This document shows, piece by piece, positions 1-64,000 of a stretch of DNA of 64,000 nucleotides (the first letter of the stretch is position 1; the number at the start of each line of letters is the position of its first letter). This DNA is from Shigella phage MK-13. The position numbers and the translations under genes are program-made. The stretch lies in the sequence record MK509462. One strand, written 5' to 3'. The notes beneath the pieces were generated by a model. The model was given only the letters and a program-made list of their open reading frames with translations. It made no database searches and was not told where the DNA came from.

Positions 1-20
1 CAAGTCTAACTAATGAACAA

Positions 21-42
21 GCCCTCTTCGGAGGGCTTTTTA
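21..42 (+). terminator. GC-rich hairpin (gccctc-ttcg-gagggc) followed by TTTTTATTT; rho-independent terminator-like
   Basis: Perfect 6-bp stem, 4-nt loop, T-run on plus strand; seen directly in sequence. Confidence 0.5.
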
Positions 43-984
43 TTTGCCCATCACGTCTTGCAATATCCCCAACAGGTTTGTCTTCTCCGCCGCCGTCAGG
101 TTATCGTTGCCCATGATGTCACGAGAGATACCCACCGAGATGCGCTCGAAGTCCTGTAGGCTGATCCCAGCCAGGTTGTTTACAAGTTGGTCAAGCTGTT
201 TGTAAGCCAGGAGAGCCTCTCCTGTGAAGTTTCCTTCTTTGACTTTCCGATAAAGCTGTCCGGCTTTTGAGGCCGCAGTTTCCCAGTCACCACTGGTAAG
301 AGCGTCAGCAATACCGAGAGGAAGAAAATCGCTGGAAAGGCTGCGTGTTTCATATTCTGTCTCCGATAGCACTTTGTTGTAAGAGAAAGAGATGTTGTAT
401 TGGTTGAACTGATCTGTAGCACCTTTGTCCAACTCGATGGAACTGAAGTTGATCGGATGAGCCTCGACGATGTAGACGCGGTGGACCACCTGATCTTCAG
501 TATCAAGTTGCTCAATGCAGATGTCGGTGACGAAGTCTTCGTAATAGCCCATCTTGGTCGTGTATGGATCAAAGATCAGGCTCTTCCACTTGTCCATTAC
601 AGACTTCTCGTAATAGTCATTGGCCAACAGGAATGACAGGTCGAGGTCGACGTTGGACTTGTTGTTCGGCATCTTGATGTGGTTGCCGTTGTTCGTCATT
701 GGAGTGGTGTCGATACCAACCCCTGGCAATGAGGCAACCATACACATCATCTGAAGGGAACGGGAAGTCTGGTTTGTCCCTCCAAAGAAAGCGTTTACAA
801 TACGGGCTGACTGCTTAAACAAGTCACCGAAAGATGAATTGGTGCTGTACGCCTTTCCGTCATTAGCCAGAGTGGCATTGGAGTCAAAGATCCCTGGTGG
901 TAGAGGGATGGTCACTCTGAAGCGGTTCTTGCGTGACAAGCCCCGCTGTAACACCTGTGTGATAAAATTGCGATAGTCTTCCAC
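40..984 (-). CDS. Tail tube family protein (T4 gp19/gp48/gp54-like; size fits a gp54-type baseplate-tube initiator)
   Basis: 314 aa ORF; N-terminal 'KNRFRVTIPLPPG' resembles the tail-tube family N-terminal motif; apparent GTG start; TATAAATA late promoter about 35 nt upstream. Confidence 0.45.
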   Translation of the reverse strand: MEDYRNFITQVLQRGLSRKNRFRVTIPLPPGIFDSNATLANDGKAYSTNSSFGDLFKQSARIVNAFFGGTNQTSRSLQMMCMVASLPGVGIDTTPMTNNGNHIKMPNNKSNVDLDLSFLLANDYYEKSVMDKWKSLIFDPYTTKMGYYEDFVTDICIEQLDTEDQVVHRVYIVEAHPINFSSIELDKGATDQFNQYNISFSYNKVLSETEYETRSLSSDFLPLGIADALTSGDWETAASKAGQLYRKVKEGNFTGEALLAYKQLDQLVNNLAGISLQDFERISVGISRDIMGNDNLTAAEKTNLLGILQDVMGK

Positions 985-1018
985 GGTGAGGACTCCACTT
1001 AAATAAGATAACTGTTGT

Positions 1019-1026
1019 TATTTATA
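1019..1026 (-). promoter_or_regulatory. T4-type late promoter core TATAAATA (minus strand) upstream of the tail-tube family gene
   Basis: Plus-strand tatttata = TATAAATA on minus strand; GGAG Shine-Dalgarno about 12 nt before the start codon. Confidence 0.5.
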
Positions 1027-1037
1027 GGAGTTGACAA

Positions 1038-1742
1038 ATGGCAAAGAATGCAGCTGGCGAAGAAGATCCGTTGCTGTTTCCGGCCGAGATGGACGCCCCT
1101 GAACTCGTCAAGCGATACATCCGAAAGTACCGCCAACACTTCGGTCCAGAGGCGAAGCGCAACATCCGCCGTTCGCATGTGTGGTTCATGGAGCGTGTGT
1201 CTAAGGACGCCAACCTGACTCCCAACCATATGAAACAGGCGTTCGCTGATCACAAGCGCCCCGTACAGGGTGTGCGGTATATGGTCGGGCGCATGTTCTA
1301 TTTCAAATATGATGCTCTGACGAAGGATGAACTACCCTACTGGGATATGTACCCTCTGGTATTCTTCTTCAACTTTGCCAAGGGTGATGGTATCACCTTT
1401 GGAGAGAAGGGCGTGACATACCTCTGGGGACTGAACATGCATTACCTGCCACCGAAGCTCAGGCTGTTAGTGTTCGAAGATCTCATCAAGTTGCGCAACG
1501 AACGGGCGTACCGCTCAAAGACGCGACTGAAGCTCACTTGGGATGCTCTGAAGCGCTTCGCCAACCATCCCCTGTACAATCACTGTGTGAAATTGTACCG
1601 CGCCGACCGCTTCCGTACTCAGCTCTATGAGATCGAGCCACAGTACTGGGAGATCGTCCTCTTCATGCGCACCGCTCGCTTCCAGAAACAGAGTCAGATG
1701 TCTGTTTGGAAAGATGCGCGTCGGATGCATAAGAAGAAATAG
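1038..1742 (+). CDS. Hypothetical protein
   Basis: 234 aa ORF with AGGAG RBS 7-11 nt upstream of ATG; no recognisable motif. Confidence 0.5.
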   Translation: MAKNAAGEEDPLLFPAEMDAPELVKRYIRKYRQHFGPEAKRNIRRSHVWFMERVSKDANLTPNHMKQAFADHKRPVQGVRYMVGRMFYFKYDALTKDELPYWDMYPLVFFFNFAKGDGITFGEKGVTYLWGLNMHYLPPKLRLLVFEDLIKLRNERAYRSKTRLKLTWDALKRFANHPLYNHCVKLYRADRFRTQLYEIEPQYWEIVLFMRTARFQKQSQMSVWKDARRMHKKK

Positions 1743-1804
1743 TTCTATAACCCGTTCCGAGGGATAATTCGTGAACGGGTAATCCTAAACAATGAGGCTA
1801 TAAC

Positions 1805-2554
1805 ATGTCACAATTTTATCGTATGTTCGGGTTGGAGTTCACCCCAGCTCGCCTTGATATGAAACTCCCAAATTTTGAAAAGAGTGGATTTGAAGTCGGT
1901 TGTATTCTAGGCTTTGATCGCAAAGGCAGATCCGTCCGTGAACACAACATCTTTGACGTGCTGGGTTTGAAATCAGACAGCGAGGCGGCAATCCGCTTCG
2001 AAGAGGACATCCGTTTTGGTCATGCCGACCTGTACGATTATGTCCGTGATGTGATCGCTGGTTATGAACACGCTAAAGCACATATGAAGATGGCCACCGA
2101 TGCATGCCTGAAACTGGCGCATTGTCTGTACTTCTTTAGTCGCAAGCGTCAGAATCTCGATATGGTATTCCCATCGGAACTACTTGAACGCTTCTCTGAA
2201 ACCGAATTCCTGCTGAAGCAAGCCGACGGGGTTGCTGTCAAATCTGGTGAAGTATTCCAATACCCGATAAATCTGGTGTCTGGACATCTGCTGGTAGGGC
2301 GTGATCAGGTCGACCTGGCGATTCATCCAGATATGGAGTATGATCAGAACTCCTGTCGTGCCATCCACAACTACGTAGGTGTCATTCTAGACAACTTGTA
2401 CTCCGCCATGGAAGAAGTGATGGCGATAGAACAACAGGAAGACATAATTCGTCGGATCCGCGAAGATATCGAAGGGAAGGTGAAGCAGGATATTCTGGGG
2501 GAATGTCTACCAGAGCATTTCCCTGAAGTTCCAAACTTCTACCTGTCCAAATAA
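1805..2554 (+). CDS. Hypothetical protein
   Basis: 249 aa ORF, RBS-like GAGG upstream; no recognisable motif. Confidence 0.5.
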   Translation: MSQFYRMFGLEFTPARLDMKLPNFEKSGFEVGCILGFDRKGRSVREHNIFDVLGLKSDSEAAIRFEEDIRFGHADLYDYVRDVIAGYEHAKAHMKMATDACLKLAHCLYFFSRKRQNLDMVFPSELLERFSETEFLLKQADGVAVKSGEVFQYPINLVSGHLLVGRDQVDLAIHPDMEYDQNSCRAIHNYVGVILDNLYSAMEEVMAIEQQEDIIRRIREDIEGKVKQDILGECLPEHFPEVPNFYLSK

Positions 2555-2574
2555 CCCCACTGTGTGAGGTGTGT

Positions 2575-2862
2575 ATGAAACGTTATCTGAAGCTGACGAC
2601 TGTCCTTGAGTCGATCATAGAGTATTTCATCATGCAACACCTCCGCGCTGACAACATGCATTTAGACGGTTGCCTGACGTATGACCACAAGATCATTGTC
2701 CATTCTGTTGAAGTGCTGGATGATGATCTGATGGTCGCAAATGTAGAACACTGTCTGTTTGATGAGTCAGTTGATGCGTACTGCCAACCACGGTTCGCAA
2801 AAGTCGAGCTAACAACTTGTTGGCCACCGGAAATGGTTTTCAATATTGACGTTGAAAGTTAA
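2575..2862 (+). CDS. Hypothetical small protein
   Basis: ORF 2569..2862, start moved to the ATG preceded by GAGGTG. Confidence 0.35.
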   Translation: MKRYLKLTTVLESIIEYFIMQHLRADNMHLDGCLTYDHKIIVHSVEVLDDDLMVANVEHCLFDESVDAYCQPRFAKVELTTCWPPEMVFNIDVES

Positions 2863-2940
2863 TATTCACGCAAGTTCGCGCTCCGCTTGGCTGGGCGCGG
2901 TTTAACACTAAGGTGTAAACTTCTTTTCAATAAAAAGTGG

Positions 2941-2970
2941 TTTACATTTATGAAAAATGCAGTATATTAT
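2941..2970 (+). promoter_or_regulatory. Sigma70-like early promoter (-35 TTTACA, 16-17 nt spacer, -10 TATATT)
   Basis: ggTTTACAtttatgaaaaatgcagTATATTat in the 177-nt intergenic region upstream of the 3040 gene; approximate coordinates. Confidence 0.45.
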
Positions 2971-3039
2971 GTTCTCACTACACGGTCAGAACAGCAATAT
3001 GCCGCGAAGACGGTCTTAATAACGAAAGGGTTTTTATTA

Positions 3040-3905
3040 TGTCATATATTCTTCATGTAGATTCTGGAACCAAAATTGAAATTGAAGGCAAAGACGTTAC
3101 GGCTATCCAGGCTGAAATCAAAGAAGCAGGCCTGATGATCGGCAACGTTACCCTGCGCCGTATGGTGGAAGGCGTTCTTCAGTCTGCCAACGGCTTCGAA
3201 CTGATTGAAGGTCTGAGCGCTGAAGAGAAGGAAGAAACTCAGCAGGCTCTGGCGCAAGCCCAAGAGCAAGCCCACGCTGAAGTATCCCTGAAAGACGCTG
3301 AAACCGTTGATGCTGAAGCGCCGATCTCCGCCGACGCAACCGCTGGTGCTGGTAACGCCGACGCAGGTGAAGCCCCAGTGTCCGACGCCCCGGTAGACGC
3401 GGTTAAAGACGCAGTCAACGCAGCTCTGGAAGAAGGTAATCAGCCGTCCGACGCGAAAGTGGGTTCCCTGGCGTCTTCTATGCTGAAAGAAGCGGCGAAG
3501 GGTAAGACCCTGACCCCGCAGGCGGCGCTGGAAGAGCGTAAACGCCGCCATACCAAACGTGAAGAAATGGTTGACGCGGCTCGCGCTTCTAACCACGGTC
3601 CGGTCTTGGCTGCGATTGAAGCAGGAGTTGTCCCAGGTGTGTTCCTGAGCTACGTGAACCCAGACATGCGCTGGTTCCAGTTCCCGGTCACCGAACTGGC
3701 CAACCCTGAAAACCTGCATGCCCGCACCAACACATACGTTGACGTCGCGCCTATCGTTTCCGGTGGCTGGGGCTTCAGTCTGTACGTGAACGGCAAGTCC
3801 TTCACCAAACGCCAGAAGATCAAAGAGGCCGATGCCGAGTCTCTGGTCAAAGCAATCAACGCCTGGTTGCCTCAGGCGCTGGCCGAAGCGAAAGCTGCCG
3901 CGTAA
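3040..3905 (+). CDS. Hypothetical protein (Ala/Glu/Asp-rich central region)
   Basis: ORF 2937..3905, start placed at ATG 3040 after AAAGGG RBS; low-complexity acidic/Ala-rich middle. Confidence 0.5.
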
Positions 3906-3935
3906 TTTAAGTTCAGAAGCTGTTCAATAGATGAA

Positions 3936-3966
3936 GGGGCTGCTATAATAGCAGCTCCTTTTGTTT
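3936..3966 (+). terminator. Hairpin (ggggctgctat-a-atagcagctcc) followed by TTTTGTTTATT; terminator with a TATAAT hexamer in its loop
   Basis: About 11-bp stem and T-rich tail directly after the 3905 stop; loop sequence TATAAT. Confidence 0.5.
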
Positions 3967-3979
3967 ATTGGAGCAGTCT

Positions 3980-4642
3980 ATGTCCTACTCCCTCAAGGGG
4001 TTGCTCAAGCGCCCCGTCCACACATTCATTAAACCGCCTGTCGTAAAGGGGATCTACCCAGCACGAGGGCAACTCTATTACGTCAAAGGCTCCAATGGTA
4101 GCGGCAAATCCACCGTACCGTCTCAGCTGGCGGAGAGGGATCCTCAGGCGTATGTTGTGACACATGACGGCAAGATTATGTTGACGGTCTGCCCGTCATT
4201 CAACGTGGTGTGTATCGGCAAATATGACAAGTCAAAGTCCAAGGGGGTTGATTCCCTGAAGGATACTGAACAAATGCTCTTCGCCCTGAGCATCGCTGAT
4301 CTACCTGAATATCAGGTATACGATGTGATCTTCGAAGGCATTATCCCTTCAACTCTACTGAGTTCCTGGATCCCCCGCCTGACGCGCCCACCGCGCGAAC
4401 TGGTTGTTCTCTTCATGGACACCCCTCTTGAAACCTGCATCGCCCGTGTTAAATCACGTAACGGCGGTGCGGACTTCAATGAGAGCCTCGTGGTAGAGAA
4501 GTGGGAGCGTGTTCAAGACCATCGCCAGCGCCATAAAGGCTTGTTCCCTACGGTGGCCGCAGGTATGATGAAGTCTCACGGTCTAACAGTAGACCAGGCT
4601 GTAATGGCATTCCTCTGTCGTGATTTTGGGAGTATTGATTGA
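3980..4642 (+). CDS. P-loop kinase (Walker A GSNGSGKST); candidate nucleotide or DNA-base kinase
   Basis: ORF 3968..4642, ATG at 3980; Walker A motif near residue 40; stop overlaps the start of the ThyA-fold gene (TGATG). Confidence 0.55.
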   Translation: MSYSLKGLLKRPVHTFIKPPVVKGIYPARGQLYYVKGSNGSGKSTVPSQLAERDPQAYVVTHDGKIMLTVCPSFNVVCIGKYDKSKSKGVDSLKDTEQMLFALSIADLPEYQVYDVIFEGIIPSTLLSSWIPRLTRPPRELVVLFMDTPLETCIARVKSRNGGADFNESLVVEKWERVQDHRQRHKGLFPTVAAGMMKSHGLTVDQAVMAFLCRDFGSID

Positions 4643-5688
4643 TGGAAATCAAAGCAATTAACAACAATGACATGCTGAAGCAGGCTGTCTTGGCTATCCG
4701 CGAATACGGAATTGAATCTGATCCTGGTAATGCGGAGATCAACACCGACGGCACCCGATTCCTTGATGGTGTGACGATTACCGTGGATGATATCCGCAGC
4801 CGCTGGCTGTCTGTTGAAGGTCGTAACTCATCGGCTATCGCTGCCATCGGCGAGACCTTCTGGGTTCTGTCCGGGCGCGATGACGTTCGCTTCCTGTCCC
4901 GCGTGTTGCCCCGCGCCGCCAACTTTTCCGACAACGGCCACACATGGCGAGCCGCTTATGGTCCGCGTCTGTACGCCCATGGCCAGCTGGATAGCGTCAT
5001 CAACCGTCTGCGCAAGAACCCAAACACCCGTCAGGCGTACCTCACCATCTATGACCCGGCTCTGGATTCAGATGCTGGCCTGGCGAAGTTCAGCGAGAGC
5101 GGCGAAGCGAAGACTAAAGACATGGTGTGTAACCTGGCTCTGTTGTTCGCCATCGTTGAAGGTCGTCTGAACCTGACGGTCATCAACCGCTCACAGGATG
5201 TTCTGTGGGGTATGAGTTCAATCAACTTCATTGAGTTCTCTATTCTTCAGGAAGTGATTGCTCGGGTGCTGGGTGTTGATGTCGGCCAGTACAAGCTCTT
5301 CTCTAACAATCTTCATTACTACAACAATGAAGTCAGCCAGAAGCAGCTGGGCAAGATCACGAAGGACACCAAAGTAGAAGCTGGGTTCATCAACTCAATG
5401 ATTCACTTCAAGAACGTGACCAACCAGAACCATATCCGCAATCTGTTCACTGGTGTGCTTCATCACTGTGATATCGGTAGCCCGTGGGAAACTGTGGTCG
5501 CCCACCTGAAGGAATATGATGCTGATCGCGGCCTGATTGTACAGATGGCGTACTGCCTGTACTGCAAGCTGAACGACAAACTCATCAACATGAACCTGAT
5601 TCAGGATCATGGTTTGAACATTGCGCTCACCCATTCTCCAGTTGACCGCAAGATCGTTGATCCTAAGTTCCTGGAAGGTGTGGTATGA
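4642..5688 (+). CDS. Thymidylate synthase-fold enzyme, divergent; candidate pyrimidine (dUMP/dCMP) hydroxymethylase
   Basis: Divergent counterparts of ThyA motifs: RQAYLTIYDP (ThyA RRIIxSAWNP), Cys in DMVCNLALLF (catalytic-Cys region), NRSQDVLWGMSSINF (ThyA QRSxDxxLGxPFN); recognised from memory of family motifs. Confidence 0.6.
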   Translation: MEIKAINNNDMLKQAVLAIREYGIESDPGNAEINTDGTRFLDGVTITVDDIRSRWLSVEGRNSSAIAAIGETFWVLSGRDDVRFLSRVLPRAANFSDNGHTWRAAYGPRLYAHGQLDSVINRLRKNPNTRQAYLTIYDPALDSDAGLAKFSESGEAKTKDMVCNLALLFAIVEGRLNLTVINRSQDVLWGMSSINFIEFSILQEVIARVLGVDVGQYKLFSNNLHYYNNEVSQKQLGKITKDTKVEAGFINSMIHFKNVTNQNHIRNLFTGVLHHCDIGSPWETVVAHLKEYDADRGLIVQMAYCLYCKLNDKLINMNLIQDHGLNIALTHSPVDRKIVDPKFLEGVV

Positions 5689-6254
5689 TGTACCCGAACC
5701 TTGAATTCTTTACGGGGCGCAAGCGCTCCGGTAAGGACTTCTGTTTGGAGTCCCTCATCAGCTATCACCATCTACAGGGTGATATGGATATCCAGCGCCT
5801 TTCGTTCTCAGACGAACTGCGCCGGGTCGCCAACTACATTTACCCGTGGCTGCCAGCGGAGGTAGAGGATGCCGTGAAGGACGTTCCTTACGTCCACCCT
5901 GATAACCCCAAGGGCTTAACCCCACGGCAGATCTGGCTTCATCTCGGCAGCGATACGGGCTTGCGTTATGTACAGCCTGATCTGTTCCTGGCATTCTTTA
6001 AGCGCTTCCAGCTTCCTCTGGTGGAGCAGAACCCTCATGTACATTATATCGTGAGTGACCTGCGCACCCCTCAGGAATATGAATGGGCGCTGAGTACGAA
6101 ATGCCCTATCACCCGCATTTCAAAGGCCGACCGCGCTGGTATCATAGAGGACGATATAGAGGCTTTCATTGACAAGATGGAAGTGGACTACGAATTCCTC
6201 AATCCATTTGATGGTTGGGCACCGTTCGTTAAATTCTACGGAGAACGTAAATGA
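5685..6254 (+). CDS. Deoxynucleoside monophosphate kinase (T4 gene 1-like)
   Basis: N-terminus FFTGRKRSGKD matches T4 gp1 FLSGVKRSGKD; ATGA start/stop overlap with the upstream gene. Confidence 0.6.
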   Translation: MMYPNLEFFTGRKRSGKDFCLESLISYHHLQGDMDIQRLSFSDELRRVANYIYPWLPAEVEDAVKDVPYVHPDNPKGLTPRQIWLHLGSDTGLRYVQPDLFLAFFKRFQLPLVEQNPHVHYIVSDLRTPQEYEWALSTKCPITRISKADRAGIIEDDIEAFIDKMEVDYEFLNPFDGWAPFVKFYGERK

Positions 6255-6805
6255 TCACAGCAGGGCATATCAAAAGCCTGCTCGAACTCCAAAAGGCCAC
6301 CAACGTGGCCTACTTTGGGGAAGAGTGGAAGAATGTATGGAGTCAGAACGCAGTCATCAACTCCATCTATCGTGAATGGGCAGAGTTCCTTGACGAAACC
6401 AGCCGCGACTGGAAGGTCTATGGCAACGACGTCGGGTTTCACCATGCGAACGCAGTCTATGAACTGGTGGACGTGGTACACTTCATGCTGTGCTTCATCC
6501 TTATGGACCGCACCAAAGGCGAGATCGAAGAAGAATTCGAAATCCTCGGTGGCCGCGAATTCACCCCATCTGCTTTGGGTGCTGTTGGGCATCGCGGTGT
6601 GACGTATCGTCTTGGGCAGTTCATGAACGAACCTTGTGTCGAGACCCTCATGTTCTTCCTGTCGGCTGCGTGTTCTTACATGGAGATCGATATTGAGACC
6701 TACATGCTGGCGCACAAGCGCAAGAACGATCGCAATCGTCTGCGTGCTGCTGGCGGCGCGGATTACGACAAGTCCACAGAAACCCCTCTGACCCTGGAGT
6801 TCTAA
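6251..6805 (+). CDS. All-alpha NTP pyrophosphohydrolase-like protein (MazG/dimeric dUTPase-like); candidate dUTP/dTTP/dCTP pyrophosphatase
   Basis: Acidic motifs (REWAEFLDE, YELVDVVHF) typical of the MazG/HisE-like fold; ATGA overlap with the dNMP kinase gene. Confidence 0.4.
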   Translation: MITAGHIKSLLELQKATNVAYFGEEWKNVWSQNAVINSIYREWAEFLDETSRDWKVYGNDVGFHHANAVYELVDVVHFMLCFILMDRTKGEIEEEFEILGGREFTPSALGAVGHRGVTYRLGQFMNEPCVETLMFFLSAACSYMEIDIETYMLAHKRKNDRNRLRAAGGADYDKSTETPLTLEF

Positions 6806-7347
6806 TGTTTACAGTCGTCGTTTCATATCATGCAGACAACGCGGCGAACGCATCCGCTAATTTCGCCGAGCACATCATCGGCGGCGGTCATAATGTATTC
6901 ATCACTGAATACACCAGGCCTGTTAAACTGGGTGATGGTCTTTCGGCGACTGTCACGCATAAGATCGCCAGCGAGCAACCAGAGTCTCTGTTCAGGATGA
7001 TCGAAGAGTATGCCAGCGGTGGCGTCGAGATACCAGAGGAACTGGTGGACGTCTACTTCGAAGGTTCGATCTATTACATCCACGCCATGCCAAAGGATGT
7101 AACCATTGAACAGATGATGTATATCCTGAATATTGCGCTGAACGCTGCGTGCATCAACCGCACGAACTACAACAATCTGCGCAATATGTACCTAACCGAC
7201 CGACATAATGACGCACCGTCGCCTGTTGAGATGATGTCTCTGAAGAGCATCCAAGAGGCGATTAACATTTTGTCCCAGAAGGTTATGGGTGTAGAATTAT
7301 TAACGACGATCAACAATAAAGAGGAAGTGAAATGGCCAGTTCATTAA
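6805..7347 (+). CDS. Hypothetical protein
   Basis: 180 aa ORF; TAATG overlap with upstream gene. Confidence 0.45.
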   Translation: MFTVVVSYHADNAANASANFAEHIIGGGHNVFITEYTRPVKLGDGLSATVTHKIASEQPESLFRMIEEYASGGVEIPEELVDVYFEGSIYYIHAMPKDVTIEQMMYILNIALNAACINRTNYNNLRNMYLTDRHNDAPSPVEMMSLKSIQEAINILSQKVMGVELLTTINNKEEVKWPVH

Positions 7348-8417
7348 TGGACCGCATGCTGAAGGTTGCCAAGAAACATGACGACCAGGCTTCAGTGCTG
7401 TCCCAATCAGACGCTCTGGAACCGTCTATCATCTGTTCTACTGGTATTCCCCTGATCGACATCGCCTGGTCCGGGCGTATTGACGGCGGCCTGATCTCCG
7501 GTATCAAGATGATGGTGGGTGATTCCCGTACCTTCAAAACGATGTTCGGTCTGGTGGATGTCAAGGCGTACATGGACAAGTTCCCTGATGCTATTTGCGT
7601 CTTTGCGGACTCGGAAAAGGGTGCCAACGCCGACTACTGGACTTCCATGGGCATTGACATGGACCGCGTCCTGTACGTTCCGATTGACAACGTTGAGCAG
7701 ACCAAGATCCGCCTGCTGCAAATCCTTCAGGAAGTGAAGAAGGGTGACAAGGTCATCGTGTTTATCGACTCAATCAGCCAGTTGCCGTCTACCAAGGAAG
7801 TTGAAGATGCGATCAAAGGTAATGACACCCAAGACATGACTCGCGCCCGTGCCCTCAACAGCTTCTGGCGTGTCATCACCCCTGAAATCAACAGCAAAGA
7901 CCTCGTGTTGGTGTGGATCAACTCCTATTACGATGAGATCGGCAACCAGTATGCCGAGCCTAACATCAAAGGCGGCAAGCAGGGCTTCCTGTCGTCTAAC
8001 CTGATCTGGTTCATCACCCGTTCTCAGGTGAAGGAAGACAAAGATCTGTTGGGCTGGAACTTCAACATCGGCATCATGAAAGGCCGCCATGTCAAAGAGA
8101 AAGCCAAACTCCCTGTGACAGTGCTGTACGACGGCGGCATTGACCGTTGGAGCGGCCTGCTTGAGATCGCTCGTGCTCTGGGTTACGTTGATATGCCGTC
8201 TTCCGGCTGGTATGTGCGTACAGCCAAGGGCGGCTTCGATCCTGAGAAGGAAAAGAAATATCAGAAGCGTCAGATGGATGATGATTTCTGGTATCCGCTG
8301 CTGGAGAATGTCGACTTCGCCGATGACGTGAAGAAGATGTTCGGTGTTTCTAACGGTACTATTATGCCTGCGAACATGCTGGAGCAGATGGACCATGTTA
8401 TCAACACATCCGAGTGA
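7332..8417 (+). CDS. uvsX: UvsX RecA-like recombinase
   Basis: 361 aa; long collinear similarity to T4 UvsX (IPLIDIAWSGRIDGG..., VIVFIDSISQL..., DMTRARALNSFWRVITP..., YDGGIDRWSGLLEIARALGYV). Confidence 0.85.
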   Translation: MASSLMDRMLKVAKKHDDQASVLSQSDALEPSIICSTGIPLIDIAWSGRIDGGLISGIKMMVGDSRTFKTMFGLVDVKAYMDKFPDAICVFADSEKGANADYWTSMGIDMDRVLYVPIDNVEQTKIRLLQILQEVKKGDKVIVFIDSISQLPSTKEVEDAIKGNDTQDMTRARALNSFWRVITPEINSKDLVLVWINSYYDEIGNQYAEPNIKGGKQGFLSSNLIWFITRSQVKEDKDLLGWNFNIGIMKGRHVKEKAKLPVTVLYDGGIDRWSGLLEIARALGYVDMPSSGWYVRTAKGGFDPEKEKKYQKRQMDDDFWYPLLENVDFADDVKKMFGVSNGTIMPANMLEQMDHVINTSE

Positions 8418-8724
8418 CAACGGAGGGGGAGGCAACTCCCCCAATAACTACACAATCATCGACCCTGGTGCTGATCAGCTGGCGATCATCAAGATCACTT
8501 CTGGCAAATTCCGTGGCGTTCAATTCCGGTTCGGCAAGGTTGCCATCAACGAAGTGGACGGCGAACCCCGCCTGTCTTTCGTGACCGATATATTGAAGAA
8601 ACCATTACGTCTGATGTTTGTGAATTTGAAAGAAAATGACTTGTTCACTGAGGTGACAGGGGATATCCTTGTAACCCTCATGCAGCGTAATGCTCAGGAA
8701 TACAATAAATTTTTGGTGGGGTAG
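8395..8724 (+). CDS. Hypothetical protein (position equivalent to T4 gene 40 between uvsX and 41)
   Basis: ORF 8344..8724; start placed at ATG 8395 preceded by GGAG; overlaps the uvsX 3' end. Confidence 0.35.
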   Translation: MLSTHPSDNGGGGNSPNNYTIIDPGADQLAIIKITSGKFRGVQFRFGKVAINEVDGEPRLSFVTDILKKPLRLMFVNLKENDLFTEVTGDILVTLMQRNAQEYNKFLVG

Positions 8725-8730
8725 TTGCCA

Positions 8731-10158
8731 ATGTTACTCGAATCTGTCGTGCTTTCACAGTTGATTTACAATGAAGATTACCAAAGAAAGATCCTGCCGT
8801 ACCTGAAAGCCGATTATTTTGACAACGAAGGCGAAAAGGTCATCTTTGGCCTGATTGACAGTTATGCCTCAGAGTATAATGCCCGCCCGTCTATCGAAGC
8901 ACTGTCTATCATTCTTGAACGGACAAAGCTGAACGAATATGTGTTTGACCAGGCGGTATCTGCCCTGGAGAACATCAACGACAACACCTTCAATGAAGAG
9001 TGGCTGGCGAAGGAAACAGAGACCTGGGCGCGGCAAAAGGCTGTACATAACGCAATCAAGACCGCCGTCAACATCTATGGGGATGAGAAGCGCAAGGACG
9101 AGATGAACAACATCCCGACCCTGTTGCAGGAAGCCCTGGCGATCCGGTTTGATTCATACCTCGGCCACATCTATTGGGAGATGGCGGCAGAGCAGTATGA
9201 CCATATGAACTCCAACGAGGCCAAGATCCCGTTCGCGGTTGAGATCTTCAACAAGGCGACGCGCGGCGGCGTTGGTAAGAAGACACTGAACATCGTAACA
9301 GGCGCGATCAACGCAGGTAAGACCACAACGCTGATTGACCTGACCGCAGGGTACTCGGAGCAGGGGCTGAACGTCTTTGTATTCACCCTCGAAGTGGCCG
9401 AGAACGTCTGGCGACACCGTCTTGATGCCCGTATCATGCGTCGCGACTTTGAGTCTTTAGAGAAACTCACAAGGCACGAGTACATCGCCACGATAGAGAA
9501 GCTCCGCAGTCGCCAAGATGGTGCACCCAAGGGTGATATCGTCATCAAGGAATATCCGTCCGGCGCTGGGCACACAGGTTTATTCCGCCGCGACATCCTT
9601 GAGTATATCCAGGCGACAGGTCGCGCTCCTGATGTTATCGTTATTGACTATCTTGGTGAAGCTGCTTCCTCGCGCCTGCCTGCCCACCTGATGCAGAACA
9701 CGAACGTCTATTACACGTCTGTGGCTCGTGAGTTTCGTGCGCTGGGATTTGAGTTTGATGTTCCTGTTTGGACTGGTATGCAGTTCAACCGTGAGAATCA
9801 GAATAGCACGGATGGTGGAATCAGTGACCTGGCAGATGCTATCGGTATCCCGAAGGTGGCCGACTTCATCATGGCATTCTATGCTCCTGACGAACTGGCG
9901 GCGGTCAAGAAAGCCCGAGCCTCAATACTCAAGAACCGTTATGCCAACAAGCAAAAGCTGAAGTCATTCCTGTTTGGTATGGACCAAGACAAACAGATCC
10001 TGTTTGACCTGGACTGGAATGAAGTTAAGAAGGACCTGACTGAGGCTGAGGCCAAATATGTTGAGAATGTACACATCAAACATGACCTCAACAAGTCAGG
10101 TTCGGCGGCGAGCGATGAGCAGAAAGCCCAAACAGTCAATAATTGGAATTTCGGCTAA
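8731..10158 (+). CDS. Replicative DNA helicase (T4 gp41-like, DnaB family)
   Basis: Walker A GAINAGKTT; FDSYLGHIYWEMAAEQYDHMNSNEAKIPF closely parallels T4 gp41; ATG 8731 after a GG-rich RBS (track start 8725 is TTG). Confidence 0.85.
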   Translation: MLLESVVLSQLIYNEDYQRKILPYLKADYFDNEGEKVIFGLIDSYASEYNARPSIEALSIILERTKLNEYVFDQAVSALENINDNTFNEEWLAKETETWARQKAVHNAIKTAVNIYGDEKRKDEMNNIPTLLQEALAIRFDSYLGHIYWEMAAEQYDHMNSNEAKIPFAVEIFNKATRGGVGKKTLNIVTGAINAGKTTTLIDLTAGYSEQGLNVFVFTLEVAENVWRHRLDARIMRRDFESLEKLTRHEYIATIEKLRSRQDGAPKGDIVIKEYPSGAGHTGLFRRDILEYIQATGRAPDVIVIDYLGEAASSRLPAHLMQNTNVYYTSVAREFRALGFEFDVPVWTGMQFNRENQNSTDGGISDLADAIGIPKVADFIMAFYAPDELAAVKKARASILKNRYANKQKLKSFLFGMDQDKQILFDLDWNEVKKDLTEAEAKYVENVHIKHDLNKSGSAASDEQKAQTVNNWNFG

Positions 10159-10220
10159 ATTCAATATCGTGGGTCATAGGGTATAATTCTATGATCTGAA
10201 TGTTAAACCAGGAGCACATC

Positions 10221-10556
10221 ATGTTACACAATGATTTTATGGCTGGCCTGGTGCAGGCCACCAAACAGGTGTGCCACACCAAACAAGCGATTGAGCTGAG
10301 TCCGGAGCAGACTCTGGAGTTCTTTGACAATCGTAAAATCTGGGAGGAATATGGCATCGGCATGATCTGCCAAGAGGGTGAACTCGTACAGCTGGATCTG
10401 CCGTCATTCCCCCTTCCAGTGCGCACCAACACAGTGGAATGGTATACGACGGAAGACGGTGTAGAGATCATCCCGAAGTTCCAATATCACTCCATCGTAA
10501 ACTTCTTTTTACGCCGCCGTGGGGCTAATCTGATCCCACAAGGCATGAGATCTTAA
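10221..10556 (+). CDS. Hypothetical protein
   Basis: ORF 10200..10556, start at ATG 10221 after AGGAG. Confidence 0.4.
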   Translation: MLHNDFMAGLVQATKQVCHTKQAIELSPEQTLEFFDNRKIWEEYGIGMICQEGELVQLDLPSFPLPVRTNTVEWYTTEDGVEIIPKFQYHSIVNFFLRRRGANLIPQGMRS

Positions 10557-10571
10557 CAAGAGGAACAACAA

Positions 10572-10892
10572 ATGTCTGTAGAACAAATCGGCTTTTATGC
10601 ACTACCGTCCGATCCCGAGTCTCGCCGCAAGCTGATGGGCGCGATTGAAAACTGCCGCGCCGCCCAGGTACGCATCAAATCGGAACAGACTTTCATTACT
10701 GAGACTCTGGCCGAGCTGGCGAAAGACACGGGCATTAAGGCCAGCGACCTGCGTAAGGTTGTGTCTGACCGCGCGAACGGCACCTACCAGAAAACGATCG
10801 AAACGAGCGAGAAGTATCAGGATCTTTATGAATCCTTGTTCCCGAACGCCAAGCCGGATCGCGACCCAAACGTTGATTCTGCTGAAGAATAA
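10572..10892 (+). CDS. Hypothetical protein
   Basis: 106 aa ORF with RBS (AGAGGAA) upstream. Confidence 0.45.
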   Translation: MSVEQIGFYALPSDPESRRKLMGAIENCRAAQVRIKSEQTFITETLAELAKDTGIKASDLRKVVSDRANGTYQKTIETSEKYQDLYESLFPNAKPDRDPNVDSAEE

Positions 10893-10912
10893 ACGGACCG
10901 AACACCAAGAAG

Positions 10913-10940
10913 CCCAGTCAAGTACTGGGCTTTTTAATTT
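10913..10940 (+). terminator. Rho-independent terminator (gcccagt-caagt-actgggc + TTTTTAATTT)
   Basis: 7-bp GC stem followed by T-run, 20 nt after the 10892 stop. Confidence 0.55.
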
Positions 10941-10948
10941 CAATAACT

Positions 10949-10977
10949 TTACTTTCAAGAATAAAGCGCCTAATATT
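10949..10977 (+). promoter_or_regulatory. Sigma70-like early promoter (-35 TTTACT, 17-nt spacer, -10 TAATAT)
   Basis: aactTTTACTttcaagaataaagcgccTAATATtt about 30 nt upstream of ATG 11008; approximate coordinates. Confidence 0.4.
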
Positions 10978-11007
10978 TAATCTCTATTGAAGAGTTGTTA
11001 CTAAATC

Positions 11008-12213
11008 ATGAGGCTGGAAATGAACGCCAAAACATTCAACATTCCGATCGACAATGAAGAACTGGTCGTTGAGCGACTGAAGAAGCTCGAGCGCACTGCC
11101 GAAAGGCTGGGTGTCCCGTTCCCGACTGTGACTTATGGTGAACCCTTCAAGACCCACACCCGCGACATCACTGGTGAGATTCTCACTCACTGGTGGAAAC
11201 CCGTCGCCCTCGAAGGAGAAGGCATTGACCGCCCGGTTTCTTACGGCGGATGGAAGATTATCGGTCAGTTCAATCACGAATACCCAAAGGTCATCCTGAA
11301 CAAACTGTCTGACAACATCAATGCCGACTTCATCCGCCGCTTCGAGGGAGAGAACGTCTCTTGGTGCCAGCACTGCAATCTGCTCATCAATCGCAAGAAC
11401 ACATATGTGATTGAGAATGAGCAGACCCACACCCAGATGCTGATTGGTAGCACCTGCATGCATCACTACGTACCGCATCAGAAATCGCTTGATGCGATTA
11501 TGTCTTATTATCTGGGCATCACCGAATTCTTCATGCCGGATGAAGACGACCCAGAGGGGATCTATCGCGTCCGGAATGAACGCTTCGCGGACACCCACGG
11601 TTATTTGCGTGCATGCTTCCAGGTGCTGCTGGCTGGAGTGGACATCAAATCAGAACTGTTTGACCAGGTGCTGGGCTACCTGCGTGCTGGGCAGAAGCCA
11701 AAGGCGGGTTCTGATGCCGAGATGTTTCTGATTAAGGCTCGTGAATATCGCGAAGACGCCGAGTCAGAAATGTACCACATGAAGCTCTTCATCAGCGCGC
11801 TGTCTGAATCCAACGAATTCAATGTTCGCTTGAAACGCATGTGTGAACCTGGCTATCACCTCATCAAGGACAATAACACAGTCCGTTGGGGTGCCAAGAA
11901 GTATTACGATTACATCCATCGTCCTCGCACCGACCGCAAGACGGAGAACAAGTGGGTAGCAGAAGTCGGTGAAATGCTGGAAGTCCGCGTCACGTTTGAC
12001 AAGCGTACCTTCCTCTTCTCTAATGAATACGGCGACAGCTACCTGTTCACTTTCAAAACAGCAGAAGGTAATACAATTACCTGGAAGACCTCGTACATGG
12101 ATACCGAGTTCCTGCAGGGCGACATGATCATCCGTGGTCGTGTCAAAGAACTGACCGAGTATAATGGCGTTAAACAAACTCAGGTCACCAGAGCCAAATT
12201 GAGGAAGTTATGA
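11008..12213 (+). CDS. Hypothetical protein with a putative zinc-binding Cys/His cluster
   Basis: 401 aa; WCQHCN...STCMHH cluster; no Toprim or other recognisable catalytic motif, so not called primase. Confidence 0.5.
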   Translation: MRLEMNAKTFNIPIDNEELVVERLKKLERTAERLGVPFPTVTYGEPFKTHTRDITGEILTHWWKPVALEGEGIDRPVSYGGWKIIGQFNHEYPKVILNKLSDNINADFIRRFEGENVSWCQHCNLLINRKNTYVIENEQTHTQMLIGSTCMHHYVPHQKSLDAIMSYYLGITEFFMPDEDDPEGIYRVRNERFADTHGYLRACFQVLLAGVDIKSELFDQVLGYLRAGQKPKAGSDAEMFLIKAREYREDAESEMYHMKLFISALSESNEFNVRLKRMCEPGYHLIKDNNTVRWGAKKYYDYIHRPRTDRKTENKWVAEVGEMLEVRVTFDKRTFLFSNEYGDSYLFTFKTAEGNTITWKTSYMDTEFLQGDMIIRGRVKELTEYNGVKQTQVTRAKLRKL

Positions 12214-12326
12214 ATTTGATTGAGTTTGTTCTGAAGTCGTTCGCCTTTGGTCTGATAGCATGCGGGGTGATTACAGCTATGCTTGTCATCATAGCTCTGA
12301 TCATCCCCTTTAAGAGGAAACGTTGA
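12210..12326 (+). CDS. Small hydrophobic protein (about 38 aa, one predicted TM helix)
   Basis: ATGA overlap with the upstream stop; translation MNLIEFVLKSFAFGLIACGVITAMLVIIALIIPFKRKR; below the ORF-track size cutoff. Confidence 0.3.
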   Translation: MNLIEFVLKSFAFGLIACGVITAMLVIIALIIPFKRKR

Positions 12327-12538
12327 TGGAATGTTCATGCGGAGGGCAGGGTACAAGTGCTTACCTGCCATTCACCACCGTGAAGGAAGCCGAAGCCGCC
12401 GGATTTGCCGTGGACAAGGCTCCCTGTGTAATCGCCACGAAGGATTGCCCGTGCTGTAAGAGGCACTCTCAGGACGTCTTCTACGCCCCTGATGCGCGCC
12501 CGGCTACGGTCAACCTCCTTTCACTGATGAGGAAGTGA
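12323..12538 (+). CDS. Small Cys-rich protein
   Basis: 71 aa with CSCGG...CPCC cysteine pattern; TTG/ATG start. Confidence 0.35.
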   Translation: MMECSCGGQGTSAYLPFTTVKEAEAAGFAVDKAPCVIATKDCPCCKRHSQDVFYAPDARPATVNLLSLMRK

Positions 12539-12539
12539 C

Positions 12540-12890
12540 ATGATCAAGTTTATCAACTGGTTGTTCTGTATACCACCACTGAGCGCCGAAATCCGTTGTC
12601 TAATCGATGCCATTGACGCCGATGACGTTGAATGGAACGGAGAGCGACTGGTTGGGATCGATGCTGTGATCTATAACGGTGTCAAAGTGTATGCTTACAC
12701 GGTCAACAGCTGTTCAGGCTACACAGTCGATATTGGTTATCACACAGATTGCCTGCCTCACCATGAAGCCAAGGCTGTGTACAGAGCCCTCGTCCGACAT
12801 CATAAGCGCCGGATTGATCGCACAGAGGCTCAGAAAGAGCTGAAACACCGTGAAGAAGTCCGCAAGGCTCTGGGATTTCATAACAAATAA
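12540..12890 (+). CDS. Hypothetical protein
   Basis: 116 aa ORF immediately following the upstream stop. Confidence 0.45.
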   Translation: MIKFINWLFCIPPLSAEIRCLIDAIDADDVEWNGERLVGIDAVIYNGVKVYAYTVNSCSGYTVDIGYHTDCLPHHEAKAVYRALVRHHKRRIDRTEAQKELKHREEVRKALGFHNK

Positions 12891-12950
12891 TTCATTAAAC
12901 GATTCACCCCATATAATACATGGGAACTTACACAAACGAGGACCACACTA

Positions 12951-13559
12951 ATGTCACTGAAAAACTTTCTGAAACGCATCTTCACCACTGTTGAAGCCAA
13001 CGTCACCACGGGTCTGGATAAACTGACCGGCACCGAAAAGCGCCTGAACCTGGCCGCTCGCAAGCTGTCTGATGAAATCCGCCGCCTGGAAGAAGCCCGT
13101 GTCGCCAACGTTCGCAACGGCGTCAAGCTGAAGAAGACCGCAGAACAGAACCTGGGTGAAGCTGCCAAGCGCGAAGAAGTCCTGAAGGACGCCATCGCTC
13201 GCGGTGTCACGCCAACCCGCGCCGACGCCCTGATTGTCCTGCATCGCCGTCGTATTGGCGAAGCCCTGTTGGCTCAGGTGAAGGACATCGAAGCAAGCAG
13301 CGACAAACTGAACGGTGCGATCATTCAGCTGGGTGACAAACTGGACGAAGTGAAGTCCAACCTCGAGCTGGTTCGTGTTCAAAAAGAGACGAACGACCTG
13401 GGTCTGGTGCTCCCTGAAGATATCGATTATGCCGCTGGCATGACCACCATCGATATCGATGCCATCCTGCGCGAAACCGAAATCGCTGATTCGAGCTACT
13501 CAGCTAACAGCCCGTCGTCTATCGAAGCTGACAACTACCTCGCCAGCCTGAGCAAATAA
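12951..13559 (+). CDS. PspA/IM30-like coiled-coil protein (candidate membrane-stress or remodelling protein)
   Basis: N-terminal amphipathic FLKRIFTTVEANV resembles the PspA N-terminus (FSRFADIVNANI); rest is heptad-rich coiled coil; inference only. Confidence 0.4.
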   Translation: MSLKNFLKRIFTTVEANVTTGLDKLTGTEKRLNLAARKLSDEIRRLEEARVANVRNGVKLKKTAEQNLGEAAKREEVLKDAIARGVTPTRADALIVLHRRRIGEALLAQVKDIEASSDKLNGAIIQLGDKLDEVKSNLELVRVQKETNDLGLVLPEDIDYAAGMTTIDIDAILRETEIADSSYSANSPSSIEADNYLASLSK

Positions 13560-13601
13560 CATCGGAGGGGCTTATGCCCCTCTATCACTTCGGGGGATCT
13601 T

Positions 13602-14135
13602 ATGATCAATCTTGATTCTTTCGGCATACTCACTGGTGTTGCTGCTTTCGTTCTTTTGTGTATTGGCAGTGCCTGGCTGAGAGGTCGACTGGAGAAACGG
13701 GAAGTCTTGAAGCGAGATCGTGTTGACATCCACAAAATAATGCTGGATAGAACTTGCAAACATGGTCCCAGCGGTGACTTCCGTTTGTATTATTTGTCGG
13801 ATGAAGTCACCCCTTCGGAATTCTTCAATTATGCGATGACTGGGCTGCATTGGCCGGAGATAAATGGCGTTGTTCAGAAAAACGATTACGTGTGCGCGAA
13901 TATGTTCTATCTGAACAAGCATGGGGAACGTGACGATCTGCGGATGTGGTTCTTTGGAAGAGAGGAACAAAGAGGGTTCGTAAAAGAACTTGCTCTCTTG
14001 CTTAACACGTACGAAAAGGCTGGTTGCCCGCCACTAGAGGTGGAAGAATCAGTAGAATCCATCGTGGCTCGCGCCCGTGGTGAAACCGTGGATCTACTGA
14101 ACAAATACGGCTTTGTCTGGGCGGAGGGTTCGTGA
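13602..14135 (+). CDS. Membrane-anchored protein (N-terminal TM helix)
   Basis: 177 aa; hydrophobic N-terminus ILTGVAAFVLLCIGSAWL. Confidence 0.45.
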   Translation: MINLDSFGILTGVAAFVLLCIGSAWLRGRLEKREVLKRDRVDIHKIMLDRTCKHGPSGDFRLYYLSDEVTPSEFFNYAMTGLHWPEINGVVQKNDYVCANMFYLNKHGERDDLRMWFFGREEQRGFVKELALLLNTYEKAGCPPLEVEESVESIVARARGETVDLLNKYGFVWAEGS

Positions 14136-14326
14136 TGGATACAGAAACATTTGCGGTCATCATCAGCATAACAATCGCTCTGGCATCCATTGGTATGCTT
14201 GGGCATTTTGAATCCTTGGTAGGCGCGTTTAGGGAGTTCTTGCAAAAACGCAAGCGTGCTAGAGAATTGGACCGACTTCCACATACTGACCTCATCGTGC
14301 ATAATGCCAGGAGGAGGCGCAAATGA
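14132..14326 (+). CDS. Small membrane protein
   Basis: 64 aa, hydrophobic segment AVIISITIALASIGMLG; ATGA overlap. Confidence 0.35.
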   Translation: MMDTETFAVIISITIALASIGMLGHFESLVGAFREFLQKRKRARELDRLPHTDLIVHNARRRRK

Positions 14327-14514
14327 AGTTCATTGAGACGGTAATGTCGGTTGTTATGACAGTCGGGGCATTGTTTGGCATAGCGTTGCTGTTCTTATGG
14401 TTCTTCTACATCGGTGTACGGTACTTAGAACACAAGAAACGCCGTACTAAGAAAGGGCGTCCAAAGAACGTCGACATCATTATCAGCCAAGCAAGATCCC
14501 GCACCCGCCAATAA
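14323..14514 (+). CDS. Small membrane protein with basic C-terminus
   Basis: 63 aa; TM-like VMSVVMTVGALFGIALLFLWFFYIGV followed by a KR-rich tail; ATGA overlap. Confidence 0.4.
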   Translation: MKFIETVMSVVMTVGALFGIALLFLWFFYIGVRYLEHKKRRTKKGRPKNVDIIISQARSRTRQ

Positions 14515-14525
14515 TCTATTGAAGT

Positions 14526-14560
14526 CCCCAGGGTTATAATAGCAGCACATATAACCCTGG
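14526..14560 (+). other. Intergenic hairpin (cagggttata...tataaccctg) carrying TATAAT in its 5' arm, directly upstream of the ligase RBS
   Basis: 10-bp inverted repeat; shares the 12-mer tataatagcagc with the hairpin at 3941. Confidence 0.4.
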
Positions 14561-14569
14561 AGACACCAC

Positions 14570-15994
14570 ATGATCCCTATCCTCGAAACAGTTCACCGAC
14601 TTCGCGAGACCAAAGGTAGCAATGCGAAGAAAGCTGTACTGACCGAAGCATTCAAGAACAATCCTGACTTGGCAGACTTCCTGCAATATGTCTATGACCC
14701 AATGACGTCTTTCTATCGTACCGAGTTGAAGCTCAGCGCGTACCCTCGCATGCTCGTGCGTGAAAAGACTGACGACATCAGCGAAGTCTATGACGTCCTC
14801 GATCAGATGGCGCAGCGTCTTGTCGGCGGTCAAAAGGCTGATGCCCTGCTGGCCTCTGTTGCTCTGAAGATGGACCCACAGTACCACGAACTCATCCAGA
14901 TGATCCTGGACCGTGATATCAAGGCGGGTATCGCCGAGAAGGGTATTAACGCCGCATTCAACGCTGCTGGGGGTACAGGTCGCCTGATCAACATTCTTCC
15001 GTATCATCGTTATGACAACATGACGATTGACCTGCTGAAGAAGATGGACTTCAAGCGCGGTGTCTACAGCCAGCTGAAGTCAGACGGTATGTTCGCCAAC
15101 ATCATCTGTCGATACAATAAAGAGCCTGAGATTCGCTCGCGCTCCGGTTCCCTTATCGCAGGCGGTTCGGTCGACAATCTGTCGCTGGTATTCAAAGATC
15201 TGATCTACGATGCGGGGATTGGTGAGAGTGTGTTCCATGGTGAACTTCTCGTTGTTGACCTCAAGTCGAATGCTATCCTACCTCGTGCTGTCGGCAACGG
15301 CAAACTCAACAGTGTGATTCAGACGGGTGAACCTCTGGAAGATCGTTATCAGGTGATCTACCGGGTGTGGGACGTCGTTCCTTACGAACAATGGTTCAAT
15401 GCCGAGCGCGTGGGCACCCCGTATGAGCGCCGCTTCGATATCATCCAGCAGTTGTTTGACGAAGACGATGGTCTGGTGCAGGTGCAGGAAACTCGTGTTG
15501 TTCACTCATTTGCCGAAGCTGTCGACCACTTCAAAGACGCGCTGGCTCGTAAAGAAGAAGGCACGATCTGTAAGGCCGCCGACATGCCGTGGGAAGATGG
15601 GACTTCCTCTGAAGGTCTGAAGCTGAAAATGGAAGTGGAGTGTGACCTTGAAATTGTTGGTTTCAACGAAGCCGACAAGAAGGGCAAACACGCCAAGACC
15701 TTTGGCTCCCTGCTGTGTAAGACTTCCGATGGCTTGCTTGTTGTTGGCGTCTCAGGGATCTCGGATGAGCTGAGGCTCCGGATGTGGGAGAACCAGGGCG
15801 ACTACATTGGCAAGATTGCCGCAGTGCTCTCCAATGGCGTACAGGATAAGACAGATGATGCGCTGAAGTCATTGTTCCTGCCACGCCTTGCGGAAATCCG
15901 TATTGACAAGAAAGTGGCCAACACGCTGGATGAAGTCTATGCGATTCAAAAAGCGTACATCGAAAACATCGTGTTCCTGTTGGAGTCTGCATAA
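14570..15994 (+). CDS. ATP-dependent DNA ligase (T4 gp30-like)
   Basis: 474 aa; adenylation motif I SQLKSDGMFA (T4 AQLKADGARC) with collinear flanking similarity. Confidence 0.8.
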   Translation: MIPILETVHRLRETKGSNAKKAVLTEAFKNNPDLADFLQYVYDPMTSFYRTELKLSAYPRMLVREKTDDISEVYDVLDQMAQRLVGGQKADALLASVALKMDPQYHELIQMILDRDIKAGIAEKGINAAFNAAGGTGRLINILPYHRYDNMTIDLLKKMDFKRGVYSQLKSDGMFANIICRYNKEPEIRSRSGSLIAGGSVDNLSLVFKDLIYDAGIGESVFHGELLVVDLKSNAILPRAVGNGKLNSVIQTGEPLEDRYQVIYRVWDVVPYEQWFNAERVGTPYERRFDIIQQLFDEDDGLVQVQETRVVHSFAEAVDHFKDALARKEEGTICKAADMPWEDGTSSEGLKLKMEVECDLEIVGFNEADKKGKHAKTFGSLLCKTSDGLLVVGVSGISDELRLRMWENQGDYIGKIAAVLSNGVQDKTDDALKSLFLPRLAEIRIDKKVANTLDEVYAIQKAYIENIVFLLESA

Positions 15995-16209
15995 TGAAAG
16001 TGTATTTGCTGCAGTATCATGATGGGTGTGACGGTCTACAGGTTCAATCCGTGTCCGGGACGCCAGAGGACGCCCAAAACTCCTTTCTTGAGAAAGCAGA
16101 GGCCTGGGGATTTACCCCAAAAGTGGCGACCCAGCATTTCAGTATTGAGATCTGGGACACAGAGACGGGTTGTTATGTTGATGACCTGAAAATCGAACTG
16201 AAGGGGTGA
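15994..16209 (+). CDS. Hypothetical small protein
   Basis: 71 aa ORF, start overlaps the ligase stop. Confidence 0.35.
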   Translation: MKVYLLQYHDGCDGLQVQSVSGTPEDAQNSFLEKAEAWGFTPKVATQHFSIEIWDTETGCYVDDLKIELKG

Positions 16210-16213
16210 TCTG

Positions 16214-16471
16214 ATGGACGAGCTATTCGCATTGGTGTGTACATTAACGTTCTTGCTGTCCTTGGTTGTCAGCTCGCTTGTGATGGTGCTGGTGTGGATA
16301 GCTATTCCCGACATCAAGAATCACAGGGTTCTCATCGCCGTGATGATCCTCGGCCTGAGCGCTTCCCTTACTCTTCACTATTCCAAACAGGAGTATAATC
16401 CTGACAAACATTACAAGACATTAGCGGACAGATACCATGAGTTTAAGAATGAAAGAGCTTCCGGTAAATGA
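16214..16471 (+). CDS. Small membrane protein
   Basis: 85 aa with two hydrophobic helices. Confidence 0.35.
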   Translation: MDELFALVCTLTFLLSLVVSSLVMVLVWIAIPDIKNHRVLIAVMILGLSASLTLHYSKQEYNPDKHYKTLADRYHEFKNERASGK

Positions 16472-16691
16472 CAAGAAGTACATGTACAAGGTTCTGCTGA
16501 GCCTGGGTGTGTCACAATCTGGGCTGGCTCGTTTATTGGATTGTTCTAATGTTGTGAACCACTGGGCGAAGGGTTATCGTGTTGTCCCCCGCTCCTTCCG
16601 TCGCTTCATCCTGGTGTTACAGTTCATCAAGAAGAAAGGGCTGATGGAAGAGTTGTTGCAATTTGTCAAAGAAGAGGAACGCAAATGCTGA
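16437..16691 (+). CDS. Small protein with helix-turn-helix-like segment
   Basis: 84 aa; LSLGVSQSGLARLLDCSNVVNHWAKG resembles an XRE/Cro-type HTH. Confidence 0.35.
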   Translation: MSLRMKELPVNDKKYMYKVLLSLGVSQSGLARLLDCSNVVNHWAKGYRVVPRSFRRFILVLQFIKKKGLMEELLQFVKEEERKC

Positions 16692-17344
16692 CAGAGTGGC
16701 AGAAGATGGAATATGAACGGGCGTTCAACGTGTATTGTGTCTTCATGGCGATTAAGTTGCACTTCACCACCAAGGACTTCGACTACAGTTTGTATGGACC
16801 GATGAACTACAAGTTCGAAACCTTCTTGGCGAAGGAAGCCGTGTGCAAACAGTTTGCTCGTCTGGCTCGTCGGTTCGAAACATCCCAGGGTGAAGTGGTA
16901 GAGAACTACATCATCGCCAACTTCATCAAATCACCGAAGACCTGGGTGACAACATTGCTTACCCGCCAGGCGCAATCGAATTATGATGAATATCGCAAGC
17001 TGTACGACAACTTCACATACAACTTCCTTGAGGAGTTCGAGAGGGAGATGATCCCGGCCATCAAAGAGCGCAACCTGTCGTTCATTGATTATGTGAAGGG
17101 TACAGGCCAGGGGCACCCGGCGCTGCTGACAGACATCATCACCAAGCGGTTCCCGATGTGGTTCCTGGTTGGTCTGAACAAGATAGTGGGGTTCATCCAC
17201 CTGTATGACACCCAGCTGCGGGAGGACATCTACTGGAACTCTGAGGCTTTCCTGCTCAGGAAGACGAATGCTGTAGTTCCGGATGAGGATACAACGTACT
17301 CGAAAGTGAGACTCCGTGAGCTAATCCAAGCCCACGGAATCTGA
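16685..17344 (+). CDS. Hypothetical protein
   Basis: 219 aa ORF. Confidence 0.45.
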   Translation: MLTEWQKMEYERAFNVYCVFMAIKLHFTTKDFDYSLYGPMNYKFETFLAKEAVCKQFARLARRFETSQGEVVENYIIANFIKSPKTWVTTLLTRQAQSNYDEYRKLYDNFTYNFLEEFEREMIPAIKERNLSFIDYVKGTGQGHPALLTDIITKRFPMWFLVGLNKIVGFIHLYDTQLREDIYWNSEAFLLRKTNAVVPDEDTTYSKVRLRELIQAHGI

Positions 17345-19291
17345 TTACCATTCCCACAGGATGCGGGAATTATCTGTTTTGTTCTCAGGCTCAAGGGATG
17401 AGCTGTTGAAGTTATTGGTCGTGTTGATCTTCTTAGAAGCATCCACATTCTGCTGCACTGGCATTACGACGCTGGCTGGAGGCGGTGAATAGCCGCCTTG
17501 CACTTGTTCAATATTAGACAGCGCCCTCCCTTGTGATGGCATAGCCCCACCCAGAGTACCACCCCCAATAGAACCATACGCATCTTTCAGCTGAGAGGTG
17601 CGGTCATCAGTCACATTCTTGTAATCTGAAGACACACCAGAAGGTATCGGAGTCAGCGTTTGTGGATCAATGTTCGGTTGTGGTGGCATCTGTGGCTGCG
17701 AGGCCGCTGTCGTATTAGGAGACGGATTCTCATCAGTGCCAATCAGCATAGACTGGCGAGCCTCATCCATCTTCTGCTTCGCAGCCTGTCCACCCAGAGC
17801 GTCTGGGATGATACTGACGAATTTGTCAACGATATCGAACATCGCGTTGGTGATAGCGTTCAGCATGTTGAAGAAAGGCTTCTTCACGTTTTCAGCAAAT
17901 CCCTTCTTGATATCGTCAATGACCTTGTTGGCCACACCCATGCCCTCGTCGATCACACTACCGATACCCCCTGTGATCCAGTCGACCAGCTTCATCAATT
18001 CCGACTGAAGGTTGTCTGCCAGCTTGCCAGGGATATCCGTAAGAGACGTGCCTCTCCCGATCCCTGCAAACAAGTCGTTACTAATCCAGTCTACAATGCC
18101 ATTCAGCCAGCGAGCAGGAGCCTCAGTGAGCATGAGGGTATATTTGCGCAGGGTTTCTCCCGCCTCTGTATCGAAGCCAAAGATCTTGGACACCCAGTCA
18201 AATAGATCACCAAAGCCGCCGACCAACTCGGATATGCCCGCCCGTACTCGGTCAACTATCGTGACAGCACCTTTACCCAGGATCTCCTTCGCATCAATGA
18301 AGCCTTTACCGAAGTCCCAGATCATAGACAGAAGAGCCAGTGGACCGACTTTCAGGAACTTGAACACCTTCCCAAATGGACCCAGAAGTTTGGTGATACC
18401 TTCTCCCAGCTTGGAGAACATACCGAGGAAAGCCCCGACAACGCCACCGATGATCTTGAATGGCTTGAGCAGGAATCCCTTCAGTGCATTCAGGCCAAGC
18501 ATGGCCGCCACCGCCGCCCCGATACCGGAGGAATCGTCTTTCTGGTCATCGTCTTTGGGTATAACAGAACTCGCCTGAGGATGACCACCCGTCTCTTTGT
18601 CGGTTTCCCCACGGCGCATCTCTTCCTTCTCACGCCACTTCTGGTCTTCATCAAAGATGCGCGTCAACGCTCCAACGATATGACCACCCGTGCGCCCAAT
18701 CTTGTCTTCAATGCTAGACAAGCGAGTAAGGCTGTCATCGGAGTTCTTTTTCAGTTCAGCAACATCATCACGAACCTCGATCATCACTCCGTCGATCATG
18801 TTCAGGAATGATCCTACACGGACCAGAGACACACTCTGCTCGTCCATGCGCTTGAGGCTGTCATCATTGGCCGACTTCAACTGATCTGAGATCAGGTTCA
18901 GATACTCCAGGGACGTGTCATCTGTTGGCATGCGGGTGATCTCACCGAGGCGGTCAATTTTGCCTGCGATGTTCTCCAGTTCCCGATTGCCTTCGTTGCC
19001 CACATCGACAGTATCCTTCATCCATACGCCGAAGTCGCGGGTGAAGATCGGAGACATGCGAGCGAATCCCATGACGATCTCATTGACCGTCGGGATGCGG
19101 ATTTCAAATGGCTTGGGCTCGGCCTTGGTGTCCTGTTTAGCAGCAGATTCCAGCTTGGCCAGATTCTTGTTCATCCGGTCAAGCTGTTTGTTGGTTTCAT
19201 TCTGAGCGCGGAGTTGTTTGCGCTGCATCATCTCCGCCTTGATCTTGTCTAGAACTTTGACAACATCATTGTTCGTTGCTTCCTGTGCCAT
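17345..19291 (-). CDS. Tail tape-measure-like protein (T4 gp29-like architecture)
   Basis: 648 aa; N-terminal coiled coil, central Gly-rich hydrophobic segments, Pro/Gln-rich C-terminus; assigned by composition and position only. Confidence 0.4.
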   Translation of the reverse strand: MAQEATNNDVVKVLDKIKAEMMQRKQLRAQNETNKQLDRMNKNLAKLESAAKQDTKAEPKPFEIRIPTVNEIVMGFARMSPIFTRDFGVWMKDTVDVGNEGNRELENIAGKIDRLGEITRMPTDDTSLEYLNLISDQLKSANDDSLKRMDEQSVSLVRVGSFLNMIDGVMIEVRDDVAELKKNSDDSLTRLSSIEDKIGRTGGHIVGALTRIFDEDQKWREKEEMRRGETDKETGGHPQASSVIPKDDDQKDDSSGIGAAVAAMLGLNALKGFLLKPFKIIGGVVGAFLGMFSKLGEGITKLLGPFGKVFKFLKVGPLALLSMIWDFGKGFIDAKEILGKGAVTIVDRVRAGISELVGGFGDLFDWVSKIFGFDTEAGETLRKYTLMLTEAPARWLNGIVDWISNDLFAGIGRGTSLTDIPGKLADNLQSELMKLVDWITGGIGSVIDEGMGVANKVIDDIKKGFAENVKKPFFNMLNAITNAMFDIVDKFVSIIPDALGGQAAKQKMDEARQSMLIGTDENPSPNTTAASQPQMPPQPNIDPQTLTPIPSGVSSDYKNVTDDRTSQLKDAYGSIGGGTLGGAMPSQGRALSNIEQVQGGYSPPPASVVMPVQQNVDASKKINTTNNFNSSSLEPENKTDNSRILWEW

Positions 19292-19302
19292 GGGTCACCT
19301 CG

Positions 19303-20691
19303 TTAAACCTTCTGTGCTTGGCCTTTCTCAATCGCCTGAGGAGTAGTGGTGGAAGCAGTTGTCTGATTGGTCTGAGGTGGAAGCACCTGCTCCAGCAAAC
19401 TGTCCTTGGCAATCTCAGCGATGCACTGATAATCTTTGGTCAGGCGGGAAATCTTGTGACGTACTTTGGTCACGATATAGTGGCCTGTCGATAGCTTACT
19501 TAACTCTGCCAGGTTTTCGTTCTTCTTAGGACGGTTGGACTGGTCTTCGATGTAGAACACCTGGCCGACGTTCAGGCGGTTATCACCAACGAGCAACACG
19601 CGCATCACAGTACTGGCAAGACTGAAGTTGATAACACGACGAGCATAATCAATCTGCTCCGCTCCATCCGGTTGGGCTTCAATATAACGGACGTTCTGAC
19701 GATCGAATTCATCTGAGAACATCGGGAATGGGTCAAGGTGAGCCGTCTCTGCAAACCACTCAGTGTAGATGCGCTGTGTTGGGGTGACTGTCTTGGTCTC
19801 AAAGTCGTAGACACGCTCGTTCACCGCTAGGACATCACGGTAGTTTGCCATGAACTGGTCACGCGCCAGCTTCTTCTCTGCCTTAATGATAGTGCGCATG
19901 AAACGCTCAGAGTTGAAGTTGTTATCCTGCATGAGCGGCGCGTCCTGAGGATCACGGAATAACTTGTTCTGCTGAGCCAGTTCCTGCTTCTCTTCTGCCG
20001 TCAATGACTGGCTTCCCTGGTTGAACAACGTCGTCAGGCTCTTGAAGTGATAGCCATTGAAGTCTTCATAGAACACGAATGGCATGAACAATTCGTCATA
20101 AGAACGGCTCGCCATATAATCAATAGATCGCAGCACAGGCCAGAGAGGGGTGGCGAACCGCTCTTGAATACCATATGACGGGTCTATGTCTTCGAACTTG
20201 GTGCGCGACTCCAGCTGATTGAAGATTACCTTTGCCATGTCAGAGTACGAACCGTCAAGACCGAGGGAGCAGCGGATCATGCTGTCCTTGTAGGCATCGG
20301 TAGTCACCATGTGCAACCAGAATGCTTTCTTGGACGAGCTGTTGGACTCATCGGCCACGCGCCCTACCCGCGCCACGCGCAGAGAAAGGGTTGTGTAATC
20401 CGAGGCCGCCGGACTCTTGAATGACACCACAACTTCTTCACCACCCAAGATAGGCATTGTGTCCAGAATGTCCCACCCCTCTTTTATCAAGACATTGGCT
20501 GTGAGCGATGGAGATGACTTCCCTTCAAGACCCAGATCCTGGAAGACGTTGAACTCCTCAAACAACGCCGTCAGGTCATATGGCGTTGGTGTTCCGCCCT
20601 GGGGTGTATGAGGGAGGATCGCCATATACTTCAGGTCAAATGTTGTTGACGGTGTTACAATACCGTCTTGGGTTTCTCTGTTTTCGATCAT
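19303..20691 (-). CDS. Baseplate or tail structural protein (possibly hub-like)
   Basis: 462 aa ORF in an operon with tape-measure-like and tail-tube-like genes; no diagnostic motif. Confidence 0.35.
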   Translation of the reverse strand: MIENRETQDGIVTPSTTFDLKYMAILPHTPQGGTPTPYDLTALFEEFNVFQDLGLEGKSSPSLTANVLIKEGWDILDTMPILGGEEVVVSFKSPAASDYTTLSLRVARVGRVADESNSSSKKAFWLHMVTTDAYKDSMIRCSLGLDGSYSDMAKVIFNQLESRTKFEDIDPSYGIQERFATPLWPVLRSIDYMASRSYDELFMPFVFYEDFNGYHFKSLTTLFNQGSQSLTAEEKQELAQQNKLFRDPQDAPLMQDNNFNSERFMRTIIKAEKKLARDQFMANYRDVLAVNERVYDFETKTVTPTQRIYTEWFAETAHLDPFPMFSDEFDRQNVRYIEAQPDGAEQIDYARRVINFSLASTVMRVLLVGDNRLNVGQVFYIEDQSNRPKKNENLAELSKLSTGHYIVTKVRHKISRLTKDYQCIAEIAKDSLLEQVLPPQTNQTTASTTTPQAIEKGQAQKV

Positions 20692-21242
20692 TTCGCCAAC
20701 TCCTGCTCCAGCTGATTGACAAACGAAGACACATAATCTGGGTCGAGTACTTGGATGTTCCGTTTGGCTTCGTTCTTACTGATTGCGTCATCATGATATG
20801 AAACTGCCGTCAGGCCATAGTTAGCAATTATGGACGGCTCATCCAGGTCCAGGTTATATGCAAATTTGATAGCACGGGCGTCAGTCACATTGTTGAACTG
20901 GTCGACATAATAGGCTGTATCCCACATACCATCGATGCCATAGTCCGCAGTCAGTTCTTCAACAATACGACGTTCCGGTTTCGGCCAGTCCTTATTGATG
21001 TCCATGATGCCGTTTATCAGGCAAGGTATCCAAAACAACTCGAAGGATCCGTAAACGCGTTCTGCGAAAGACCTTGGGGTTTCCCCCTCTTGGATCGTAT
21101 ACGGCAGGAGAAGCCCTTCGATGTCCTTAATTTTCTGTAAGATCATTACCCGGCGCGTTAAGTTCTGTAACAGCACCTGATCATTCTCTTGGACATCTTG
21201 CAATTGATGCCAAACAAGGGGAAACTTCTCAAAATATTTCAT
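20688..21242 (-). CDS. Hypothetical structural-module protein
   Basis: 184 aa; ATGA-type coupling within the tail operon. Confidence 0.4.
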   Translation of the reverse strand: MKYFEKFPLVWHQLQDVQENDQVLLQNLTRRVMILQKIKDIEGLLLPYTIQEGETPRSFAERVYGSFELFWIPCLINGIMDINKDWPKPERRIVEELTADYGIDGMWDTAYYVDQFNNVTDARAIKFAYNLDLDEPSIIANYGLTAVSYHDDAISKNEAKRNIQVLDPDYVSSFVNQLEQELAK

Positions 21243-21253
21243 GGCATCCTCTC

Positions 21254-22222
21254 TTAGAAGCTATCGCCTTCGGTTTCAAAGCGCCCTTTATGCAGAGGCT
21301 CCAGTTCGATGAAGGTCATGTCAACCTGTGTAGACACGATCCCATCATCCTTGTGTACTGCATATGAACTGTCCGGCGTTTCGTTGACGAACATGTTGGA
21401 CAGCACGCAGGTGGAGATGCGGTGGAGCCATTGGTTACGCTCACCATTGACCATGAACGTGATATCAAAGGTCGATGGATGCAGATAGAAGGCACTAGAG
21501 TTCTTGTTGTACTTGTACTCAGGGTACATGTGCATCTTGAACAAACGGATGATCTCACGGACCATCTTGGCTTCCTTCTGAGATCGCGGCGTGAATTTGA
21601 ATGTAAATGGAATCTCACGGTTGCGGACGCCCTGGAAGATCATCTCCACATACGGGTTGGTCATGGTGCCTGTGAACAACTCAAGGGTGTCATGGGCGTT
21701 AATGGTCGGTAGGAATGGAATGGACTCCGACGCAGATTGGATGGCCTTGGTGGCAGCGAATCGCCCCATCTCCTTCCCGACGTTCAATGCATCACCCAGT
21801 TTAAACTGAGTCATGTCTTGGGCGGCGCGGGAAAGGAACTGTGCCCCCATTCCAGCCAGCCCCAGCTCACTGCCATTCCAGCCAACGCCATAGTTGGTTG
21901 TAATGGACTCTGGCATACACAGAACAATAGATTCGTTCGAGCGAACGTGGCGCGCCCATGCATATTTGGTGATGGAACCAGACTTGGACCCATAGACCAC
22001 AGGAGTATTCCCCAGAGGGTTCTGTATTGGGTTCTCGACAGTCTGGGTAGCCGTGTCACCGTAAGATGAACCGGAGATGCGGTTGATGTTGAATAGGACA
22101 TAGTGTCCCAGGGTCTTACCCCCAGTGACGTCCAGGGGATAGGTCAATTGCTTCTGAGCCTGGGACAATCCCTTCGTGTTCAGAACTTTGATCTTATCGA
22201 TTGTCTTTTTGAAGTCGGACAT
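21254..22222 (-). CDS. Tail-tube/baseplate family protein (gp48/gp54-like)
   Basis: 322 aa; divergent from gp4 as gene 53 is in T4; N-terminal HYVLFNINRI weakly resembles the tube family motif. Confidence 0.4.
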   Translation of the reverse strand: MSDFKKTIDKIKVLNTKGLSQAQKQLTYPLDVTGGKTLGHYVLFNINRISGSSYGDTATQTVENPIQNPLGNTPVVYGSKSGSITKYAWARHVRSNESIVLCMPESITTNYGVGWNGSELGLAGMGAQFLSRAAQDMTQFKLGDALNVGKEMGRFAATKAIQSASESIPFLPTINAHDTLELFTGTMTNPYVEMIFQGVRNREIPFTFKFTPRSQKEAKMVREIIRLFKMHMYPEYKYNKNSSAFYLHPSTFDITFMVNGERNQWLHRISTCVLSNMFVNETPDSSYAVHKDDGIVSTQVDMTFIELEPLHKGRFETEGDSF

Positions 22223-22272
22223 GGTCTCAGCCCTTAAATAGATAGAGTGTTATGGCTATTTAGGACTAAATT

Positions 22273-22887
22273 ATGAGCAACTATCTTCAGGGGAAGTATA
22301 CCCCGGTTAATCCCAAGAAGTATCAGGGGAATGTGAACAACATCATCTTCCGCTCTTCGCTGGAGTTGGTGGCTTTCAAGTTCTGTGATATGAACTCCGC
22401 GATAGTGAAGTGGTCGAGCGAGGAGACTGTAATCCCTTACATTTCCCCAGTCGACGGGCGCACCCATCGTTACTTCATGGACCTCAAGGTCTGGACGCGC
22501 CGTGAAGGGCAAGAGGAACTGCAGGTCACCCTCATTGAGATCAAGCCCAAAGACCAGATCAAGCAGCCGAAGAAGACTCCGAACATGAAGGAGTCGACAT
22601 TCAACAATGCGATGCGAACCTGGTTGGTCAACTCTGCCAAGTGGGAGGCTACCCGTGAACTGTGTGCTAAGAAGAACTGGAAGTTCATTATCTGGACTGA
22701 AGAACATCTTGTTCCAGGTGAAGATCCGGATGTCCGCAAACAGTTTGAGCTGAAGTCGAAGAAGAAACGGGATATGGAGATGCAAGATCGCCGACATGCC
22801 GAACGCGTCAGGGTGCTGAAGGAACAGATGCGGAAGGAGATTAAACCCGCCCCAACGGAGCGGGATGATGGACTTCTATTACCTTAA
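22273..22887 (+). CDS. Head completion protein (T4 gp4-like)
   Basis: N-terminus YLQGKYTPVNPKKYQGNVNNIIFRSSLEL...IPYISPVDGRTHRYF parallels T4 gp4 (LYKGKFRPKNPEKYEGDINNIIYRSSWEL...IPYRSPIDNRYHRYF). Confidence 0.75.
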   Translation: MSNYLQGKYTPVNPKKYQGNVNNIIFRSSLELVAFKFCDMNSAIVKWSSEETVIPYISPVDGRTHRYFMDLKVWTRREGQEELQVTLIEIKPKDQIKQPKKTPNMKESTFNNAMRTWLVNSAKWEATRELCAKKNWKFIIWTEEHLVPGEDPDVRKQFELKSKKKRDMEMQDRRHAERVRVLKEQMRKEIKPAPTERDDGLLLP

Positions 22888-23153
22888 CTTCTTTTGTGGC
22901 CAGGGGCGTAGCAGGTATATCTGTCACGCCCGATTTGCCAGCCGTCTGCTCGCGCCTGTTTGACACACTCACCCCAAGTCTCACCAGAGTACTGCTTGAA
23001 CCCGCATTTGGGGTGGTGTTCTTCCCAAGCCCAACTACATGATTTGCAGTCGGAGCATTCACAATACAGGTCGATGGTGTAGCCTGAAGTGATCACAATC
23101 AATCGTCCAGCTGGTCGTAGATCTTCTGGCGGAACGCATTGCCGCCAGCACAA
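22884..23153 (-). CDS. Small Cys-rich (zinc-ribbon-like) protein
   Basis: 89 aa with CxC...CxxC...C pattern. Confidence 0.35.
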   Translation of the reverse strand: MCWRQCVPPEDLRPAGRLIVITSGYTIDLYCECSDCKSCSWAWEEHHPKCGFKQYSGETWGECVKQARADGWQIGRDRYTCYAPGHKRS

Positions 23154-23506
23154 CCCGTGGCCAGCAGGCGAGTGCCGCCCGTACCGATGACACTGATGGT
23201 AGAGAAGCCCAGGATGCGACCTGTGATGGACTGGTCGACCTTCACTGTTTCCACCTTGCCGATGCGCAACTCATCAGCATCACGACGGATGAAACCACGT
23301 TTGACGATGACACGCTTGTTGGTCACAGCGAATTCAGTGGTCAGGACGTTCAGTACAGTCGGGATCAGGAACAACAGACTGATGCCGAAGGTTGGCACAA
23401 ACAGCAGCACAACCAACACATACATCCAGAAGCCGCTCCACCAAGTCGGGCGGGTGAAGGCAATAACGTGCTCGTCTTTGCCGAGCATACGATCTACATA
23501 ACGCAT
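23099..23506 (-). CDS. Membrane protein with bacterial PH-like (bPH_2/YdbS-like) domain
   Basis: Two TM helices followed by TEFAVTNKRVIVKRGFIRRDADELRIGKVETV, typical of bPH_2 domains. Confidence 0.45.
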   Translation of the reverse strand: MRYVDRMLGKDEHVIAFTRPTWWSGFWMYVLVVLLFVPTFGISLLFLIPTVLNVLTTEFAVTNKRVIVKRGFIRRDADELRIGKVETVKVDQSITGRILGFSTISVIGTGGTRLLATGCAGGNAFRQKIYDQLDD

Positions 23507-23516
23507 GATAAATTCC

Positions 23517-24026
23517 TTACTTGTCAGGGTTCACTAAAACAGGGGTGGATACCAGTTCGCCGTTCTTCACAGAATGCTGGACTACAGCACACTGATCGAC
23601 CATGCGATATACTTCAATTCCAGCAGCCAGCATTTCAATAATGCCGTCTGTGATTCGGTACGGTATATTGTAGATGACCTTCTTGATAGCGCAGCTTTTG
23701 ATTATCAGCTGAGTACAAACAGGGCATGGGCTGTGTGAGACGAACATCGTCAGATCAACGCGGTTGTCCAATGCTTCAGGGATGCGCATCAAAGCGTTCT
23801 CTTCTGCGTGGACAACCCCGACTGATACCAACTCACCGTCTACTTCCTGCTCACAGACATTAGGAGCGCCAGGAGCAGTCCCGTTCCAACCGATGGCAAC
23901 AGGTTGGTCGGTCTGTTCATCAACGATAACACAGCCGACCTTCAGGCGCCGAGCATAGCTGGACAGTGCATATGCATGAGCCGAGCGCATGTGCGCAAAC
24001 ATCATACGGGGCTTGATAGTCATCAC
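23517..24026 (-). CDS. dCMP deaminase (T4 cd-like)
   Basis: Zinc-binding cytidine/deoxycytidylate deaminase motifs HAEENA and SPCPVC. Confidence 0.75.
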   Translation of the reverse strand: MMTIKPRMMFAHMRSAHAYALSSYARRLKVGCVIVDEQTDQPVAIGWNGTAPGAPNVCEQEVDGELVSVGVVHAEENALMRIPEALDNRVDLTMFVSHSPCPVCTQLIIKSCAIKKVIYNIPYRITDGIIEMLAAGIEVYRMVDQCAVVQHSVKNGELVSTPVLVNPDK

Positions 24027-24424
24027 TCACCTCTCAGAAGACGGGCGAAACGTTCAACAATCCGGTTGCGCGGTTTCACAGGGACGACTTCATTAATTGT
24101 GATCGCCATCCTGTAATTGGTGGAAAAGTCACAATCCGATTCGAAGGTGTAAACCTTCTCACCAGAGTACCCACTTTTGTAGTAATCCTCACAGAGTTGT
24201 GAAGACTCTACGATGGAATTTGCCACCCTCCAGTGCCCTAAAAGATATTGCCCCTGCACATCATCTTTGATGACATCCAAAACTGCTTCGAATTCACCTG
24301 ACATGACGGTCCTGAACGCCACGTTCGCTTCGTCGCCCTCTGGAAGGTATGCGTGGGTTCTGGACCAAATTTCTACGCCATCATCAACTCGGACTAGGGA
24401 GAACCCCAGCAAATATCTTTTCAT
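24023..24424 (-). CDS. Hypothetical protein
   Basis: 133 aa; ATGA coupling. Confidence 0.4.
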   Translation of the reverse strand: MKRYLLGFSLVRVDDGVEIWSRTHAYLPEGDEANVAFRTVMSGEFEAVLDVIKDDVQGQYLLGHWRVANSIVESSQLCEDYYKSGYSGEKVYTFESDCDFSTNYRMAITINEVVPVKPRNRIVERFARLLRGE

Positions 24425-24735
24425 GACACCAACGCCTTTTCCAGGAAGAAGATCATATCGTCCTGGTCTGCACGACCGAAGATCTGACCCATGGCGACCA
24501 TCTGGTGAACTTCCCTGGCAATGATTTCTTTACCAGGAGTAACTTCATCCAGGTCCATGATAGTGCTGACGCGGTCTACCATGCGCGGCGGGTGATTGAT
24601 GTAGCGCTGCAGGTACTTCTCGCGAGTGGCGATCAGGTTGTTCAGCTCGGCGATTTCAGACTCATCTTCTGAGAAGCGCTTTTCCTTCGCCTGCAGTTCA
24701 GCCAGGCGCTCATACATTTCTTTTAATGGGGTCAT
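24421..24735 (-). CDS. Hypothetical protein
   Basis: 104 aa, coiled-coil-like. Confidence 0.4.
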   Translation of the reverse strand: MTPLKEMYERLAELQAKEKRFSEDESEIAELNNLIATREKYLQRYINHPPRMVDRVSTIMDLDEVTPGKEIIAREVHQMVAMGQIFGRADQDDMIFFLEKALVS

Positions 24736-24744
24736 TTCCGGTTC

Positions 24745-24779
24745 CTCTTAATAAACTAAGGGGAAGTATATACTCCCCC
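24745..24779 (-). terminator. Hairpin (ggggaag-tatata-cttcccc type) with T-rich tail on the minus strand
   Basis: GC stem with TATATAC loop between minus-strand genes; approximate coordinates. Confidence 0.4.
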
Positions 24780-24805
24780 TTCTTCAATAACCGCTGAATC
24801 TTTAT

Positions 24806-25144
24806 TCAGAGATAAGACTTACCGAGTTCAGTCAGGCGGTAGAACGTCACCTCAGTGTTCGGCCAGTTCACGTACGAGCCGTCATGAACCATTGAGCCAG
24901 CTGGTTCAATCAGCCCTTTGGCCAACAGGGAAGCCCCAGTGCGGGTATCCCACGGATCACCTTTGACGGAGGTGAAACCACCAGCGTTCGGGCATACCTG
25001 GAACGTCCAGACGGTGTTGCCCTTGTCATTGGCCCAGGATTTGGGATGCAAGTACCGTTCACCATAACGGCGATGACCTTTCTCAAAGTTCTCTATTCCG
25101 TAGAGAACCAAGAGTTGGTGCCCTGTAATACGCGGCTTTTTCAT
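24806..25144 (-). CDS. Hypothetical protein
   Basis: ORF 24806..25237; start moved to the internal ATG that forms an ATGA overlap with the upstream gene. Confidence 0.35.
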   Translation of the reverse strand: MKKPRITGHQLLVLYGIENFEKGHRRYGERYLHPKSWANDKGNTVWTFQVCPNAGGFTSVKGDPWDTRTGASLLAKGLIEPAGSMVHDGSYVNWPNTEVTFYRLTELGKSYL

Positions 25145-25458
25145 AACAATACCCCTTTCAGAGCCAAAACAGAAAGCACACCGATAATCAACCATGTCGG
25201 GATAATCGGCTTGCAATTCATGTGGGTTATCCCACATGTAATCTCTGGGCTGCCTTGTATAGAAACATGGTCGGCGGTTGCTCTTAATGTCATCACACTA
25301 CCCATCAATACGATAGGTCTGACGTAATAGCCCGTTTCTGTTCTTTTCACGATACAAGGAGAGGAGAAACGCAAGTTGGGATCTCCTCCCCGATAACCCG
25401 TGAACTCCACCTTCTCCACTTCAGAAGGCACTTTCTGACCAGGAAAATAAATTTTCAT
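25141..25458 (-). CDS. Small protein with C-terminal TM helix
   Basis: 105 aa; C-terminal [19 protein letters not shown]. Confidence 0.35.
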
Positions 25459-26033
25459 ATTTCAATCCCCAGATTGGTATAGAGCAGCTCGGCCAATGTC
25501 ACAGGGCGCTTGAATTGTTCCCAGCTGCAGTTCAGGTATTCGCGTTCTTCACGCATTTCGCCGTGAAGATGACCATGGATATTATACGCCCAGCGGTCTA
25601 ATTGATAAGGAACGTGAGTGGTCAGCACACGACCAACCGGAGTGTCACGCTCATACATGGCACCGAAGGAGCTAATCCATCCCTCTTGATACAGCTGCAT
25701 CAACATCTTGAAGCTGTCATGGTTGCCTTGCGCCACCCTGATGATAAAGTTCGGACGCCAGTCATCGGGAACTGGGCGGCGCTTGAACTCATCAATGTTC
25801 CGCTTGGCACCCTCGCGCATCAGGCGAATGAACCCCTCAGCCCCGATGAAGCAGATGTCGCCTGCAAGTTCAAGGACGTCTCGGGACTTCAGTCCCTGAT
25901 AGATACTGTCAATGACCGCAGCGTCGTGGGCTTCCTGTGTGTCGAACCCACGGGGCTTGAAGATCTTCTTGTGTCCAAGGTGGGTGTCGCCCAGATACTT
26001 TACAATTCCTGCCATTATGGTCTCCTCAACCAT
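25455..26033 (-). CDS. Calcineurin-like metallophosphoesterase
   Basis: GDTHLG, GDICF, GNHD and HGHLHG motifs in canonical order. Confidence 0.65.
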
Positions 26034-26341
26034 TCTAAAATCGGTACGTTCACAAATCCTTTATGCCAGCGATGTGGTTTGTGACCTCTGTTGTGTTCGA
26101 GCAAACACGTGTCCGGTGGGACACTGAAGTGGATGCCGTCGATGTCGTAATAATTCCCATCAATCAGAGTGTACACGTGGCCTTCAATCTGACTGTAATG
26201 GATCTCTGCTTGAGGGTACACGTGCTTCAACAACAGAGCAACCTGATAGCACTTCCCGTTCTTTCCAACATATTCGACATCCACCTGTTGTGGAAACACA
26301 TCCTTGACGAGGTTTATCAACATAGTGATGTCGTTCACCAC
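26015..26341 (-). CDS. Hypothetical protein
   Basis: 108 aa ORF. Confidence 0.4.
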
Positions 26342-26421
26342 AACAGACGGTTTTCATATCGCCTCTCCCGAGGATTCATTGGTGAAACAATGATACTCTA
26401 TCCTGGATATAGAAAAGCCCC

Positions 26422-26781
26422 TCACGGGGCTTCATCTTCTTCAGATTTGAATACTTGCCATCGGCCTATTCCACACCATTCTCCGGTGTTGTTAGAGTAG
26501 CGGGTTGTTCTGGGTCCACCGATTTCATATCCCCATTTGAAGAAACTCCATCTCTCTTTCAGGGTCGGCGGCTTGTTACCCACCGACAAGGAGCAAGCGG
26601 TGATCCAGCGCATGATACTGATGGCCTGGAACGCTGGATGAACAAACAGAGAGTACAGAACTCCCAACGTCACCACGAGGAATACTGTCACTGTTATGAC
26701 GCCGACGAATTCGAAGAATGCGCTCATCCTACCACCTCCAGACCCATCAAGTCTTCCATAGTCTTTTGAATGCGCAGCCAA
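26422..26781 (-). CDS. Membrane protein
   Basis: 119 aa with hydrophobic helix VGVITVTVFLVVTLGVLYSLFV; true start may be the internal Met. Confidence 0.35.
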   Translation of the reverse strand: MAAHSKDYGRLDGSGGGRMSAFFEFVGVITVTVFLVVTLGVLYSLFVHPAFQAISIMRWITACSLSVGNKPPTLKERWSFFKWGYEIGGPRTTRYSNNTGEWCGIGRWQVFKSEEDEAP

Positions 26782-27356
26782 TCAAGCGCGGCGTCATAAC
26801 GAGGATCATGATAGACCATGCCTTCCAGTTCCCACGCCTTGATGCCAGCGTAGCGATCCTGTTGCCCGACACCCTTCACCCAGCTCACGATGTCGAAGGT
26901 GTGGTGGTAATCCCATGGCTCGTTGGAGTCCTGCTTGCACGTCACCTCAATGATGTGCTGAGCCTTGCGCAGATCGAACAAGTTACGGTCACACCAGTCA
27001 ACCGAGCGCGGGTCTACCCCAAGACGATGGCATCCCTTGCGGATTTCATCGGCCAGCTGGAAGATAGAGATGTCCTGCTCAGTCGGGTATAGACTGACGG
27101 CGCGAGCCGCATCACACGGGTTGCGTTTACCCGTCCCCAACCACCATTCTACCGTCCCCTGGTCCTTCACGCGACCGAGTTCGATCTGCTCTTTGACATT
27201 CAGCTTGATGAACGTCGTGCGCTCCTCAACCAGTTGCTGAAGAGTATAACGCTTGGTCAGGTCGGCGATGGTATGTGCCCAGGACAACACGACTGCATCA
27301 TCCCAGCGACCCAGAGTCTCGCTGTCGGCCACTGCCAAGAAGTTAGACTTGTACAT
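26724..27356 (-). CDS. Hypothetical protein (possible DEDD-type 3'-5' exonuclease)
   Basis: 210 aa; weak DxE (ADSET), H..FD and Y...D spacing reminiscent of DnaQ-like exonucleases; low confidence. Confidence 0.3.
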   Translation of the reverse strand: MYKSNFLAVADSETLGRWDDAVVLSWAHTIADLTKRYTLQQLVEERTTFIKLNVKEQIELGRVKDQGTVEWWLGTGKRNPCDAARAVSLYPTEQDISIFQLADEIRKGCHRLGVDPRSVDWCDRNLFDLRKAQHIIEVTCKQDSNEPWDYHHTFDIVSWVKGVGQQDRYAGIKAWELEGMVYHDPRYDAALDWLRIQKTMEDLMGLEVVG

Positions 27357-27971
27357 TTACGCCTCCTCGTCGATGATTTCTTGTTCATCTTCGACAATCA
27401 TGATACCATCTTCAATCAGATCCGACAGATCCATCAGATCATCATCGAACCCGTCTCCTTCCCTGATATAGAAGACTGGGACGACACGACGGCGGGTCTC
27501 TTCATACACGCTTTCAGCGATCCGGTTAATATGGCGCACTACGCTGTAGAGGTTCAGACCACCGATGCCACAGCCGATAGCAGGCAGGCCGACATAGACG
27601 GTTTCGTCTTTAGTTGCTTCCACAATTTCGTGAACCTGCTCAAACAGGGTCTGAACAGAACTGATGACAGACGGCATGCGGGCATTCGGACCTGGATAGA
27701 ACTGAGTGTAGAGGTTCGCGCCCCAAACGCCCTTGCTGTGGTCGAATGCATAGGACATGCCACCCAGGCGTTGCTCTGGACCACGAGGGTCGTTCGCATC
27801 GGCTTCACGCAGGGCGGGGAAGTTGTTGCCGATATGCAGAGCAATACCCGCGCCCATGGTAGACCAGCAGTTGGCACCATGGGCAAAGATGTTGATCAGA
27901 TTAAAGCTGCAGGCGGCTTTCAGTAAATCACCACCGTTGATTACATATGTGGTCATGCGTACTGTCTCCAT
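27357..27971 (-). CDS. Macro domain protein (ADP-ribose binding/processing)
   Basis: HGANCWSTMGAGIALHI matches the macro N-x(4)-GGG-VxxAI region and VGLPAIGCGIGGLN matches the PAISTG-VYGYP region. Confidence 0.5.
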   Translation of the reverse strand: METVRMTTYVINGGDLLKAACSFNLINIFAHGANCWSTMGAGIALHIGNNFPALREADANDPRGPEQRLGGMSYAFDHSKGVWGANLYTQFYPGPNARMPSVISSVQTLFEQVHEIVEATKDETVYVGLPAIGCGIGGLNLYSVVRHINRIAESVYEETRRRVVPVFYIREGDGFDDDLMDLSDLIEDGIMIVEDEQEIIDEEA

Positions 27972-28195
27972 TCAATAATGCTGTTGTCAATGCATTTAAC
28001 GTAGAAGATGCCAGAACGATGACGACAGTCGGACATCTGTATGATGAAGTTGTCACCGTTGCGCACAAGCGTACCAACATGGATACCCCGCGCTGCCAAA
28101 CGAGAGATGATCTCTTTGCTCAGTCTGTCCATGTAACCCGCAACAGACGCAGGCTCAAAACAACGCTCAAACAGGTTTTCAAATTCTGGGTTCAT
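27953..28195 (-). CDS. Hypothetical small protein
   Basis: 80 aa ORF. Confidence 0.4.
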   Translation of the reverse strand: MNPEFENLFERCFEPASVAGYMDRLSKEIISRLAARGIHVGTLVRNGDNFIIQMSDCRHRSGIFYVKCIDNSIIEWRQYA

Positions 28196-28220
28196 TTTGT
28201 CTTACCAAACAAGGGGTCAA

Positions 28221-28238
28221 GGCGGTAATGATACCGCC
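28221..28238 (-). other. Intergenic hairpin ggcggtaatgataccgcc flanked by T-runs
   Basis: 6-bp GC stem; TTTTTCTTC on plus strand; TATTGAAGAA motif adjacent on the minus strand. Confidence 0.4.
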
Positions 28239-28245
28239 TTTTTCT

Positions 28246-28656
28246 TCAATAGAGGTCTTCGGAAAAGAGTTCACGGAATGGGGTTGTCTTCAGGCGCACC
28301 TGATTGATTTGTCCGGCTTCACGGGCTACGACGCAAGCCTCTTCACGAGTGAGGAAGTTGCCCTGATTGTCGATAAAGCCCTGTTCACGGGTATGGGTGG
28401 ATTTAATCACACCAGCCTCTTTCAGGATCTTGAGCTGGCTGTTCATGAATTTGCTGTGGTGACGGTCGGCAACGACGATCACGTCACCATATTTGTTGGC
28501 GGCAGCGACCACACGGCGCTCCCAGGCACCTTCGGCAGGAAGGTCACGGGTGTACAATGGAACCATCGTATCACCGATGTCATTCCCCTTCACCTGTGAG
28601 AACAACTTGCCTTCAGTGCCCGTTGGGAGTTCGCGAAAATAACCTAGTAATTTCAT
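28246..28656 (-). CDS. Hypothetical protein
   Basis: 136 aa ORF. Confidence 0.45.
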   Translation of the reverse strand: MKLLGYFRELPTGTEGKLFSQVKGNDIGDTMVPLYTRDLPAEGAWERRVVAAANKYGDVIVVADRHHSKFMNSQLKILKEAGVIKSTHTREQGFIDNQGNFLTREEACVVAREAGQINQVRLKTTPFRELFSEDLY

Positions 28657-28659
28657 AAT

Positions 28660-28977
28660 CTATTCAATCCAAATTTCAGGTTCAGGGATGTCGACCATAT
28701 CCACTGTCTGGTTCTTCAGATCATGGAAACAGTCGCCGAGGAATTGTATTTTGCCGTCGGTCAGGAACAGATGGCAACGTGATGCTGGATCAGATGCATC
28801 CACCAGCAGGCTCGGCGTGAACGTAGGAGCAACGACATTGTTGTTCCACGACCACATCGGACCTTGGGCATCACCCTTCACGCGATATGGGTGAAGCATA
28901 TCACATCCAGGGCAGTGAAAATACAGGGAATCACCCATAGACAGAAGTTTAGGACTCAGAAGCTGTGACATGGTCAA
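28660..28977 (-). CDS. Hypothetical protein with Cys/His cluster
   Basis: 105 aa; HCPGCD...H...CH pattern. Confidence 0.4.
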   Translation of the reverse strand: MTMSQLLSPKLLSMGDSLYFHCPGCDMLHPYRVKGDAQGPMWSWNNNVVAPTFTPSLLVDASDPASRCHLFLTDGKIQFLGDCFHDLKNQTVDMVDIPEPEIWIE

Positions 28978-29261
28978 CCCTCTACAGTAGCATCAGGATC
29001 GTATGGGCGCAATTCACCAACCAGCTTCGGAAAGAGTGCAAGCCCAAACAGGTTGAAAGAACGCATGGTGCCGACCATTGCAACATCTTCTCCTTCCTCG
29101 ATATCTTTCAGGGCGCACATTGGGTAATATTCATCGACCTCTGGGTCTTCCGTCTCACCATAGAGACCAAACGCCACCTCTTCTTTGATAAAGCGAGGAA
29201 CCAGGAAATCAAATAGGAAAATGATGAATACCACAGGTGCCGCAGAACGGAGATAGAACAT
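28974..29261 (-). CDS. Hypothetical protein
   Basis: 95 aa ORF; ATGA coupling. Confidence 0.4.
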   Translation of the reverse strand: MFYLRSAAPVVFIIFLFDFLVPRFIKEEVAFGLYGETEDPEVDEYYPMCALKDIEEGEDVAMVGTMRSFNLFGLALFPKLVGELRPYDPDATVEG

Positions 29262-29303
29262 AGCACAACCCTCGCAGGTGAGGAGGGGCGAACCCCTCCT
29301 ATG

Positions 29304-30635
29304 TTATAGGCCAAGAGCCTTTTCAAGGTCATCAAGGTCTTCAGTGTAAAGATCGATGTCCTCTTTCTTACTTAATTCCTTGTGCTGTGCTTCAAGGTTC
29401 TCAATCTGCTTGAGTAGGCGCTCACGGGCGTCCAGGGTGATGGATGACAGCGGCATCTTGAACAACTCGTCAAGATCACCGCCAAAGTCCGGGTAGTCCT
29501 GCATGAACAGAGACTTCAGCACGTCAATCTTTTGGCGGAGATCAACACGCGTCGCCCATTCAATGAACACCGCCCGGTCACCCAGCTTGCGGATCCTGTC
29601 TGCCATGTCCTTCAACAGATACTGGCGACGATCTTCATACCGCGACAGGCGATAATTGAAGAACGGCAGCAACATATCCTGCCAACCCGCATAACGATGG
29701 ATTACCCCGTCTTCATCCCATGCTGTCCAAACAGGCTTGTTAGCAGAGTACAACTTGAACATCTGCTCAACCTGTTCATCACTCAGCTTAGAGAGTTCAC
29801 CCCGCTTGAATACAACCGTGATATCCCAGCCGTCTTCGGTCGTGTCGTTGGCGTACTCGGTCAGGATACCAGCCTTGTACAGAGGCAGCAACACCTTGGT
29901 CTCATAGGTCTTGGCGAACCAACCCACTGGGACTTCGGTGATATGCAGGGTGGTGGCATTGACGCGACGGAAGATGCCGCGACTGTATGCTCTTCCTTCC
30001 TCAGTATAGCCTGTCTCCCCTTTGTAGCCGTTCCAGTACGGTTTTAAGTCTTTCGGGTCTTCGCCACGGAGAAGCGCTCTCAGGGCACTGAGCACGGACT
30101 TAACGCAATGACACGGGGTGTCGGTGGAATATCCGGTGCCGATACCATTGATCCCATTCACCAGGAACATAGGGAGGATAGGCAGGAAGAACTTCGGTTC
30201 CAGTCTTTCTTCACCAAGGTAATTGTATTCTAAAATACCCTCATCCTCCTTGCGGAAGATCTTGCGGATAACATCAGATATAGCCACCGAAATGTATCGG
30301 GCAGATGAAGCATCACGCCCCATGATAGAACCAAACTGGCCGTCGCGGTCAAAGTACGGGATGTTGTTCGTACCTGGGAACCCCTGAGCCATGTTCACGA
30401 TAGTGCCGCTCATGTTCTCACCACCAGACTTGTAGTTGGTCCGGGCGGCGGCGAACATACCAAGGCGGTCAACGATCTCCTCCTTGTTGTACTCAAGAGC
30501 AGCGAAAAGGATCTTGCGCTGGCTCGGCTTGAGGCTGTCAATCAGCTGAGGAATTTGACGGATGCTGTTGACCACAGAAAACTGCTTATGGTCAGTGTTG
30601 ACAAAGTCCGTTACAGTAATGCTCTTGGCAACCAT
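29304..30635 (-). CDS. DNA topoisomerase II medium subunit (T4 gp52-like, GyrA-like)
   Basis: Lies immediately downstream of the GyrB-like large subunit gene; start moved to the internal ATG preceded by AGGA just after the upstream stop. Confidence 0.6.
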   Translation of the reverse strand: MVAKSITVTDFVNTDHKQFSVVNSIRQIPQLIDSLKPSQRKILFAALEYNKEEIVDRLGMFAAARTNYKSGGENMSGTIVNMAQGFPGTNNIPYFDRDGQFGSIMGRDASSARYISVAISDVIRKIFRKEDEGILEYNYLGEERLEPKFFLPILPMFLVNGINGIGTGYSTDTPCHCVKSVLSALRALLRGEDPKDLKPYWNGYKGETGYTEEGRAYSRGIFRRVNATTLHITEVPVGWFAKTYETKVLLPLYKAGILTEYANDTTEDGWDITVVFKRGELSKLSDEQVEQMFKLYSANKPVWTAWDEDGVIHRYAGWQDMLLPFFNYRLSRYEDRRQYLLKDMADRIRKLGDRAVFIEWATRVDLRQKIDVLKSLFMQDYPDFGGDLDELFKMPLSSITLDARERLLKQIENLEAQHKELSKKEDIDLYTEDLDDLEKALGL

Positions 30636-30636
30636 C

Positions 30637-32550
30637 TTATTCATCCTCAGTTTCAAACAGGCAAACATCGCTAAACCAGGTTTTGCGGTAATCGGCGGCC
30701 TCATCACCGAAGCCATTCTTCAGTGACTGTTGATAGCCATCGTCCAGCGTGACCGTCGTAGTATACGCATCCAGGTTGTTTAGAATACGTTTGAAGTCTT
30801 CAGTGCTGTTACCGCCAAGACCTTTCAGATATTTCTTCTTCGTGATCTTCTTGGCATCAGGCGTCTTCAGGAACTCCTCATACTCGGCGTTGTTCATGAA
30901 CTCATGCATCACCTTACCACACCATACACGCATGTAAGGGGTGCGCAGGAGCTTCAGCCTGCCCTGACGGACGTACTCCGGCCAGTAGGTGCAATACAGG
31001 GTGATCAACAACCCACGGATGTGAATACCGTCATCGTCCGCATCGGTAGCCACAACAGTCTGTGGGTAGCGGCTGATGTCAAGTGGCTGACCGGGCACTG
31101 CGCCGCCGTGAATCGTACACAGGTTCTTGAACTCTTCATTGTTCATCACCTTTGTGCGCGGGGCGTTCAGGCAGTTGATGAACTTACCACGAAGCGGGAA
31201 CAATCCGATCTTTTTGGTGTCACGGGCGTTCAGGATAGGATTGGAGGCGCTATCACCCTCGGTCAGTAGCAGGGAGCATCCGCTGCGGTCACCACGGGCG
31301 GTCGCCGGGTAATACTTCTCAATCTCACGATAATCCCGCTTGCTGATATCCTTCTTGGCCTTTTCAAACTCAGCATCATCCTGCTCATTGCGCAGGGAAG
31401 CCAGTTCTTTGCTCAGACCAGCCATAACGAACTCAAGCGCCTTGCGGATGAGTTTGTCACTCGGTTTGTACGACGTACCGAACTGGCTTACAGGAGTGGT
31501 CATGCGCTCCTTGGTCTGGCTGTCAAAGCGCGGGTTGTTGATGTCGACGGCAATGAACAAGGACATGTGGTTCTTGATCATGGCAGGTTTCAGCTCGGTC
31601 TTGAACTTCTTCACCAGCTGAGGACGAATCGCAGCCACGATCTGGTCGGCGACATAATCAACGTGAGGACCACCGATGTGGGTGGCAATAGAGTTCACGT
31701 ATGATGCGTGCATGAACGTACCGGATGAAGGGGCTACAGCAACCGACCATTCACCAGATTCATCAACAGCGGAACCAGCATGGAAGTAATCAACGAAGTG
31801 ACCAAAGCGGTCAATCCGGATTTGCTTCCCGTTCAGCACAACCTTCAGGCGCGGGTTACACGCAGCCACTTCAAACGCGCGGCGATAGATCATCAGCAGG
31901 TTGTTCTGGTCAAGCCCTTTGACGCCCAGGCGAGCATAGTCAGGAATCCAGGCGATGGTGGTGCCGAACTCTTTCGGTGTATTGCTGATGACCGGATTAG
32001 ACTTCTTGCTCATGTTGTCTTCAAACAGCTGGGCATAAGACTTCTTGCCGTCGCTGGTAGCAACACGGAACCACTTTGAGAACACGTTGACGAGCGAAGC
32101 CCCTTCACCGTTCTGGCCACCAGACTTCTGGTTGTTGTACTCTTCGTCTTCGTCGTTGAAGTTGCTGCCTGCATACAGGGAGCCGAAGAGCATCTCAGGC
32201 AACCACTCGTTGGTAACACCGTGCTTCACAACAGGGATGCCCCCGTTATCGGCCACGATGATTTGACCGTTCATCGGGGAAACCGTGACAGTGATTTCCG
32301 TCAGGGATTTACCCTCAGGCGTCTTGCTGTGGTCAACACAGTTGGTGATGATTTCATCAAACTGTTTGATCAGGGCGGGGGAGTACTCAAAGTTGTCACG
32401 GAAAATGACTTGGTCTTTGGTTGGGTCGTACACCCACACCGTACCAACAGACGAACGGATGCTGCCCAGATGACGCTCTGGGCGAAGGAGGATATGCTCG
32501 ACGTGAGTGAGCTTCTTGTACTTGCGTTCAATATCAATTTTATCAGACAT
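30637..32550 (-). CDS. DNA topoisomerase II large subunit (T4 gp39-like, GyrB-like ATPase + Toprim), single unsplit ORF
   Basis: 637 aa; N-terminal GHKL region (HILLRPERHLGS, FDEIITNCVDH, VADNGGIPV) as in T4 gp39; continuous reading frame. Confidence 0.75.
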   Translation of the reverse strand: MSDKIDIERKYKKLTHVEHILLRPERHLGSIRSSVGTVWVYDPTKDQVIFRDNFEYSPALIKQFDEIITNCVDHSKTPEGKSLTEITVTVSPMNGQIIVADNGGIPVVKHGVTNEWLPEMLFGSLYAGSNFNDEDEEYNNQKSGGQNGEGASLVNVFSKWFRVATSDGKKSYAQLFEDNMSKKSNPVISNTPKEFGTTIAWIPDYARLGVKGLDQNNLLMIYRRAFEVAACNPRLKVVLNGKQIRIDRFGHFVDYFHAGSAVDESGEWSVAVAPSSGTFMHASYVNSIATHIGGPHVDYVADQIVAAIRPQLVKKFKTELKPAMIKNHMSLFIAVDINNPRFDSQTKERMTTPVSQFGTSYKPSDKLIRKALEFVMAGLSKELASLRNEQDDAEFEKAKKDISKRDYREIEKYYPATARGDRSGCSLLLTEGDSASNPILNARDTKKIGLFPLRGKFINCLNAPRTKVMNNEEFKNLCTIHGGAVPGQPLDISRYPQTVVATDADDDGIHIRGLLITLYCTYWPEYVRQGRLKLLRTPYMRVWCGKVMHEFMNNAEYEEFLKTPDAKKITKKKYLKGLGGNSTEDFKRILNNLDAYTTTVTLDDGYQQSLKNGFGDEAADYRKTWFSDVCLFETEDE

Positions 32551-32599
32551 CGGTCTATCCCGTCAATGGTAAACACACAAGATTATGTATGGGCTTGGG

Positions 32600-33184
32600 T
32601 TATAGACCAAATTTAGTACGCCACTTTTCAACTTTGTGTTCAATAGCGTGCTCTACCTTAACAATAGTGCTTTTGAGATTATTGTTATGGTCGCAAGCCA
32701 ATTTGGCTGTGTGTTTGATGACACCGTTCACCAACTCGACCAGATTATCATCTGTTCTTTGTGGTTGATTGAGCAACCTGGTAATGCGACCTTTGTAGTG
32801 GTTGATCATCGCCATTTGCTTGTCGAGACTATCAACCCCACCACAGAACCAGTAATCTTCCAGGGTGTGTTGTGTAAGATCACTTGTTCGGTTAGCCTGT
32901 GACAGAGAGAATATCAATGAATCGAATATCTCGTCTTTGGTCATAGAACCGTGTTGTTGAGTATGCTGGTAGTCGCAAACATACAGCAAGTCCAGAGCAG
33001 AGATAATAACGTCAGCCACTTCACCGTTTAAAGGTTCTGACCCAGCGATACCATACAACACATCAGACAGTTCGCAAGTTTCTTCAACGAGTTTGCAATA
33101 CACAAAAAAGGATGGTCGATTTGGCGTAATCTGGCTCAGTTCGTATGATGTTTCTAACACACGACGAATAAAATTCATTTTCAT
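32600..33184 (-). CDS. MazG-like nucleotide pyrophosphohydrolase domain protein
   Basis: KLVEETCELSDV ... GEVADVIISALDLLYV resembles the MazG EExxEL / DxxxxL signature. Confidence 0.4.
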   Translation of the reverse strand: MKMNFIRRVLETSYELSQITPNRPSFFVYCKLVEETCELSDVLYGIAGSEPLNGEVADVIISALDLLYVCDYQHTQQHGSMTKDEIFDSLIFSLSQANRTSDLTQHTLEDYWFCGGVDSLDKQMAMINHYKGRITRLLNQPQRTDDNLVELVNGVIKHTAKLACDHNNNLKSTIVKVEHAIEHKVEKWRTKFGL

Positions 33185-33684
33185 TTCAGAGTTCCTTGTA
33201 TACGGATACGATTAATGTGTGCAATGATATAGTCCATAGAGGTTTGAAAACTATATTTCCCGTTCCGAACGTATGCATGGATCAGAGGGAGTCGACTGTA
33301 CGCCAATCTGATCTTCAGCAGGTCGGGCATTGTCTGGAGTTTCATGCTGGTGGCAAACAGAATGTCCCGCTTGAATTCTTCGGATGATGGATCAAGGACA
33401 GCGATGCGAGTGGCCGCCAACCCCTGCCCATATTGCTTGGCTTCGTAGCCGTCGAGCAAGCGCAGGTTGTCATCCCTGTACTTTAGCCAATACCAGTAGC
33501 CTTCCATGGAGTTGAACACGCCGTGCTCATAGGTAGTCACTGGATGATGGGCAAAATGCGAGAGGAAGCGCCCGAGTTCCGTTTGGCTCTGGCTGTAGAT
33601 GTTGAAGTGATTCTTACCCTCTGTTTCAGGGGTCATCTTGTTCTGTGGAACGCTCATTAACAGCATCATGATGTAGTTTCTCAA
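33181..33684 (-). CDS. NADAR-like (YbiA-like) domain protein
   Basis: FNIYSQSQTELGRFLSHFAHHPV...G.FNSMEGYW parallels YbiA INFYSTSDDYGDFSNFAAWPI...SEHYF; C-terminal part diverges. Confidence 0.4.
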   Translation of the reverse strand: MRNYIMMLLMSVPQNKMTPETEGKNHFNIYSQSQTELGRFLSHFAHHPVTTYEHGVFNSMEGYWYWLKYRDDNLRLLDGYEAKQYGQGLAATRIAVLDPSSEEFKRDILFATSMKLQTMPDLLKIRLAYSRLPLIHAYVRNGKYSFQTSMDYIIAHINRIRIQGTLK

Positions 33685-33711
33685 ATCAAAGTATTGCTGT
33701 GTGCAGCCAGT

Positions 33712-33909
33712 TTATTTCTTCACACACCCCAAATAGGAGCAGAGTAAACCGACAGCAGAAAATATAATGGCAAGTAGGTAACGAGTCACCTGCATTTGTG
33801 ATGTTGTAAGCAGGCTGACAACGCTTTCGAGCGCCAGGAACAAACAAACTCCAGCGACTACACCGAACTTGAACGAATTACGTTCTCTGTTAATTCTGAA
33901 CTTGTACAT
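33712..33909 (-). CDS. Small membrane protein
   Basis: 65 aa with two hydrophobic helices. Confidence 0.35.
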   Translation of the reverse strand: MYKFRINRERNSFKFGVVAGVCLFLALESVVSLLTTSQMQVTRYLLAIIFSAVGLLCSYLGCVKK

Positions 33910-33958
33910 TGTGCGCCTCCTGTTAGGGAAATAGGGGAGTTTCCTCCCCTGTAACTAT

Positions 33959-34459
33959 CTAGCCCAGAAACACTACTAAAGTCAAATTTGTGAAAGCACT
34001 GCGGCTATTGCGCAACATTTCATGGGCGGCAGCCAAGCGTTTCGGATCATGAAGTGTATCAGAGAACACGATGATGTTTGCTTTATCGATACCCGTGCCC
34101 ATGTAATGGGAGATGGTTGTCGTGTGCTGTTTCTTGTCTACATCGGGTGGCGGTACATCCGCGCCTGCTCGGGAGTGGAAGAAATAATCGCGTTCACGAA
34201 CGCTATGGAAGACGCCCATGATGTTGAGGTTGTTCTCTGTCTGGAAATCATAGGACAGAATCTTCTTCAGCGCGGCGGTATGCCCAGTCTGGCGCAGCAT
34301 GCGATAGTACAGTATGTTTCCAGGACAGGTGGGGTCCGTCACGCCTCCCCTCGATTGGCGATCTTTCTGGATTTCATACGCATCCAGGATAAGTTGTTGG
34401 ACCATTCCAATATGGGCAGTCAGGGAGATTTCTACTTTACGCTTGATCATGGATTTCAT
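33959..34459 (-). CDS. Hypothetical protein
   Basis: 166 aa ORF. Confidence 0.45.
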   Translation of the reverse strand: MKSMIKRKVEISLTAHIGMVQQLILDAYEIQKDRQSRGGVTDPTCPGNILYYRMLRQTGHTAALKKILSYDFQTENNLNIMGVFHSVRERDYFFHSRAGADVPPPDVDKKQHTTTISHYMGTGIDKANIIVFSDTLHDPKRLAAAHEMLRNSRSAFTNLTLVVFLG

Positions 34460-34530
34460 TTGGTGTATCCTCAGTTAGGTTCCGCTCATGGGGAACGGGT
34501 CCATTATACACCGAATACTGGAAATGAAAA

Positions 34531-34546
34531 AGAGGCCGGAGCCTCT
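34531..34546 (-). terminator. Hairpin agaggc-cgga-gcctct with T-runs on both sides
   Basis: 6-bp stem; TTTGTT on plus, TTTTTC on minus; downstream of minus gene 34578..34811. Confidence 0.45.
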
Positions 34547-34577
34547 TTTGTTAACCCATGATGATCGCGTTCATGAC

Positions 34578-34811
34578 TTATTCCTCTTCATATTTGCCTG
34601 TCCTGAAGTTCCACCTTCGTGCATTCTTCAGGTCGAGGTCTTTGAAGATATTCCCAAAGATCTTTTGGAAGTCGGTCTGCTCTTGTTCTTCCTCAAGATC
34701 CTTGGGTTTCTTGACAGGCTCTTTCACCATACCACCTTCGGGTTTCCCCACATCGGTGGTAGTGGTGCCAGGGGCTGCCGAGTCTTCAAGAAAGTCCTGG
34801 AAGCCCTTCAT
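34578..34811 (-). CDS. Hypothetical small protein
   Basis: 77 aa ORF. Confidence 0.35.
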   Translation of the reverse strand: MKGFQDFLEDSAAPGTTTTDVGKPEGGMVKEPVKKPKDLEEEQEQTDFQKIFGNIFKDLDLKNARRWNFRTGKYEEE

Positions 34812-34813
34812 GA

Positions 34814-35635
34814 TTAGACCACAGCCATTTCACAACGGGTGGAGGCCACAGAGTGGCCGTCGGCGTCTTCAACAACACACCAGTACTCACCCTCGTCTGC
34901 GGCATCAACTGCAGTGATAACCAGGCTCGCAGTTGCAGCAGTGGCGTTGGCGCCAGCATCGATCACCACACCTTCACCGCCAGGGACATCAGAGAAGTAC
35001 CAAGCATATGTGTATGGGGTAGTGCCGCCTGTAGCAGCGATGGTGAAGGTTGCGTCTTCACCTGCTGTTACATCCTGAGAAGCAGCCAGATCAGTAGACA
35101 GAGCCAGCGCACCCGCCACTGTGATGACGGTAGAGTCAGTGTGACCACCTTCGATGGTAACACCGTACACAGTCACAGAACCAGGAGCCAGCAGCTTGAA
35201 TTTACCACCGCCGATGTGTACAGCTTTGGTGATGTCACCAGAGTACCAGTTGACACCCTGGTAGGTCGCGTTCGCCGGAGCGACGGTCGCCAGCAGTTCA
35301 ACAACCTGACCGACTTCACCACCAGCAGTCGCAGGGGTGATGGTCAGGCCAGTGGTCAGCACGGCGCTTGGGTCGTGGATTTCGTAAGAGATCTCGAAGC
35401 CGATAGGCTTGGTTGGATCAACTTTGGTCACGCCATCAGCCTGAAGATTGCTCTTGGTCAGAAGTGCATCCAGGCCTTTACACTCGGTCAGGATCTCGTC
35501 AGGGTCTTGGTTAAGACTGGTCTTTTCCCAACCCTTGGCAGTGCCTGTCACGGTGTGCAGACGCTCGGTTTCCGGTTTGTTGCGAACAACTTCCGGTGCT
35601 ACTAATACAGTGATTGTTGGCATGGTTTCCTCCAC
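34814..35635 (-). CDS. Ig-like domain protein (Big_2 plus I-set-like domains; Hoc-like surface decoration candidate)
   Basis: 273 aa; Big_2-like APANATYQGVNWYSGDITKAVHIGGGKFKLLAPGSVTVYGV and Ig-like ...ASLVITAVDAADEGEYWCVVEDADGH... Confidence 0.55.
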   Translation of the reverse strand: MEETMPTITVLVAPEVVRNKPETERLHTVTGTAKGWEKTSLNQDPDEILTECKGLDALLTKSNLQADGVTKVDPTKPIGFEISYEIHDPSAVLTTGLTITPATAGGEVGQVVELLATVAPANATYQGVNWYSGDITKAVHIGGGKFKLLAPGSVTVYGVTIEGGHTDSTVITVAGALALSTDLAASQDVTAGEDATFTIAATGGTTPYTYAWYFSDVPGGEGVVIDAGANATAATASLVITAVDAADEGEYWCVVEDADGHSVASTRCEMAVV

Positions 35636-35994
35636 TCGCCCAAATCGTTGTTCAGAGCCATTAATAGCTCGTTATCTGGTTCGTATGAACCGGAACATAA
35701 ATCATCACGCCATACGCCTAACGTCAACAAAGCAGCCTTGAGGCGCGGAAGCTGAGACTTATCCGTTTTCAACACAAGCATACGACAGACTGCTTCTGCT
35801 TCGAACGTATTGAAGAGAGTGATCAGCTGATTCAATATGAGCCTTGGACTCTTGCCAGGCACAAATCTCTTCAATGATTGGTTAATTAGCGAAATTCGCT
35901 GTATGTCTGTCAGCAACTCATCCCGTGAGATAGAATCAACAATGTAATGCCTCAAGGCATACTCTATCAGATTGCTTTCGTCAACGATAACCAT
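35602..35994 (-). CDS. Hypothetical protein
   Basis: 130 aa ORF. Confidence 0.4.
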   Translation of the reverse strand: MVIVDESNLIEYALRHYIVDSISRDELLTDIQRISLINQSLKRFVPGKSPRLILNQLITLFNTFEAEAVCRMLVLKTDKSQLPRLKAALLTLGVWRDDLCSGSYEPDNELLMALNNDLGEWRKPCQQSLY

Positions 35995-36023
35995 ATAGAT
36001 TAATTCAGCTGTTGTACACTGCT

Positions 36024-36449
36024 TTATTTAATCTGCAATTTTTCGATCAGTTGAGCAATCAACGTAATGCGATCTTCTACTGTGATACCCAAAGGTTCAG
36101 CCAGCAGCTTCAGGTCGTCCATACCCAGAAGGTTCAGAGTATCTGCTGTAATGTTGGTGGAGATGACAGCGCCCTTCTCAAACGGCTTGCCATACTTGTC
36201 GCGACCATAACGCTTCAGCGTGGACGCCAACCCTGGAAGCTCCTGGAGGAGTTCTTTGGTGCCGTCTTGGTATTCGCACACCCAACCGTACCCGCCAGCG
36301 TAGACGACGCCTCCATCCCCGCCTGTAGGCATGTTGTCTACAGCGCGTTGCAGGTAGGTAGGTAACACACCTTCCTCCTTCGCCTGGATGTCATCAACGG
36401 GGGCTGCAGTTGCGGTTTCAACTTTCTTGGTTTCGGGTTTCTTCGCCAT
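36024..36449 (-). CDS. Hypothetical protein
   Basis: 141 aa ORF with basic N-terminus. Confidence 0.4.
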   Translation of the reverse strand: MAKKPETKKVETATAAPVDDIQAKEEGVLPTYLQRAVDNMPTGGDGGVVYAGGYGWVCEYQDGTKELLQELPGLASTLKRYGRDKYGKPFEKGAVISTNITADTLNLLGMDDLKLLAEPLGITVEDRITLIAQLIEKLQIK

Positions 36450-36723
36450 GATTGGTTCTCCTATAGACTGTTATGTATTTACCACAGCAATTGCAGCAGT
36501 ATACGTGCATTGCATACCCATCATCTGTGAAGTCACAACCACCACAGCGACAGAACAACTTCACGAACTGGTCGCCATGCACTTCACGGGGAGGGAATTG
36601 TTTGTGGGAGTATTCCCTGGTCTCTCCTTCGAATTGGAAAGAGTCAATCAGGAACTTCGTTATCCGGCGGTGTGGTCCATATGCTTGCTGGGCATATTTG
36701 AAGTAGACATCAGTGGTTAACAT
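36418..36723 (-). CDS. Cys-rich small protein
   Basis: 101 aa; CRCGGCD...CCNCCGK pattern. Confidence 0.35.
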   Translation of the reverse strand: MLTTDVYFKYAQQAYGPHRRITKFLIDSFQFEGETREYSHKQFPPREVHGDQFVKLFCRCGGCDFTDDGYAMHVYCCNCCGKYITVYRRTNHGEETRNQES

Positions 36724-36740
36724 ATCGACCTCAAAGAAAA

Positions 36741-36756
36741 GGAGGCCGAAGCCCCC
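36741..36756 (-). terminator. Hairpin (ggaggc-cgaa-gccccc) with minus-strand T-run
   Basis: GC stem between minus genes; TTTTCTTTG follows on the minus strand. Confidence 0.4.
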
Positions 36757-36774
36757 TTGCAGGTTTACTGAAGA

Positions 36775-38337
36775 TTACTTGTACAGGCCAGTGACGTCAA
36801 TAGACTTGTGCTGGCGGTTGTACTCAGCAGTGTAGTCATCCAACACCAGGTATTCGCAGCAGCGGATTTTACTGGAGCCATAATCGTTGGTGATAGACAC
36901 GATATCTTTCGGGTTCAGCTTACAGCGAACAACGCGCTGGCCAACAGAACCGAAACACTGTTTCAGGTAGGCCAGGGAGCACACATGCAGACCGTATGAA
37001 CACAGGTCGGAGTTGTTGTCGTTCACGAATGAGCGAGCCATGCGCACGATAGTGCCTGGTGCGTTGCTGATCGTGTTGCTGTGTTTGTCCATGTAGTTGC
37101 CGCGCACCGATTTGTAGAGGATGATGTCACCATCGTCGTCAATTTCGATGTCGGAGTACGCCATGAACTCATAGATGCGCCCAGACTGAACCAGAGCAGC
37201 CGACGGGTTCTGGAACATTTTGTCCATAAACTTCGCCATGCGGTCCAGGTTGTGGAAGTCACCCTTCAGCATCAGCGCCAGTACACGCTTGGCGATGGAT
37301 GTGCCTGTGATGTCATGGCCAGACCAGCGGACACGGTTGTCAGACACGTCTACCAGACCTTCAGCGTACTTCGCGATGGCATCACGAGGGCGCATCAGCG
37401 AGTATGCCAGCTTCACGTCTTTGTCTTTGATCGCCTGTACGATGCGGTCATATGCTGGATGTGAAGTGGTGATCGTTTCCGGCTTGCCGTCAATTGCGAT
37501 AACAACGCTGTCAGGCAGAATCAGGATCTGGTGTTCGTTCAGGAACACGTCCAGGTCTTTCGCGCCGAAGTCCTGCTTGGTCTTCTTGTCATCAGCCACT
37601 TCTTCAACTTCTTTGATAGCGACAGCGAATTCCACAGAAGACAGAGCCAGGCGCAGGGTGCGGCCGAGGATGGCATCGAAGTAACCAACACGACGACGGG
37701 CATCCAAGGATCCACGAATAGGATAGGTTTCCCCGTCAACCACAACGCTGATTTCAACGTTGCTCGGAACTTTATCCGCACCTTCTGACAGCGCCACAGA
37801 AATTTCTGCCATCTTACCGATAGCTTCAACGCCGAAAGCGCGGCTGTTTCCTTCAACAGGAGTCAGTTCGGATTTTTCAAAGAAAGCCCCTTTGAAATTG
37901 CCGTCGTTAGTGAGACACAGATACTTGTTGTGGTTCGGTAGATATGCCCCAACATACCATTCTGAGTCATCTTTGTCTTTGGCCGTGCCGCCCGGTTGCA
38001 CCTCGAACACTTCCTGCTCTTCCTGCTTGATAGGAGAGATCACAGTTACCTTGTTTTCCTCCTCAGTAATCCGGACCAGCAGAGCGCGAGCAATGGTCTT
38101 GGCGCTTACAGCAAAGAACTCAGCCAGGGCGCGGTTGCTTTCGCCAGCCTTGCTCTTCACCTGAATCTGCTGAATCTCTTCAGTGGTCAGAGATTTCAGC
38201 GATAACGGGTTAACACCGAGTTCCGTGTCTGCAACACGTTGTACAGTCGAGCGGGGTATGCCCAACAGAGTGGCAATTGCGCTCTGGCTCATGCCTGCCT
38301 TCAAATGCTTGAGGATCTTTTCGTCAATCTTGTTCAT
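36775..38337 (-). CDS. Protein with tandem N-terminal helix-turn-helix motifs, in the rIIB position downstream of rIIA
   Basis: ORF 36775..38424; start moved to the internal Met to avoid overlap with rIIA; two HTH-like segments (MSQSAIATLLGIPRSTVQRV; SNRALAEFFAVSAKTIARAL); rIIB identity not established. Confidence 0.4.
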   Translation of the reverse strand: MNKIDEKILKHLKAGMSQSAIATLLGIPRSTVQRVADTELGVNPLSLKSLTTEEIQQIQVKSKAGESNRALAEFFAVSAKTIARALLVRITEEENKVTVISPIKQEEQEVFEVQPGGTAKDKDDSEWYVGAYLPNHNKYLCLTNDGNFKGAFFEKSELTPVEGNSRAFGVEAIGKMAEISVALSEGADKVPSNVEISVVVDGETYPIRGSLDARRRVGYFDAILGRTLRLALSSVEFAVAIKEVEEVADDKKTKQDFGAKDLDVFLNEHQILILPDSVVIAIDGKPETITTSHPAYDRIVQAIKDKDVKLAYSLMRPRDAIAKYAEGLVDVSDNRVRWSGHDITGTSIAKRVLALMLKGDFHNLDRMAKFMDKMFQNPSAALVQSGRIYEFMAYSDIEIDDDGDIILYKSVRGNYMDKHSNTISNAPGTIVRMARSFVNDNNSDLCSYGLHVCSLAYLKQCFGSVGQRVVRCKLNPKDIVSITNDYGSSKIRCCEYLVLDDYTAEYNRQHKSIDVTGLYK

Positions 38338-38368
38338 CTTGTAGTTCCCACGTTGGTTAACAGGACTA

Positions 38369-41125
38369 TTATGCCCTGATGATGGAATTTGAAATAACGT
38401 CCAAGTAATCCGAAGAATTTTCAATCGGGTTCAGAGCGCTTGGTTTGTAGTTCTCTTTCAAGAACCGGATAACACGGTGGCGCTCGATGGTCAATCGGTT
38501 TTCCCGCCTTGCTTTCAATGACGGAGTCCTCGATATATCAAACGGCGTAAATCCATGAGACCGCAACACATCCGAAGCGTAGCCAAAGATCTGTAGCATC
38601 TGATGTTCTGAACGGAAGATCTTTTCGTCACGCTCGTTGGCGTACAAATTCACGTTAAGAGAATGTATTGTGTCCTGGAAATGGCTAAAGCGGCGCTTGT
38701 CATTGATTGAAACCGGGGCTTTCGCCAGGCTTTGGTAATGACGTACAGTCTGCTCATCCAAGATATCGTCCACGACTTTCATTAACTTGTTGTAACGGCT
38801 GACCAATTTGCCATAACGATCGTCTTCAACATCACCAAACGCCTGGTGAACCAGACGGCTCCCGTATTTTAAACGATCCGCCCCAAGGCGCATGCGGCGG
38901 TATGATTCCAGTATGCGCCTGGCGCTATCGCGCTCCAACATAGGCTTCACGTTTTCCAACATGATCTTCAGGATTTCATCGATCGGGATGAAGACTTCTG
39001 GGAACTTCTTCATCATTGGCACGGATTTACGGCGAGCCAGGAAGATCCTTCTGTGAACGTTCAGTATGTCGCTGATATACACTGGCTTGCCTTCATCGTC
39101 AACACTGACTGCGTGCTCGTACAGAGATTTACGAATACCCCGAGCCGCCGCCGTCGTCAACGTTCTGTCCATCACCTGATGGATACACTCATGGCCGGAC
39201 ACCTCAATGTAGACGATGCGCTCGCCCTTGTTGATAATATCTGAGATCTGGTCGCCCGTCAGTTCTTCTTGCAGGCAGATATCGAAGTTGCTGGATGTGA
39301 ACGGAAACAGGCCAGGGTCTTTGGTGACCGGAGGCGTGACATACGTCAGTTCGTTCATGAACTTGACTTCAGCAGGCTCCAGCACCGCACTCAGCCAATC
39401 GACGAACTTGTCAGCGAAGCACAGATAATCAACCGTCGTTTCTTCTTTACCAATCCAAGTTTCAAAGAAATCATAGAGAGCCTGAGAATTATTGAACGCA
39501 GGGTTGTCCTTAGATTGGTTGCGCTTGGTGACATAGGATGTGTTCGGCTTGGCCACGATGACCATCGTTCCTGTATCTTTCAGCTGCTTGATCTTCAGAT
39601 TACGTGCACGAACACTATCTTCGATCACCACAGTAACGTGCTGTCCACGATCAATCCACTTCTGGATTTCTGAAATGGTCAGGGTACTGGACTCACCCCA
39701 GTCATAGAAGATCTCCATAGAGAACGGCGATGACAGCTCATTGAACGGCGCGGTATGGCCATAATCGCGATCAATCTCAACAGGCAGCGGGTAACGGTAA
39801 TATGAATCATGGAAGCGCTTGTCCGCCGGGTATTCCTTTTCAACCATCTTACGGAACCCGCTACCGAACATTTCGCTCAGTCTTGCCTTCTCCATATACA
39901 GGGCAAGAGGACCACGCTTACACGCCAACTCCAGGTCGCGCATCTTTTCTGCCAAGATTGCATTGGCGGTGCCCTTAAACTCCTCAGAGAGCGTCTCACG
40001 CGTGAATTCGTCATACGACAGGTCTTCACGCGACGGCGGTACGTTCAGGGAACCGAGTTCGAAGAACGTATAGGACGACGGGAACTTGCTCATGATGGAA
40101 GCAGTGTCCGGGTCCAGCTGGTCCAGGTCAATCGGGTACGACACACCACCCATCACAGCATAATGGGTGTTCCCCTGGCCTTTCGGCTGGATGTACGTAT
40201 TGTTGACCTTGAAATCATAACTGATATCTTCCCAGCTGAAGCGGTATGAAGCGTTCTCAACAATTGGGCGTTGTTCAGGGCGCATAACACGACCAAGACG
40301 GACCAGTTCATCGGAGAATGCAGAGAAACGAGCGTTCTTCACCGGGATCTTCACCGTCATACCGTTGAACTCATCAGTGTCTTCCGGCTTTGGATCACGG
40401 GTTTCAAGATCTTTGGTGATCAGATCAACAGTCGGGATGCGCTTGGCGTTCAGGTACATCAGGAAGCGATGGAGTTTACCGTTCATGCGGCTTTCCACAG
40501 TGAACGAATCCGATACCGCAAATGGTGATTTGGAGCCAAGACCGAATGCCCCAATCTGATCATCATCTTCTTCCTTCGTACTGTGGAAGAGGGTGGTGTA
40601 CAATCCAGGCGTACGAATGATCTCGCCGTCTTCACGACGGAACACCAAAGACCCATTGTAGAACCCTGGAATACCGATGACTTCGGCCGAATCGGGGATC
40701 TCGTCTTCCTTCACGACCATGTTGCCTTCCAGCAGCACCTCATCTTCCTGCGCTGGGATGGCTTCACCGATGATCTTCTCAAGCGGCAGACCGATACCGT
40801 AATCACGGATTTCCAGCCATGGCTCAAAGTCATCAGGCAAATGCACAACAACTCGTGTGCCCTTCGGTGCCAGGTATTTGCTGTGGCGGGCAGGAGGGGG
40901 AGTGAGAGGCGCGTAGTGGGATGCTACCATGCGGTGCATACGATCACGCATGCCATGGGAGTCGATGGCGTTACAGGTGGTTTCACGCAGGGCTGCAGCC
41001 TCTTTGTAACGATACAATGATGAGAACAGAGTCTCAAACATCTTGTCGTTCATTTTGACGTTAAACGCCTGCCCCTGAATGGAAGACGACGAGCGGATGA
41101 AGTGCTCGGACTTGCGCATTTTCAT
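38369..41125 (-). CDS. rIIA: rIIA-like protein with N-terminal GHKL (HATPase_c) ATPase domain
   Basis: 918 aa; N-box ETTCNAIDS, G1 box DYGIGLP, G2 box GAFGLGSKS; within 6 kb of the topoisomerase genes, as in the T4 rII-60-39 region. Confidence 0.55.
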   Translation of the reverse strand: MKMRKSEHFIRSSSSIQGQAFNVKMNDKMFETLFSSLYRYKEAAALRETTCNAIDSHGMRDRMHRMVASHYAPLTPPPARHSKYLAPKGTRVVVHLPDDFEPWLEIRDYGIGLPLEKIIGEAIPAQEDEVLLEGNMVVKEDEIPDSAEVIGIPGFYNGSLVFRREDGEIIRTPGLYTTLFHSTKEEDDDQIGAFGLGSKSPFAVSDSFTVESRMNGKLHRFLMYLNAKRIPTVDLITKDLETRDPKPEDTDEFNGMTVKIPVKNARFSAFSDELVRLGRVMRPEQRPIVENASYRFSWEDISYDFKVNNTYIQPKGQGNTHYAVMGGVSYPIDLDQLDPDTASIMSKFPSSYTFFELGSLNVPPSREDLSYDEFTRETLSEEFKGTANAILAEKMRDLELACKRGPLALYMEKARLSEMFGSGFRKMVEKEYPADKRFHDSYYRYPLPVEIDRDYGHTAPFNELSSPFSMEIFYDWGESSTLTISEIQKWIDRGQHVTVVIEDSVRARNLKIKQLKDTGTMVIVAKPNTSYVTKRNQSKDNPAFNNSQALYDFFETWIGKEETTVDYLCFADKFVDWLSAVLEPAEVKFMNELTYVTPPVTKDPGLFPFTSSNFDICLQEELTGDQISDIINKGERIVYIEVSGHECIHQVMDRTLTTAAARGIRKSLYEHAVSVDDEGKPVYISDILNVHRRIFLARRKSVPMMKKFPEVFIPIDEILKIMLENVKPMLERDSARRILESYRRMRLGADRLKYGSRLVHQAFGDVEDDRYGKLVSRYNKLMKVVDDILDEQTVRHYQSLAKAPVSINDKRRFSHFQDTIHSLNVNLYANERDEKIFRSEHQMLQIFGYASDVLRSHGFTPFDISRTPSLKARRENRLTIERHRVIRFLKENYKPSALNPIENSSDYLDVISNSIIRA

Positions 41126-41204
41126 AGTATAGAAATCCTATCAATGTCAAAGGGAAACATATTGATTGAGTGGGTATGATACTGTGGTGGGCTTCAATTG
41201 AAAA

Positions 41205-41222
41205 AGCCCTCGGCTGAGGGCT
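41205..41222 (-). terminator. Hairpin gccctc-ggct-gagggc with flanking T/A runs
   Basis: 6-bp GC stem; TTTTTC on the minus strand downstream of gene 41232..41579. Confidence 0.45.
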
Positions 41223-41231
41223 TTGTTCAGA

Positions 41232-41579
41232 TCAATCTTCGGTGGCAAATCGTGCCTGGAAGTTGAATGTCGGTCGGGTTGCCCCAGGCTCAAGGGTTTC
41301 CTCAAGATAGCCCACGACGGTGCGGGTGACTGACACAGGCTCTTTGCGAGGGTTGACCGGAGTGGCCAGTGCGATGATAGAGGACTGCTGCTCTTCTACA
41401 CGCGTGTAGTCCACATTGAAGTGATAACGGCTACCGAACGCGGCCACTTCAACTTCAGTGATCTGTAGATCTTTCAGGTCAGTGCTGCTCAGGGTTCCCA
41501 CGTTCAACTGTGAGCGCAGATGCTCAACAATGTTGGAGTACACATACTGTGGGGTGATCAGCTGTTCAATAGAACTCAT
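41232..41579 (-). CDS. Hypothetical protein
   Basis: 115 aa ORF. Confidence 0.4.
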   Translation of the reverse strand: MSSIEQLITPQYVYSNIVEHLRSQLNVGTLSSTDLKDLQITEVEVAAFGSRYHFNVDYTRVEEQQSSIIALATPVNPRKEPVSVTRTVVGYLEETLEPGATRPTFNFQARFATED

Positions 41580-41931
41580 AACATATCCTCTACTTTTTGG
41601 GTTCGGTTTTACTTAATCGAGCGACCTCTGCTCGAAGGAAGATGATCTCGTCGGCCATCATCTTACCTTCTTCAAACATCACCCATGATCTGGCTAACTT
41701 GGGATTGCCAACGGACAAATCCTTCAGGCGCTCCTCACTTACGTTTGCGCTTGTTCTTTCCATTGGTCTTCGCCTTCTTCTTGCGGGTTACAGATGGACG
41801 GCCATGTCCCGGTTCGCCGGGTGTGCCACCCTGAGTGTAACGACGCCCCCACATGTCATCACCACGATGCGCGGCGACGATTTCCATTTCTGACAGCGCT
41901 AGCATAGCAGCAACAGCCGCAGATGATTTCT

Positions 41932-42384
41932 TCATTTCGTTTCCCCCTTGGCAGCATAGGACAGCGCCTGAACAATCATCACAGCCAGGCCAATAGAAGC
42001 CTCCAGCCCTTCGCGAACGCTCTGCTCGATTTCATAATCAGACTGAACTTCAGGGCAGTTCTTTTCCTGGCGTCGGCGTTCTGCGTTGATCATATCACGC
42101 AGGAGCAGGTCGGTGAAGGAGTACTCATCAAAGTTCTCCAGATAATTCTGAATCCCCGTGGATACAGGGGCTGGCTCCGGCTCCGGTTCCTGTACCCCAG
42201 GATCTTTCAGGGCAGCAACAGTGGCATCAATATCCCACAGAGGGTTCAGCAGTAACAGAAGATTGACTGTGTTGCCTGACTCCGAAGTCGGGTTATTCCC
42301 CAGCACCTTGTACAGATTCTTCAGCGTCTTGTCAAAGGTCAGAACCACCTGAACGAGTTCTTCATAAGTTGGTTTGGTAGTCAT
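41932..42384 (-). CDS. Hypothetical protein
   Basis: 150 aa ORF. Confidence 0.4.
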   Translation of the reverse strand: MTTKPTYEELVQVVLTFDKTLKNLYKVLGNNPTSESGNTVNLLLLLNPLWDIDATVAALKDPGVQEPEPEPAPVSTGIQNYLENFDEYSFTDLLLRDMINAERRRQEKNCPEVQSDYEIEQSVREGLEASIGLAVMIVQALSYAAKGETK

Positions 42385-42761
42385 TTGCGTTTGCTCCGGC
42401 GTTTATTCTTCATTTTAGCGGCCTGACGTTTGTGAGCAGCGGCTCCACGCAGGCGTGTGGGTTCTTGATAGCGGCGGTCGGCGTAAAATTCACGCATGCT
42501 GGCCTCGGCTGGTAATTCTCTTTCATCCAGTCGTTTCAGCTTGGCGATCAATTCCTTGGTGTCTGGCATCTGTTGTAGCTCGTCACAGATGATCATACGC
42601 TCACCAGGCTCACTCCGACGCTTCGGAATATCGTCGGGAGTGATGTGTACAACCTCAACTCCTGGTAGCTTCTCTTCCAGTAGAACTTTGATCAACCGAG
42701 AGCCCAGTCCGGCTCCAATAATCGCAATCTTTCTTGGCTTGTCTGTCATGTTCCTGTCCAC
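42381..42761 (-). CDS. Hypothetical protein with Gly-rich dinucleotide-binding-like N-terminus and basic C-terminus
   Basis: KIAIIGAGLGSRL (GxGxxG-like) and a lysine/arginine-rich tail. Confidence 0.4.
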   Translation of the reverse strand: MDRNMTDKPRKIAIIGAGLGSRLIKVLLEEKLPGVEVVHITPDDIPKRRSEPGERMIICDELQQMPDTKELIAKLKRLDERELPAEASMREFYADRRYQEPTRLRGAAAHKRQAAKMKNKRRSKRK

Positions 42762-42762
42762 G

Positions 42763-42800
42763 AAAAAGGGGATAGAGCAATAATACCCTATCCCCTTTTA
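42763..42800 (-). terminator. Bidirectional terminator-like hairpin (ggggatag...ctatcccc) flanked by A-run and T-run
   Basis: 8-bp stem; AAAAA upstream and TTTTATTGAAGAA downstream on the plus strand. Confidence 0.5.
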
Positions 42801-42811
42801 TTGAAGAACGA

Positions 42812-43243
42812 TTAGTCTTCAGATTCTACAACCCCACCGCGCAAATCCTGAACAGGCTTTCCGTCAGGTGCCATAATATAGATGGTGTTGATAGTCTCAA
42901 ACCAAGACAGCTGGTCGATCCCTTCAGTATACGGCGTTACTGGAACAGAAGTCTTGACCTCTTTGCCTTTCGTGTTCGGATGTTCAACCACATCCAAGAA
43001 CGCACAGTTCCCGCTCGGGTGGATCACACCATCAGTAAACAGCACGATCTTCTTGCGAGGGTTGCTGGCCTCACCCAGGCACACCACCAGATGATGAATC
43101 ATCTCGGGGCGGGTAATCAACGTGTCGTCACGGATGATACCTTGCTTGATAGCAGAGATCACCACTTCGTCTAACAGCGCCTGCTGCTGGTCCAGCGTCA
43201 GTGATTCAGTAAGTTTCAGAGCCATTATTCGTACCCCAAACAT
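42812..43243 (-). CDS. Hypothetical protein
   Basis: 143 aa ORF. Confidence 0.4.
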   Translation of the reverse strand: MFGVRIMALKLTESLTLDQQQALLDEVVISAIKQGIIRDDTLITRPEMIHHLVVCLGEASNPRKKIVLFTDGVIHPSGNCAFLDVVEHPNTKGKEVKTSVPVTPYTEGIDQLSWFETINTIYIMAPDGKPVQDLRGGVVESED

Positions 43244-43357
43244 TTGTTTAAGAAAGTCAGAACGTCATCCATGTTCTTGACTTCAATTTCAATGCCAAGC
43301 TCCTTTGCCAGCGTGTTGGCGTGCTTGACGATTTCTTTATCACGTTCTGACATGATA

Positions 43358-43933
43358 TCAGCCTTTGAAGTTGATCGGTTTCTGAACCCCAGCGTCGAAC
43401 GCGGCCTGGGTACGGGTATCGCTCACCACCTGACAGGTCTTGTCAAGATCGATGCGCGGGTAGCCAAACATGCCAGCGATCAACGAACCAGGGAACTGAG
43501 CCAGCTTGGTTTCGTACATTGCGCAGATATCCAGCTTCTTGGTCTGACTGATGCGGAATTCATCACGCCCAGAACTGATCACCACCTGGATCTCTTTGTA
43601 CAGGCTGGAATCGAACTGAATGTTCTGCTCCTGGATCCACTGCATAACAGCCTTGGAACCATCAGCGCCATAACGCCCTTCGAACGTGCCTTTGATCACT
43701 TCCTTCAGGCCGTCTTTGTACATGTCAGGAATCTGCGCCGTCTCCTGAACTTTGAGCGTGTAGTTGCTCAGGTAGTTCTCTGAGTCTTTGTTGAACTTCT
43801 TGACCTGTTGCTCAGTGCGGTTGAAGTCGTTGAAGTAGCTGATGACTGTGCCGATGCCGACAATCACCATGCCCAGCAAAGCCAAACCAACGATCCAACC
43901 TGTTGCAATACCCTTAGATTGAGACATTCTCAC
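43358..43933 (-). CDS. LemA-like membrane protein
   Basis: N-terminal TM helix then YFNDFNRTEQQVKKFNKDSENYLSNY...; overall resemblance to the LemA family; inference. Confidence 0.35.
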   Translation of the reverse strand: MRMSQSKGIATGWIVGLALLGMVIVGIGTVISYFNDFNRTEQQVKKFNKDSENYLSNYTLKVQETAQIPDMYKDGLKEVIKGTFEGRYGADGSKAVMQWIQEQNIQFDSSLYKEIQVVISSGRDEFRISQTKKLDICAMYETKLAQFPGSLIAGMFGYPRIDLDKTCQVVSDTRTQAAFDAGVQKPINFKG

Positions 43934-43945
43934 TTCCTCTTTTGA

Positions 43946-45061
43946 TTAAAAATTAAACGGATAACGACGACGGCCACCATTGTACTCCATTCGCTGCAAT
44001 ATGAAAATTGCGGTGAACGGCAAGCAGCCCAGCAGAACAACAACCACAACTTCCCAGGTCTTGAGTTCCCGCCACTTCAGGTACTCCATTTCCTTCATCT
44101 CAACGCGGTTGTAGCCTTTGGTGATGTTGGCGACAACGTCTGTCATGACGCCGATACCCATATCATGTCCAATCAGGTCCATACCGTTGCGGGAGTGAAG
44201 TTCACGGTTGTGCATACCATCAGCGAACGAAGTGCTCTTACCCCAATTGATCTTCAGGTCTTTGCTGATGTCGGTGACGACAATGACGTCGTTCTTTTTA
44301 CCGCCATCCCATGCATAGACCAAGCCCTGGAAATATTCAACTGGCTGACCGGATGTCACAACCCAGACGATGTTCACCTGCTTGGCCGCGCCCAGCTTCT
44401 TCAGAACATCATTCAGATAGTCGTTCCAGTATGTGGTTGGCAAAGCCAGGCCGGACACGTTCAGGACACGAGTGACACGATAGTAGTCATAGACCTCAGG
44501 GTACTTGGGAATCTTGTCTTTGAAGCGCTCAGCAAACTGCTGGTCTGAGCGGGAGAACAGAGAGTCCTTGTTGCCCAGCACATAGTTCATGTAGGAGTGC
44601 TCACGGGCGGCTGGCTCACCAATCTGAACCTGCGCCCAGCGCGGCGGCTGGCCAAGACCACGGCGATCAATGCGGTCAATCGTCAGATTACCAACAGTCG
44701 TCAGCACATCCCAGTCCACGTCATACGAATGCTCATAGCAGGTGCTGCAATGGCGAGTACGGGTACAGGACTTGCTGCTACCGGAACCGGAGCATGATGT
44801 GGTGTAGTAGCAGTTGCACTGATACGAGTGCTCGCAGCTCACCTTATTGCGCTCCTTGCCAGTGACGTATCCGTTCAGGATCTCAACGTCCCCTGAACTG
44901 CCGAGGGAGAACGCAGCATAAGCCCCGACCTGAATCAGACAGGACAGCACCACCACAATCGCCGTCGCAATCAGAGTCTCTTTCGGCTCATGGGTCTTGC
45001 GGTGGTAGACCACAAACAGGATGGCCAGTATCAATGGCACACCAAACAGGAGATAGATCAT
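43946..45061 (-). CDS. Cys-rich membrane protein (TM helices at both ends)
   Basis: 371 aa; N-terminal TM segments, Cys-rich block SCEHSYQCNCYYTTSCSGSGSSKSCTRTRHCSTCYEH, C-terminal TM helix. Confidence 0.45.
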   Translation of the reverse strand: MIYLLFGVPLILAILFVVYHRKTHEPKETLIATAIVVVLSCLIQVGAYAAFSLGSSGDVEILNGYVTGKERNKVSCEHSYQCNCYYTTSCSGSGSSKSCTRTRHCSTCYEHSYDVDWDVLTTVGNLTIDRIDRRGLGQPPRWAQVQIGEPAAREHSYMNYVLGNKDSLFSRSDQQFAERFKDKIPKYPEVYDYYRVTRVLNVSGLALPTTYWNDYLNDVLKKLGAAKQVNIVWVVTSGQPVEYFQGLVYAWDGGKKNDVIVVTDISKDLKINWGKSTSFADGMHNRELHSRNGMDLIGHDMGIGVMTDVVANITKGYNRVEMKEMEYLKWRELKTWEVVVVVLLGCLPFTAIFILQRMEYNGGRRRYPFNF

Positions 45062-45444
45062 AACTCACCATCCACGAGTTGTGCCTTGGTCATCCCAAGG
45101 AGTTGATCTTTGTACTCAGGCTTGGCACCGTTCTTTAACAACAGATCCCAACGCTCTTCATGGTACTGTGGGTCCAGCGCTTCATCAAATGTGATGTGAT
45201 GGCGGAACATAACAGTTGCCACTGAATGGACGCAGTGAGCGATTGCGCGCTTCAGAGTGCGTTCTGGCGTAATGTGCTTTTTATATTCAATGCCCATCAG
45301 ATCCAATTCTTTGAAAAGATAGGAGAATGACAGGGCGCCTTGTGAATGCAGCACGACGATAGTGGCTTTCTTAGGGTGGAGTGTACCATCCGTTTCTTTC
45401 ATGAACAGATCGTACAGGTACTGTTTGTATTCGGACTGTGTCAT
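45058..45444 (-). CDS. Hypothetical protein
   Basis: 128 aa; ATGA coupling with the upstream gene. Confidence 0.4.
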   Translation of the reverse strand: MTQSEYKQYLYDLFMKETDGTLHPKKATIVVLHSQGALSFSYLFKELDLMGIEYKKHITPERTLKRAIAHCVHSVATVMFRHHITFDEALDPQYHEERWDLLLKNGAKPEYKDQLLGMTKAQLVDGEL

Positions 45445-45653
45445 TTAGATTCACCCATGACGATAACGGAAGCGCCATTACGGAAGCGCCCATATTCAGG
45501 CGGAAGACCTTCGCGAACTTTCTGTGCGAACGCTTCAGAAACCACCAGACGGCCAACCAGAGGGTCTTTTTGTTTCGGAGTGGACTCAAAGTAATCACCA
45601 AAAGTCGCTTCCATATCCAGTAGGGACATATCTTCAATTCGTTTCATTGCCAT
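45441..45653 (-). CDS. Hypothetical small protein
   Basis: 70 aa ORF. Confidence 0.35.
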   Translation of the reverse strand: MAMKRIEDMSLLDMEATFGDYFESTPKQKDPLVGRLVVSEAFAQKVREGLPPEYGRFRNGASVIVMGESK

Positions 45654-45677
45654 GATGTATTTCCTTGCAAAAAGAAA

Positions 45678-45712
45678 GGGGAACGGGCTAATATTAACCC
45701 ATTCCCCTTTAT
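45678..45712 (-). terminator. Hairpin (ggggaacggg...cccattcccc) with T-runs
   Basis: Long GC-rich stem; TTTCTTTTT follows on the minus strand. Confidence 0.45.
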
Positions 45713-45736
45713 TGAAGAACGCAATCGCAATCAGAT

Positions 45737-45903
45737 TACTTTTTCTTCAGCTCGTCCAGTTTGGCTTCGATTTGTTCCAGGATGTCTTTACCCTTCTGAA
45801 CAATCACTTCACCGTCTTGCGCGTGTTTGCGGAATACCAGAGCGCCAGCTACGAAGCCGACAACCACACCAGGAAGCGCATAAACCAGCAGATCTTGTAA
45901 CAT
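45737..45903 (-). CDS. Small membrane protein (about 55 aa)
   Basis: Hand translation MLQDLLVYALPGVVVGFVAGALVFRKHAQDGEVIVQKGKDILEQIEAKLDELKKK; below the track size cutoff. Confidence 0.3.
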
Positions 45904-45939
45904 GATAATATCCTCACTTTATAGGTGAGGATATTTATA

Positions 45940-47172
45940 TCAGCGTTTCAAGAGTGCCATGAGGTTGACGCTGCTGGGCTTCGACTTGTCTTCAGGCTTG
46001 ACAGCTGTCTTCGGGCGTTCACACACCTCAGATGGTTCCCAGCGCGTACCCTTTTGCAGGTGCCAAATGTGCAGAGGGATGCCAGTATCAAAGAACACAG
46101 GCATCTTCCACTTCTGGACGCCTGGAACGTGCCCTGCAGGAGCCTTTTCGCATAACAGGGTATCTGGTAACCAGAGTGAACGGGCTTCCCAGAGCGCTGC
46201 ACAGGAGTACTCCGGCCAGATGCGTTCCATGTAGTCGATCTCATCCCAGGTACGCTCGGCATCCCACCCAATGTAACGGGTATTCTTCTCACGGAAGAAC
46301 TTCTTCAGCCAGCATGCACCGGAGGTTTCAAAGTTCAGGCGATTGATGAACGTCAGATGCCCGAACTCAGCCACGCATTCCTTGAACGCCTGTTCAAGGT
46401 CGGCCTCAAGGATGTCACACTCTTCATCAGTGATAGGACAACCATTGATCTTTTTCTTCCCATGCTTGGTCACCCAATCATCACGGTTGGACAAGAACGC
46501 CGCGCCGTTGCGGTTGGACTCGCTGCCATCACGATCACGCAGCATGAAGCCAGGGACGTCGATATCCCACATATTGCCAAACACCATGTTCAGAGCTTCC
46601 AGGAAGTTCCAGGCGCTCAGGCGGCCGAAGTATTTCCAGGACATCGCCGTTTCCCACAACTTAGTGAACTGGTCGCCCTGGGGCTTGGTCTCCAACATCG
46701 GTCGGAATGCTTCCATCTGGGAGCGCCCTGCCAGCCAGTCAATGTAGGACTGAACACATGGGATCATCTTCGACTTGCGATAGCGGCAGTCGGTATCGAA
46801 GCGCATGCGCTCAAAGTTCAGGTTGTACCAATCAGAGAAGCGCTGCATCTCTTCTTTGGACTGAGGGGGTACAGGGAACTCACTGTAGATTGTCCATGGA
46901 CCGATGGCGTTGTAACAGCAGCCCCAAAGGAATGCCATCCAGATTTTGCGCTCGATCTTCTCAAGCTGCGTGATGCCTTCTGTGACTTCGATCGCATAAT
47001 CCATCAGACGCATCTGCTGGTTGTGCTCTTCGGTGTAGGACAGCGCCTCCACCCAAGCCTTGAGCAGGTACATGCGATTCTCAGGCTTGCGATAATCAAC
47101 AGCCAGGTCAATCGGGTACTTCCATTCAGCCGGGGGTGTATAGCCCGTCGGCATTTTAGATAGATGCGTCAT
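45940..47172 (-). CDS. Large conserved-looking hypothetical protein (Trp/Cys-rich); candidate enzyme of the nucleotide/DNA-modification module
   Basis: 410 aa with no recognisable motif; sits between the kinase/HAD genes and the small-protein cluster. Confidence 0.45.
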   Translation of the reverse strand: MTHLSKMPTGYTPPAEWKYPIDLAVDYRKPENRMYLLKAWVEALSYTEEHNQQMRLMDYAIEVTEGITQLEKIERKIWMAFLWGCCYNAIGPWTIYSEFPVPPQSKEEMQRFSDWYNLNFERMRFDTDCRYRKSKMIPCVQSYIDWLAGRSQMEAFRPMLETKPQGDQFTKLWETAMSWKYFGRLSAWNFLEALNMVFGNMWDIDVPGFMLRDRDGSESNRNGAAFLSNRDDWVTKHGKKKINGCPITDEECDILEADLEQAFKECVAEFGHLTFINRLNFETSGACWLKKFFREKNTRYIGWDAERTWDEIDYMERIWPEYSCAALWEARSLWLPDTLLCEKAPAGHVPGVQKWKMPVFFDTGIPLHIWHLQKGTRWEPSEVCERPKTAVKPEDKSKPSSVNLMALLKR

Positions 47173-47647
47173 CTTTCGCTTCCTCTTCAGGAGCCAGCTG
47201 AATATCTTCCGGTTTCACGAACCCCATCGGGCGTTCCCACATATCGATAAAGCGACGGTCAGCGGTCACGAACCACAGACGGGCTGCAGTGTGGGTCTTA
47301 CCCGAGATGAACATCTGGGCATTCGTCTGGGTGCGGAACGGAGCCGCTTGCAGCCACTGACCGAAGTCTTTGGACGACGGGTTGGCGTTCAGCTGGAACT
47401 GAGGGATGACACAGTTCTTTTCAGGGATCAGGCGCACAGCCGTAATGTGCTGGGCGTTTCCGGTGTAGTCAATTGCAACGGCCACAGCATTGCGAGGGAT
47501 TTCGATTTTCATTTTGGTTCCTTGAATATTTTGTAACCAGCAGCGCCGATAGACATCACCGCGCCAATACAGTACATCACAGTCACGTTCAACTTCTCTG
47601 AGGTTGTTAAGTCCAGAGGGGTGAAATGATAGGCCAGGGCAGCGCAC
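47156..47647 (-). CDS. Hypothetical protein
   Basis: 163 aa ORF; true start may be the internal MKIEIP. Confidence 0.35.
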   Translation of the reverse strand: MRCPGLSFHPSGLNNLREVERDCDVLYWRGDVYRRCWLQNIQGTKMKIEIPRNAVAVAIDYTGNAQHITAVRLIPEKNCVIPQFQLNANPSSKDFGQWLQAAPFRTQTNAQMFISGKTHTAARLWFVTADRRFIDMWERPMGFVKPEDIQLAPEEEAKDDASI

Positions 47648-47708
47648 ATTGAAACGGCTGCCATAACCAGACCGACGAATAACAGATAATTAGACAACCG
47701 TTTCATGA

Positions 47709-48626
47709 TCACCCCTTCTTCATCAGGTCAAGGAGAGAGCGCGACGCTGCCTTCGGTGCTTCCGGCTGGGCACTCGCCTTGGTTTTAGTTTTAGATGCCT
47801 TCTGCGGCTTCTCAGGCACTCTGTGCGCCAAAGGATCATTACCGCCGACCTCACGGGTCATCGGATTGGTTTCGCAGTAGGCGTAGAAGTCTTTGGTGTG
47901 CATGTCAACATCGCGCAGTTCAGAGCGTGTCTGATGACAAATCGCATTACCCACAACCCACAGCGGGGCGTCGTATGGGAGCACCGCCAACTCGGACTGC
48001 TGTTTGGTCGTGAACTCCTGGGTGTTGGCCTCTGGTGCTTTATACAGGATATCCTGTCCGCTGTAATCATCAACAGCCACAGTGAAGCCCAGCGTCAACA
48101 TTTCGGTCTTCGATTTCTCAAACTCCTTGGAGTAAGATTCGTTGCGCGACCAGCCGGAGTCCCCTGCTTCTTTACCAGAGCGACCACGGATGCGGGCATC
48201 GTACTGATAGCGGTCGGGGTACGCAAAGTACAGCAGCGCCAATGATTCAATCGGATAATTCTTGAACATCCACTCAGGACGCCATTTGTCCGACAGCATG
48301 AGGGGTTCGCCCTCGCACACCAGAGTGTAACCCTGCGCCAGCCAGCCCTTGACCAGATCACGGGCGATATCACCCGAGCCTGTGGCAGCATGAATGGCGT
48401 CCATGGAAGTCCAGGAAGCCAGGCCGGATTTGTTGGACACAGTGTACTGGCCGACGAAGATCAACTTCAGCTCTTCGAATTTCAGGCCAAACGGGCGCGT
48501 CTTATCACCAATGGTGTAGGTGAGTTCGGTAGGCTCCAGCTTCGTACGGAGCCATTCGATGAACTGTACAACACGAGTACCCTTACCCGTGCCGCTGGTT
48601 CCTTTGATTACGATGATCTTTGCCAT
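47709..48626 (-). CDS. P-loop kinase with adenylate/NMP-kinase-type Walker A (GTSGTGKGT)
   Basis: N-terminal KIIVIKGTSGTGKGTRV resembles the GxPGxGKGT P-loop of NMP kinases; 305 aa. Confidence 0.45.
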   Translation of the reverse strand: MAKIIVIKGTSGTGKGTRVVQFIEWLRTKLEPTELTYTIGDKTRPFGLKFEELKLIFVGQYTVSNKSGLASWTSMDAIHAATGSGDIARDLVKGWLAQGYTLVCEGEPLMLSDKWRPEWMFKNYPIESLALLYFAYPDRYQYDARIRGRSGKEAGDSGWSRNESYSKEFEKSKTEMLTLGFTVAVDDYSGQDILYKAPEANTQEFTTKQQSELAVLPYDAPLWVVGNAICHQTRSELRDVDMHTKDFYAYCETNPMTREVGGNDPLAHRVPEKPQKASKTKTKASAQPEAPKAASRSLLDLMKKG

Positions 48627-48931
48627 TATACAGCATCCTCAATACGCCAGCTCACGCCGCCCATCCATGGTGCCCAGAATACAGCAACCTGTGGGCGGCC
48701 ATTCTCTTCAAACTTCACTTTATACTGGTCGTCGAAGTTATAGAAGATTTCATCCGCTTCAGAGCGCTGACCGATCTCCACCAGTACGTCATGAAGAGCC
48801 TTGGCTGCGCCGATAGGAGTCGGAGTCTCCTGCTGGCGAATGAAGTTGTTGACATGGATAATCACGCCATCCATATCGCTATCACCGGAACGCTTGTCTG
48901 GGGTTTCCCCAAACTTGGATTGTTCTTGCAC
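48626..48931 (-). CDS. Hypothetical protein
   Basis: 101 aa ORF. Confidence 0.35.
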   Translation of the reverse strand: MQEQSKFGETPDKRSGDSDMDGVIIHVNNFIRQQETPTPIGAAKALHDVLVEIGQRSEADEIFYNFDDQYKVKFEENGRPQVAVFWAPWMGGVSWRIEDAV

Positions 48932-48940
48932 GATGTCCTC

Positions 48941-49720
48941 CTATCGGACGTATTGATAATGACCAATCAAGCGGTTCACCACTTCAACAATATTGTGATT
49001 CAGGAAGTCGAAGTGGTTCTGGCCTTCTACTGGTTTAATATAAAGCATATCTTCCGAGTTCGAAAGATCCAGTTTTTCATAATTGCCCTGAGGAACAAAG
49101 ATGACGAAGATATTGTTCAGGCCGCACGGCTCAACATACTTCGGATTGTCATCAATCAAGACATCGCCTGCCAGCAGATGCTTTTCGTCAGTACTGACAA
49201 ATCCGTTGAAGATACCAGGGAACTTGTCGTAGACAAACTGGCGCTTGCTGCGCTCGTGTTCCGGCTCACACTTGGACACTGCGATGAATTCAACATTGTC
49301 AAAGTCTTCGAGCAGAATCTTCTTCAGATTCACCAGGAACTCGTAAGCACCAGGAAGCGGGTTCATCTTGGCGTACAGGTCAGGGCGACGCCACCAGTCC
49401 ATAGGATCACGCCCTGTAGGAGCATACATCCATTGCCCAGCGAGGTACACGCGGCGTATCAACCACGCCGGATGTGCACGTTCTCGCATCAGAATAGCCA
49501 GGTCGCCAGCATGAGCCATATAGCACTCTTTGGTGATCGGCTGGAACTGATATGACTTATGTTCCCCCGTAGCAATAGCAGCGGCAGCGATGTTCTCTTC
49601 GTTGAACCACTGCACCCAAGGGGAGAGGCTGTCGACCAGCGTCAGGTCAACATCCACGAGGACGCGATACAGACCACCGACCTTTGATTTCATATCATAG
49701 AGACAGACCAGGTTGTTCAT
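48941..49720 (-). CDS. HAD-superfamily phosphatase-like protein (possible 5'(3')-deoxyribonucleotidase or polynucleotide phosphatase)
   Basis: HAD motif I-like VLVDVDLTLVDS near the N-terminus. Confidence 0.4.
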   Translation of the reverse strand: MNNLVCLYDMKSKVGGLYRVLVDVDLTLVDSLSPWVQWFNEENIAAAAIATGEHKSYQFQPITKECYMAHAGDLAILMRERAHPAWLIRRVYLAGQWMYAPTGRDPMDWWRRPDLYAKMNPLPGAYEFLVNLKKILLEDFDNVEFIAVSKCEPEHERSKRQFVYDKFPGIFNGFVSTDEKHLLAGDVLIDDNPKYVEPCGLNNIFVIFVPQGNYEKLDLSNSEDMLYIKPVEGQNHFDFLNHNIVEVVNRLIGHYQYVR

Positions 49721-50067
49721 TTGTCTTCCTCAACTTTGTCGTAGCCCGTAGCAACGCACTGTTCTTCGGTACAATCCGCATACAGAACAACAGACGCCTG
49801 CTTCACGTAGGTGGTGCAGTGGTAGGTTTCGTCTTCCTGGATGGAATCGTCATAGTTGCAGACAGTTTGGAGCGGACCTGGGGTGGTGTTATCCAGCGCT
49901 GCATGTGCCTTGATGGTGTCTTCCATCTTGGCCACGGCTTGTTCGTTGGTGAACGTCGGCGCGTCGAGGTCAGGGGTTGACACGACGTCCGCCAGGGTAG
50001 AGCATGCGGTGGTAGAGAAAGCCAGAGCGCACACCAGAAGAATCTTATTGAGTTTCATTTCAATCAC
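49717..50067 (-). CDS. Putative lipoprotein
   Basis: Signal peptide with lipobox-like LAFSTTAC; 116 aa. Confidence 0.45.
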   Translation of the reverse strand: MIEMKLNKILLVCALAFSTTACSTLADVVSTPDLDAPTFTNEQAVAKMEDTIKAHAALDNTTPGPLQTVCNYDDSIQEDETYHCTTYVKQASVVLYADCTEEQCVATGYDKVEEDK

Positions 50068-50094
50068 CTGTTTGTCAAAGGGTTAACAGGGGGA

Positions 50095-50124
50095 ATTATA
50101 TCCCCCTTTGGTTTATTGAATCAA
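50095..50124 (-). promoter_or_regulatory. Sigma70-like promoter (-35 TTGATT, 18-nt spacer, -10 TATAAT inside a GGGGG/CCCCC hairpin) upstream of the lipoprotein gene
   Basis: Minus strand aaggTTGATTcaataaaccaaagggggaTATAATtccccc; overlaps the polymerase stop; approximate coordinates. Confidence 0.45.
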
Positions 50125-53120
50125 CCTTTCTTCTTTTGCATCATGGCAAGAAGGTTCACACGACGCTTGTGTGACCAGCCGACCACGTCAAGGATGGACT
50201 GAATCGGGTCGATGAAGGACTTCTCAAAGGCTGTGTGGTAATCCACCCATTTACCCATACCCAGTTCCTCGGGGAAGAACTCAGGATATGCGAAGTAATT
50301 CTGGCCAAACGGGTTGCCATTCTTCAGCAGTACCATGTTGACCTTATCACCCGACTCAATCATTGGCAGGCCGAGGTCTTCGTTCTTCTCAACCAGACGG
50401 TTGTAACCCACACAAGCCTTGGCAGCGTAGTGAGCACCAGAGATGAACGAGCCGTCGGCGGCCACACACTTCTCTATGTCGGACACACCGGATGCCTTGG
50501 CGATATCGTCTACAGAGAGCTTCATGTACTCCTCTTTGTACTGGGAGATGAGCGTCTGTACTTCCTCTTCTGTGCCGAGCAGGATCTTCTCATAGCACTT
50601 GACAAGGCGCTCACGACACCATTCCGGCGTGGTGGACTTACGGGCTTCCAGACCTTTGAACTTGATCTTCGGCTTCTCGTACTTGATACCCTCACTGTCG
50701 TACACGGCCATGGCATACATCTTCTTGGCTCGCCAGACGGCAGCTGATGCAATTACTTCACGCTCCCACACCATGCGCTGTTCAAATCCGTTCATGGTGT
50801 TACACAGAAGCTGTGCCCACTCATTGGTCTTCGGCTGGTAGTTGTCTTTGATCCATTGGTCGATATTATCAACCATAGCATGATGGTCAGTAACATCAGG
50901 CCACAACTGCTTGACAAGACGCTCAATGCAGATGTAGTTGGAGTCGGTATCACCCGCGATGACGAAGTCCTGGCCTGTCGTGCCGCACAGCTTGTTCAGA
51001 TAGTCATCGGTGTAGCGCTTGTTCCACTTGTTGATCAGCTGACCGGACGTTGTGATGGCTTCGGCGATGTTGAGGTTGAAGTACTCTTTGAACCAGACGT
51101 TTGAGATCGCGCCATAGCCCGCGTTCATCAAGATCTTCAGACCTTGCTGTAGGGTCTCTTGAGCAACGCCCAGATCTTCCCACTTCTTCATCACTTCGGT
51201 CAGTGCATCAAGATCGATGTTCTTGTGCTCTTCATACCACTCTGGATCGTAGTAGCGGGACTTCATCGCAGACTCAAGATGGAAGTCACCCTTCGACATC
51301 TCTTTACACCATCCAGCCCACTGCTCGTACTTCAGCCCCTTGGCTTTCTCTACTTTACGGTCGCTGTAGATGCCGCGCATGATTTCAGACAGGAACGACA
51401 TCTTCTCGTTGCTGAAGAACTGAACGTTCGGCGTGAAGGACACGTTGTAGCGGCGCAGGGTTTCAAAGTGGAACTCACCCAGGGCAACCAGTTCATCAAC
51501 AACCTGCAGGCGTTCGTCAATCGCACGCAACAGCTTATCGTGAAGGGCTTTCATCAACCGACGTTTGTGCATCGGTGTTGCCATGTTATTCATCTGAGCA
51601 GCCAGCTCTTCACACATAGCCTCAATGATCTCACGGCGCTGGTGTTTGTCGCCAACGATAGTCTCAGGACCGAGGTTGTATTGCTGGATGATGTGAGGGT
51701 AGAGGGAGTTCAAGTCCTCAGAGAAGACCCAGAAGTAGATTCCTGGTGTCACCTCCATGACGTATGCGCCCTCAAAATCGGTCGGACCATCGTATACACG
51801 CTGGATCTTAGGCACTATCCCCTTCTCATACAGACGATAGTAGCACATGGCCAGCCACGGAGCCACAGTTCCCAGGCCGTCTTCATAGTTGGACTTGGTG
51901 CGGTACGCAAGGACGAACATCAGCTGAAGCAAACGCAGCTTCTGTTCTAGACGCCACACCAGCTTGACGTCCTTGATACCATATCGGGTGTGTTTGGCAT
52001 AGTCGTTGAAGTACAGGTCAAAGAGCGACTTGCTCTCACTGTAGTCCATCTTCTTCTCACCCAGCTCACAGTAAGCAATCCAGTCAAGAGAGTAGCGCTC
52101 ACGGGTGGTGTACGTGTGCTTCTTGTAGATCTGCATATAATCGAGCATAGGACAGCCCACGAACTGATACGTCGTGATATCGCCCTTCTTATCGCGAATG
52201 ATACGCTTCTTGATGACACCCCATGGGCTGAGGCGGTTGGTTTCGGCTTCGCCCAGTACCTGGTTCATGCGCTCAACAAGATACGGGCTATCGAACGTTT
52301 CAATGTTCCAGCCTGTCCAGCCGTCGAACTGACGCTGTGACCAGAAGTCAAGGAAAGATCGCAGCAGATCCTGCTCGGTGACAAACTCCTTGTACTCCAC
52401 CTCAAGTCCACCGATCTCCGCGTCTTCTGGATCGTATCTGAACTTCGCACGATCCTTCGCGCACGGCATACCCCACACCATGAACTTATTGGTCGCCATG
52501 TCCTGAAGCTGGATAAGCGTGATAGGGAACGCCGCATTCATGTCCTGGGTGATCTTGCCATTGCTATCAATGATAGGGAACTGGTCGGTCACGTTGTTGC
52601 TGATAAAGGAACTGGGGAAGTGCTCACGGATGAAGTCATGGTTGGCCAGTACCTGCTGATGGAAGCGGCGGATGCGTGCCTCGCTACCTTTGAACGTCTG
52701 CTGCTCAATAGTCGGATGAGGGAATGGACCCTTGGTCATCTCCCCATCTTTCCACCCGGCGGTGAACACTTCGATATCGAGGTTGGCGATATGGATATTG
52801 GAGTAATCCGGCTCGATCTTCCCAGGAAAGCTGTGGGCGATGAACTGGTATGCATAATCGGTCTGCCCGTAAATGGCTGCACCCTGGACTTCCTTATACT
52901 CCTCAAGGTAGTTGTCGGCAGTGCGCATGTCAGGGAACTTCTTAGAGACCAGGGGTTCGTTGAGCAAGCCGACCTTTTCAACATTTGAATAATCAGCCGT
53001 GGGTAAATAGAGAGTGGGTTCGAATTTCTTTTTCAACAGACGGCGATTACCCATGTCATCTGCGATTCGAATCAACAGGTCATTGCCCCGGCGGGCAACG
53101 TTCGTATAGAAAACGGTCAT
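50121..53120 (-). CDS. DNA polymerase, family B (T4 gp43-like)
   Basis: 999 aa; motif C IAGDTDSNYI, exonuclease and polymerase regions collinear with T4 gp43. Confidence 0.9.
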   Translation of the reverse strand: MTVFYTNVARRGNDLLIRIADDMGNRRLLKKKFEPTLYLPTADYSNVEKVGLLNEPLVSKKFPDMRTADNYLEEYKEVQGAAIYGQTDYAYQFIAHSFPGKIEPDYSNIHIANLDIEVFTAGWKDGEMTKGPFPHPTIEQQTFKGSEARIRRFHQQVLANHDFIREHFPSSFISNNVTDQFPIIDSNGKITQDMNAAFPITLIQLQDMATNKFMVWGMPCAKDRAKFRYDPEDAEIGGLEVEYKEFVTEQDLLRSFLDFWSQRQFDGWTGWNIETFDSPYLVERMNQVLGEAETNRLSPWGVIKKRIIRDKKGDITTYQFVGCPMLDYMQIYKKHTYTTRERYSLDWIAYCELGEKKMDYSESKSLFDLYFNDYAKHTRYGIKDVKLVWRLEQKLRLLQLMFVLAYRTKSNYEDGLGTVAPWLAMCYYRLYEKGIVPKIQRVYDGPTDFEGAYVMEVTPGIYFWVFSEDLNSLYPHIIQQYNLGPETIVGDKHQRREIIEAMCEELAAQMNNMATPMHKRRLMKALHDKLLRAIDERLQVVDELVALGEFHFETLRRYNVSFTPNVQFFSNEKMSFLSEIMRGIYSDRKVEKAKGLKYEQWAGWCKEMSKGDFHLESAMKSRYYDPEWYEEHKNIDLDALTEVMKKWEDLGVAQETLQQGLKILMNAGYGAISNVWFKEYFNLNIAEAITTSGQLINKWNKRYTDDYLNKLCGTTGQDFVIAGDTDSNYICIERLVKQLWPDVTDHHAMVDNIDQWIKDNYQPKTNEWAQLLCNTMNGFEQRMVWEREVIASAAVWRAKKMYAMAVYDSEGIKYEKPKIKFKGLEARKSTTPEWCRERLVKCYEKILLGTEEEVQTLISQYKEEYMKLSVDDIAKASGVSDIEKCVAADGSFISGAHYAAKACVGYNRLVEKNEDLGLPMIESGDKVNMVLLKNGNPFGQNYFAYPEFFPEELGMGKWVDYHTAFEKSFIDPIQSILDVVGWSHKRRVNLLAMMQKKKG

Positions 53121-53181
53121 GTAATTCTCCAGGTTATCCGTGCCGTTAGCACGTGAGCATATTTAACCATAGAGCCATTCA

Positions 53182-53772
53182 TTGACCAAGGAGTTTATTA
53201 TGGCAATCCCCCTCGTTGGTATGATCCCAGGGGCGCTCAAGCAACTCTGGAACCTCGGGACTGATTTGATCCAATATAAGCGGGAAGTTGTTCAAGCCAA
53301 ACACGACGTCAAGCTGGAGGCCATCAAGTCCTCCTCAGATTGGGAGCTGTCTAAGATCACCGAAGTCGGCGGATCTTGGAAAGACGAATTCTGGACTATC
53401 GTGTTAGCCGTACCCGCTATCCTCGTCATGACTGCTCCGGTTGTGGAACTGATTTTGTTCCCTGGTGAGTATCATAAAGGGGATTTCATCAAAGCAGTAA
53501 TCGGTGGCCTCCAGGCGCTCGATACCGCACCTGAATGGTATACCTATTCATTATTGACAGCAATTAGTGCATCATTCGGTATCAAAGGCTACAACCACTA
53601 CAAAAGCAACGGGCGAAAAGCCCAGGCTGTGGATGCTCTCAAGCAGTTTGGGGTCAGGGTCGTACAAAAAGATCCCACTGTTGTTACTCAGTCGGGTGCT
53701 CCCGATCTTGAGTCTGCTCCCCCAGCTGGGTCTACTGCGACCTCTGGTGCGTGGCCTAATCTGAAGAAATAA
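53182..53772 (+). CDS. Membrane protein
   Basis: 196 aa with hydrophobic helices; start may be the second Met. Confidence 0.4.
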   Translation: MTKEFIMAIPLVGMIPGALKQLWNLGTDLIQYKREVVQAKHDVKLEAIKSSSDWELSKITEVGGSWKDEFWTIVLAVPAILVMTAPVVELILFPGEYHKGDFIKAVIGGLQALDTAPEWYTYSLLTAISASFGIKGYNHYKSNGRKAQAVDALKQFGVRVVQKDPTVVTQSGAPDLESAPPAGSTATSGAWPNLKK

Positions 53773-53777
53773 GTTCA

Positions 53778-53805
53778 AGGGGAGGAAACTCCCCTTTCTT
53801 TTGGT
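53778..53805 (+). terminator. Rho-independent terminator (aggggag-gaaa-ctcccct + TTCTTTTGGTGTTT)
   Basis: 7-bp stem with T-rich tail directly after the 53772 stop. Confidence 0.55.
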
Positions 53806-53814
53806 GTTTAGGGA

Positions 53815-54027
53815 ATGAAAGTGGTAAACAAGAGATTGCTCGTCACCCAAGGCGGGGCGACGATAGTGCGCGGAAGGATCTATGAACAGACACAGCTGGG
53901 TGATCACAAGACACGCCTGACTGTTAAGGCTCCCGATGGTGGTTGGCCGACAAAGGTGATTGTCCCAGACGGTCTCATAGAACGAGGGTCGGCAACGTAC
54001 AAGGGAGCAGAGTTCAAAATTTATTAA
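53815..54027 (+). CDS. Hypothetical small protein
   Basis: 70 aa ORF. Confidence 0.3.
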   Translation: MKVVNKRLLVTQGGATIVRGRIYEQTQLGDHKTRLTVKAPDGGWPTKVIVPDGLIERGSATYKGAEFKIY

Positions 54028-54044
54028 AATATTTATTGAATAAA

Positions 54045-54073
54045 GTTTACTTCTTCAATAACTGGCGTATACT
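54045..54073 (+). promoter_or_regulatory. Sigma70-like early promoter (-35 GTTTAC, 17-nt spacer TTCTTCAATAACTGGCG, -10 TATACT)
   Basis: Intergenic 54028..54119 upstream of ATG 54120; approximate coordinates. Confidence 0.45.
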
Positions 54074-54119
54074 TCTAATTGTAGTACGAGCAAACAACAA
54101 TCTGAAGAGAAGGAAATAC

Positions 54120-54680
54120 ATCATGGCAATCGAAATTATCGCTCAATCCAAATCAGGCAAGACTGTAATGTACGGTACTGAAGAAGGCCGCTGCATCATC
54201 AACTACGGCACCATCACTGGCGAGTCTCCAGAGAAAGGCGGTCGCTACCTGGTTGAGTACGGTTCACGCCTGCTGATGGTAAGCAAAGTCGATGGCCGTG
54301 AAATCATGATCCCTCGTAAAGAATACTTTGATTCACGCATTGAAGCCATGCAGTTCTTTTTCTTCCAGAAACGTCACGAACTCTTCGTTGAAGCGAAAGA
54401 CGCAGGTCTGGACGATGCCACTGCCGAACTGATTGCCGAAGGTAAAATGACTCTTGAGGCTGCTCTGGGTGACATGGATTGCGAAGCCGAAGCCCATTAT
54501 ATCGAATATTCCGCTTACCAGAATGAATGTGAAGACGATCCTGAAGACGACGGCTTCGACCCTGACCTTCACGGCGGCGAGGACGACAATACTCCTTCCC
54601 TGGAAGTGATCATGGCAGGCGGTCAGGCCGCTTGGGAGTGGCAGAACGAAAAGAACGCCTGGCTGGATTCCCGTCTTTAA
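54120..54680 (+). CDS. Hypothetical protein with strongly acidic C-terminal half
   Basis: ORF 53943..54680, start placed at ATG 54120 after AGAAGGAAA; C-terminus rich in D/E (EDDPEDDGFDPDLHGGEDD). Confidence 0.45.
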   Translation: MMAIEIIAQSKSGKTVMYGTEEGRCIINYGTITGESPEKGGRYLVEYGSRLLMVSKVDGREIMIPRKEYFDSRIEAMQFFFFQKRHELFVEAKDAGLDDATAELIAEGKMTLEAALGDMDCEAEAHYIEYSAYQNECEDDPEDDGFDPDLHGGEDDNTPSLEVIMAGGQAAWEWQNEKNAWLDSRL

Positions 54681-54727
54681 TATGATGAAGCCCCTGTGGG
54701 GGCTTACTTTGAACTGAAGGACTATAT

Positions 54728-54893
54728 CATGGCAATCGAATATACCGAATCAGAGCACCGGAAGGTGGGCGCGAAATTGGAAGAATTGGCCAAACTCCTC
54801 CGCGAGTACCCATTCTCCGCTGATGTCAAAGAAGAACTCACTCGTGCCATGATGTCTATGGTGACCCTGTTGGCATTTGAAGTATCTGAATGA
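54728..54893 (+). CDS. Hypothetical small protein
   Basis: Start placed at the ATG following the repeated AAGGACTATATC context. Confidence 0.35.
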
Positions 54894-54904
54894 AGGACTA
54901 TATC

Positions 54905-55456
54905 ATGAGCATTCCAAAAACTCCTGTCCGTATCGCTGTTGAGCCTCTGTTGTCGCAGGCCGAAGAAGCTGCCGAGCAGTACGCGAACAAAATCATCAAG
55001 AACGTGATGGACGACCTGGCCGCCAACGGCTGGGATCTTCAGAAGTGCGCTCCTTGGCCATCAACTGTCGGCATCCGAATGGGGCATCACGATTACCATC
55101 GCATGAAGGCAAAGCAGTCTTTGTATATGAGCCTGACTGCCGACAATAACCCACCAACCCGCTCTTATCGACCAGGTGCACCGAACATCGTCAAGGCCGA
55201 TCCAGAGCGCCAACGTCTGTTCATCAAGGAAGCCCGTCGCAACGCTGCACATCAGTATGAGTCTTTCATCTGCAAACTGGAAGACAAGATTGGCGGTCAC
55301 AGCGCGGCTGTGCTGGACGGTTCCCATATTTGGGGGCATTCAATTCTGACCGTGACTACTCCGGAAGGGATCCAGCGCTGGAAGACCCAGACTATCATCA
55401 ACGTGTCGAAGCTGGGTAAACTCTTTAACCAATATCCAACTCGGAAGGTGAAATGA
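54905..55456 (+). CDS. Hypothetical protein
   Basis: Start placed at the ATG following the second AAGGACTATATC context. Confidence 0.45.
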   Translation: MSIPKTPVRIAVEPLLSQAEEAAEQYANKIIKNVMDDLAANGWDLQKCAPWPSTVGIRMGHHDYHRMKAKQSLYMSLTADNNPPTRSYRPGAPNIVKADPERQRLFIKEARRNAAHQYESFICKLEDKIGGHSAAVLDGSHIWGHSILTVTTPEGIQRWKTQTIINVSKLGKLFNQYPTRKVK

Positions 55457-55827
55457 TGAACAACTTCGCACAGGAACTACAAGCAACCATAACCCAGGCT
55501 CAGGCCTGGAATGCTATGAGCAAAGTTGAAAAAGCCGTCGACATCTTTGTCAAGGAAGTGAAGAAAAACCTTATGCTCGAGGCGTCACGAGGCGTTGAAA
55601 TTGACGATATGGCATACGTCGTTTGTGGGCATACCTTTGACAATATGTTCACGGCATTCCACCAGGCTTACAGATGTTCACACTATCCGTCAGAGCACGA
55701 AATGAAAAAGTTCAAGAAGTTGCTGGGAGAAAGGATGCTCCAGGAAGGTCTGAAATTCGAATTCCGAAAGAATGAGCGAACCGAAATCGTTACCATGAGA
55801 TTCACAGCCCACACGGGCGAGATTTAA
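55453..55827 (+). CDS. Hypothetical protein
   Basis: 124 aa; ATGA coupling. Confidence 0.45.
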   Translation: MMNNFAQELQATITQAQAWNAMSKVEKAVDIFVKEVKKNLMLEASRGVEIDDMAYVVCGHTFDNMFTAFHQAYRCSHYPSEHEMKKFKKLLGERMLQEGLKFEFRKNERTEIVTMRFTAHTGEI

Positions 55828-55832
55828 AAGAA

Positions 55833-55853
55833 AGGGGCTTAATGCCCCTTTTG
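55833..55853. terminator. Bidirectional terminator (aggggc-ttaat-gcccct) between convergent genes
   Basis: 6-bp GC stem flanked by A-run and T-run, between the + gene ending 55827 and the - gene ending 55854. Confidence 0.55.
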
Positions 55854-56312
55854 TTATTCTTCCCAGAAGTCGTCATCGTCCCCGACGGCGGCCAGTTCCG
55901 TGTCCAGGTCTTCATCAGTGAACGGCGGTAGTACCCCATTCTGAATCAGATAATCCATTTCATCGTCTTCCAGCTGCAGGTCAGTGGCAATATACAGCGC
56001 TCCGCTGCCCTCTTCGTCCGTCTCGATACTGTACGAAGTGTATGGCACCCCATTCACTGTAATGATGATAGACGTTGGATCCTCGGGATCTACGTGCGCC
56101 TCGAACGGCACACCATCAATCGGCGCATCTTCCAGGAAGGTGGCAAGGGCTACAGCGGCGCGAACAACATCAGTGCCTTCAACGCCTGCATAGATCTCTT
56201 CCGCGCCCGTCTCTTCACGATCAAACAGCTCAATCGTGATACCGTCTTGAACACCAGTCCATACGGGGATGTCATTGGTGTATTCTGATTCAAACAATTT
56301 GGAGGTTGGCAT
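55854..56312 (-). CDS. Highly acidic protein (candidate DNA-mimic-type anti-restriction protein)
   Basis: 152 aa with very high Asp/Glu content throughout; function inferred only from composition. Confidence 0.4.
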   Translation of the reverse strand: MPTSKLFESEYTNDIPVWTGVQDGITIELFDREETGAEEIYAGVEGTDVVRAAVALATFLEDAPIDGVPFEAHVDPEDPTSIIITVNGVPYTSYSIETDEEGSGALYIATDLQLEDDEMDYLIQNGVLPPFTDEDLDTELAAVGDDDDFWEE

Positions 56313-56457
56313 GTTGGGTTCCTCAGTGGGTTAGCCATATGGGGTATTTAGGCTTCCCGCACCGCCAGGCCTGGTTTGTACAGGACGATCTCACGGAAAT
56401 ATTCAAGAAAGGTTTCATAGATACCCCACACGGGTTGTATGGGGTATTTAGAAGGGA

Positions 56458-57756
56458 TCAGGAAGGGGTGAAGCCGTTTACGGGTACTGTTTCAGGGATA
56501 GCCAGCTCAGGGCATGCAGCCTTCATTGGCTCGATGTACGGCTTGCTACCCACAATCCAGAACAGAGTGTTCTCATTGAGCAACTCGGGCTTGTTCTGCT
56601 GGATCCAGGTCATGACCTTGCCTTCATAGCGAGGGTGCAACTCAATATCACCCCACTGATAATCCATCAGGTCATTGTAACGAACCCAGTTGGTGGTGTG
56701 AAGATCCCAATGGTGTACCTCAAAACGAGGAAGCGTTATCTCTGGCTCGTCCTTCTGCCTGATACCACTTAGGAGGCCAGCCAGCGAAACGCTCTTAGAG
56801 GCATGCTGAAGCTCCTTCTTGCCGTGGACATAGTCTGGGTTGTCGTGATAACGGCGGGTGAAGTCGACAATGTGAGGCAGATTGGCTTGCTTACCAATGA
56901 TACGCAGGCGGCTCTCAATGAAGTCCAGGCGGTTTGGTCCAATCCCAATCAGATAAACACGCTTCAGATTAGGCTTAGGATGCATCGCCAGCCCGGTCAG
57001 GATGCTTGTGCATGAGTTGCATGATCCAGCAGGGATGATCAGATCGGTGATGTGGTCTGGGATGTTAGCAACCTGCTCGCCACCCAGCATATGGAAGCCA
57101 GCGATGCGCTCTGGGGAGTGAGCCGTGTGGTCCAGGGTGATACCATATTCCAGGTAGTACGCCTTTGGATTCACCTGCTCAATGAGTTTCTTACAGCGCG
57201 GCTGGATCGTGCTGTTGTAACCCGAGCCGACGAAGTTGAACTCACTGCCGAACCAGGCGCTCATCTCAACCATCCCATGGTTCATGCAAGTGGTTGGTTT
57301 GGTCGCGCCGAGTACAGTGGTTGTCTTTCCGCCGAAGTGCCGAGAGACTGCCGTCGCCATAGGGGATTGCGGACTACCAACGACAGTACCGTGGATGATG
57401 TCAGGGGAACCTCCGGCCTTCAGGTGCTCAACCATCAGCCAGATGGCCTGGCGCAACTTACTGCCATTGATGCCCTGCTGACCATTTGCGTAATTGGACA
57501 GCGGTGCAAAGTAATCTTCACGCTTGAACCAGACCTGCTGATTGGTTTCGGGGTTGGCAACGAGTTCGCACGGGGTGTGCTTGTAGAGATAGTCTTCCCA
57601 GTGGATGACATTGCGGTCAAGCGAGAGAGCATTGAAGATAGTTTTGCGGTCGCCCATAAGGGCATCCGGGGTATATGGAGCAAAGATAAAAGGGCTGGCG
57701 TTTTCTTCTATCGCCTGTTTGGTGATATCTATAAGTTTCTGAGTTTTGTCGTTCAT
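56458..57756 (-). CDS. PLP-dependent enzyme, fold type II (tryptophan synthase beta / ACC deaminase-like superfamily)
   Basis: WFKREDYFAPLSNYANGQQGINGSKLRQAI parallels the KRDDL...GGNKxRKLE lysine motif region of ACC/D-cysteine desulfhydrase-type enzymes; 432 aa. Confidence 0.5.
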   Translation of the reverse strand: MNDKTQKLIDITKQAIEENASPFIFAPYTPDALMGDRKTIFNALSLDRNVIHWEDYLYKHTPCELVANPETNQQVWFKREDYFAPLSNYANGQQGINGSKLRQAIWLMVEHLKAGGSPDIIHGTVVGSPQSPMATAVSRHFGGKTTTVLGATKPTTCMNHGMVEMSAWFGSEFNFVGSGYNSTIQPRCKKLIEQVNPKAYYLEYGITLDHTAHSPERIAGFHMLGGEQVANIPDHITDLIIPAGSCNSCTSILTGLAMHPKPNLKRVYLIGIGPNRLDFIESRLRIIGKQANLPHIVDFTRRYHDNPDYVHGKKELQHASKSVSLAGLLSGIRQKDEPEITLPRFEVHHWDLHTTNWVRYNDLMDYQWGDIELHPRYEGKVMTWIQQNKPELLNENTLFWIVGSKPYIEPMKAACPELAIPETVPVNGFTPS

Positions 57757-57825
57757 TCTATTTCTCCTGTAGACATTGGCTTATCATAGCGTATCTACAG
57801 GAGTATAGAAAAGGAGAATCTCGGC

Positions 57826-58524
57826 TTACTTCTTGAACAGACGAAGGAACTTCATCATGTTTTCCATGAAAGTCGGCTTCTTGACCTTTTGTTTTACCGG
57901 AGCACCCTGATCATTCAGAACACGACTGGCCGGAGGGGTAGGAGCCACAGGTGGCTCTACATATTTTCGATTCAGGCTTTCTTCAATCTCGCCCAATGAG
58001 GCGTCCTTCGTAGCCGGAACGATATTCACTGTATGACGCGGGGATTCAGCGACGTATTTGTTGTCAACCACAGTGACAGGCTTGACGAGATTCTTTTCGT
58101 ACTCGCGAGCCATGGCCTGGTACTTCCGATTCTCTGCGTCGAAGTCCATAGAAACGGCTTTACGACAACGGCGGGTTGCGCTTTCATCACCATAGAAATA
58201 GAAGAAGTTTTTGACCAGCCAATGGATTGCCTGTTCACGCGTATAGAATACTTTGAACGGCTGACCGTCGCCCTCTTCGGCGGCGGTAATACTAGAGTAA
58301 CCCATAAGGACAACCTGCCCCTTCACGCCGAGATCAAAGGGTGTGCATTCGCCAGGCTGGTTGAGATCACGCGGAGCGAGCTGGGAGCCGCGATGGATAT
58401 AATTCGGCGACAAGAACTCGTTCAGAGTACGCTTGTTGCCTTTGTATTGGAACATACGGATTATAGTTGGGGTGGACTGCAATTCCCATTCTTCAGTATT
58501 TTCCCAGATAGAAACATTACGCAT
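57826..58524 (-). CDS. Hypothetical protein
   Basis: 232 aa ORF. Confidence 0.45.
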   Translation of the reverse strand: MRNVSIWENTEEWELQSTPTIIRMFQYKGNKRTLNEFLSPNYIHRGSQLAPRDLNQPGECTPFDLGVKGQVVLMGYSSITAAEEGDGQPFKVFYTREQAIHWLVKNFFYFYGDESATRRCRKAVSMDFDAENRKYQAMAREYEKNLVKPVTVVDNKYVAESPRHTVNIVPATKDASLGEIEESLNRKYVEPPVAPTPPASRVLNDQGAPVKQKVKKPTFMENMMKFLRLFKK

Positions 58525-58546
58525 TGGTGTATCCTCAAATCAATGA

Positions 58547-58579
58547 TAGGGGTTTAACGGTTAAATTTTAAACCCCTAT
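58547..58579 (-). other. Intergenic AT-rich hairpin (taggggttt...aaacccctat)
   Basis: About 10-bp inverted repeat between minus-strand genes. Confidence 0.35.
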
Positions 58580-58594
58580 TGGTTGTTGAACAAA

Positions 58595-59113
58595 TTAGAT
58601 GGTGCTCATGTAGAGAGGAACCACCTGCTCTGCGATCAGAACGATCTCATTAATGGTGAAGTCGCCACCATAAGAATACAGCTTCATCTGCGCCCCGTTG
58701 GTTGCGAGGTTCCCTGCCTTGTCAACACTGAAGAACGTGATAAAGGAGAGAACGTCTGGGGGCGGTACGCTGGAATCTCGACTCTTAGACAATTGGTTGC
58801 CTGTAGAGCCAACAAAGTCCAGCAACATCGTCCTGTTGGATGTCGAACCAGACCATGTTCCGATGATGTTCACCTTGACAGGCAAGATAGAATCGACCGG
58901 AAATGCATGGAACTTATGGTCGGACAATTTGAAGAAAGGGGCTAACCCAGTCACAGACGAAGGATGCGGTGTTTTACCGTCCAACAACGTTAAGAGATCA
59001 ACACCAGTCGCTCCAGCAGGCAAAGCCGCTGTGAGGCCAGAGAACCTCACTTCAACTTTGATGCGGTGCGTCTGGAGCATATTGCCCAGGTAAGGAGAAG
59101 GTAGAATGGCCAT
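58595..59113 (-). CDS. Hypothetical protein (late-transcribed, possibly virion-associated)
   Basis: 172 aa; immediately downstream of a gene with a TATAAATA late promoter. Confidence 0.4.
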   Translation of the reverse strand: MAILPSPYLGNMLQTHRIKVEVRFSGLTAALPAGATGVDLLTLLDGKTPHPSSVTGLAPFFKLSDHKFHAFPVDSILPVKVNIIGTWSGSTSNRTMLLDFVGSTGNQLSKSRDSSVPPPDVLSFITFFSVDKAGNLATNGAQMKLYSYGGDFTINEIVLIAEQVVPLYMSTI

Positions 59114-59121
59114 GGCTCCTC

Positions 59122-59357
59122 CTAGGAAACGATAACAGAGGAAGCAGAAGACGCGCTCTTAACCCACCCAACAGTCGGCGGGGTGAGCACAACGATATTA
59201 CCTTGATAGAGAGTATGAGCCGGAGAGGAAGCACTCGGCGTGGTTGGACTATCACACAAATACACAGAACCTTGAGTCACTTGTATTGTTTTCAATGATG
59301 TGCCATCTGAGACTTGCGTCCATGTACTTGCATCCAGAGTAAACTTGGCTGTTGCCA
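59122..59357 (-). CDS. Hypothetical small protein (late gene)
   Basis: ORF 59122..59376; start placed at the ATG preceded by AGGAGG; TATAAATA about 30 nt upstream. Confidence 0.4.
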
Positions 59358-59386
59358 TGATACACCTCCTGTACAAGTTCAGATCT

Positions 59387-59394
59387 ATTTATAC
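59387..59394 (-). promoter_or_regulatory. T4-type late promoter core TATAAATA (minus strand)
   Basis: Plus-strand tatttata = TATAAATA on minus, followed by an AGGAGG RBS and ATG. Confidence 0.5.
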
Positions 59395-59786
59395 CGGACA
59401 AAAGAAAGCCGGATATCCTTATCCGGCTATACCACATCGATGGGATGGGTGGAAAGACTACACACTTTGCACTGGTACTGCCCTATGGGAGAGCGCGTCA
59501 GGAGTCGAACCTGAAGTCGTCGGCGTAGAGAAAGCTATTTGCATTTCACTATCCTCGCCGCGATTTTCTTAACTTCCTAAACACCCGATTACGAGAGAGT
59601 CGGCATGCACACCTTCTAACTCTTCAGGAAGTCACGCCCACAATTTGGTGCCCGTTAGAGGGGTTGAACCTCAGCACTCTGGTGATCAACCCAGAGAGTC
59701 GCGCCTCATCCGTTTGTTAGTCAGATTTGGGTCTTGCAAAACCTTAACCGACCGTCTACAAACAGACTGCTTGACCGAGCGTAATT

Positions 59787-59870
59787 TGGAGCGGGAGAGC
59801 AGGATTCGAACCTGTCCAGTGATCGTCGCCGATGATCAGTCGGCTACTGTCCAACCCCTATGGCTCCCGC
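59787..59870 (-). tRNA. tRNA-like gene, atypical (anticodon unresolved; GAT if the central hairpin is the anticodon arm)
   Basis: Hand-folded: 7-bp acceptor gcgggag/ctcccgc, T-loop TTCGAAT, encoded CCA, 5-bp hairpin gccga-ctGATca-tcggc; one extra nucleotide between T-stem and acceptor and a long variable region. Confidence 0.35.
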
Positions 59871-60093
59871 GAAATAAGGACGGGCTTCACACCCGATTGA
59901 GCATTTGATCTGCCGTAGCCCAACTCCCCGCGCTTCTCAGCGCCGATTGGTTAACTGGCGACCAGTGCCTTCTGGTTCGATCTCCTGGAACTTTACAGGC
60001 TTTGCGCCCGACCATTTCTGGAAGTTGGGGCATCGTTTCCGATGTGGAGTCACCCCATTTTATACACAGCGTGGCTGCAACGCTTACTGTGTT

Positions 60094-60177
60094 TGGTGTG
60101 AGTGGATGGATTCGAACCACCGCGCTGTTACGGGGAGATTTACAGTCTCCTGCATTCGACCGCTCTGCCACACTCAC
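60094..60177 (-). tRNA. tRNA-Tyr (anticodon GTA), class II with long variable arm
   Basis: Hand-folded: acceptor gtgagtg/cactcac, anticodon arm ggaga-ctGTAaa-tctcc, T-arm ggtgg-TTCGAAT-ccatc, encoded CCA; anticodon loop matches E. coli tRNA-Tyr from memory. Confidence 0.7.
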
Positions 60178-60187
60178 ATTTGGTCTA

Positions 60188-60251
60188 CCGCTGCGTGCTG
60201 GGCCACGCTCGAGGACATCGGCCATCCTTCCTCAGCTAATCCACGCAGCGG
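60188..60251 (-). other. Long hairpin (10-bp inverted repeat ccgctgcgtg / cacgcagcgg, about 44-nt loop) adjacent to tRNA-Tyr
   Basis: Inverted repeat seen directly; possible processing signal or small RNA. Confidence 0.35.
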
Positions 60252-60434
60252 CAGATTTGTTTCAGAGTGTCCGGTGTAGCAACCCGTGAGGTGCGCACTA
60301 CTGTAGCCTCTACACTCTGAATTTGGTGGGCGTTACTATCGTCGTCTTCGGATTCCGTTCGGCTATTGGACAGAGGCTTGGAGCTTGTCGGTCGCGTACT
60401 TCGTGCCTATTCACTTTCGTTCACACCCATTGTC

Positions 60435-60510
60435 TGGCGACGATGACAGGACTTGAACCTGTGACATATGGATTAACAGTCCACCGTTCTACCGACTGAA
60501 CTACATCGTC
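60435..60510 (-). tRNA. tRNA-Asn (anticodon GTT)
   Basis: Hand-folded canonical cloverleaf: acceptor gacgatg/catcgtc, D-arm gttc/gaac, anticodon loop ctGTTaa, T-arm acagg-TTCAAGT-cctgt, encoded CCA; near-identical core to E. coli tRNA-Asn from memory. Confidence 0.75.
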
Positions 60511-60939
60511 TTTATCCGTGCTTGTTCGCTTCAATCGCCCTTAATTGGGCATCAGCGTCAGCTTTGGTGTCATGTGTACCAAGAACCTTCGTCTTGGTGT
60601 GGTCAAGGACAACCCACTTGTCACCTCGCTTTTCAACAAACTCGACAATCTCTTTGTTGTCGGTAGCGAGGCCATCCCACTCAGCAATAAAATCACCGAA
60701 CGTTTTCATCATACTCACCAATTGTTTATTGAACAACTGGTTTATTTAGGTGCTCCCAAGGCGGTATTTGAATCCCGCGATCCCATCACACCTGCCGTAG
60801 ACCGGAGCTTGCTGGCAGTCCAACAATGTTTGGCGGGGTTTGAGGATTTTCACCTCACCTGCTGGGTTTGGCCGCCCAGCCGTTCTCTATGAGGATTCGC
60901 TGTCCGGACAACTATCCCTTAAACTATCGCCCCTCAATT

Positions 60940-61019
60940 TGGTTGGAGGAGAAGGATTCGAACCTTCAACGGCTGCCGCCATCCCCTCAGGGAATGTCTA
61001 CCCCTTCCATCATCCTCCA
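60940..61019 (-). tRNA. tRNA, isotype uncertain (possible anticodon TGA)
   Basis: Perfect 7-bp acceptor tggagga/tcctcca, perfect T-arm gaagg-TTCGAAT-ccttc, encoded CCA; D and anticodon arms fold ambiguously by hand. Confidence 0.45.
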
Positions 61020-62540
61020 AATTATTGTGTGACCAACCAAGGACTGTCAACCCTTTATCCCGTTTGTGCATGATCAGTTCATGCAGGCCTGTTTGTGCGC
61101 CTCACAGCATGCGCTTCTGTTGGTCATTGGCTTGCACCGTAGCCTCGCAACAGGCGTTTATTTTTCCAGGGCTTTCCACTTGCAAGTCTTAACCATACAG
61201 GGATACGGGCTTGCAAGATCGGGTTGGTCACAACTCTGATGGCTCTCGCCTTTCCGCTCATTTACCTGTCATCCACAACCGATATACATTATGGAATCTT
61301 GAGAGCCATCAGAGTTGCAGCCATGCTACAACCCGCACCTGGGAGAGGACAAGGTGATCGACCCCAGATACTTGCCTGCTTTCGCCAGGCCAAACGGTTT
61401 AGCGTCGGGTGCCTCCCGATGCCATTATCATGGCGAATAATGGCGTTGACTTATCCTCAGGTGGTTCTTGCCACTCAACCCTTGCGCTTAGCAGGATTCA
61501 CTAAACAACCCGCACTTCAGTGTCTTCGTCACACTTCAGCACTTGTCCTCTAACGTTCAGACCAAACGAGGCTGGCCGATAGCAAACTTGTTCTCTGGTA
61601 TTTTGTGACCCGCCAGAACGGTATGGGTTGATAGCCCGAACTCAGTTTGTATCGTAGAGTGATCACACTTGTCAGGATGATCACTATTTTGCGAACTCGA
61701 GAATACTGCACCTGTCTCGGGTTTCCCCTTAGTACGGTCACTCATTGTTCGAAGCAGTCAGGGAGCTACCCTTGATGACCGCGCTTATCTTGAGCTGTTC
61801 CTGGTGCCCACCAGTGTCCGGAATGTATAGGCATCGCAGCTTTACAAGGCAATGGTCTATTTCACCCATCGCTCTCCCAAGTTCGCAAAGTAGAGTTCTC
61901 TGAACTTCAATGACCCCTCATCTTGTACTATCGCCGCCGGGAACGTTCACCATGTGAATCAACCCTTGGGTTAAGTTCAACGTCCAGAGGACTCTACTTT
62001 GCGTTGTGGGGGCTGACCCCCACACGGCTACTTCTTTAACAGGGATTGCCAGCCCTGGGGATTCCACTGTTTAAGGCTTCATCCCATAACGCCTTAGGCG
62101 TGTTCTCAAATTATTGAGCTTGCTTAACTGCAAACTGATGCGCTGTGAGACACATCTTTGAGGGCACTCAGTGTGCAACAGGCTCCGATATTTCATAGGG
62201 CATTACTGCCTCGGATTTGAGTTGCCTTTCTCCTGAAACTCCATGCAGTCTCGCGTCTGACGCGGAATGCCCTCAAAGATGTGGAGCCGCTTTAGGGAGT
62301 CGAACCCAAGTGATTGGCCAGCGCTGACCTCACACCCCACCTGATATGTTCACCGGAACTTGCCTACTCAGGAGCTTATCCCCTTTTGACAATCAGGTAT
62401 AGCGGCATTGTAAATCTGTTTGGGCGGAGGCCTGTAACCAGCAGGCATCTCCTAGCGAACTTCTGAACACCAGGCTCGGGTGCGCCTGTCGCTGTGGTGA
62501 GTTCGACTTAACTCCTGAGCGGTTATTCCCAGTCGTCGAC

Positions 62541-62624
62541 ACCCCCCAAACAGATTTTAGTCGGCGGGAGCTTATTAATCACACCCCCCAAACAGATTTT
62601 AGTCGGCGGGAGCTTATTAATCAC
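62541..62624. repeat. Perfect tandem duplication of a 42-bp unit (accccccaaacagattttagtcggcgggagcttattaatcac x2)
   Basis: Two identical adjacent copies; a partial inverted copy (aaatctgtttggg) lies about 120 nt upstream. Confidence 0.7.
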
Positions 62625-63357
62625 ACCCTCCCGCCTATTGTAGTGCGCCGAATTTTGTTATGAGGAGTCGGAAGACCTCACTGACTTATAGGCTATTACG
62701 CCGCCATCAGAACTACATCATCGTTTGCATTTATTTTTGTGGTCTGTTTCTTAAAACCCGCAAAGTCACGCACAACGAAAACGAAAACCTGTTTGAGCAC
62801 AAGACGCCATGTCCTGGGTTCACATCGAAGTGTTTGTCTAATGCCCAAACAGCTTTTCGTTCAATGGGTTAACTATACTCTGCAACCCGTTATTGACAAA
62901 ACTTTAAATCTGCCGGAACTTACGCATCCGGCCTCGCCTGTTGGTGCTCCTTCGAATCCGGGAAGATCAGCAGGAACTATGAATCAAGTTAATTCAACCA
63001 ACAGGAACCTTTGTGTTGCCCTTTGACGCAACATTATGAACCCTCTGTGAAGATCCATAATGTTGTCGGCGTGATGGAACCTGGCAGATCCGTCCTCCCC
63101 TATATGTTGGTGTCGACTTGCCAACGGGGTGCTCTCAAGCATCTGAGCTAATCACGCTACAACAGGGAGTTTCGTTCTCCGACGGTCAGTGCGTCCACTA
63201 ACACCATGCAAGGTGGATGTCACGCCTCTATTCACGCATGCCCCTGAGACTGGGATTAGTGAGGTCGGCTTTAGATGCCTAACTCAATGCGCTGTTCGCC
63301 TCACGTTTAATACTTTACCACAGCCCAGCTAATTTGAAAAGTCCTCTCCTCTTTGAG

Positions 63358-63504
63358 TTACACTGCCCACAGCAGTGCGGACGAACCTTCACTCAAAACC
63401 GGATGCACCGAAGTGGGCGACTGTTTACCGGACTGATCGGGTAGACCCAGGAGAGTAAAGGTAATCCCGATCAGGAGGATGAGGAGTAACATCATGTAAA
63501 ACAT
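63358..63504 (-). CDS. Small hydrophobic protein (about 48 aa)
   Basis: Hand translation MFYMMLLLILLIGITFTLLGLPDQSGKQ... preceded by a strong GGAGGG RBS; approximate coordinates. Confidence 0.3.
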   Translation of the reverse strand: MFYMMLLLILLIGITFTLLGLPDQSGKQSPTSVHPVLSEGSSALLWAV

Positions 63505-63561
63505 AGTGTTCCCTCCCTTCCATGCAACTAACTTTACTGCAATTCTTTATTGAATAAAGCG

Positions 63562-64000
63562 TTATTTTACCACTTTTAACTTCACATCACGCTCGAGCAG
63601 ATACACATATTCACGGGCGGCTGCGAGCGACATATAATGGGTGGATGGGGTGCTGTGTTTGTTCAGCGTCTCTTTTAATTCAACTCGCTCAGCCCACCCA
63701 TTGATGGAGGTGCCGTAGAAGCCGATGATAGCAGCGAAATAAATGCGTTGAGTTTCCGGCTCCAGGATGTAGTTCACGGTGAAGCAAACTTCAGAGCGAA
63801 TGCCAGAAGGTTTGATACCAATACGAAAATATGGCATCTCATTGCTAACACACAAATGGCGAAAACGATCACGACGGGCTTGTGTTGACTCCGTAAGTTC
63901 TTTACGCAGATGTATATCGTCGATGTTAAAAGAGAATGTGTTGTTGCTCTTTAGATCTGATTTAGCCAGGTCGATAGCAGAAGGAAGGACACGGCGGAAA
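63562..64000 (-). CDS. Hypothetical protein, partial (5' end beyond the window)
   Basis: Track ORF 63562..63855 starts at TTG, but the frame stays open upstream to position 64000 with no stop. Confidence 0.4.
   Translation of the reverse strand, partial: FRRVLPSAIDLAKSDLKSNNTFSFNIDDIHLRKELTESTQARRDRFRHLCVSNEMPYFRIGIKPSGIRSEVCFTVNYILEPETQRIYFAAIIGFYGTSINGWAERVELKETLNKHSTPSTHYMSLAAAREYVYLLERDVKLKVVK

Follow-up and report, generated by a model that had tools for sequence, protein, structure and literature searches.

A DexA orthologue and a small aq_1665-like metallophosphoesterase in the accessory early-gene region of an Agtrevirus phage

A DexA-type exonuclease and a small metallophosphoesterase are encoded in the part of this phage genome that is flanked by the topoisomerase II genes and the gene for dCMP deaminase, and we read this part, with a probability of about 0.7, as an accessory early-gene region of separate, independently inherited enzymes and not as one machine. 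The window analysed here, 64,000 nt of DNA (MK509462), belongs to an Agtrevirus phage of the Ackermannviridae and is 97% identical at the DNA level to Salmonella phage P46FS4 and Shigella phage Ag3. The original prediction had tentatively joined the two enzymes and a neighbouring macro-domain protein into one nucleic-acid end-processing module. Both open reading frames were found on the minus strand at the predicted positions, and their identities were borne out, one as a calcineurin-like metallophosphoesterase and the other as a DEDD(h) exonuclease. The joint module was not: a hairpin lies between the two gene cassettes, the spacing of the genes varies, and the pairing was not seen in 62 viral loci outside this phage family.

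Both genes are real and ordinary, and near-identical Ackermannviridae phages already carry their annotation. Their proteins share 99–100% identity with those annotated in sequenced Agtrevirus phages; in P46FS4 and Ag3 the pair is named 'DexA exonuclease' and 'putative serine/threonine protein phosphatase'. Our analysis established the family membership, catalytic residues and fold of the proteins as well as the order and phyletic distribution of the genes; the activities and substrates discussed below are inferred.

The DexA exonuclease and the adjoining macro-domain protein

Sequence comparison identifies the 210-aa product of 26724–27356 (minus strand) as an orthologue of T4 DexA, a predicted DEDDh 3′–5′ exonuclease. 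The absence of any exonuclease profile hit for this frame had been named as the outcome that would refute the prediction; the profile searches did give hits, to the PHROG family phrog_255 'exonuclease' (5.3e-54) and to the T4 DexA crystal structure (PDB 8KEL), the latter at 4.5e-5 when the sequence was searched alone and, across its whole length, at 1.2e-14 when a family profile was used. Eighteen of 21 relatives matched PF16473 (best 1.6e-15); the window protein alone scored 17.9 bits, under the Pfam cut-off of 27. What had been noticed as weak DEDD-like spacing proved to be the complete catalytic set, all five DEDDh residues being present in order (ExoI D11-x-E13, ExoII D128, ExoIII H183-x4-D188) and invariant in the 21 relatives.

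The homology with T4 DexA (exonuclease A; PDB 8KEL/8KEN; PF16473, Rv2179c-like) is full-length at 25% identity, and D11, E13, D128, H183 and D188 correspond to the catalytic D7, E9, D119, H186 and D191 of the T4 enzyme. The two proteins are of similar size, and both are encoded by early accessory genes near topoisomerase II genes. They differ in that the window protein has 17 residues fewer at its C-terminus, and in that W152 and D169 of T4 DexA, reported to recognize 5hmC, are replaced by H151 and Q166. Phages of this kind have DNA with hypermodified thymidine, not 5hmC (PMC11721090), and the replacement of the 5hmC-reading residues fits this difference.

The DexA of the window would act as a two-metal DEDDh 3′–5′ exonuclease that trims DNA at its 3′ ends, releasing mononucleotides. 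If T4 is a guide, the enzyme may return host DNA fragments to the nucleotide pool and resect ends in recombination. A role in host-DNA degradation, as had been suggested for the region, is documented for T4 DexA (PMC12153337); the part of that suggestion that concerned a joint module with the phosphoesterase found no support.

The macro-domain gene (27357–27956, minus strand, 199 aa) abuts the DexA gene. In transcriptional order the DexA gene comes after the macro gene, downstream of it and not upstream as had been put. The product of the macro gene resembles DarG (NCBIfam DarG, 4.7e-9; PADLOC DarG, 2e-8; PDB 5M3I, 0.006), and the gene is homologous to tk.4 of T4-like phages (tblastn 1e-13 to 2e-6, 33% identity). 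T4 Tk.4 is AdfM, an anti-DarTG2 factor (bioRxiv 10.1101/2025.11.20.689424). In contrast to DarG, the window protein is devoid of the C-terminal DarT-binding half (36 bits versus a cut-off of 250), and it differs from both DarG and Tk.4 by an acidic C-terminal tail. On these sequence grounds it is probably a DNA ADP-ribosyl glycohydrolase and probably an anti-DarTG2 factor, which would strip ADP-ribose from DNA and so counter DarTG2. The earlier idea of an anti-defence function thus holds for the likeness of this one gene to an anti-defence factor, but not for the three genes as one module.

A small metallophosphoesterase of the aq_1665/T5.034 clade

The gene at 25455–26015 (minus strand) encodes a putative small binuclear metallophosphoesterase of 186 aa, which by its sequence belongs to the uncharacterised clade of aq_1665 (PDB 1XM7) and phage T5.034. 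It is 100% identical to ORF152 of P46FS4 and matched the PHROG family phrog_547 'phosphoesterase' (4e-44). Translation most likely starts at the ATG at 26015 (M7, giving 186 aa) and not at 26033: MAG opens all homologues, and the ATG has a GAGGAG ribosome-binding site in front of it and overlaps the upstream stop as TAATG. The protein had been credited with all four signature motifs; the motifs are indeed all present, but the superfamily has five of them (DxH, GD, GNH(D/E), H and GHxH), which read here, numbered from M7, GD10xH12, GD53, GN98H99D, H134 and GH147xH149 (plus H151). Residues D10, H12, D53, N98, H99, H134, H147, H149 and H151 did not vary across 34 aligned relatives with identities of 27–73%. 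Since all the metal ligands are conserved, the protein is very probably an active hydrolase.

When searched alone against Pfam, the window protein hit no metallophosphatase model at E ≤ 1; 15 of the 34 relatives matched PF00149/PF12850 (Metallophos/Metallophos_2). Likewise, PDB searches with the single sequence or a close-family profile returned nothing significant, and only a broader family profile succeeded, reaching 1XM7 over the full length at 1.3e-19. At E ≤ 1e-3 the family numbers 1,645 cluster representatives, and it was found in at least 738 phage records. An AlphaFold model folded as a four-layer α/β sandwich (pLDDT 79), of which the C-terminal third is of low confidence (pLDDT 39–74). 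1XM7 again headed its PDB matches in Foldseek (probability 1.00), ahead of LpxH, Mre11 and YfcE, and phage metallophosphatases in BFVD matched it with TM scores of 0.65–0.86.

Aquifex aeolicus aq_1665 and T5.034 are similar in size to the window protein (173–195 aa) and have the five motifs in identical order; T5.034 is 28% identical over 94% of the query (tblastn). Unlike these two, the Ackermannviridae proteins have an extra helical insert of ∼30 residues (roughly residues 58–90) between motifs II and III, because of which most relatives align in two stretches. 1XM7 is a structural-genomics entry; searching the literature on it, aq_1665 and AQ1575 yielded nothing on function, and a CASP14 paper that names T5 together with 'phosphoesterase' turned out to deal with an unrelated 2H-type domain.

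Two nuclease types were considered and rejected as the identity of the protein. Both turned up as weak and distant hits when the family profile was searched. Mre11/SbcD (∼3e-6) covered the N-terminal half alone, and no SbcC gene is adjacent; a PdeM-type 'Nuclease MPE' (0.018) was also seen, but the corresponding model TIGR04123 reached 18.4 bits, its cut-off being 150, and no ligase gene is adjacent. The profile also matched GpdQ; its weak matches to Rv0805 (0.011), ApaH (0.037) and 2NXF (9e-4) were at the level of the superfamily.

The serine/threonine protein phosphatase name under which GenBank carries the gene in P46FS4 and Ag3, as well as T5.034, is extremely unlikely to describe the enzyme. 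The PPP signatures GDxHG, GDxVDRG and GNHE are missing, and GDTHLGH, GDICF and GNHD stand in the protein instead; the family profile found no lambda-phosphatase, PP1 or PrpA chain at E ≤ 1. T5 does have a true PPP-type enzyme, but this is T5.035 (GDIHGC, GDLIDRG), the neighbour with which T5.034 is paired; T5.034 itself is without PPP motifs, and a T5.035 homologue is absent from the window. We conclude that the window protein is not a PPP-type protein phosphatase and, from the gene context described below, not a dedicated partner of DexA either. The GenBank label, widespread for the window gene as for T5.034, is an over-transfer, and 'metallophosphoesterase, aq_1665-like' would be the better name.

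Two cassettes and the distribution of the three genes

As predicted, two genes separate the phosphoesterase gene from the 210-aa frame. One encodes a YunG-like protein (26015–26341, minus strand; PF24591, 1.1e-43), whose usual start, the ATG at 26357, is put out of frame by an additional A in this sequence: the alignment has AAAA at 26351–26354 and AAA in P46FS4 and Ag3. The other encodes a predicted membrane protein of 101 aa (26422–26727, minus strand; phrog_2531, 3.9e-36; membrane protein in the Ag3 annotation), and its start overlaps the DexA stop (ATGA). Upstream, a DUF7234 gene (27953–28195, minus strand; PF23881, 1e-42) overlaps the macro start by ATGA and is the first gene of the macro–DexA cassette. 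On the other side, the start of a DUF7618 gene (25141–25458, minus strand; PF24594, 1.6e-53) overlaps the phosphoesterase stop, and a phrog_4677 gene (24806–25144, minus strand; 1e-53; 112 aa in P46FS4) is the last of the phosphoesterase cassette.

A terminator-like hairpin at 26414–26433 (minus strand; 8-bp stem, MFE −16.2 kcal/mol, z = −2.8), followed by UUUUCUAU, lies between the DexA and phosphoesterase cassettes and is conserved in P46FS4 and Ag3. Two further intergenic gaps hold stable hairpins on the same strand, one where the phosphoesterase cassette ends (24758–24781; 10-bp stem, −16.6 kcal/mol, z = −2.9) and one upstream of the DUF7234–macro–DexA cassette (28219–28240; 9-bp stem, −15.4 kcal/mol, z = −3.7). 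A scan for sigma-70 promoters gave five sites versus 6.4 expected in shuffled sequence; we therefore claim no promoter.

DEDDh exonucleases require a 3′-OH, and one could picture the phosphoesterase nicking DNA or removing 3′-phosphates, with DexA then degrading from the clean 3′-OH and the macro protein completing a single DNA end-processing module. The nucleases Mre11/SbcD and PdeM do figure among the distant matches of the phosphoesterase family, and the phosphoesterase and DexA genes lay on the same strand, 0.6–2.4 kb apart, in all 18 Ackermannviridae loci recovered. We nevertheless consider such a module quite improbable. The terminator-like hairpin puts the two genes in different cassettes, the intervening genes differ and the spacing varies over that range within the Ackermannviridae, and phiEa2809 has no phosphoesterase in the interval. 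Outside the family, 62 unrelated viral loci encode a relative of the phosphoesterase, and in none of them does a homologue of DexA or of the macro protein occur within 10 kb. T5-like phages possess the phosphoesterase but not DexA, and in T4-like phages it is the reverse. T5.034 and phiR1-37 g187 have no exonuclease neighbour, and PhiW-14 carries both genes, but not close together. The PdeM model stays at 18 bits, far from its cut-off.

Record counts also show that either gene often occurs without the other, Salmonella phages having 399 records of the phosphoesterase and 161 of DexA, and Escherichia phages 341 of DexA and 159 of the phosphoesterase. Within the Ackermannviridae, the three genes may still cooperate in a lineage-specific manner, since phosphoesterase, DexA and macro gene were syntenic in 18 of 18 loci, all of them recovered via the phosphoesterase.

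Candidate roles of the phosphoesterase and wider meaning

Taken as an enzyme in its own right, the phosphoesterase would have as its likeliest substrate class a nucleotide-type phosphodiester or phosphomonoester, a tentative suggestion that we base on a single observation, namely that its relatives recur among genes of nucleotide metabolism and replication. Specifically, 23 of 61 loci have a ThyA or ThyX gene no more than 6 kb away, with helicase, PolA and ATPase genes also nearby, and in the window the dCMP deaminase gene is 1.4 kb away. The 2.2-kb contig of a distant relative, P0036, held no informative neighbours. Thymidine hypermodification was discarded as a function, the published pathways containing no phosphoesterase.

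Two more specific roles were weighed against this reading. Mycobacteriophage A10ZJ24 Gp48, a metallophosphoesterase of the Gp48/Bxb1 gp47 type, has been described as a DNase that acts in counter-defence (PMC12287305), and on this precedent the window enzyme might be a host-DNA nuclease for host shut-off and defence evasion. Its location in the early-gene region and the distant Mre11/SbcD profile matches agree with this. The five superfamily motifs are shared with these early phage proteins. However, the mycobacteriophage type has ∼255 aa compared with 186 aa here and is not specifically related (hhalign probability 0.85%; BLASTP E = 0.044 over 31 residues). We therefore rejected Gp48/Bxb1 gp47 as the family of the window protein and regard it as a functional precedent, not a family assignment. 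The 186-aa protein is also without a DNA-binding or capping domain, and we think the nuclease role quite unlikely.

A counter-defence role in which the enzyme cleaves a nucleotide-based signal of host immunity or stress (cyclic nucleotide, Ap4A or ADP-ribose derivative) appears very unlikely. The accessory region, where the cassette adjoins that of the probable anti-DarTG2 gene, would suit such a function, and cyclic-nucleotide, Ap4A and ADP-ribose hydrolases belong to the superfamily, being seen here as the weak matches to Rv0805, ApaH and 2NXF. Those matches are superfamily-level only, though; the protein matches no PADLOC model and no known anti-defence family, and its relatives, which occur broadly in the vicinity of genes for thymidylate synthase, speak for a housekeeping role in nucleotide metabolism.

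At its broadest, the clade could be one of host-takeover or counter-defence enzymes, either nucleases that open host DNA for DexA-type scavenging or hydrolases of nucleotide immune signals, and in the Ackermannviridae perhaps loosely cooperating with DexA and the anti-DarTG2 macro protein; we hold this to be unlikely, and prefer the reading of separate enzymes in a shared accessory region. DexA itself has long been known and its structure has been solved, and the discovery value of the two genes is limited. The uncharacterised aq_1665/T5.034 clade of small phosphoesterases is common in phages. As a DexA from a hypermodified-thymidine phage that lacks the reported 5hmC-reading residues, the window exonuclease is of interest with regard to base-modification specificity.

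Identity of the phosphoesterase and the exonuclease

The window phosphoesterase (25455-26015, minus strand) was matched at 4e-44 by phrog_547 'phosphoesterase', while its score against the NCBIfam PdeM model was 18 bits (cut-off, 150). From 11 close relatives a profile was built for an exhaustive HMMER search; at E ≤ 1e-3 it returned 1,645 cluster representatives, mostly of 155-200 aa, of which 34 (27-73% identity) were used for a family alignment. The columns invariant in all 34, i.e. D10, H12, R22, G52, D53, G97, N98, H99, H134, P136, H147, H149 and H151, include every metal and phosphate ligand of the calcineurin-like superfamily. The resulting 34-member profile matched PDB 1XM7 (Aquifex aq_1665, a structural-genomics protein) over its full length at 1.3e-19; much weaker matches, to the N-terminal half, were obtained with Mre11/SbcD (∼3e-6), GpdQ, Rv0805, the PdeM-type 'Nuclease MPE' and ApaH. 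1XM7 was also the sole PDB match below 1e-3 for an AlphaFold model of the protein (pLDDT 79, weak beyond residue 130), followed by LpxH, Mre11 and YfcE, and many uncharacterised phage 'metallophosphatases' in BFVD matched this model with TM scores of 0.65-0.86. The predicted calcineurin-like identity is thereby borne out. The profile search proposed with it gave a divided answer: 15 of the 34 relatives match Pfam Metallophos and Metallophos_2, whereas the window protein has no Pfam match at E ≤ 1. M7 (ATG 26015) is the most likely translation start, because every homologue begins with MAG and because this ATG is preceded by GAGGAG and overlaps the upstream stop codon.

By megablast against GenBank phages, window 24800-28200 is 97.1% identical to Salmonella phage P46FS4 over 100% of the query, and 96-97% identical to Shigella phages ChubbyThor, Gloob and Ag3; all four are members of Agtrevirus (Ackermannviridae). 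The phosphoesterase, the exonuclease and the adjoining macro-domain gene have all been annotated before now in such near-identical genomes, where the names 'putative serine/threonine protein phosphatase', 'DexA exonuclease' and 'Tk.4 protein' are used. P46FS4 ORF152 and ORF155 share 100% and 99.5% protein identity with the window phosphoesterase and DexA respectively. The first of these names does not fit, as the PPP signatures GDxHG, GDxVDRG and GNHE are absent from the window phosphoesterase. The phage T5 relative of this protein is T5.034, whereas the PPP motifs are borne by the adjacent T5.035, a homologue of which was not found in the window; judged by these motifs, the GenBank label is therefore an over-transfer. 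In the T5 locus (L005 2632-4016), T5.034 sits directly after T5.035, a true PPP-type phosphatase, and one annotated name serves both. Another candidate family, that of a mycobacteriophage phosphoesterase for which DNase activity and a counter-defence role were recently demonstrated (PMC12287305), was rejected since the two proteins are not specifically related.

The original prediction that the 210-aa ORF (26724-27356, minus strand) encodes an exonuclease held, given its profile matches and catalytic residues. It is matched by phrog_255 'exonuclease' at 5.3e-54, and T4 DexA was found in the PDB at 1.2e-14 by a profile of 21 relatives that did not include T4. With the single sequence, T4 DexA (8KEL/8KEN) was the sole PDB match (4.5e-5, residues 9-207), and PF16473 (Rv2179c-like 3′-5′ exoribonuclease) matched weakly over the whole domain (E 0.0026; 17.9 bits, cut-off 27); 18 of the 21 relatives match PF16473, the best at 1.6e-15. 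[quoted passage not shown] T4 residues W152 and D169, reported to recognize 5hmC, are replaced by H151 and Q166, and Ackermannviridae DNA contains hypermodified thymidine (5-NeOmdU), not 5hmC (PMC11721090); it is therefore plausible that the base preference of the window enzyme differs from that of T4 DexA. Thus, both genes are present as first observed, and both enzyme identities were right.

Gene order, hairpins and cassettes

The minus strand carries every gene in window 23.1-32.5 kb. Listed as they are transcribed, the genes downstream of topoisomerase II, assigned from profile matches and the P46FS4 annotation, are DUF7234 (27953-28195), macro domain (27357-27956), DexA, a 101-aa membrane protein (26422-26727), a YunG-like protein (26015-26341), the phosphoesterase, DUF7618 (25141-25458), a phrog_4677 protein (24806-25144), two small ORFs and then dCMP deaminase (23517-24026). 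Most junctions show ATGA or TAATG overlaps and good ribosome-binding sites. Only three intergenic gaps occur in the region, and GC-rich, stable hairpins (-15 to -17 kcal/mol; z -2.8 to -3.7) lie in all of them, on the minus strand, at 24758-24781, 26414-26433 and 28219-28240, splitting the genes into cassettes. The hairpin at 26414-26433, between the membrane-protein and YunG-like genes, holds the upstream gene's stop codon in its loop, has a U-rich tail and is followed by UUUUCUAU; it is kept in P46FS4 and Ag3. Its position places DexA and the phosphoesterase in two adjacent cassettes, not in one tight operon.

The gene at 26422-26727 encodes a predicted single-pass membrane protein of ∼100 aa, and its start shares an ATGA with the stop codon of DexA. 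At the corresponding post-DexA position, Taipeivirus (43% identity) and phiEa2809 (similarity not detectable) each have a small ORF, which suggests a conserved positional pairing. In the YunG-like gene, AAAA directly follows the usual ATG (26351-26357, minus strand), compared with AAA in P46FS4 and Ag3. The extra A places this ATG out of frame, so that it opens an ORF of only 57 aa (26184-26357), and GTG 26341 is where the YunG-like frame starts. The extra A may be a sequencing error in the homopolymer or else a genuine frameshift, which could also weaken translational coupling into the phosphoesterase gene. Elsewhere in the window, a four-tRNA cluster (Ile-GAT, Tyr-GTA, Asn-GTT, Ser-TGA) lies at 59787-61019 on the minus strand.

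Variation and co-occurrence of the two genes

Functional coupling of the phosphoesterase and DexA, originally proposed as a nucleic-acid end-processing module, is not supported; five lines of evidence speak against it. The first is the split into cassettes. The second is variation within Ackermannviridae, where the gap between the two genes ranges from ∼0.6 to 2.4 kb. In P46FS4 an additional ORF of 381 nt separates the macro gene from DexA (L001 6556-6936), and Taipeivirus is missing the YunG-like gene; its phosphoesterase (53% identity vs 90% for DexA) diverges faster. Phage phiEa2809 retains macro-DexA, but the whole interval from topoisomerase to dCMP deaminase is free of a phosphoesterase gene. 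Even near-identical phages differ here in gene content, which marks the region as a hotspot of gain and loss. Ag3 has another gene in place of DUF7618, no 24023-24424 gene, and an additional ORF between its two topoisomerase genes (variant sites, L002 3342-3755 and 8971-9417).

Third, 80 loci encoding a phosphoesterase relative were obtained by scanning IMG/VR. All 18 Ackermannviridae-like loci contain DexA, macro and phosphoesterase genes, while a homologue of window DexA, T4 DexA or macro was found within 10 kb in none of the 62 non-Ackermannviridae loci (24-36% identity). Fourth, the phosphoesterase occurs in 738 GenBank phage records, ∼500 of them from T5-like phages, and DexA in 856, mostly from T4-like phages; counts by organism (phosphoesterase 399 and DexA 161 for Salmonella phages, 159 and 341 for Escherichia phages) show that each commonly occurs without the other. 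Finally, PhiW-14 encodes DexA plus a structurally similar phosphoesterase, but neither gene lies within 6 kb of the other.

Macro gene and phosphoesterase neighbourhood

The macro gene is present in 2,694 phage records, which makes it the third accessory gene here with a distribution of its own. It matched DarG models (NCBIfam 4.7e-9, PADLOC 2e-8), and its product, which has an acidic C-terminal tail, matched the DarG macrodomain structure 5M3I. T4-like tk.4 genes match it at ∼33% identity, and T4 tk.4, renamed adfM, is reportedly required for DarTG2 resistance (2025 preprint, bioRxiv 10.1101/2025.11.20.689424). The suggested anti-defence function may therefore hold some truth for this DarG-like tk.4/adfM homologue, but not for the phosphoesterase-exonuclease pair.

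Clustering of ORFs within 6 kb of 61 non-Ackermannviridae phosphoesterase relatives revealed no neighbour shared by more than 12 loci. ThyX was found in 12 and ThyA in 11 loci, the two sets not overlapping, so that a thymidylate synthase is nearby in 23 of these 61 unrelated viral contigs (L028-L088; a raw count, without a background rate). Other recurrent neighbours were a helicase, a family A DNA polymerase, a KaiC/RecA-like ATPase, DUF932 and a second metallophosphatase, the latter adjacent in eight of the 61 loci. These genes, and the dCMP deaminase 1.4 kb from the phosphoesterase in the window, place the clade in a replication and nucleotide-metabolism neighbourhood. Because the neighbour counts carry no background rate, it is only tentatively, and from gene neighbourhood as the sole basis, that we prefer a nucleotide-type substrate for the phosphoesterase.

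What the first reader, a model, noticed from the sequence alone, without database searches (positions are those of the whole stretch)
27357..33684. Macro-domain protein and NADAR-like protein: possible defence against ADP-ribosylating host systems
27357..27971 carries both macro-domain signature regions and 33181..33684 resembles NADAR (YbiA-like) proteins. Both families are known to remove ADP-ribose from proteins or nucleic acids. Having both suggests countering ADP-ribosylating toxins or DNA ADP-ribosylation, or processing ADP-ribose derivatives from RNA repair. This is not part of the classical T4 gene set.
Basis: inference. Interest (0 to 1): 0.7.

Follow-up and report, generated by a model that had tools for sequence, protein, structure and literature searches.

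The report
Two phage ADP-ribose-removing counter-defence enzymes
This Ackermannviridae phage carries a macro-domain gene and a very divergent NADAR-like gene that are relatives of the two phage T4 enzymes (AdfM/Tk.4 and AdfN/gp30.3) already shown to defeat the bacterial DarTG defence, which tags phage DNA with ADP-ribose. It is a real find of an already known kind.

Summary
Both observations hold. The window is an Agtrevirus (Ackermannviridae) genome, not a T4-like one.

**Macro ORF, 27357..27971(-).**
- It is a confident macro fold, and its family profile matches DarG macrodomains best (E 6e-17).
- It is a clear homologue of T4 Tk.4 (34% identity; hhalign 99.9%), recently named AdfM and shown genetically to protect T4 from DarTG2.
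- It lacks the DarG/TARG1 catalytic Lys. It carries instead the His/Asn/Gln set of SCO6735, a proven thymidine-ADP-ribose DNA hydrolase.

**NADAR-like ORF, 33181..33684(-).**
- It has no Pfam or NCBIfam hit.
- Its family profile aligns end to end with the gp30.3/AdfN family (hhalign 96.4%, E 1e-9).
- E61, K68 and H136 fall on AdfN E36, K43 and H123.

**Most likely function.** These are two independent orphan-antitoxin-like glycohydrolases that strip DarT2 (thymine) and DarT1 (guanine) ADP-ribose from phage DNA. This is inferred by homology and was not tested here.

The claim "not part of the classical T4 gene set" is wrong: T4 has both genes. The two genes are not a module; nine predicted intervening ORFs, including both topoisomerase II subunit genes, lie between them.

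**Verdict.** New members of a known kind; modest interest.

The parts
27357..27971 (-). Macro-domain gene, a homologue of T4 Tk.4/AdfM. The maximal ORF is 204 aa. The probable CDS is 27357..27956 (199 aa), starting at the ATG at 27956.
   Evidence: ORF. Start and RBS. Homologues of 199 aa. Pfam, NCBIfam and PADLOC hits. Family profile against the PDB. AF2 model and Foldseek. T4 Tk.4 comparison: BLASTP 34% identity, E 2e-16; hhalign 99.9%.
27870..27881 (-). Codons for H31-G32-A33-N34 of the macro protein (motif 'AHGANC'). H31 and N34 are invariant in the family. They align to SCO6735 H24 and N27, and N34 aligns to DarG N22.
   Evidence: Alignment A2. Profile alignments to 5e3b and 5m31. Residue roles from PMC9411070 and PMC13309987. 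Coordinates.
27702..27704 (-). Codon for Q90 of the macro protein (motif 'NLYTQ'), invariant in the family. It sits at the position of DarG K80, TARG1 K84 and SCO6735 Q85.
   Evidence: T4 Tk.4 has the same 'NLYTQ' motif (sequence, alignment).
27558..27584 (-). Codons for 'PAIGCGIGG' (residues 130-138), the second glycine-rich ADP-ribose (diphosphate) binding loop of the macro fold.
27360..27464 (-). Acidic C-terminal extension of the macro protein (residues 170-204). It has 16 Asp/Glu and 1 Lys/Arg in 35 residues and is modelled as a structured helix-strand-helix. It is absent from T4 Tk.4 (155 aa).
   Evidence: Composition. AF2 secondary structure and pLDDT. Alignment.
33181..33684 (-). NADAR-like gene (phrog_652), a sister family of T4 gp30.3/AdfN. 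The maximal ORF is 167 aa from a TTG. The probable CDS is 33181..33669 (162 aa), starting at the ATG at 33669.
33481..33504 (-). Codons for E61...K68 ('EGYWYWLK'), the Glu-x6-Lys dyad of NADARs. It aligns with AdfN E36/K43 and with P. nicotianae NADAR E43/K50. E61 is invariant in 194/194 family domains. K68 is present in only 31/194, chiefly the Ackermannviridae-like members plus about eleven others.
   Evidence: Residue roles from PMC11257639 and PMC11543638.
33277..33279 (-). Codon for H136 ('LPLIHAY'), conserved in 193/194 family domains. It aligns with H123 of gp30.3, the histidine that defines 'phage NADARs' in place of the YbiA Glu or the DarG1 Asp.
   Evidence: Definition from PMC11543638 and PMC11125620.
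32600..33184 (-). MazG-like pyrophosphatase gene. Its ATG overlaps the stop codon of the NADAR-like gene (ATGA, 33184..33181). This is context only; no functional link was established.
   Evidence: PHROG 1247, E 1e-37. Sequence. A MazG-like ORF lies immediately downstream in 21 of 23 Ackermannviridae-type loci.

Best explanation
The window encodes two separate, single-domain 'orphan antitoxin' enzymes. They sit in a block of early and replication-type genes (rII, topoisomerase II, DexA).

1. The macro protein is an AdfM/Tk.4-type ADP-ribosylglycohydrolase. It binds the ADP-ribose attached by host DarT2-type toxins to thymine in single-stranded phage DNA and hydrolyses the base-ribose bond. It would use the SCO6735-type active site: Asn34 positions Gln90 on the distal ribose, water is activated through the backbone, and the glycine loops hold the diphosphate.
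2. The NADAR-like protein is a divergent sister of AdfN/gp30.3. It removes ADP-ribose from guanine N2 placed by DarT1-type toxins. It would use Glu61 (distal ribose), Lys68 (phosphate) and His136 (the third catalytic position).

Together they would let replication and transcription of phage DNA proceed in DarTG1- or DarTG2-carrying Salmonella, Shigella and E. coli.

Shown here: folds, homology, and conservation of the residues that are essential in characterised relatives. Inferred: enzymatic activity, substrate (DNA base-linked ADP-ribose), timing of expression, and the anti-DarTG phenotype.
For: Macro protein:
- Homologue of T4 Tk.4. Knocking out tk.4 sensitises T4 to DarTG2.
- DarG macrodomains are the best profile matches in the PDB, and the NCBIfam and PADLOC DarG models match.
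- H31, N34 and Q90 are invariant and align with SCO6735 H24, N27 and Q85. SCO6735 cleaves dT-ADP-ribose, rescues cells from DarT, and loses activity in Q85A and almost all of it in N27S.

NADAR-like protein:
- NADAR fold only.
- Full-length profile-profile match to the AdfN family, with E61, K68 and H136 on E36, K43 and H123. AdfN E36A and K43A lose anti-DarTG1 activity.
- All phage NADARs tested so far hydrolyse guanine-ADP-ribose.
- Domain fusions of this family with Macro (10 of 100), DUF4326 (13), SLOG-type domains and canonical NADAR tie it to ADP-ribose biochemistry.

Both genes:
- They are conserved in the same order in 22 of 23 Ackermannviridae-type loci.
- Co-occurrence of Macro and NADAR in large myoviruses is a described pattern.
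Against: - No experiment exists for either protein or for any Ackermannviridae phage. A literature search for DarTG plus Ackermannviridae found nothing relevant.
- The T4 AdfM evidence is genetic and comes from a preprint. Its enzymology is inferred.
- The NADAR-like family is only remotely related to AdfN: single-sequence BLASTP is not significant and no Pfam model detects it.
- Across the wider family the canonical Lys is not conserved (31 of 194), so the ancestral substrate may differ.
- Structurally, the macro model matches Poa1p (an ADP-ribose-1''-phosphatase) and TARG1 (a protein de-ADP-ribosylase) as well as it matches DarG.
- Iyer et al. argue that most phage Macro and NADAR domains act on soluble ADP-ribose derivatives.
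- T4 gp30.3 does not rescue E. coli from DarT1 without phage DNA, so substrate context matters. Ackermannviridae DNA is reported to carry hypermodified thymidine (my own knowledge, not tested here).
Confidence: 0.55

Rival explanations
1. One or both enzymes act on soluble ADP-ribose derivatives rather than on DNA. Candidates are ADP-ribose-1''-phosphate or Appr>p from tRNA repair, O-acetyl-ADP-ribose, and NAD-derived immune signals such as cyclic ADP-ribose isomers (Thoeris-type). The enzymes would then quench signalling or clear by-products.
For: - Poa1p (an ADP-ribose-1''-phosphatase) is among the top structural and profile matches of the macro model.
- T4 Tk.4 has long been annotated 'A1pp phosphatase', and many homologues are annotated 'phosphatase'.
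- The NADAR-like domain is repeatedly fused to SLOG and DUF4326 domains. Iyer et al. predict that these process soluble ADP-ribose derivatives, and argue that this is the main role of phage Macro and NADAR domains.
- The canonical phosphate-binding Lys is variable in the wider family.
Against: - The experimentally characterised closest relatives act against DNA ADP-ribosylation: T4 AdfM genetically, SCO6735 biochemically, and AdfN and other phage NADARs biochemically and genetically.
- No RNA ligase, KptA or 2H phosphoesterase genes are annotated in the corresponding region of the near-identical phage P46FS4.
Confidence: 0.2
2. The macro protein reverses protein mono-ADP-ribosylation, in the manner of TARG1 or of SCO6735 acting on proteins. 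The modification could come from host ART toxins or from a phage ART acting on host proteins.
For: - TARG1 is the best Foldseek match.
- SCO6735, which shares the Gln-type site, also hydrolyses ADP-ribosylated protein.
Against: - The TARG1 catalytic dyad is absent: K84 is replaced by Q90, and D125 by a Gly in 'GIGG'.
- No ART gene is annotated in the matching 70 kb of P46FS4.
- The T4 orthologue has a DarTG2 phenotype.
Confidence: 0.08
3. The NADAR-like protein is a nucleotide- or base-metabolism N-glycosidase, in the manner of YbiA acting on riboflavin intermediates. It would work with the translationally coupled MazG-like pyrophosphatase, for example in nucleotide-pool sanitation linked to the phage's modified-base pathway, and would be unrelated to ADP-ribose.
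For: - There is an ATGA overlap with the MazG-like gene, and a MazG-like ORF lies immediately downstream in 21 of 23 Ackermannviridae-type loci.
- A MazG-like gene lies about 1 kb away in Pseudomonas phage NoPa.
- In unrelated phages, family members recur next to ThyA-like, DHFR and RNR genes.
Against: - The neighbours are typical early-gene blocks rather than a conserved operon. MazG-like was not detected near the gene in any of the 57 other IMG/VR loci, using a single-sequence query.
- The residues that bind ADP-ribose in NADARs are kept.
- The fusions are with ADP-ribose-related domains.
Confidence: 0.07
4. One or both proteins act without catalysis. They would bind ADP-ribosylated DNA or the DarT toxin itself. 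For the macro protein, the acidic C-terminal extension could act as a DNA mimic, as the DarG C-terminal domain and ICP1 AdfB do.
For: - SCO6735, DarG and TARG1 catalytic mutants still inhibit DarT by interaction.
- AdfA and AdfB are binding inhibitors.
- The 35-residue tail with 16 acidic residues is specific to the Ackermannviridae-type proteins.
Against: - Active-site residues are invariant across hundreds of sequences, which argues for catalysis.
- AdfN shows no stable association with DarT1.
- The tail is modelled as packed structure rather than as a free mimic.
Confidence: 0.05

Closest known systems
T4 Tk.4 = AdfM (anti-DarT factor, macrodomain); bioRxiv 10.1101/2025.11.20.689424
   Same: - Clear homologue: 34% identity, BLASTP E 2e-16; hhalign 99.9%, E 9e-33.
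- Same motifs: AHG(A/C)NC, MG(A/S)G(I/V)A, NLYTQ, P.IG.GIG.
- Both match the PADLOC DarG model about equally well.
- Both are single-domain genes in early-gene regions.
   Different: - The window protein has an extra, structured, acidic 35-residue C-terminal extension.
- The host phage belongs to a different family (Ackermannviridae, not Straboviridae).
- There is no phenotype data for this protein.
Streptomyces coelicolor SCO6735 (PDB 5E3B), a thymidine-ADP-ribose DNA hydrolase; PMC9411070
   Same: - Same ALC1-like/TARG1/DarG class of macro fold; profile E 6e-14.
- Same active-site type: His, Asn and Gln replace the DarG/TARG1 Lys. H31, N34 and Q90 align with H24, N27 and Q85.
   Different: - It is a bacterial chromosomal protein.
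- V25 is a Gly here.
- SCO6735 has a longer basic mobile loop (K89, K94) that the phage protein lacks, where it has 'FYPGPNA'.
- Identity is low.
DarG2 macrodomain (T. aquaticus 5M31/5M3E, M. tuberculosis 5M3I) and PhiKZ AdfM (gp104); PMC13309987
   Same: - Best sequence-profile matches in the PDB (E 6e-17 and 3e-16).
- Asn22 is conserved as N34.
- Same proposed job: removing DarT2 ADP-ribose from thymine.
   Different: - The catalytic Lys80 (Lys78 in PhiKZ AdfM) is Gln here.
- There is no DarT-binding C-terminal domain, and no adjacent darT gene (orphan).
T4 gp30.3 = AdfN (Pfam PF08010 Phage_30_3), a His-type phage NADAR active against DarTG1; PMC11825919, PMC11125620
   Same: - Full-length profile-profile match at 96.4%.
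- The Glu-x6-Lys dyad and the defining His are all aligned, and both share the 'EG(Y/F)' motif.
- Single-domain protein of about 150-160 aa.
   Different: - It is a separate family (phrog_652). It has no significant pairwise similarity to gp30.3 and does not reach the PF08010 or PF08719 thresholds.
- It has its own signature: 'HINIYS', 'EGYWYWL', 'LPL.HYY'.
- It occurs in Ackermannviridae, jumbo phages, and Vibrio, Pseudomonas and cyanobacterial phages rather than in T4-like phages.
- It is untested.
Canonical NADARs: E. coli YbiA (2B3W), DarG1 of G. lovleyi (8BAT), P. nicotianae NADAR (8BAU); PMC11543638
   Same: - E61 and K68 align with PnNADAR E43 and K50.
- The 'AK..G' helix is conserved.
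   Different: - Identity is 16-17%.
- The third catalytic position is His, not Glu or Asp.
- In the Ackermannviridae clade, the Arg of the 'GR' motif and the Trp that contact ADP-ribose in PnNADAR are not conserved.
- There is no linked darT gene.

Membership tests
Macro domain superfamily (ALC1-like / TARG1 / DarG class) | Three-layer alpha/beta/alpha macro fold | tested here: met
   AF2 pLDDT 96.1, pTM 0.92. Foldseek against the PDB gives 190 hits at E<=1e-3. The top hits are TARG1 (TM 0.80 on the target), Poa1p and DarG (TM 0.76).
Macro domain superfamily (ALC1-like / TARG1 / DarG class) | Curated profile membership (Pfam PF01661 gathering score) | tested here: not met
   16.9 bits against a cut-off of 22, E 0.006, although the match spans model positions 2-116 of 118. 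More distant homologues in the same search do carry PF01661. The family profile against PDB macrodomains reaches E 6e-17. The miss therefore reflects divergence, not absence.
Macro domain superfamily (ALC1-like / TARG1 / DarG class) | Two glycine-rich loops that bind the ADP-ribose diphosphate, plus a conserved Asn at the distal ribose | tested here: met
   'MGAGIA' (39-44), 'PAIGCGIGG' (130-138) and N34 are invariant or nearly so in 42 sequences. They align to the DarG, TARG1 and SCO6735 loops and to DarG N22.
DarG2 / TARG1 type hydrolases | Catalytic lysine (DarG K80, TARG1 K84) | tested here: not met
   The position is an invariant Gln (Q90, 'NLYTQ') in this family, including T4 Tk.4.
SCO6735-type thymidine-ADP-ribose hydrolases | Gln at the Lys position (Q85), held by Asn27, with His24 in the first motif | tested here: met
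   H31, N34 and Q90 align with H24, N27 and Q85 in the profile alignment to 5e3b. The roles of these residues come from PMC9411070. The SCO6735-specific Val25 is Gly32 here, and the longer basic loop is absent.
AdfM (anti-DarT factor, macrodomain) | Homology to T4 Tk.4 | tested here: met
   BLASTP 34% identity, E 2e-16. hhalign 99.9%, E 9e-33, over 149 columns.
AdfM (anti-DarT factor, macrodomain) | Protects the phage from DarTG2 and removes ADP-ribose from thymine in DNA | not testable with these tools
   Needs plaque assays and in-vitro hydrolysis. It is known only for T4 (genetic) and PhiKZ (genetic and biochemical).
NADAR superfamily (YbiA fold) | [quoted passage not shown] | tested here: met
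   [not shown]
NADAR superfamily (YbiA fold) | Curated profile membership (Pfam PF08719 NADAR or PF08010 Phage_30_3) | tested here: not met
   The window protein has no hit even at E<=1. None of 46 close homologues carries a precomputed Pfam domain. Five of 100 family representatives give sub-threshold PF08010 hits on this domain (best E 4.4e-6, 27 bits against 36). The PF08719 hit examined (P0202) lies on a separate tandem domain; the other three were not located.
NADAR superfamily (YbiA fold) | Conserved Glu (distal ribose) and Lys seven residues later (phosphate): PnNADAR E43/K50, E. coli C7 E88/K95, AdfN E36/K43 | tested here: met
   E61 and K68 align with these residues. E61 is invariant (194/194). 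K68 is present in the window protein and its clade but in only 31 of 194 domains family-wide.
Phage (gp30.3 / AdfN-type) NADARs | Histidine at the third catalytic position in the last strand (Glu in YbiA, Asp in DarG1) | tested here: met
   H136 is conserved in 193/194 domains and aligns with the invariant H123 of the gp30.3 family.
Phage (gp30.3 / AdfN-type) NADARs | Detectable homology to gp30.3 | tested here: met
   Profile-profile comparison gives 96.4%, E 1.4e-9, over 143 columns. A profile against the single gp30.3 sequence gives 77.7%. Pairwise BLASTP is not significant. It is a sister family, not a member of PF08010.
Phage (gp30.3 / AdfN-type) NADARs | Guanine-N2 ADP-ribose DNA glycohydrolase activity and protection from DarTG1 | not testable with these tools
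   Requires enzymology and phage genetics. No member of phrog_652 is known to have been tested. I could not determine whether AdfN-Bas60 or AdfN-Bas32 belong to this family, because their accessions sit in supplements that are not held.

The most novel reading that the evidence does not exclude
The NADAR-like protein represents a third, uncharacterised lineage of phage NADARs (phrog_652), with about 1,900 clusters at 50% identity.
- Most of its members have lost the canonical phosphate-binding Lys.
- The domain is often built into multi-domain Macro/SLOG/DUF4326 proteins.
- Its native substrate may therefore not be DarT1-modified guanine. It could be another base-linked or soluble ADP-ribose species, such as cytidine- or uracil-linked ADP-ribose or an NAD-derived immune signal.
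- The Ackermannviridae clade would then have re-acquired the Lys and been re-tuned to its own hypermodified DNA.
- Likewise, the acidic tail on the macro protein might add a DarT-binding or DNA-mimic function.
Probability: 0.15. Interest if true: 0.55.

Novelty: new member of a known kind. Interest (0 to 1): 0.3.

Why it matters
If the inference holds, Ackermannviridae phages, which are widely used as Salmonella, E. coli O157 and Klebsiella biocontrol and therapy candidates, carry a two-enzyme kit against both DarTG subtypes. That would extend the 'orphan antitoxin' counter-defence strategy (AdfM and AdfN) beyond T4-like and nucleus-forming phages.

The work also assigns a testable function to a large family of 'hypothetical proteins'. 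phrog_652 occurs in 574 phage genomes here and in about 1,900 clusters at 50% identity, and standard domain libraries miss it.

It further points out that T4 AdfM-type macrodomains use the Gln-type (SCO6735-like) active site rather than the DarG Lys-type site.

None of this would surprise a specialist. The value is in annotation and in choosing experiments, for example testing whether these enzymes are tuned to DNA with hypermodified thymidine.

Tried and rejected
- **Standard libraries for the NADAR-like ORF.** Pfam, NCBIfam and PADLOC gave nothing, and single-sequence phmmer against the PDB gave only a chance antibody hit. Only structure and profile-profile methods worked.
- **Promoter and terminator scan of 25-37 kb.** Promoter-like sites were no more frequent than in shuffled sequence (12 against 11.5), so no statement on transcription units or timing can be made from sequence.
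- **Supplementary tables** of Iyer et al. and Johannesman et al. are not held. I could not check whether Ackermannviridae NADARs or the tested AdfN-Bas60 and AdfN-Bas32 belong to this family.
- **tblastn with E. coli YbiA.** It finds 641 phage genomes dominated by other host genera (Staphylococcus, Streptomyces, Bacillus and others; Vibrio, Pseudomonas and Erwinia occur in both lists). It did not bridge to this family.
- **Gene-neighbourhood clustering** in 57 non-Ackermannviridae loci found no tight partner, only early and nucleotide-metabolism genes.
- **Lys68 versus Arg/Lys87 anti-correlation.** The Fisher test gives 5.5e-11. I do not treat it as evidence of compensation, because it is largely one clade and was not corrected for phylogeny.
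- **Position of DarG K80.** An early pairwise alignment placed it opposite G94. The profile alignment, checked against published residue numbers, places it opposite Q90. I use the latter.
- **Literature search for 'AdfM'** returned mostly irrelevant acronyms.

Full report
**What the window is.** A megablast of 27000-34500 finds 285 phage genomes. The best are Salmonella phage P46FS4 (97.6% identity over 100% of the query), then SW16-7, SKML-39 and Shigella phage Ag3. The annotated relative ChubbyThor is classified Ackermannviridae; Aglimvirinae; Agtrevirus. The window is therefore not T4-like, although it shares T4-type core genes (rIIA/rIIB, topoisomerase II, DexA, UvsX). All genes around the finding lie on the minus strand.

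**Observation 1: the macro ORF.**
- ORF 27357..27971(-) encodes 204 aa.
- The ATG at 27956 has GGAG 9 nt upstream and forms an ATGA overlap with the stop of the preceding ORF. Most homologues are 199 aa. The real product is therefore probably 199 aa.
- Alone it misses the Pfam Macro threshold (16.9 against 22 bits) but covers the whole model. It hits the macro part of the NCBIfam DarG model (E 4.7e-9) and the PADLOC DarG model (E 2e-8).
- A 42-sequence family alignment (A2) searched against PDB sequences gives M. tuberculosis DarG E 6e-17, T. aquaticus DarG E 3e-16, SCO6735 E 6e-14, TARG1 E 2e-13 and Poa1p E 6e-10.
- The AlphaFold model is very confident (pLDDT 96.1). Foldseek returns TARG1, Poa1p and DarG first.
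- Both signature loops are present and conserved.

**The macro protein is a Tk.4 homologue.** T4 does have this gene. tk.4 is annotated 'phosphatase; contains A1pp phosphatase motif'. The window protein matches it at 34% identity (E 2e-16) and at hhalign probability 99.9%. Relatives of the window phage are even annotated 'Tk.4 protein'. By tblastn the family occurs in 2,697 of 50,697 phage records, including T4-like phages and phages of Acinetobacter, Pseudomonas and Vibrio, alongside Ackermannviridae. A 2025 preprint shows that tk.4 is the single T4 gene conditionally required on a DarTG2 host and that a clean knockout is sensitised. The gene was renamed adfM. A DarG2-like AdfM in PhiKZ-type phages has been shown biochemically to remove DarT2 ADP-ribose from DNA.

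**Catalytic residues of the macro protein.**
- The DarG/TARG1 catalytic lysine (K80/K84) is indeed absent. The profile alignments, which I checked against the published numbering of 5M31 and 5E3B, place an invariant Gln (Q90, 'NLYTQ') at that position. T4 Tk.4 has the same motif.
- This is the arrangement of S. coelicolor SCO6735. There Gln85 replaces the lysine, Asn27 locks it in place, Q85A is inactive and N27S almost inactive. The enzyme cleaves thymidine-linked ADP-ribose on DNA more efficiently than DarG or TARG1 and rescues cells from DarT.
- Window H31, N34 and Q90 align with SCO6735 H24, N27 and Q85.
- The active site is therefore intact but of the Gln type. To my knowledge this has not been pointed out for T4 AdfM.

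**Observation 2: the NADAR-like ORF.**
- ORF 33181..33684(-) is 167 aa from a TTG. Homologues start at the ATG at 33669, giving 162 aa.
- It has no Pfam, NCBIfam or PADLOC hit. It falls in PHROG 652, 'unknown function'. None of 46 close homologues carries a Pfam domain.
- The family profile's best PDB hit is the P. nicotianae NADAR 8BAU, but only at E 0.14.
- In BFVD, hits beyond its own family are mostly annotated NADAR proteins of giant viruses and phages.

**Relation to T4 gp30.3/AdfN.**
- Pairwise BLASTP against gp30.3 is not significant. The family profile against the single gp30.3 sequence gives 77.7% over the N-terminal 54 columns.
- I built a gp30.3 family alignment (A4). hhalign of the two family profiles gives probability 96.4%, E 1.4e-9, over 143 columns, which is the whole domain.
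- The alignment puts window E61 on AdfN E36, K68 on K43 and H136 on H123.
- E36 and K43 are the two residues whose mutation abolishes AdfN function. The histidine is the residue that defines 'phage NADARs' against the Glu of YbiA and the Asp of DarG1.
- Sub-threshold PF08010 hits fall on this same domain in family representatives, whereas the canonical PF08719 hit examined (P0202) lies in a separate tandem domain.
- The protein thus belongs to a sister family of AdfN inside the NADAR superfamily, and current domain libraries do not capture it.

**Size and context of the family.**
- An exhaustive profile search finds 1,906 clusters at 50% identity.
- tblastn finds the family in 574 phage records: Ackermannviridae, jumbo phages (121Q, SPN3US, Serratia BF), and Vibrio, Pseudomonas and cyanobacterial phages.
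- Of 100 representatives, 13 are fused to DUF4326, 10 to Macro, and about 18 to SLOG-type domains (DprA-like, YAcAr, YpsA). Some are fused to a second, canonical NADAR. This is the architecture Iyer et al. describe for viral ADP-ribose-processing proteins. They also report that 27% of myoviruses have a NADAR and that Macro and NADAR co-occur in DNA viruses.
- Across 196 domain instances, E61 (194/194), H136 (193/194), K83 and K115 are essentially invariant. The canonical Lys (K68) is present in only 31, chiefly the Ackermannviridae-like members plus about eleven others. Most other members have Arg or Lys in the 'GR' motif instead.

**Arrangement of the two genes.**
- The two genes are 5.2 kb apart. 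Nine predicted ORFs lie between them, including both topoisomerase II subunit genes and a MazG-like gene.
- In 22 of 23 Ackermannviridae-type IMG/VR loci the macro gene lies 5-7 kb downstream of the NADAR-like gene, and 21 of the 23 also have a MazG-like ORF immediately downstream of it.
- One locus (L013) keeps the NADAR-like and MazG-like genes but lacks the macro gene and its neighbours. The genes therefore behave as independent accessory genes, not as an operon.
- In 57 other loci a Tk.4-type macro lies within 8 kb in about ten, one of them a fusion. Other recurrent neighbours are ThyA-like, DHFR, RNR, SLOG, Thg1-like and homing-endonuclease genes.
- Promoter-like sites in the region do not exceed chance, so early expression is inferred only from the company these genes keep.

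**Mechanism I commit to.** These are two orphan-antitoxin-like ADP-ribosylglycohydrolases that clean phage DNA.
- The macro protein acts as AdfM on thymine-linked ADP-ribose from DarT2, using a SCO6735-type Gln/Asn site.
- The NADAR-like protein acts as an AdfN analogue on guanine-linked ADP-ribose from DarT1, using Glu61, Lys68 and His136.
- Fold, homology and residue conservation are shown. Activity, substrate and phenotype are inferred. I put this at about 0.55.
- The main rival, at about 0.2, is action on soluble ADP-ribose derivatives. Its support is the Poa1p resemblance, the SLOG/DUF4326 fusions and Iyer et al.'s argument.
- Smaller rivals are protein de-ADP-ribosylation, a nucleotide-metabolism role with the coupled MazG-like gene, and non-catalytic inhibition.
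- Caveats: T4 gp30.3 works only in the context of T-even DNA. Ackermannviridae DNA is reported to contain hypermodified thymidine (my own knowledge, not tested here), so substrate tuning may matter.

**Verdict.** Both genes are new members of known kinds (AdfM-type macro; His-type phage NADAR, sister family to AdfN). Interest is modest. The useful outputs are the assignment of phrog_652 to the NADAR superfamily with a full catalytic triad, and the recognition of the Gln-type active site in the Tk.4/AdfM family.

Noticed in passing
window 33181..33184 (minus strand); MazG-like ORF 32600..33184: The stop codon of the NADAR-like gene overlaps the ATG of a MazG-like pyrophosphatase gene (ATGA), which suggests translational coupling. 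A MazG-like ORF lies immediately downstream in 21 of 23 Ackermannviridae-type loci. A MazG-like gene also lies about 1 kb from the family member in Pseudomonas phage NoPa. The MazG-like protein has no Pfam hit, only PHROG 1247.
   Followed up: partly
window 27360..27464 (macro protein residues 170-204): The macro protein has a 35-residue C-terminal extension with 16 Asp/Glu and 1 Lys/Arg. It is modelled with high confidence as helix-strand-helix. It is present in the Ackermannviridae-type proteins but not in T4 Tk.4. It could be a DNA-mimic or protein-interaction module; this is untested.
   Followed up: partly
NADAR-like family, window residues 68 and 87 (33481..33483 and 33424..33426): Across 196 domains, Lys/Arg at the canonical NADAR Lys position and Arg/Lys in the 'GR' motif are anti-correlated (9/25/134/24; Fisher 5.5e-11, not corrected for phylogeny). 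The Ackermannviridae clade has the Lys but lacks the Arg, and most other members are the reverse.
   Followed up: partly
L013 (IMG/VR UViG_2595698455, 152 kb Ackermannviridae-type contig), 13166..14690: This relative keeps the NADAR-like, MazG-like and topoisomerase genes. It lacks the macro gene, DexA and their neighbours: the small ORF after the topoisomerase medium subunit is followed almost directly by dCMP deaminase. The macro block is therefore dispensable and variable within the family.
   Followed up: partly
between window 32550 and 32600, and between 27356 and 27357, compared with relatives: There are insertion polymorphisms in relatives. ChubbyThor and several other phages carry an HNH homing endonuclease between the topoisomerase large subunit and the MazG-like gene. 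P46FS4 has an extra 381-nt ORF between dexA and the macro gene. The window has neither.
   Followed up: no
L006 (Pseudanabaena phage Pam2) 3998..4931; L060-L063: Some phages carry two adjacent paralogues of the NADAR-like family. In Pam2 both are annotated 'YbiA' and sit next to thymidylate synthase and ribonucleotide reductase genes. Four IMG/VR loci show the same tandem pair with a Tk.4-like macro about 4-5 kb downstream.
   Followed up: no
window 25455..26033, 26015..26341, 28246..28656, 28660..28977 (minus strand): The neighbouring small genes are of unknown role. They are a metallophosphoesterase (PHROG 547; weak hit to the ligase-associated PdeM), a Phage_YunG-like protein (PF24591), a phrog_839 protein annotated 'Arn.3-like' in relatives, and a DUF6527 protein. 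Any of them could be further host-takeover or anti-defence genes.
   Followed up: no
window 29304..30716 and 30637..32550 (minus strand): The maximal ORF of the topoisomerase II medium subunit overlaps the end of the large-subunit ORF by 80 nt. Relatives annotate a shorter medium subunit (443-454 aa), so the real start is probably downstream of the maximal ORF start.
   Followed up: no

Follow-up and report, generated by a model that had tools for sequence, protein, structure and literature searches.

Between the topoisomerase II genes and the rII genes of Shigella phage MK-13 lies a gene whose product carries immunoglobulin (Ig)-like domains, and this location raises the question of whether the product is a decoration protein of the virion and, if so, where on the particle it is placed and what it may do there. 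The window analysed is a 64,000-nt stretch of this phage (record MK509462). A sequence-only reading of the window had proposed a capsid or tail decoration protein that mediates adhesion, and had regarded the position of its gene as unusual for such a protein.

The Ig gene and its neighbourhood

Across the 5.5 kb around the Ig gene, identity is 98.2% with Salmonella phage P46FS4 and ∼96–97% with Shigella phage phiSboM-AG3 (AG3); both are members of Agtrevirus, a genus of the Aglimvirinae (Ackermannviridae). The same region matches 230 more records, for the most part Ackermannviridae phages of Salmonella, Escherichia, Dickeya and Klebsiella. Judged by these sequence matches, the window is Agtrevirus (Ackermannviridae) phage DNA.

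The gene had been given as the mechanical open reading frame at 34814..35635 (minus strand, 273 codons from a GTG at 35635). This ORF is real and its frame is under strong purifying selection, with dN/dS values of 0.05–0.13 in all three domains of the protein when compared with four relatives. Its 5′ end, however, is 12 nt too long, the ATG at 35623 being the likelier start. The annotations of P46FS4, LIMEstone1, RC-2014, AG3 and Croc_ER14 give a CDS of 810 nt, a length that nearly all annotated relatives use, and in the MK-13 stretch it corresponds to a start at ATG 35623. Because the relatives use the 810-nt CDS and a GGAGG motif precedes this ATG (Table 1), the real product is probably the 269-aa protein, for which a mass of 27.6 kDa and a pI of 4.3 are computed.

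Table 1. Features of the Ig-gene cluster and its surroundings, in order of transcription; coordinates refer to the window.
Feature	Coordinates	Strand	Description and basis
rIIA	38369..41125	minus	First in transcription order
rIIB	36775..38337	minus	After rIIA
Intrinsic-terminator-like hairpin	36739..36758	minus	Directly after rIIB; 8-bp stem with 5 GC pairs, then T run (terminator scan)
101-aa ORF		minus	Between hairpin and DUF7440 gene
DUF7440 gene	36024..36449	minus	141 aa; two genes upstream of Ig gene; Pfam PF24224 (E 9.4e-48), PHROG 3795
DUF7207 gene	35602..35994	minus	130 aa; upstream of Ig gene, 3′ end overlaps its start by 22 nt; Pfam PF23837 (E 1e-27)
Shine-Dalgarno GGAGG	35629..35633	minus	5 nt upstream of ATG 35623; overlaps the alternative GTG; read directly from the sequence
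Ig-like virion protein CDS	34814..35623	minus	269 aa plus TAA stop; ORF list, PHROG 215, relatives' 810-nt CDS
N-terminal lineage-specific domain, presumed virion-docking module	35369..35623	minus	Residues 1–85; conservation, occurrence pattern
Big_2 (bacterial Ig-like group 2) domain	35108..35368	minus	Residues ∼86–172; Pfam, PDB sequence match, AF2, Foldseek
Distal I-set/Ig_3 immunoglobulin-like domain	34817..35107	minus	Residues ∼173–269; Pfam, PDB sequence matches, AF2
77-aa ORF		minus	Begins four bases past Ig-gene stop
Topoisomerase II large subunit gene	30637..32550	minus	

Every gene in this stretch is on the minus strand. The strong terminator-like hairpin after rIIB, an element annotated as a terminator in LIMEstone1 too, is the upstream edge of a tightly packed cluster that holds the Ig gene and runs from 36723 to ∼33959. 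The 77-aa ORF is followed by a gene for a histone-like protein, by three ORFs that are small or unknown, by a MazG-like gene and by the two topoisomerase II subunit genes. The gene had been described as lying among replication genes between the topoisomerase and rII genes; that location is right, but the immediate neighbours are small unknown ORFs and histone-like and MazG-like genes rather than genes of replication enzymes. Every relative examined, two distant metagenomic contigs among them, has the same overlapping pair of DUF7207 gene and Ig gene, which may point to a functional link between the two genes.

In the orthologs, rIIB is followed by a small ORF, the DUF7440 and DUF7207 genes, the Ig gene, another small ORF and the histone-like gene, with topoisomerase II at some distance beyond. 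Limestonevirus, Kuttervirus, a Klebsiella phage, Erwinia phage Bue1 and two divergent metagenomic contigs all retain this order, and the placement of the Ig gene is therefore old and family-wide. The premise that such a placement is unusual for a decoration protein proved weak. Structural genes are scattered in T4-related genomes, where T4 hoc itself has rnlB, segE and uvsW as its neighbours, so that the location of the Ig gene is not odd. In agreement with such scatter, baseplate, tape-measure-region, head-completion and tail-needle genes are mixed among DNA-metabolism genes in the same window, and structural genes were described as dispersed through the genome of LIMEstone1 (PMC3296691). The position between rIIB and topoisomerase thus says nothing on the function of the Ig protein.

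Promoter scans gave no clear signal for the cluster. A T4-type late promoter (TATAAATA, at most one mismatch, minus strand, 33–39 kb) was not found ahead of it, and a sigma-70 promoter scan returned hits at chance level. The ‘late promoter’ annotated in LIMEstone1 consists of TAAATA only, and a search of the literature returned no Ackermannviridae transcriptome.

Domain architecture of the Ig protein

The protein consists of an N-terminal domain followed by two Ig-like domains (Table 1). Of the Pfam models that match the latter, Big_2 (PF02368) passes its cut-off marginally (23.2 bits versus 22.8), whereas Ig_3 (PF13927, 39.6 bits versus 30) and I-set (PF07679, 30.4 bits versus 23.7) are both clearly above theirs. 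An AlphaFold2 (AF2) model was built on a 22-sequence alignment, and a single-sequence model (pLDDT 33) was set aside. The model predicts two β-sandwich domains at residues ∼85–269 with an overall pLDDT of 85–97, the values being 83–94 for the Big_2 domain and 91–97 for the distal domain. Foldseek searches with this model returned a Big_2-CBM56 protein (7quz, E 4e-10) as well as the Ig tandems of titin, NCAM2 and Robo. Sequence searches of the PDB matched the Big_2 region to the same Big_2-CBM56 protein (E 2.8e-9), and the I-set domain to N4 gp17 (9e99_J, E 1.8e-10 over 92 residues) and T5 pb10 (8zvi and 5lxk, E 2.7e-7). The earlier call of a Big_2 and an I-set-like domain was thus correct, Pfam scores, confident β-sandwich models and Foldseek Ig matches all concurring, and structure prediction returned the expected Ig fold with high confidence. 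The distal domain is very acidic (pI 4.05), and no catalytic domain was detected in the protein.

Over its full length the ORF matches the profile of PHROG 215, ‘structural protein with Ig domain’ (E 7.6e-81, ORF residues 2–273), and the RefSeq names of the orthologs follow this wording. NCBIfam held no model for the Ig protein or for either of its two upstream neighbours. The number and type of Ig-like domains vary with lineage. Proteins of 269–274 aa with the Big_2 and I-set pair occur in Agtrevirus, Limestonevirus and Kuttervirus as well as in some Klebsiella phages, whereas more distant family members carry one, two or three Big_2 domains instead: one in Erwinia phage Bue1 (175 aa), two in Serratia phages (258 aa) and three in several metagenomic relatives (339–349 aa). 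In the relatives of 258 and 339–349 aa the slot of the distal I-set domain is filled by one or two Big_2 domains.

Presence and placement on the virion

The gene family is already known: it has been annotated, has appeared in virion proteomes since 2011–2012 and has been used as a scaffold for peptide display. AG3 ORF006, LIMEstone1 ORF006, selz GP94 and Vi01 gp3 (PHROG 215) are the same gene as that of MK-13, and the first three of these orthologs have the same 269 aa and the same three-part architecture, with no substantive difference. Vi01 gp3 is listed as an Ackermannviridae core gene (PMC10892097), and the CBA120 paper does not mention the Ig gene.

Mass spectrometry of purified particles places the protein on the virion in three relatives. 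In AG3, ORF006 (267 of 269 residues identical to the MK-13 protein, 99%) was identified in CsCl-purified virions as band E, at 27.6 kDa, one of the six strongest bands on SDS-PAGE, the other intense bands including capsid, sheath and tube proteins (PMC3121705). In LIMEstone1, ORF6 (ORF006, 96% identical, labelled ‘confirmed structural protein’ in its record) was detected in CsCl-purified virions with four peptides and 21.9% coverage, and was named Hoc by the authors (PMC3296691). In Sajous1, the syntenic gp83 (84% identical) gave 43 spectra from CsCl-purified virions (PMC10892097), a count that is unfit for estimating copy number because the portal and sheath counts are equal. These detections come from three phages in three laboratories and concern orthologs at 99%, 96% and 84% identity. 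Judging by the virions of such near-identical relatives, the Ig protein of MK-13 is apparently present in the particle, and in many copies.

The exposure and placement of the protein have been addressed in Salmonella phage selz (SenALZ1), whose GP94 is 86% identical to the MK-13 protein. The correspondence is confirmed by the numbering as gene 94 in the annotation of that laboratory and by fusion primers that encode MPTITVLVAPE. GP94 was picked there as an Ig-like display scaffold and tolerated N-terminal fusions to an Avi-tag, a gold-binding peptide and seven cell-penetrating peptides, with plaques, latency and burst size unchanged in the fusion phages (PMC10654057). The Avi-tag was biotinylated on purified phage, demonstrating that the N-terminus is accessible on intact particles (PMC10654057). 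With the gold-binding peptide on GP94, 10 nm gold was ‘found on the tail’ by TEM and wild-type phage reportedly bore none (PMC10654057). The tail placement is documented there by one sentence and one figure, for an ortholog from another genus (Kuttervirus) and without quantification (PMC10654057).

On this evidence the MK-13 protein is very probably a surface-exposed Ig-like virion protein. The earlier proposal of a capsid or tail decoration protein is supported by the orthologs in CsCl-purified virions, by the surface exposure of GP94 and by the predicted Ig fold, and the virion proteomes bear out the expectation that such a protein should be found there. The best explanation as a whole, with a probability of about 0.6, is an accessory surface-exposed structural protein that is placed on the tail. 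We weight the tail above the capsid because gold would be expected on the head if a protein of high copy number whose N-terminus is accessible were located there. The resemblance of the Big_2 region to Ig domains of tail proteins, seen in PHROG profile matches, counts for the tail as well, whereas the category of the PHROG 215 family, ‘head and packaging’, counts against it.

A capsid decoration is the strongest of the competing explanations, and we consider it possible but doubtful. In that case it would be functionally analogous to T4 Hoc or T5 pb10: a single copy would be bound through the N-terminal domain to the middle of every gp23-like hexamer, or would lie flat as N4 gp17 does, and the Ig domains would point outward. 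Both of the best solved-structure matches of the I-set domain, N4 gp17 and T5 pb10, are capsid decorations, the ‘Decorating protein’ of Gostya9 is the second-best fold match in BFVD (TM 0.47–0.51), the profile matches of the distal domain include PHROG 2973 and PHROG 4069 (‘Hoc-like head decoration’), and the LIMEstone1 authors chose the label Hoc. Also consistent with a capsid location are the abundance in AG3 virions, which is compatible with roughly one copy per hexamer, a major capsid protein that is a T4 gp23 homologue (E 1e-63), a genome without a T4-type Hoc or another annotated head decoration gene, and an acidity like that of Hoc (pI 4.3 versus about 5). The likeness to capsid decorations is, however, confined to the generic Ig domain, which PHROGs of tail proteins match too, and searches detected nothing that resembles the anchor domain of Hoc or that of pb10. 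Moreover, the gold label of the selz ortholog was reported on the tail and not on the head, although its N-terminus is accessible and its copy number presumably high. A PDB search with the major capsid protein returned T4-family entries only, and no structure of an Ackermannviridae capsid or Ig protein was found in the PDB or the searchable literature.

A role as a genuine tail fibre, or as a receptor-binding protein required for adsorption, is improbable. Many relatives are labelled ‘tail fiber’, ‘tail fiber (whisker) protein’ or ‘putative tail protein’, but these ‘tail fiber’ labels derive from generic Ig-domain similarity, and the AG3 record cites the N4 ‘32 kDa protein’, which is the capsid decoration protein of N4. 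The gold label reported on the tail of selz would fit a fibre, as would the intact Ig gene that each of the eight genome-reduced selz mutants of the phage collection carries. Retention in these eight reduced genomes does not amount to essentiality, however, because the gene may never have been a deletion target. A protein of 27.6 kDa with two predicted monomeric Ig-type β-sandwiches, and with no coiled coil, β-helix or trimerization module in the model, argues against a fibre, and host range in the Ackermannviridae is ascribed to tailspike proteins (PMC10892097). Identities of 84–96% across phages of Salmonella, Shigella, Dickeya and Klebsiella are the opposite of what is expected of a receptor-binding protein, and bulky N-terminal fusions left plaques and growth unaltered. 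Public records conflict on the protein, for which ‘tail fiber’, ‘tail protein’, ‘Hoc’ and ‘structural protein with Ig domain’ are all in use; on the present evidence, it is not a tail fibre, and not a Hoc of the T4 type either. Finally, a non-structural protein, abundant in or secreted from infected cells and merely co-purifying with virions, would agree with the few clearly non-structural proteins (rIIB, DNA ligase) in the LIMEstone1 and Sajous1 virion preparations and with a gene that lies among non-structural genes without a recognizable late promoter, but is highly improbable given its independent detection after CsCl purification in three phages by three laboratories, its place among the six strongest AG3 bands beside capsid, sheath and tube proteins, and the labelling of the tagged protein on intact purified particles, visible by TEM.

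Comparison with other Ig-like decorations and a proposed role

Comparison with Hoc-like proteins, which had also been suggested, supports a likeness in kind, as Ig-like surface decorations, but not membership of the T4 Hoc family. Like T4 Hoc, the MK-13 protein is a small, acidic, non-enzymatic protein of the virion surface in which a string of Ig-like domains is joined to one presumed non-Ig anchor domain, and hoc is also encoded outside the main morphogenesis block. Hoc differs in having three Ig domains instead of two and in carrying its conserved non-Ig domain at the C-terminus, where residues 281–376 form the capsid-binding domain (PMC10385173), whereas that of the MK-13 protein is N-terminal (residues 1–85). 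Hoc also sits on the capsid, whereas the sole localization data for the MK-13 family, those on selz, point to the tail. BLASTP of the MK-13 protein against T4 Hoc gave weak similarity in the Ig region (E 0.029) and nothing to the C-terminal domain, and a phmmer search with the latter against six-frame ORFs of P46FS4, the closest complete genome, gave a best E-value of 2. With no Hoc capsid-binding domain detected and the domain order reversed, sequence comparison places the MK-13 protein outside the T4 Hoc family.

The order of T5 pb10 is the same, with the binding domain at the N-terminus and the Ig-like domain at the C-terminus (PMC5292684), and its Ig domain is detectably similar to that of MK-13 (E 2.7e-7). 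A phmmer comparison with pb10 (8zvi, 5lxk) aligned query residues 170–266 with chain residues 70–155 only, and the N-terminal domains gave no detectable similarity. The MK-13 protein differs further in its extra Big_2 domain, and pb10 is proven to lie at the centres of capsid hexamers. N4 gp17 (the ‘32 kDa protein’, PDB 9E99) is a multi-domain Ig-like virion decoration and the top solved-structure sequence match, a similarity cited already in the AG3 record; a single domain of the MK-13 protein matches it, and that protein's N-terminal domain is not predicted to be Ig-like in a low-confidence model. In lambda gpV, with its C-terminal Big_2 domain, and in T5 pb6, the Ig domain is attached to the tail tube protein itself, whereas the MK-13 protein is free-standing and belongs to a contractile-tailed phage. 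By analogy with Hoc, pb10, gp17 and the gpV Ig domain, the MK-13 protein would serve as an Ig-like decoration of the surface, with no enzymatic role.

Conservation is highest in the N-terminal domain, where the mean pairwise identity across 22 homologs is 80%, compared with 51% in Big_2 and 45% in the distal domain, although in a pairwise comparison with the Klebsiella phage Croc_ER14 its conservation does not exceed that of the Ig domains. The N-terminal domain was found in 281 phage records, at one copy per genome, and forms only ∼8 genuine clusters at 50% identity among 1.84 billion representative proteins, in which it invariably occupies residues 1–85 with Ig-like domains next. The long repeat proteins P0061–P0064 (SpaA, WD40 and other repeats), which also surfaced as candidate relatives, were rejected as repeat-inflated false positives. 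A conserved domain present once per genome and joined to variable Ig domains is the pattern expected of a docking module. Given the conservation gradient, the varying Ig count and the fixed position, residues 1–85 may be the virion anchor. The AF2 model of this domain has a pLDDT of ∼40, at which no docking surface can be described.

On the favoured tail placement, a mechanism can be proposed in which the 85-residue N-terminal domain, restricted to phages of the Ackermannviridae type, would dock the Ig protein onto the virion, so that many copies coat the surface of the tail (the sheath) and the Big_2 domain, followed by the I-set domain, projects from the virion into solvent. The Ig domains might then touch surface polysaccharides such as capsule, O-antigen or mucin glycans weakly and reversibly, and such contacts could hold the particle near susceptible cells, as has been proposed for other phage Ig-like domains. 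An adhesive role of this kind, which had been part of the sequence-only reading, may be carried over from the proposals made for Hoc and other phage Ig-like domains; a search of the literature for a binding, adsorption or mucus-binding study of any family member returned none.

The DUF7440 gene that lies two genes upstream offers a possible origin for the N-terminal domain. The N-terminus of the Ig protein matches the first half of the DUF7440 profile (PF24224) weakly, at 23.8 bits against a cut-off of 25 (E 5.2e-5), the N-termini of its homologs score 18.5–24.4 bits, and there is also a weak match to PHROG 3795. An alignment of the two families by hhalign covers 53 columns with P = 0.011 and a probability of 4%, which is weak as well, and pairwise BLASTP with the neighbouring DUF7440 protein was insignificant. 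These scores are a weak lead towards a paralogous relationship between the N-terminal domain and the DUF7440 gene product. Taken further, and tentatively, the Ig protein might represent a separate class of Ig-like decoration, convergent with Hoc and not related to it: a free-standing, high-copy protein on the contractile tail of a myovirus, anchored by an Ackermannviridae-specific N-terminal domain that arose by partial duplication of the DUF7440 gene, with outer Ig domains that are swapped between genera to fit surface glycans.

The location on the particle, for which one gold-labelling experiment indicates the tail and analogy the capsid, bears on phage display and on the therapeutic engineering of Ackermannviridae phages. 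The N-terminal domain is a compact, lineage-restricted putative docking module that is amenable to structural characterization. Against the docking role, an N-terminus that is accessible and tolerates tags sits less easily with a buried anchor.

The Ig gene and its upstream neighbours

Both DUF7440 and PHROG 3795 count the 141-aa protein encoded two genes upstream of the Ig gene as a full member. In an hhalign comparison, the Ig protein's N-terminal domain, which also hits the two profiles weakly, aligns with this protein over 53 columns (P = 0.011), and the two share the motif N.P..V.G..GW...E.L.E..GL..L. This likeness may have arisen by partial duplication and fusion. In all relatives examined, including the divergent metagenomic contigs L013 and L014, the Ig gene is directly preceded by the DUF7207 gene, whose end runs over the Ig start; this constant pairing suggests that the two are coupled in translation or are functional partners. 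In the phiSboM-AG3 record, the DUF7207 counterpart is annotated as similar to cyanophage Syn9 gp189. The 250-codon ORF antisense to the Ig gene is most likely a shadow ORF, because all homology and selection evidence favours the minus-strand frame.

Features in and around the locus (window coordinates unless a record is named)
Feature	Position	Strand	Remarks
DUF7440 gene	36024-36449	-	141 aa, two genes upstream of Ig gene
Ig protein N-terminal domain	35369-35623	-	partial match to DUF7440 gene product
DUF7207 gene	35602-35994	-	PF23837
Antisense ORF	34853-35605	+	250 codons, wholly within Ig gene
Second small Big_2-containing ORF	L013 8895-9368		157 aa, directly 3′ of Ig gene; Logan ERR12379741, metagenomic
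Stretch in selz_232L	MZ375357 3856-4127		reduced selz genome
Intrinsic-terminator-like hairpin	36739-36758	-	strong; 8-bp stem, 5 GC pairs, T run
Late-promoter motif TATAAATA	1019-1026	-	just upstream of gp54-like baseplate gene
Late-promoter motif TATAAATA	45932-45939	-
Late-promoter motif TATAAATA	59386-59393	-	upstream of small ORF preceding tail-needle-knob gene
tRNA genes (Ile-GAT, Tyr-GTA, Asn-GTT, Ser-TGA)	59787-61019	-	four, clustered

The locus in relatives and reduced genomes

The Ackermannviridae-like contig L013 is without a full-length DUF7440 gene and carries a second small Big_2-containing ORF, and the DUF7440 ORF of L014 is just 48 aa. The Ig gene is 100% intact in all eight genome-reduced mutants of Salmonella phage selz in the phage collection (118.6–143.6 kb). 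Judging by its gene numbers, which jump over 91, selz_232L seems to have lost its equivalent of the small gene that immediately follows rIIB (window 36418-36723). A weak phmmer match (E 0.0035) between the I-set domain and tail spike ORF5 of Salmonella phage P46FS4, the nearest relative with a complete genome (at ∼8098 of that record, outside the window), hints at an Ig-like module in this tail spike.

Transcription signals

Of the 51 nt that separate rIIB from the following gene, the hairpin takes up most, leaving no space for a promoter; the cluster 3′ of it, to which the Ig gene belongs, may rely on read-through or internal promoters. Perfect matches to the T4-type late-promoter motif number only three in the 64-kb window, all on the minus strand, and none of these is close to the Ig gene. 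The stretch surrounding the tRNA cluster is ORF-poor.
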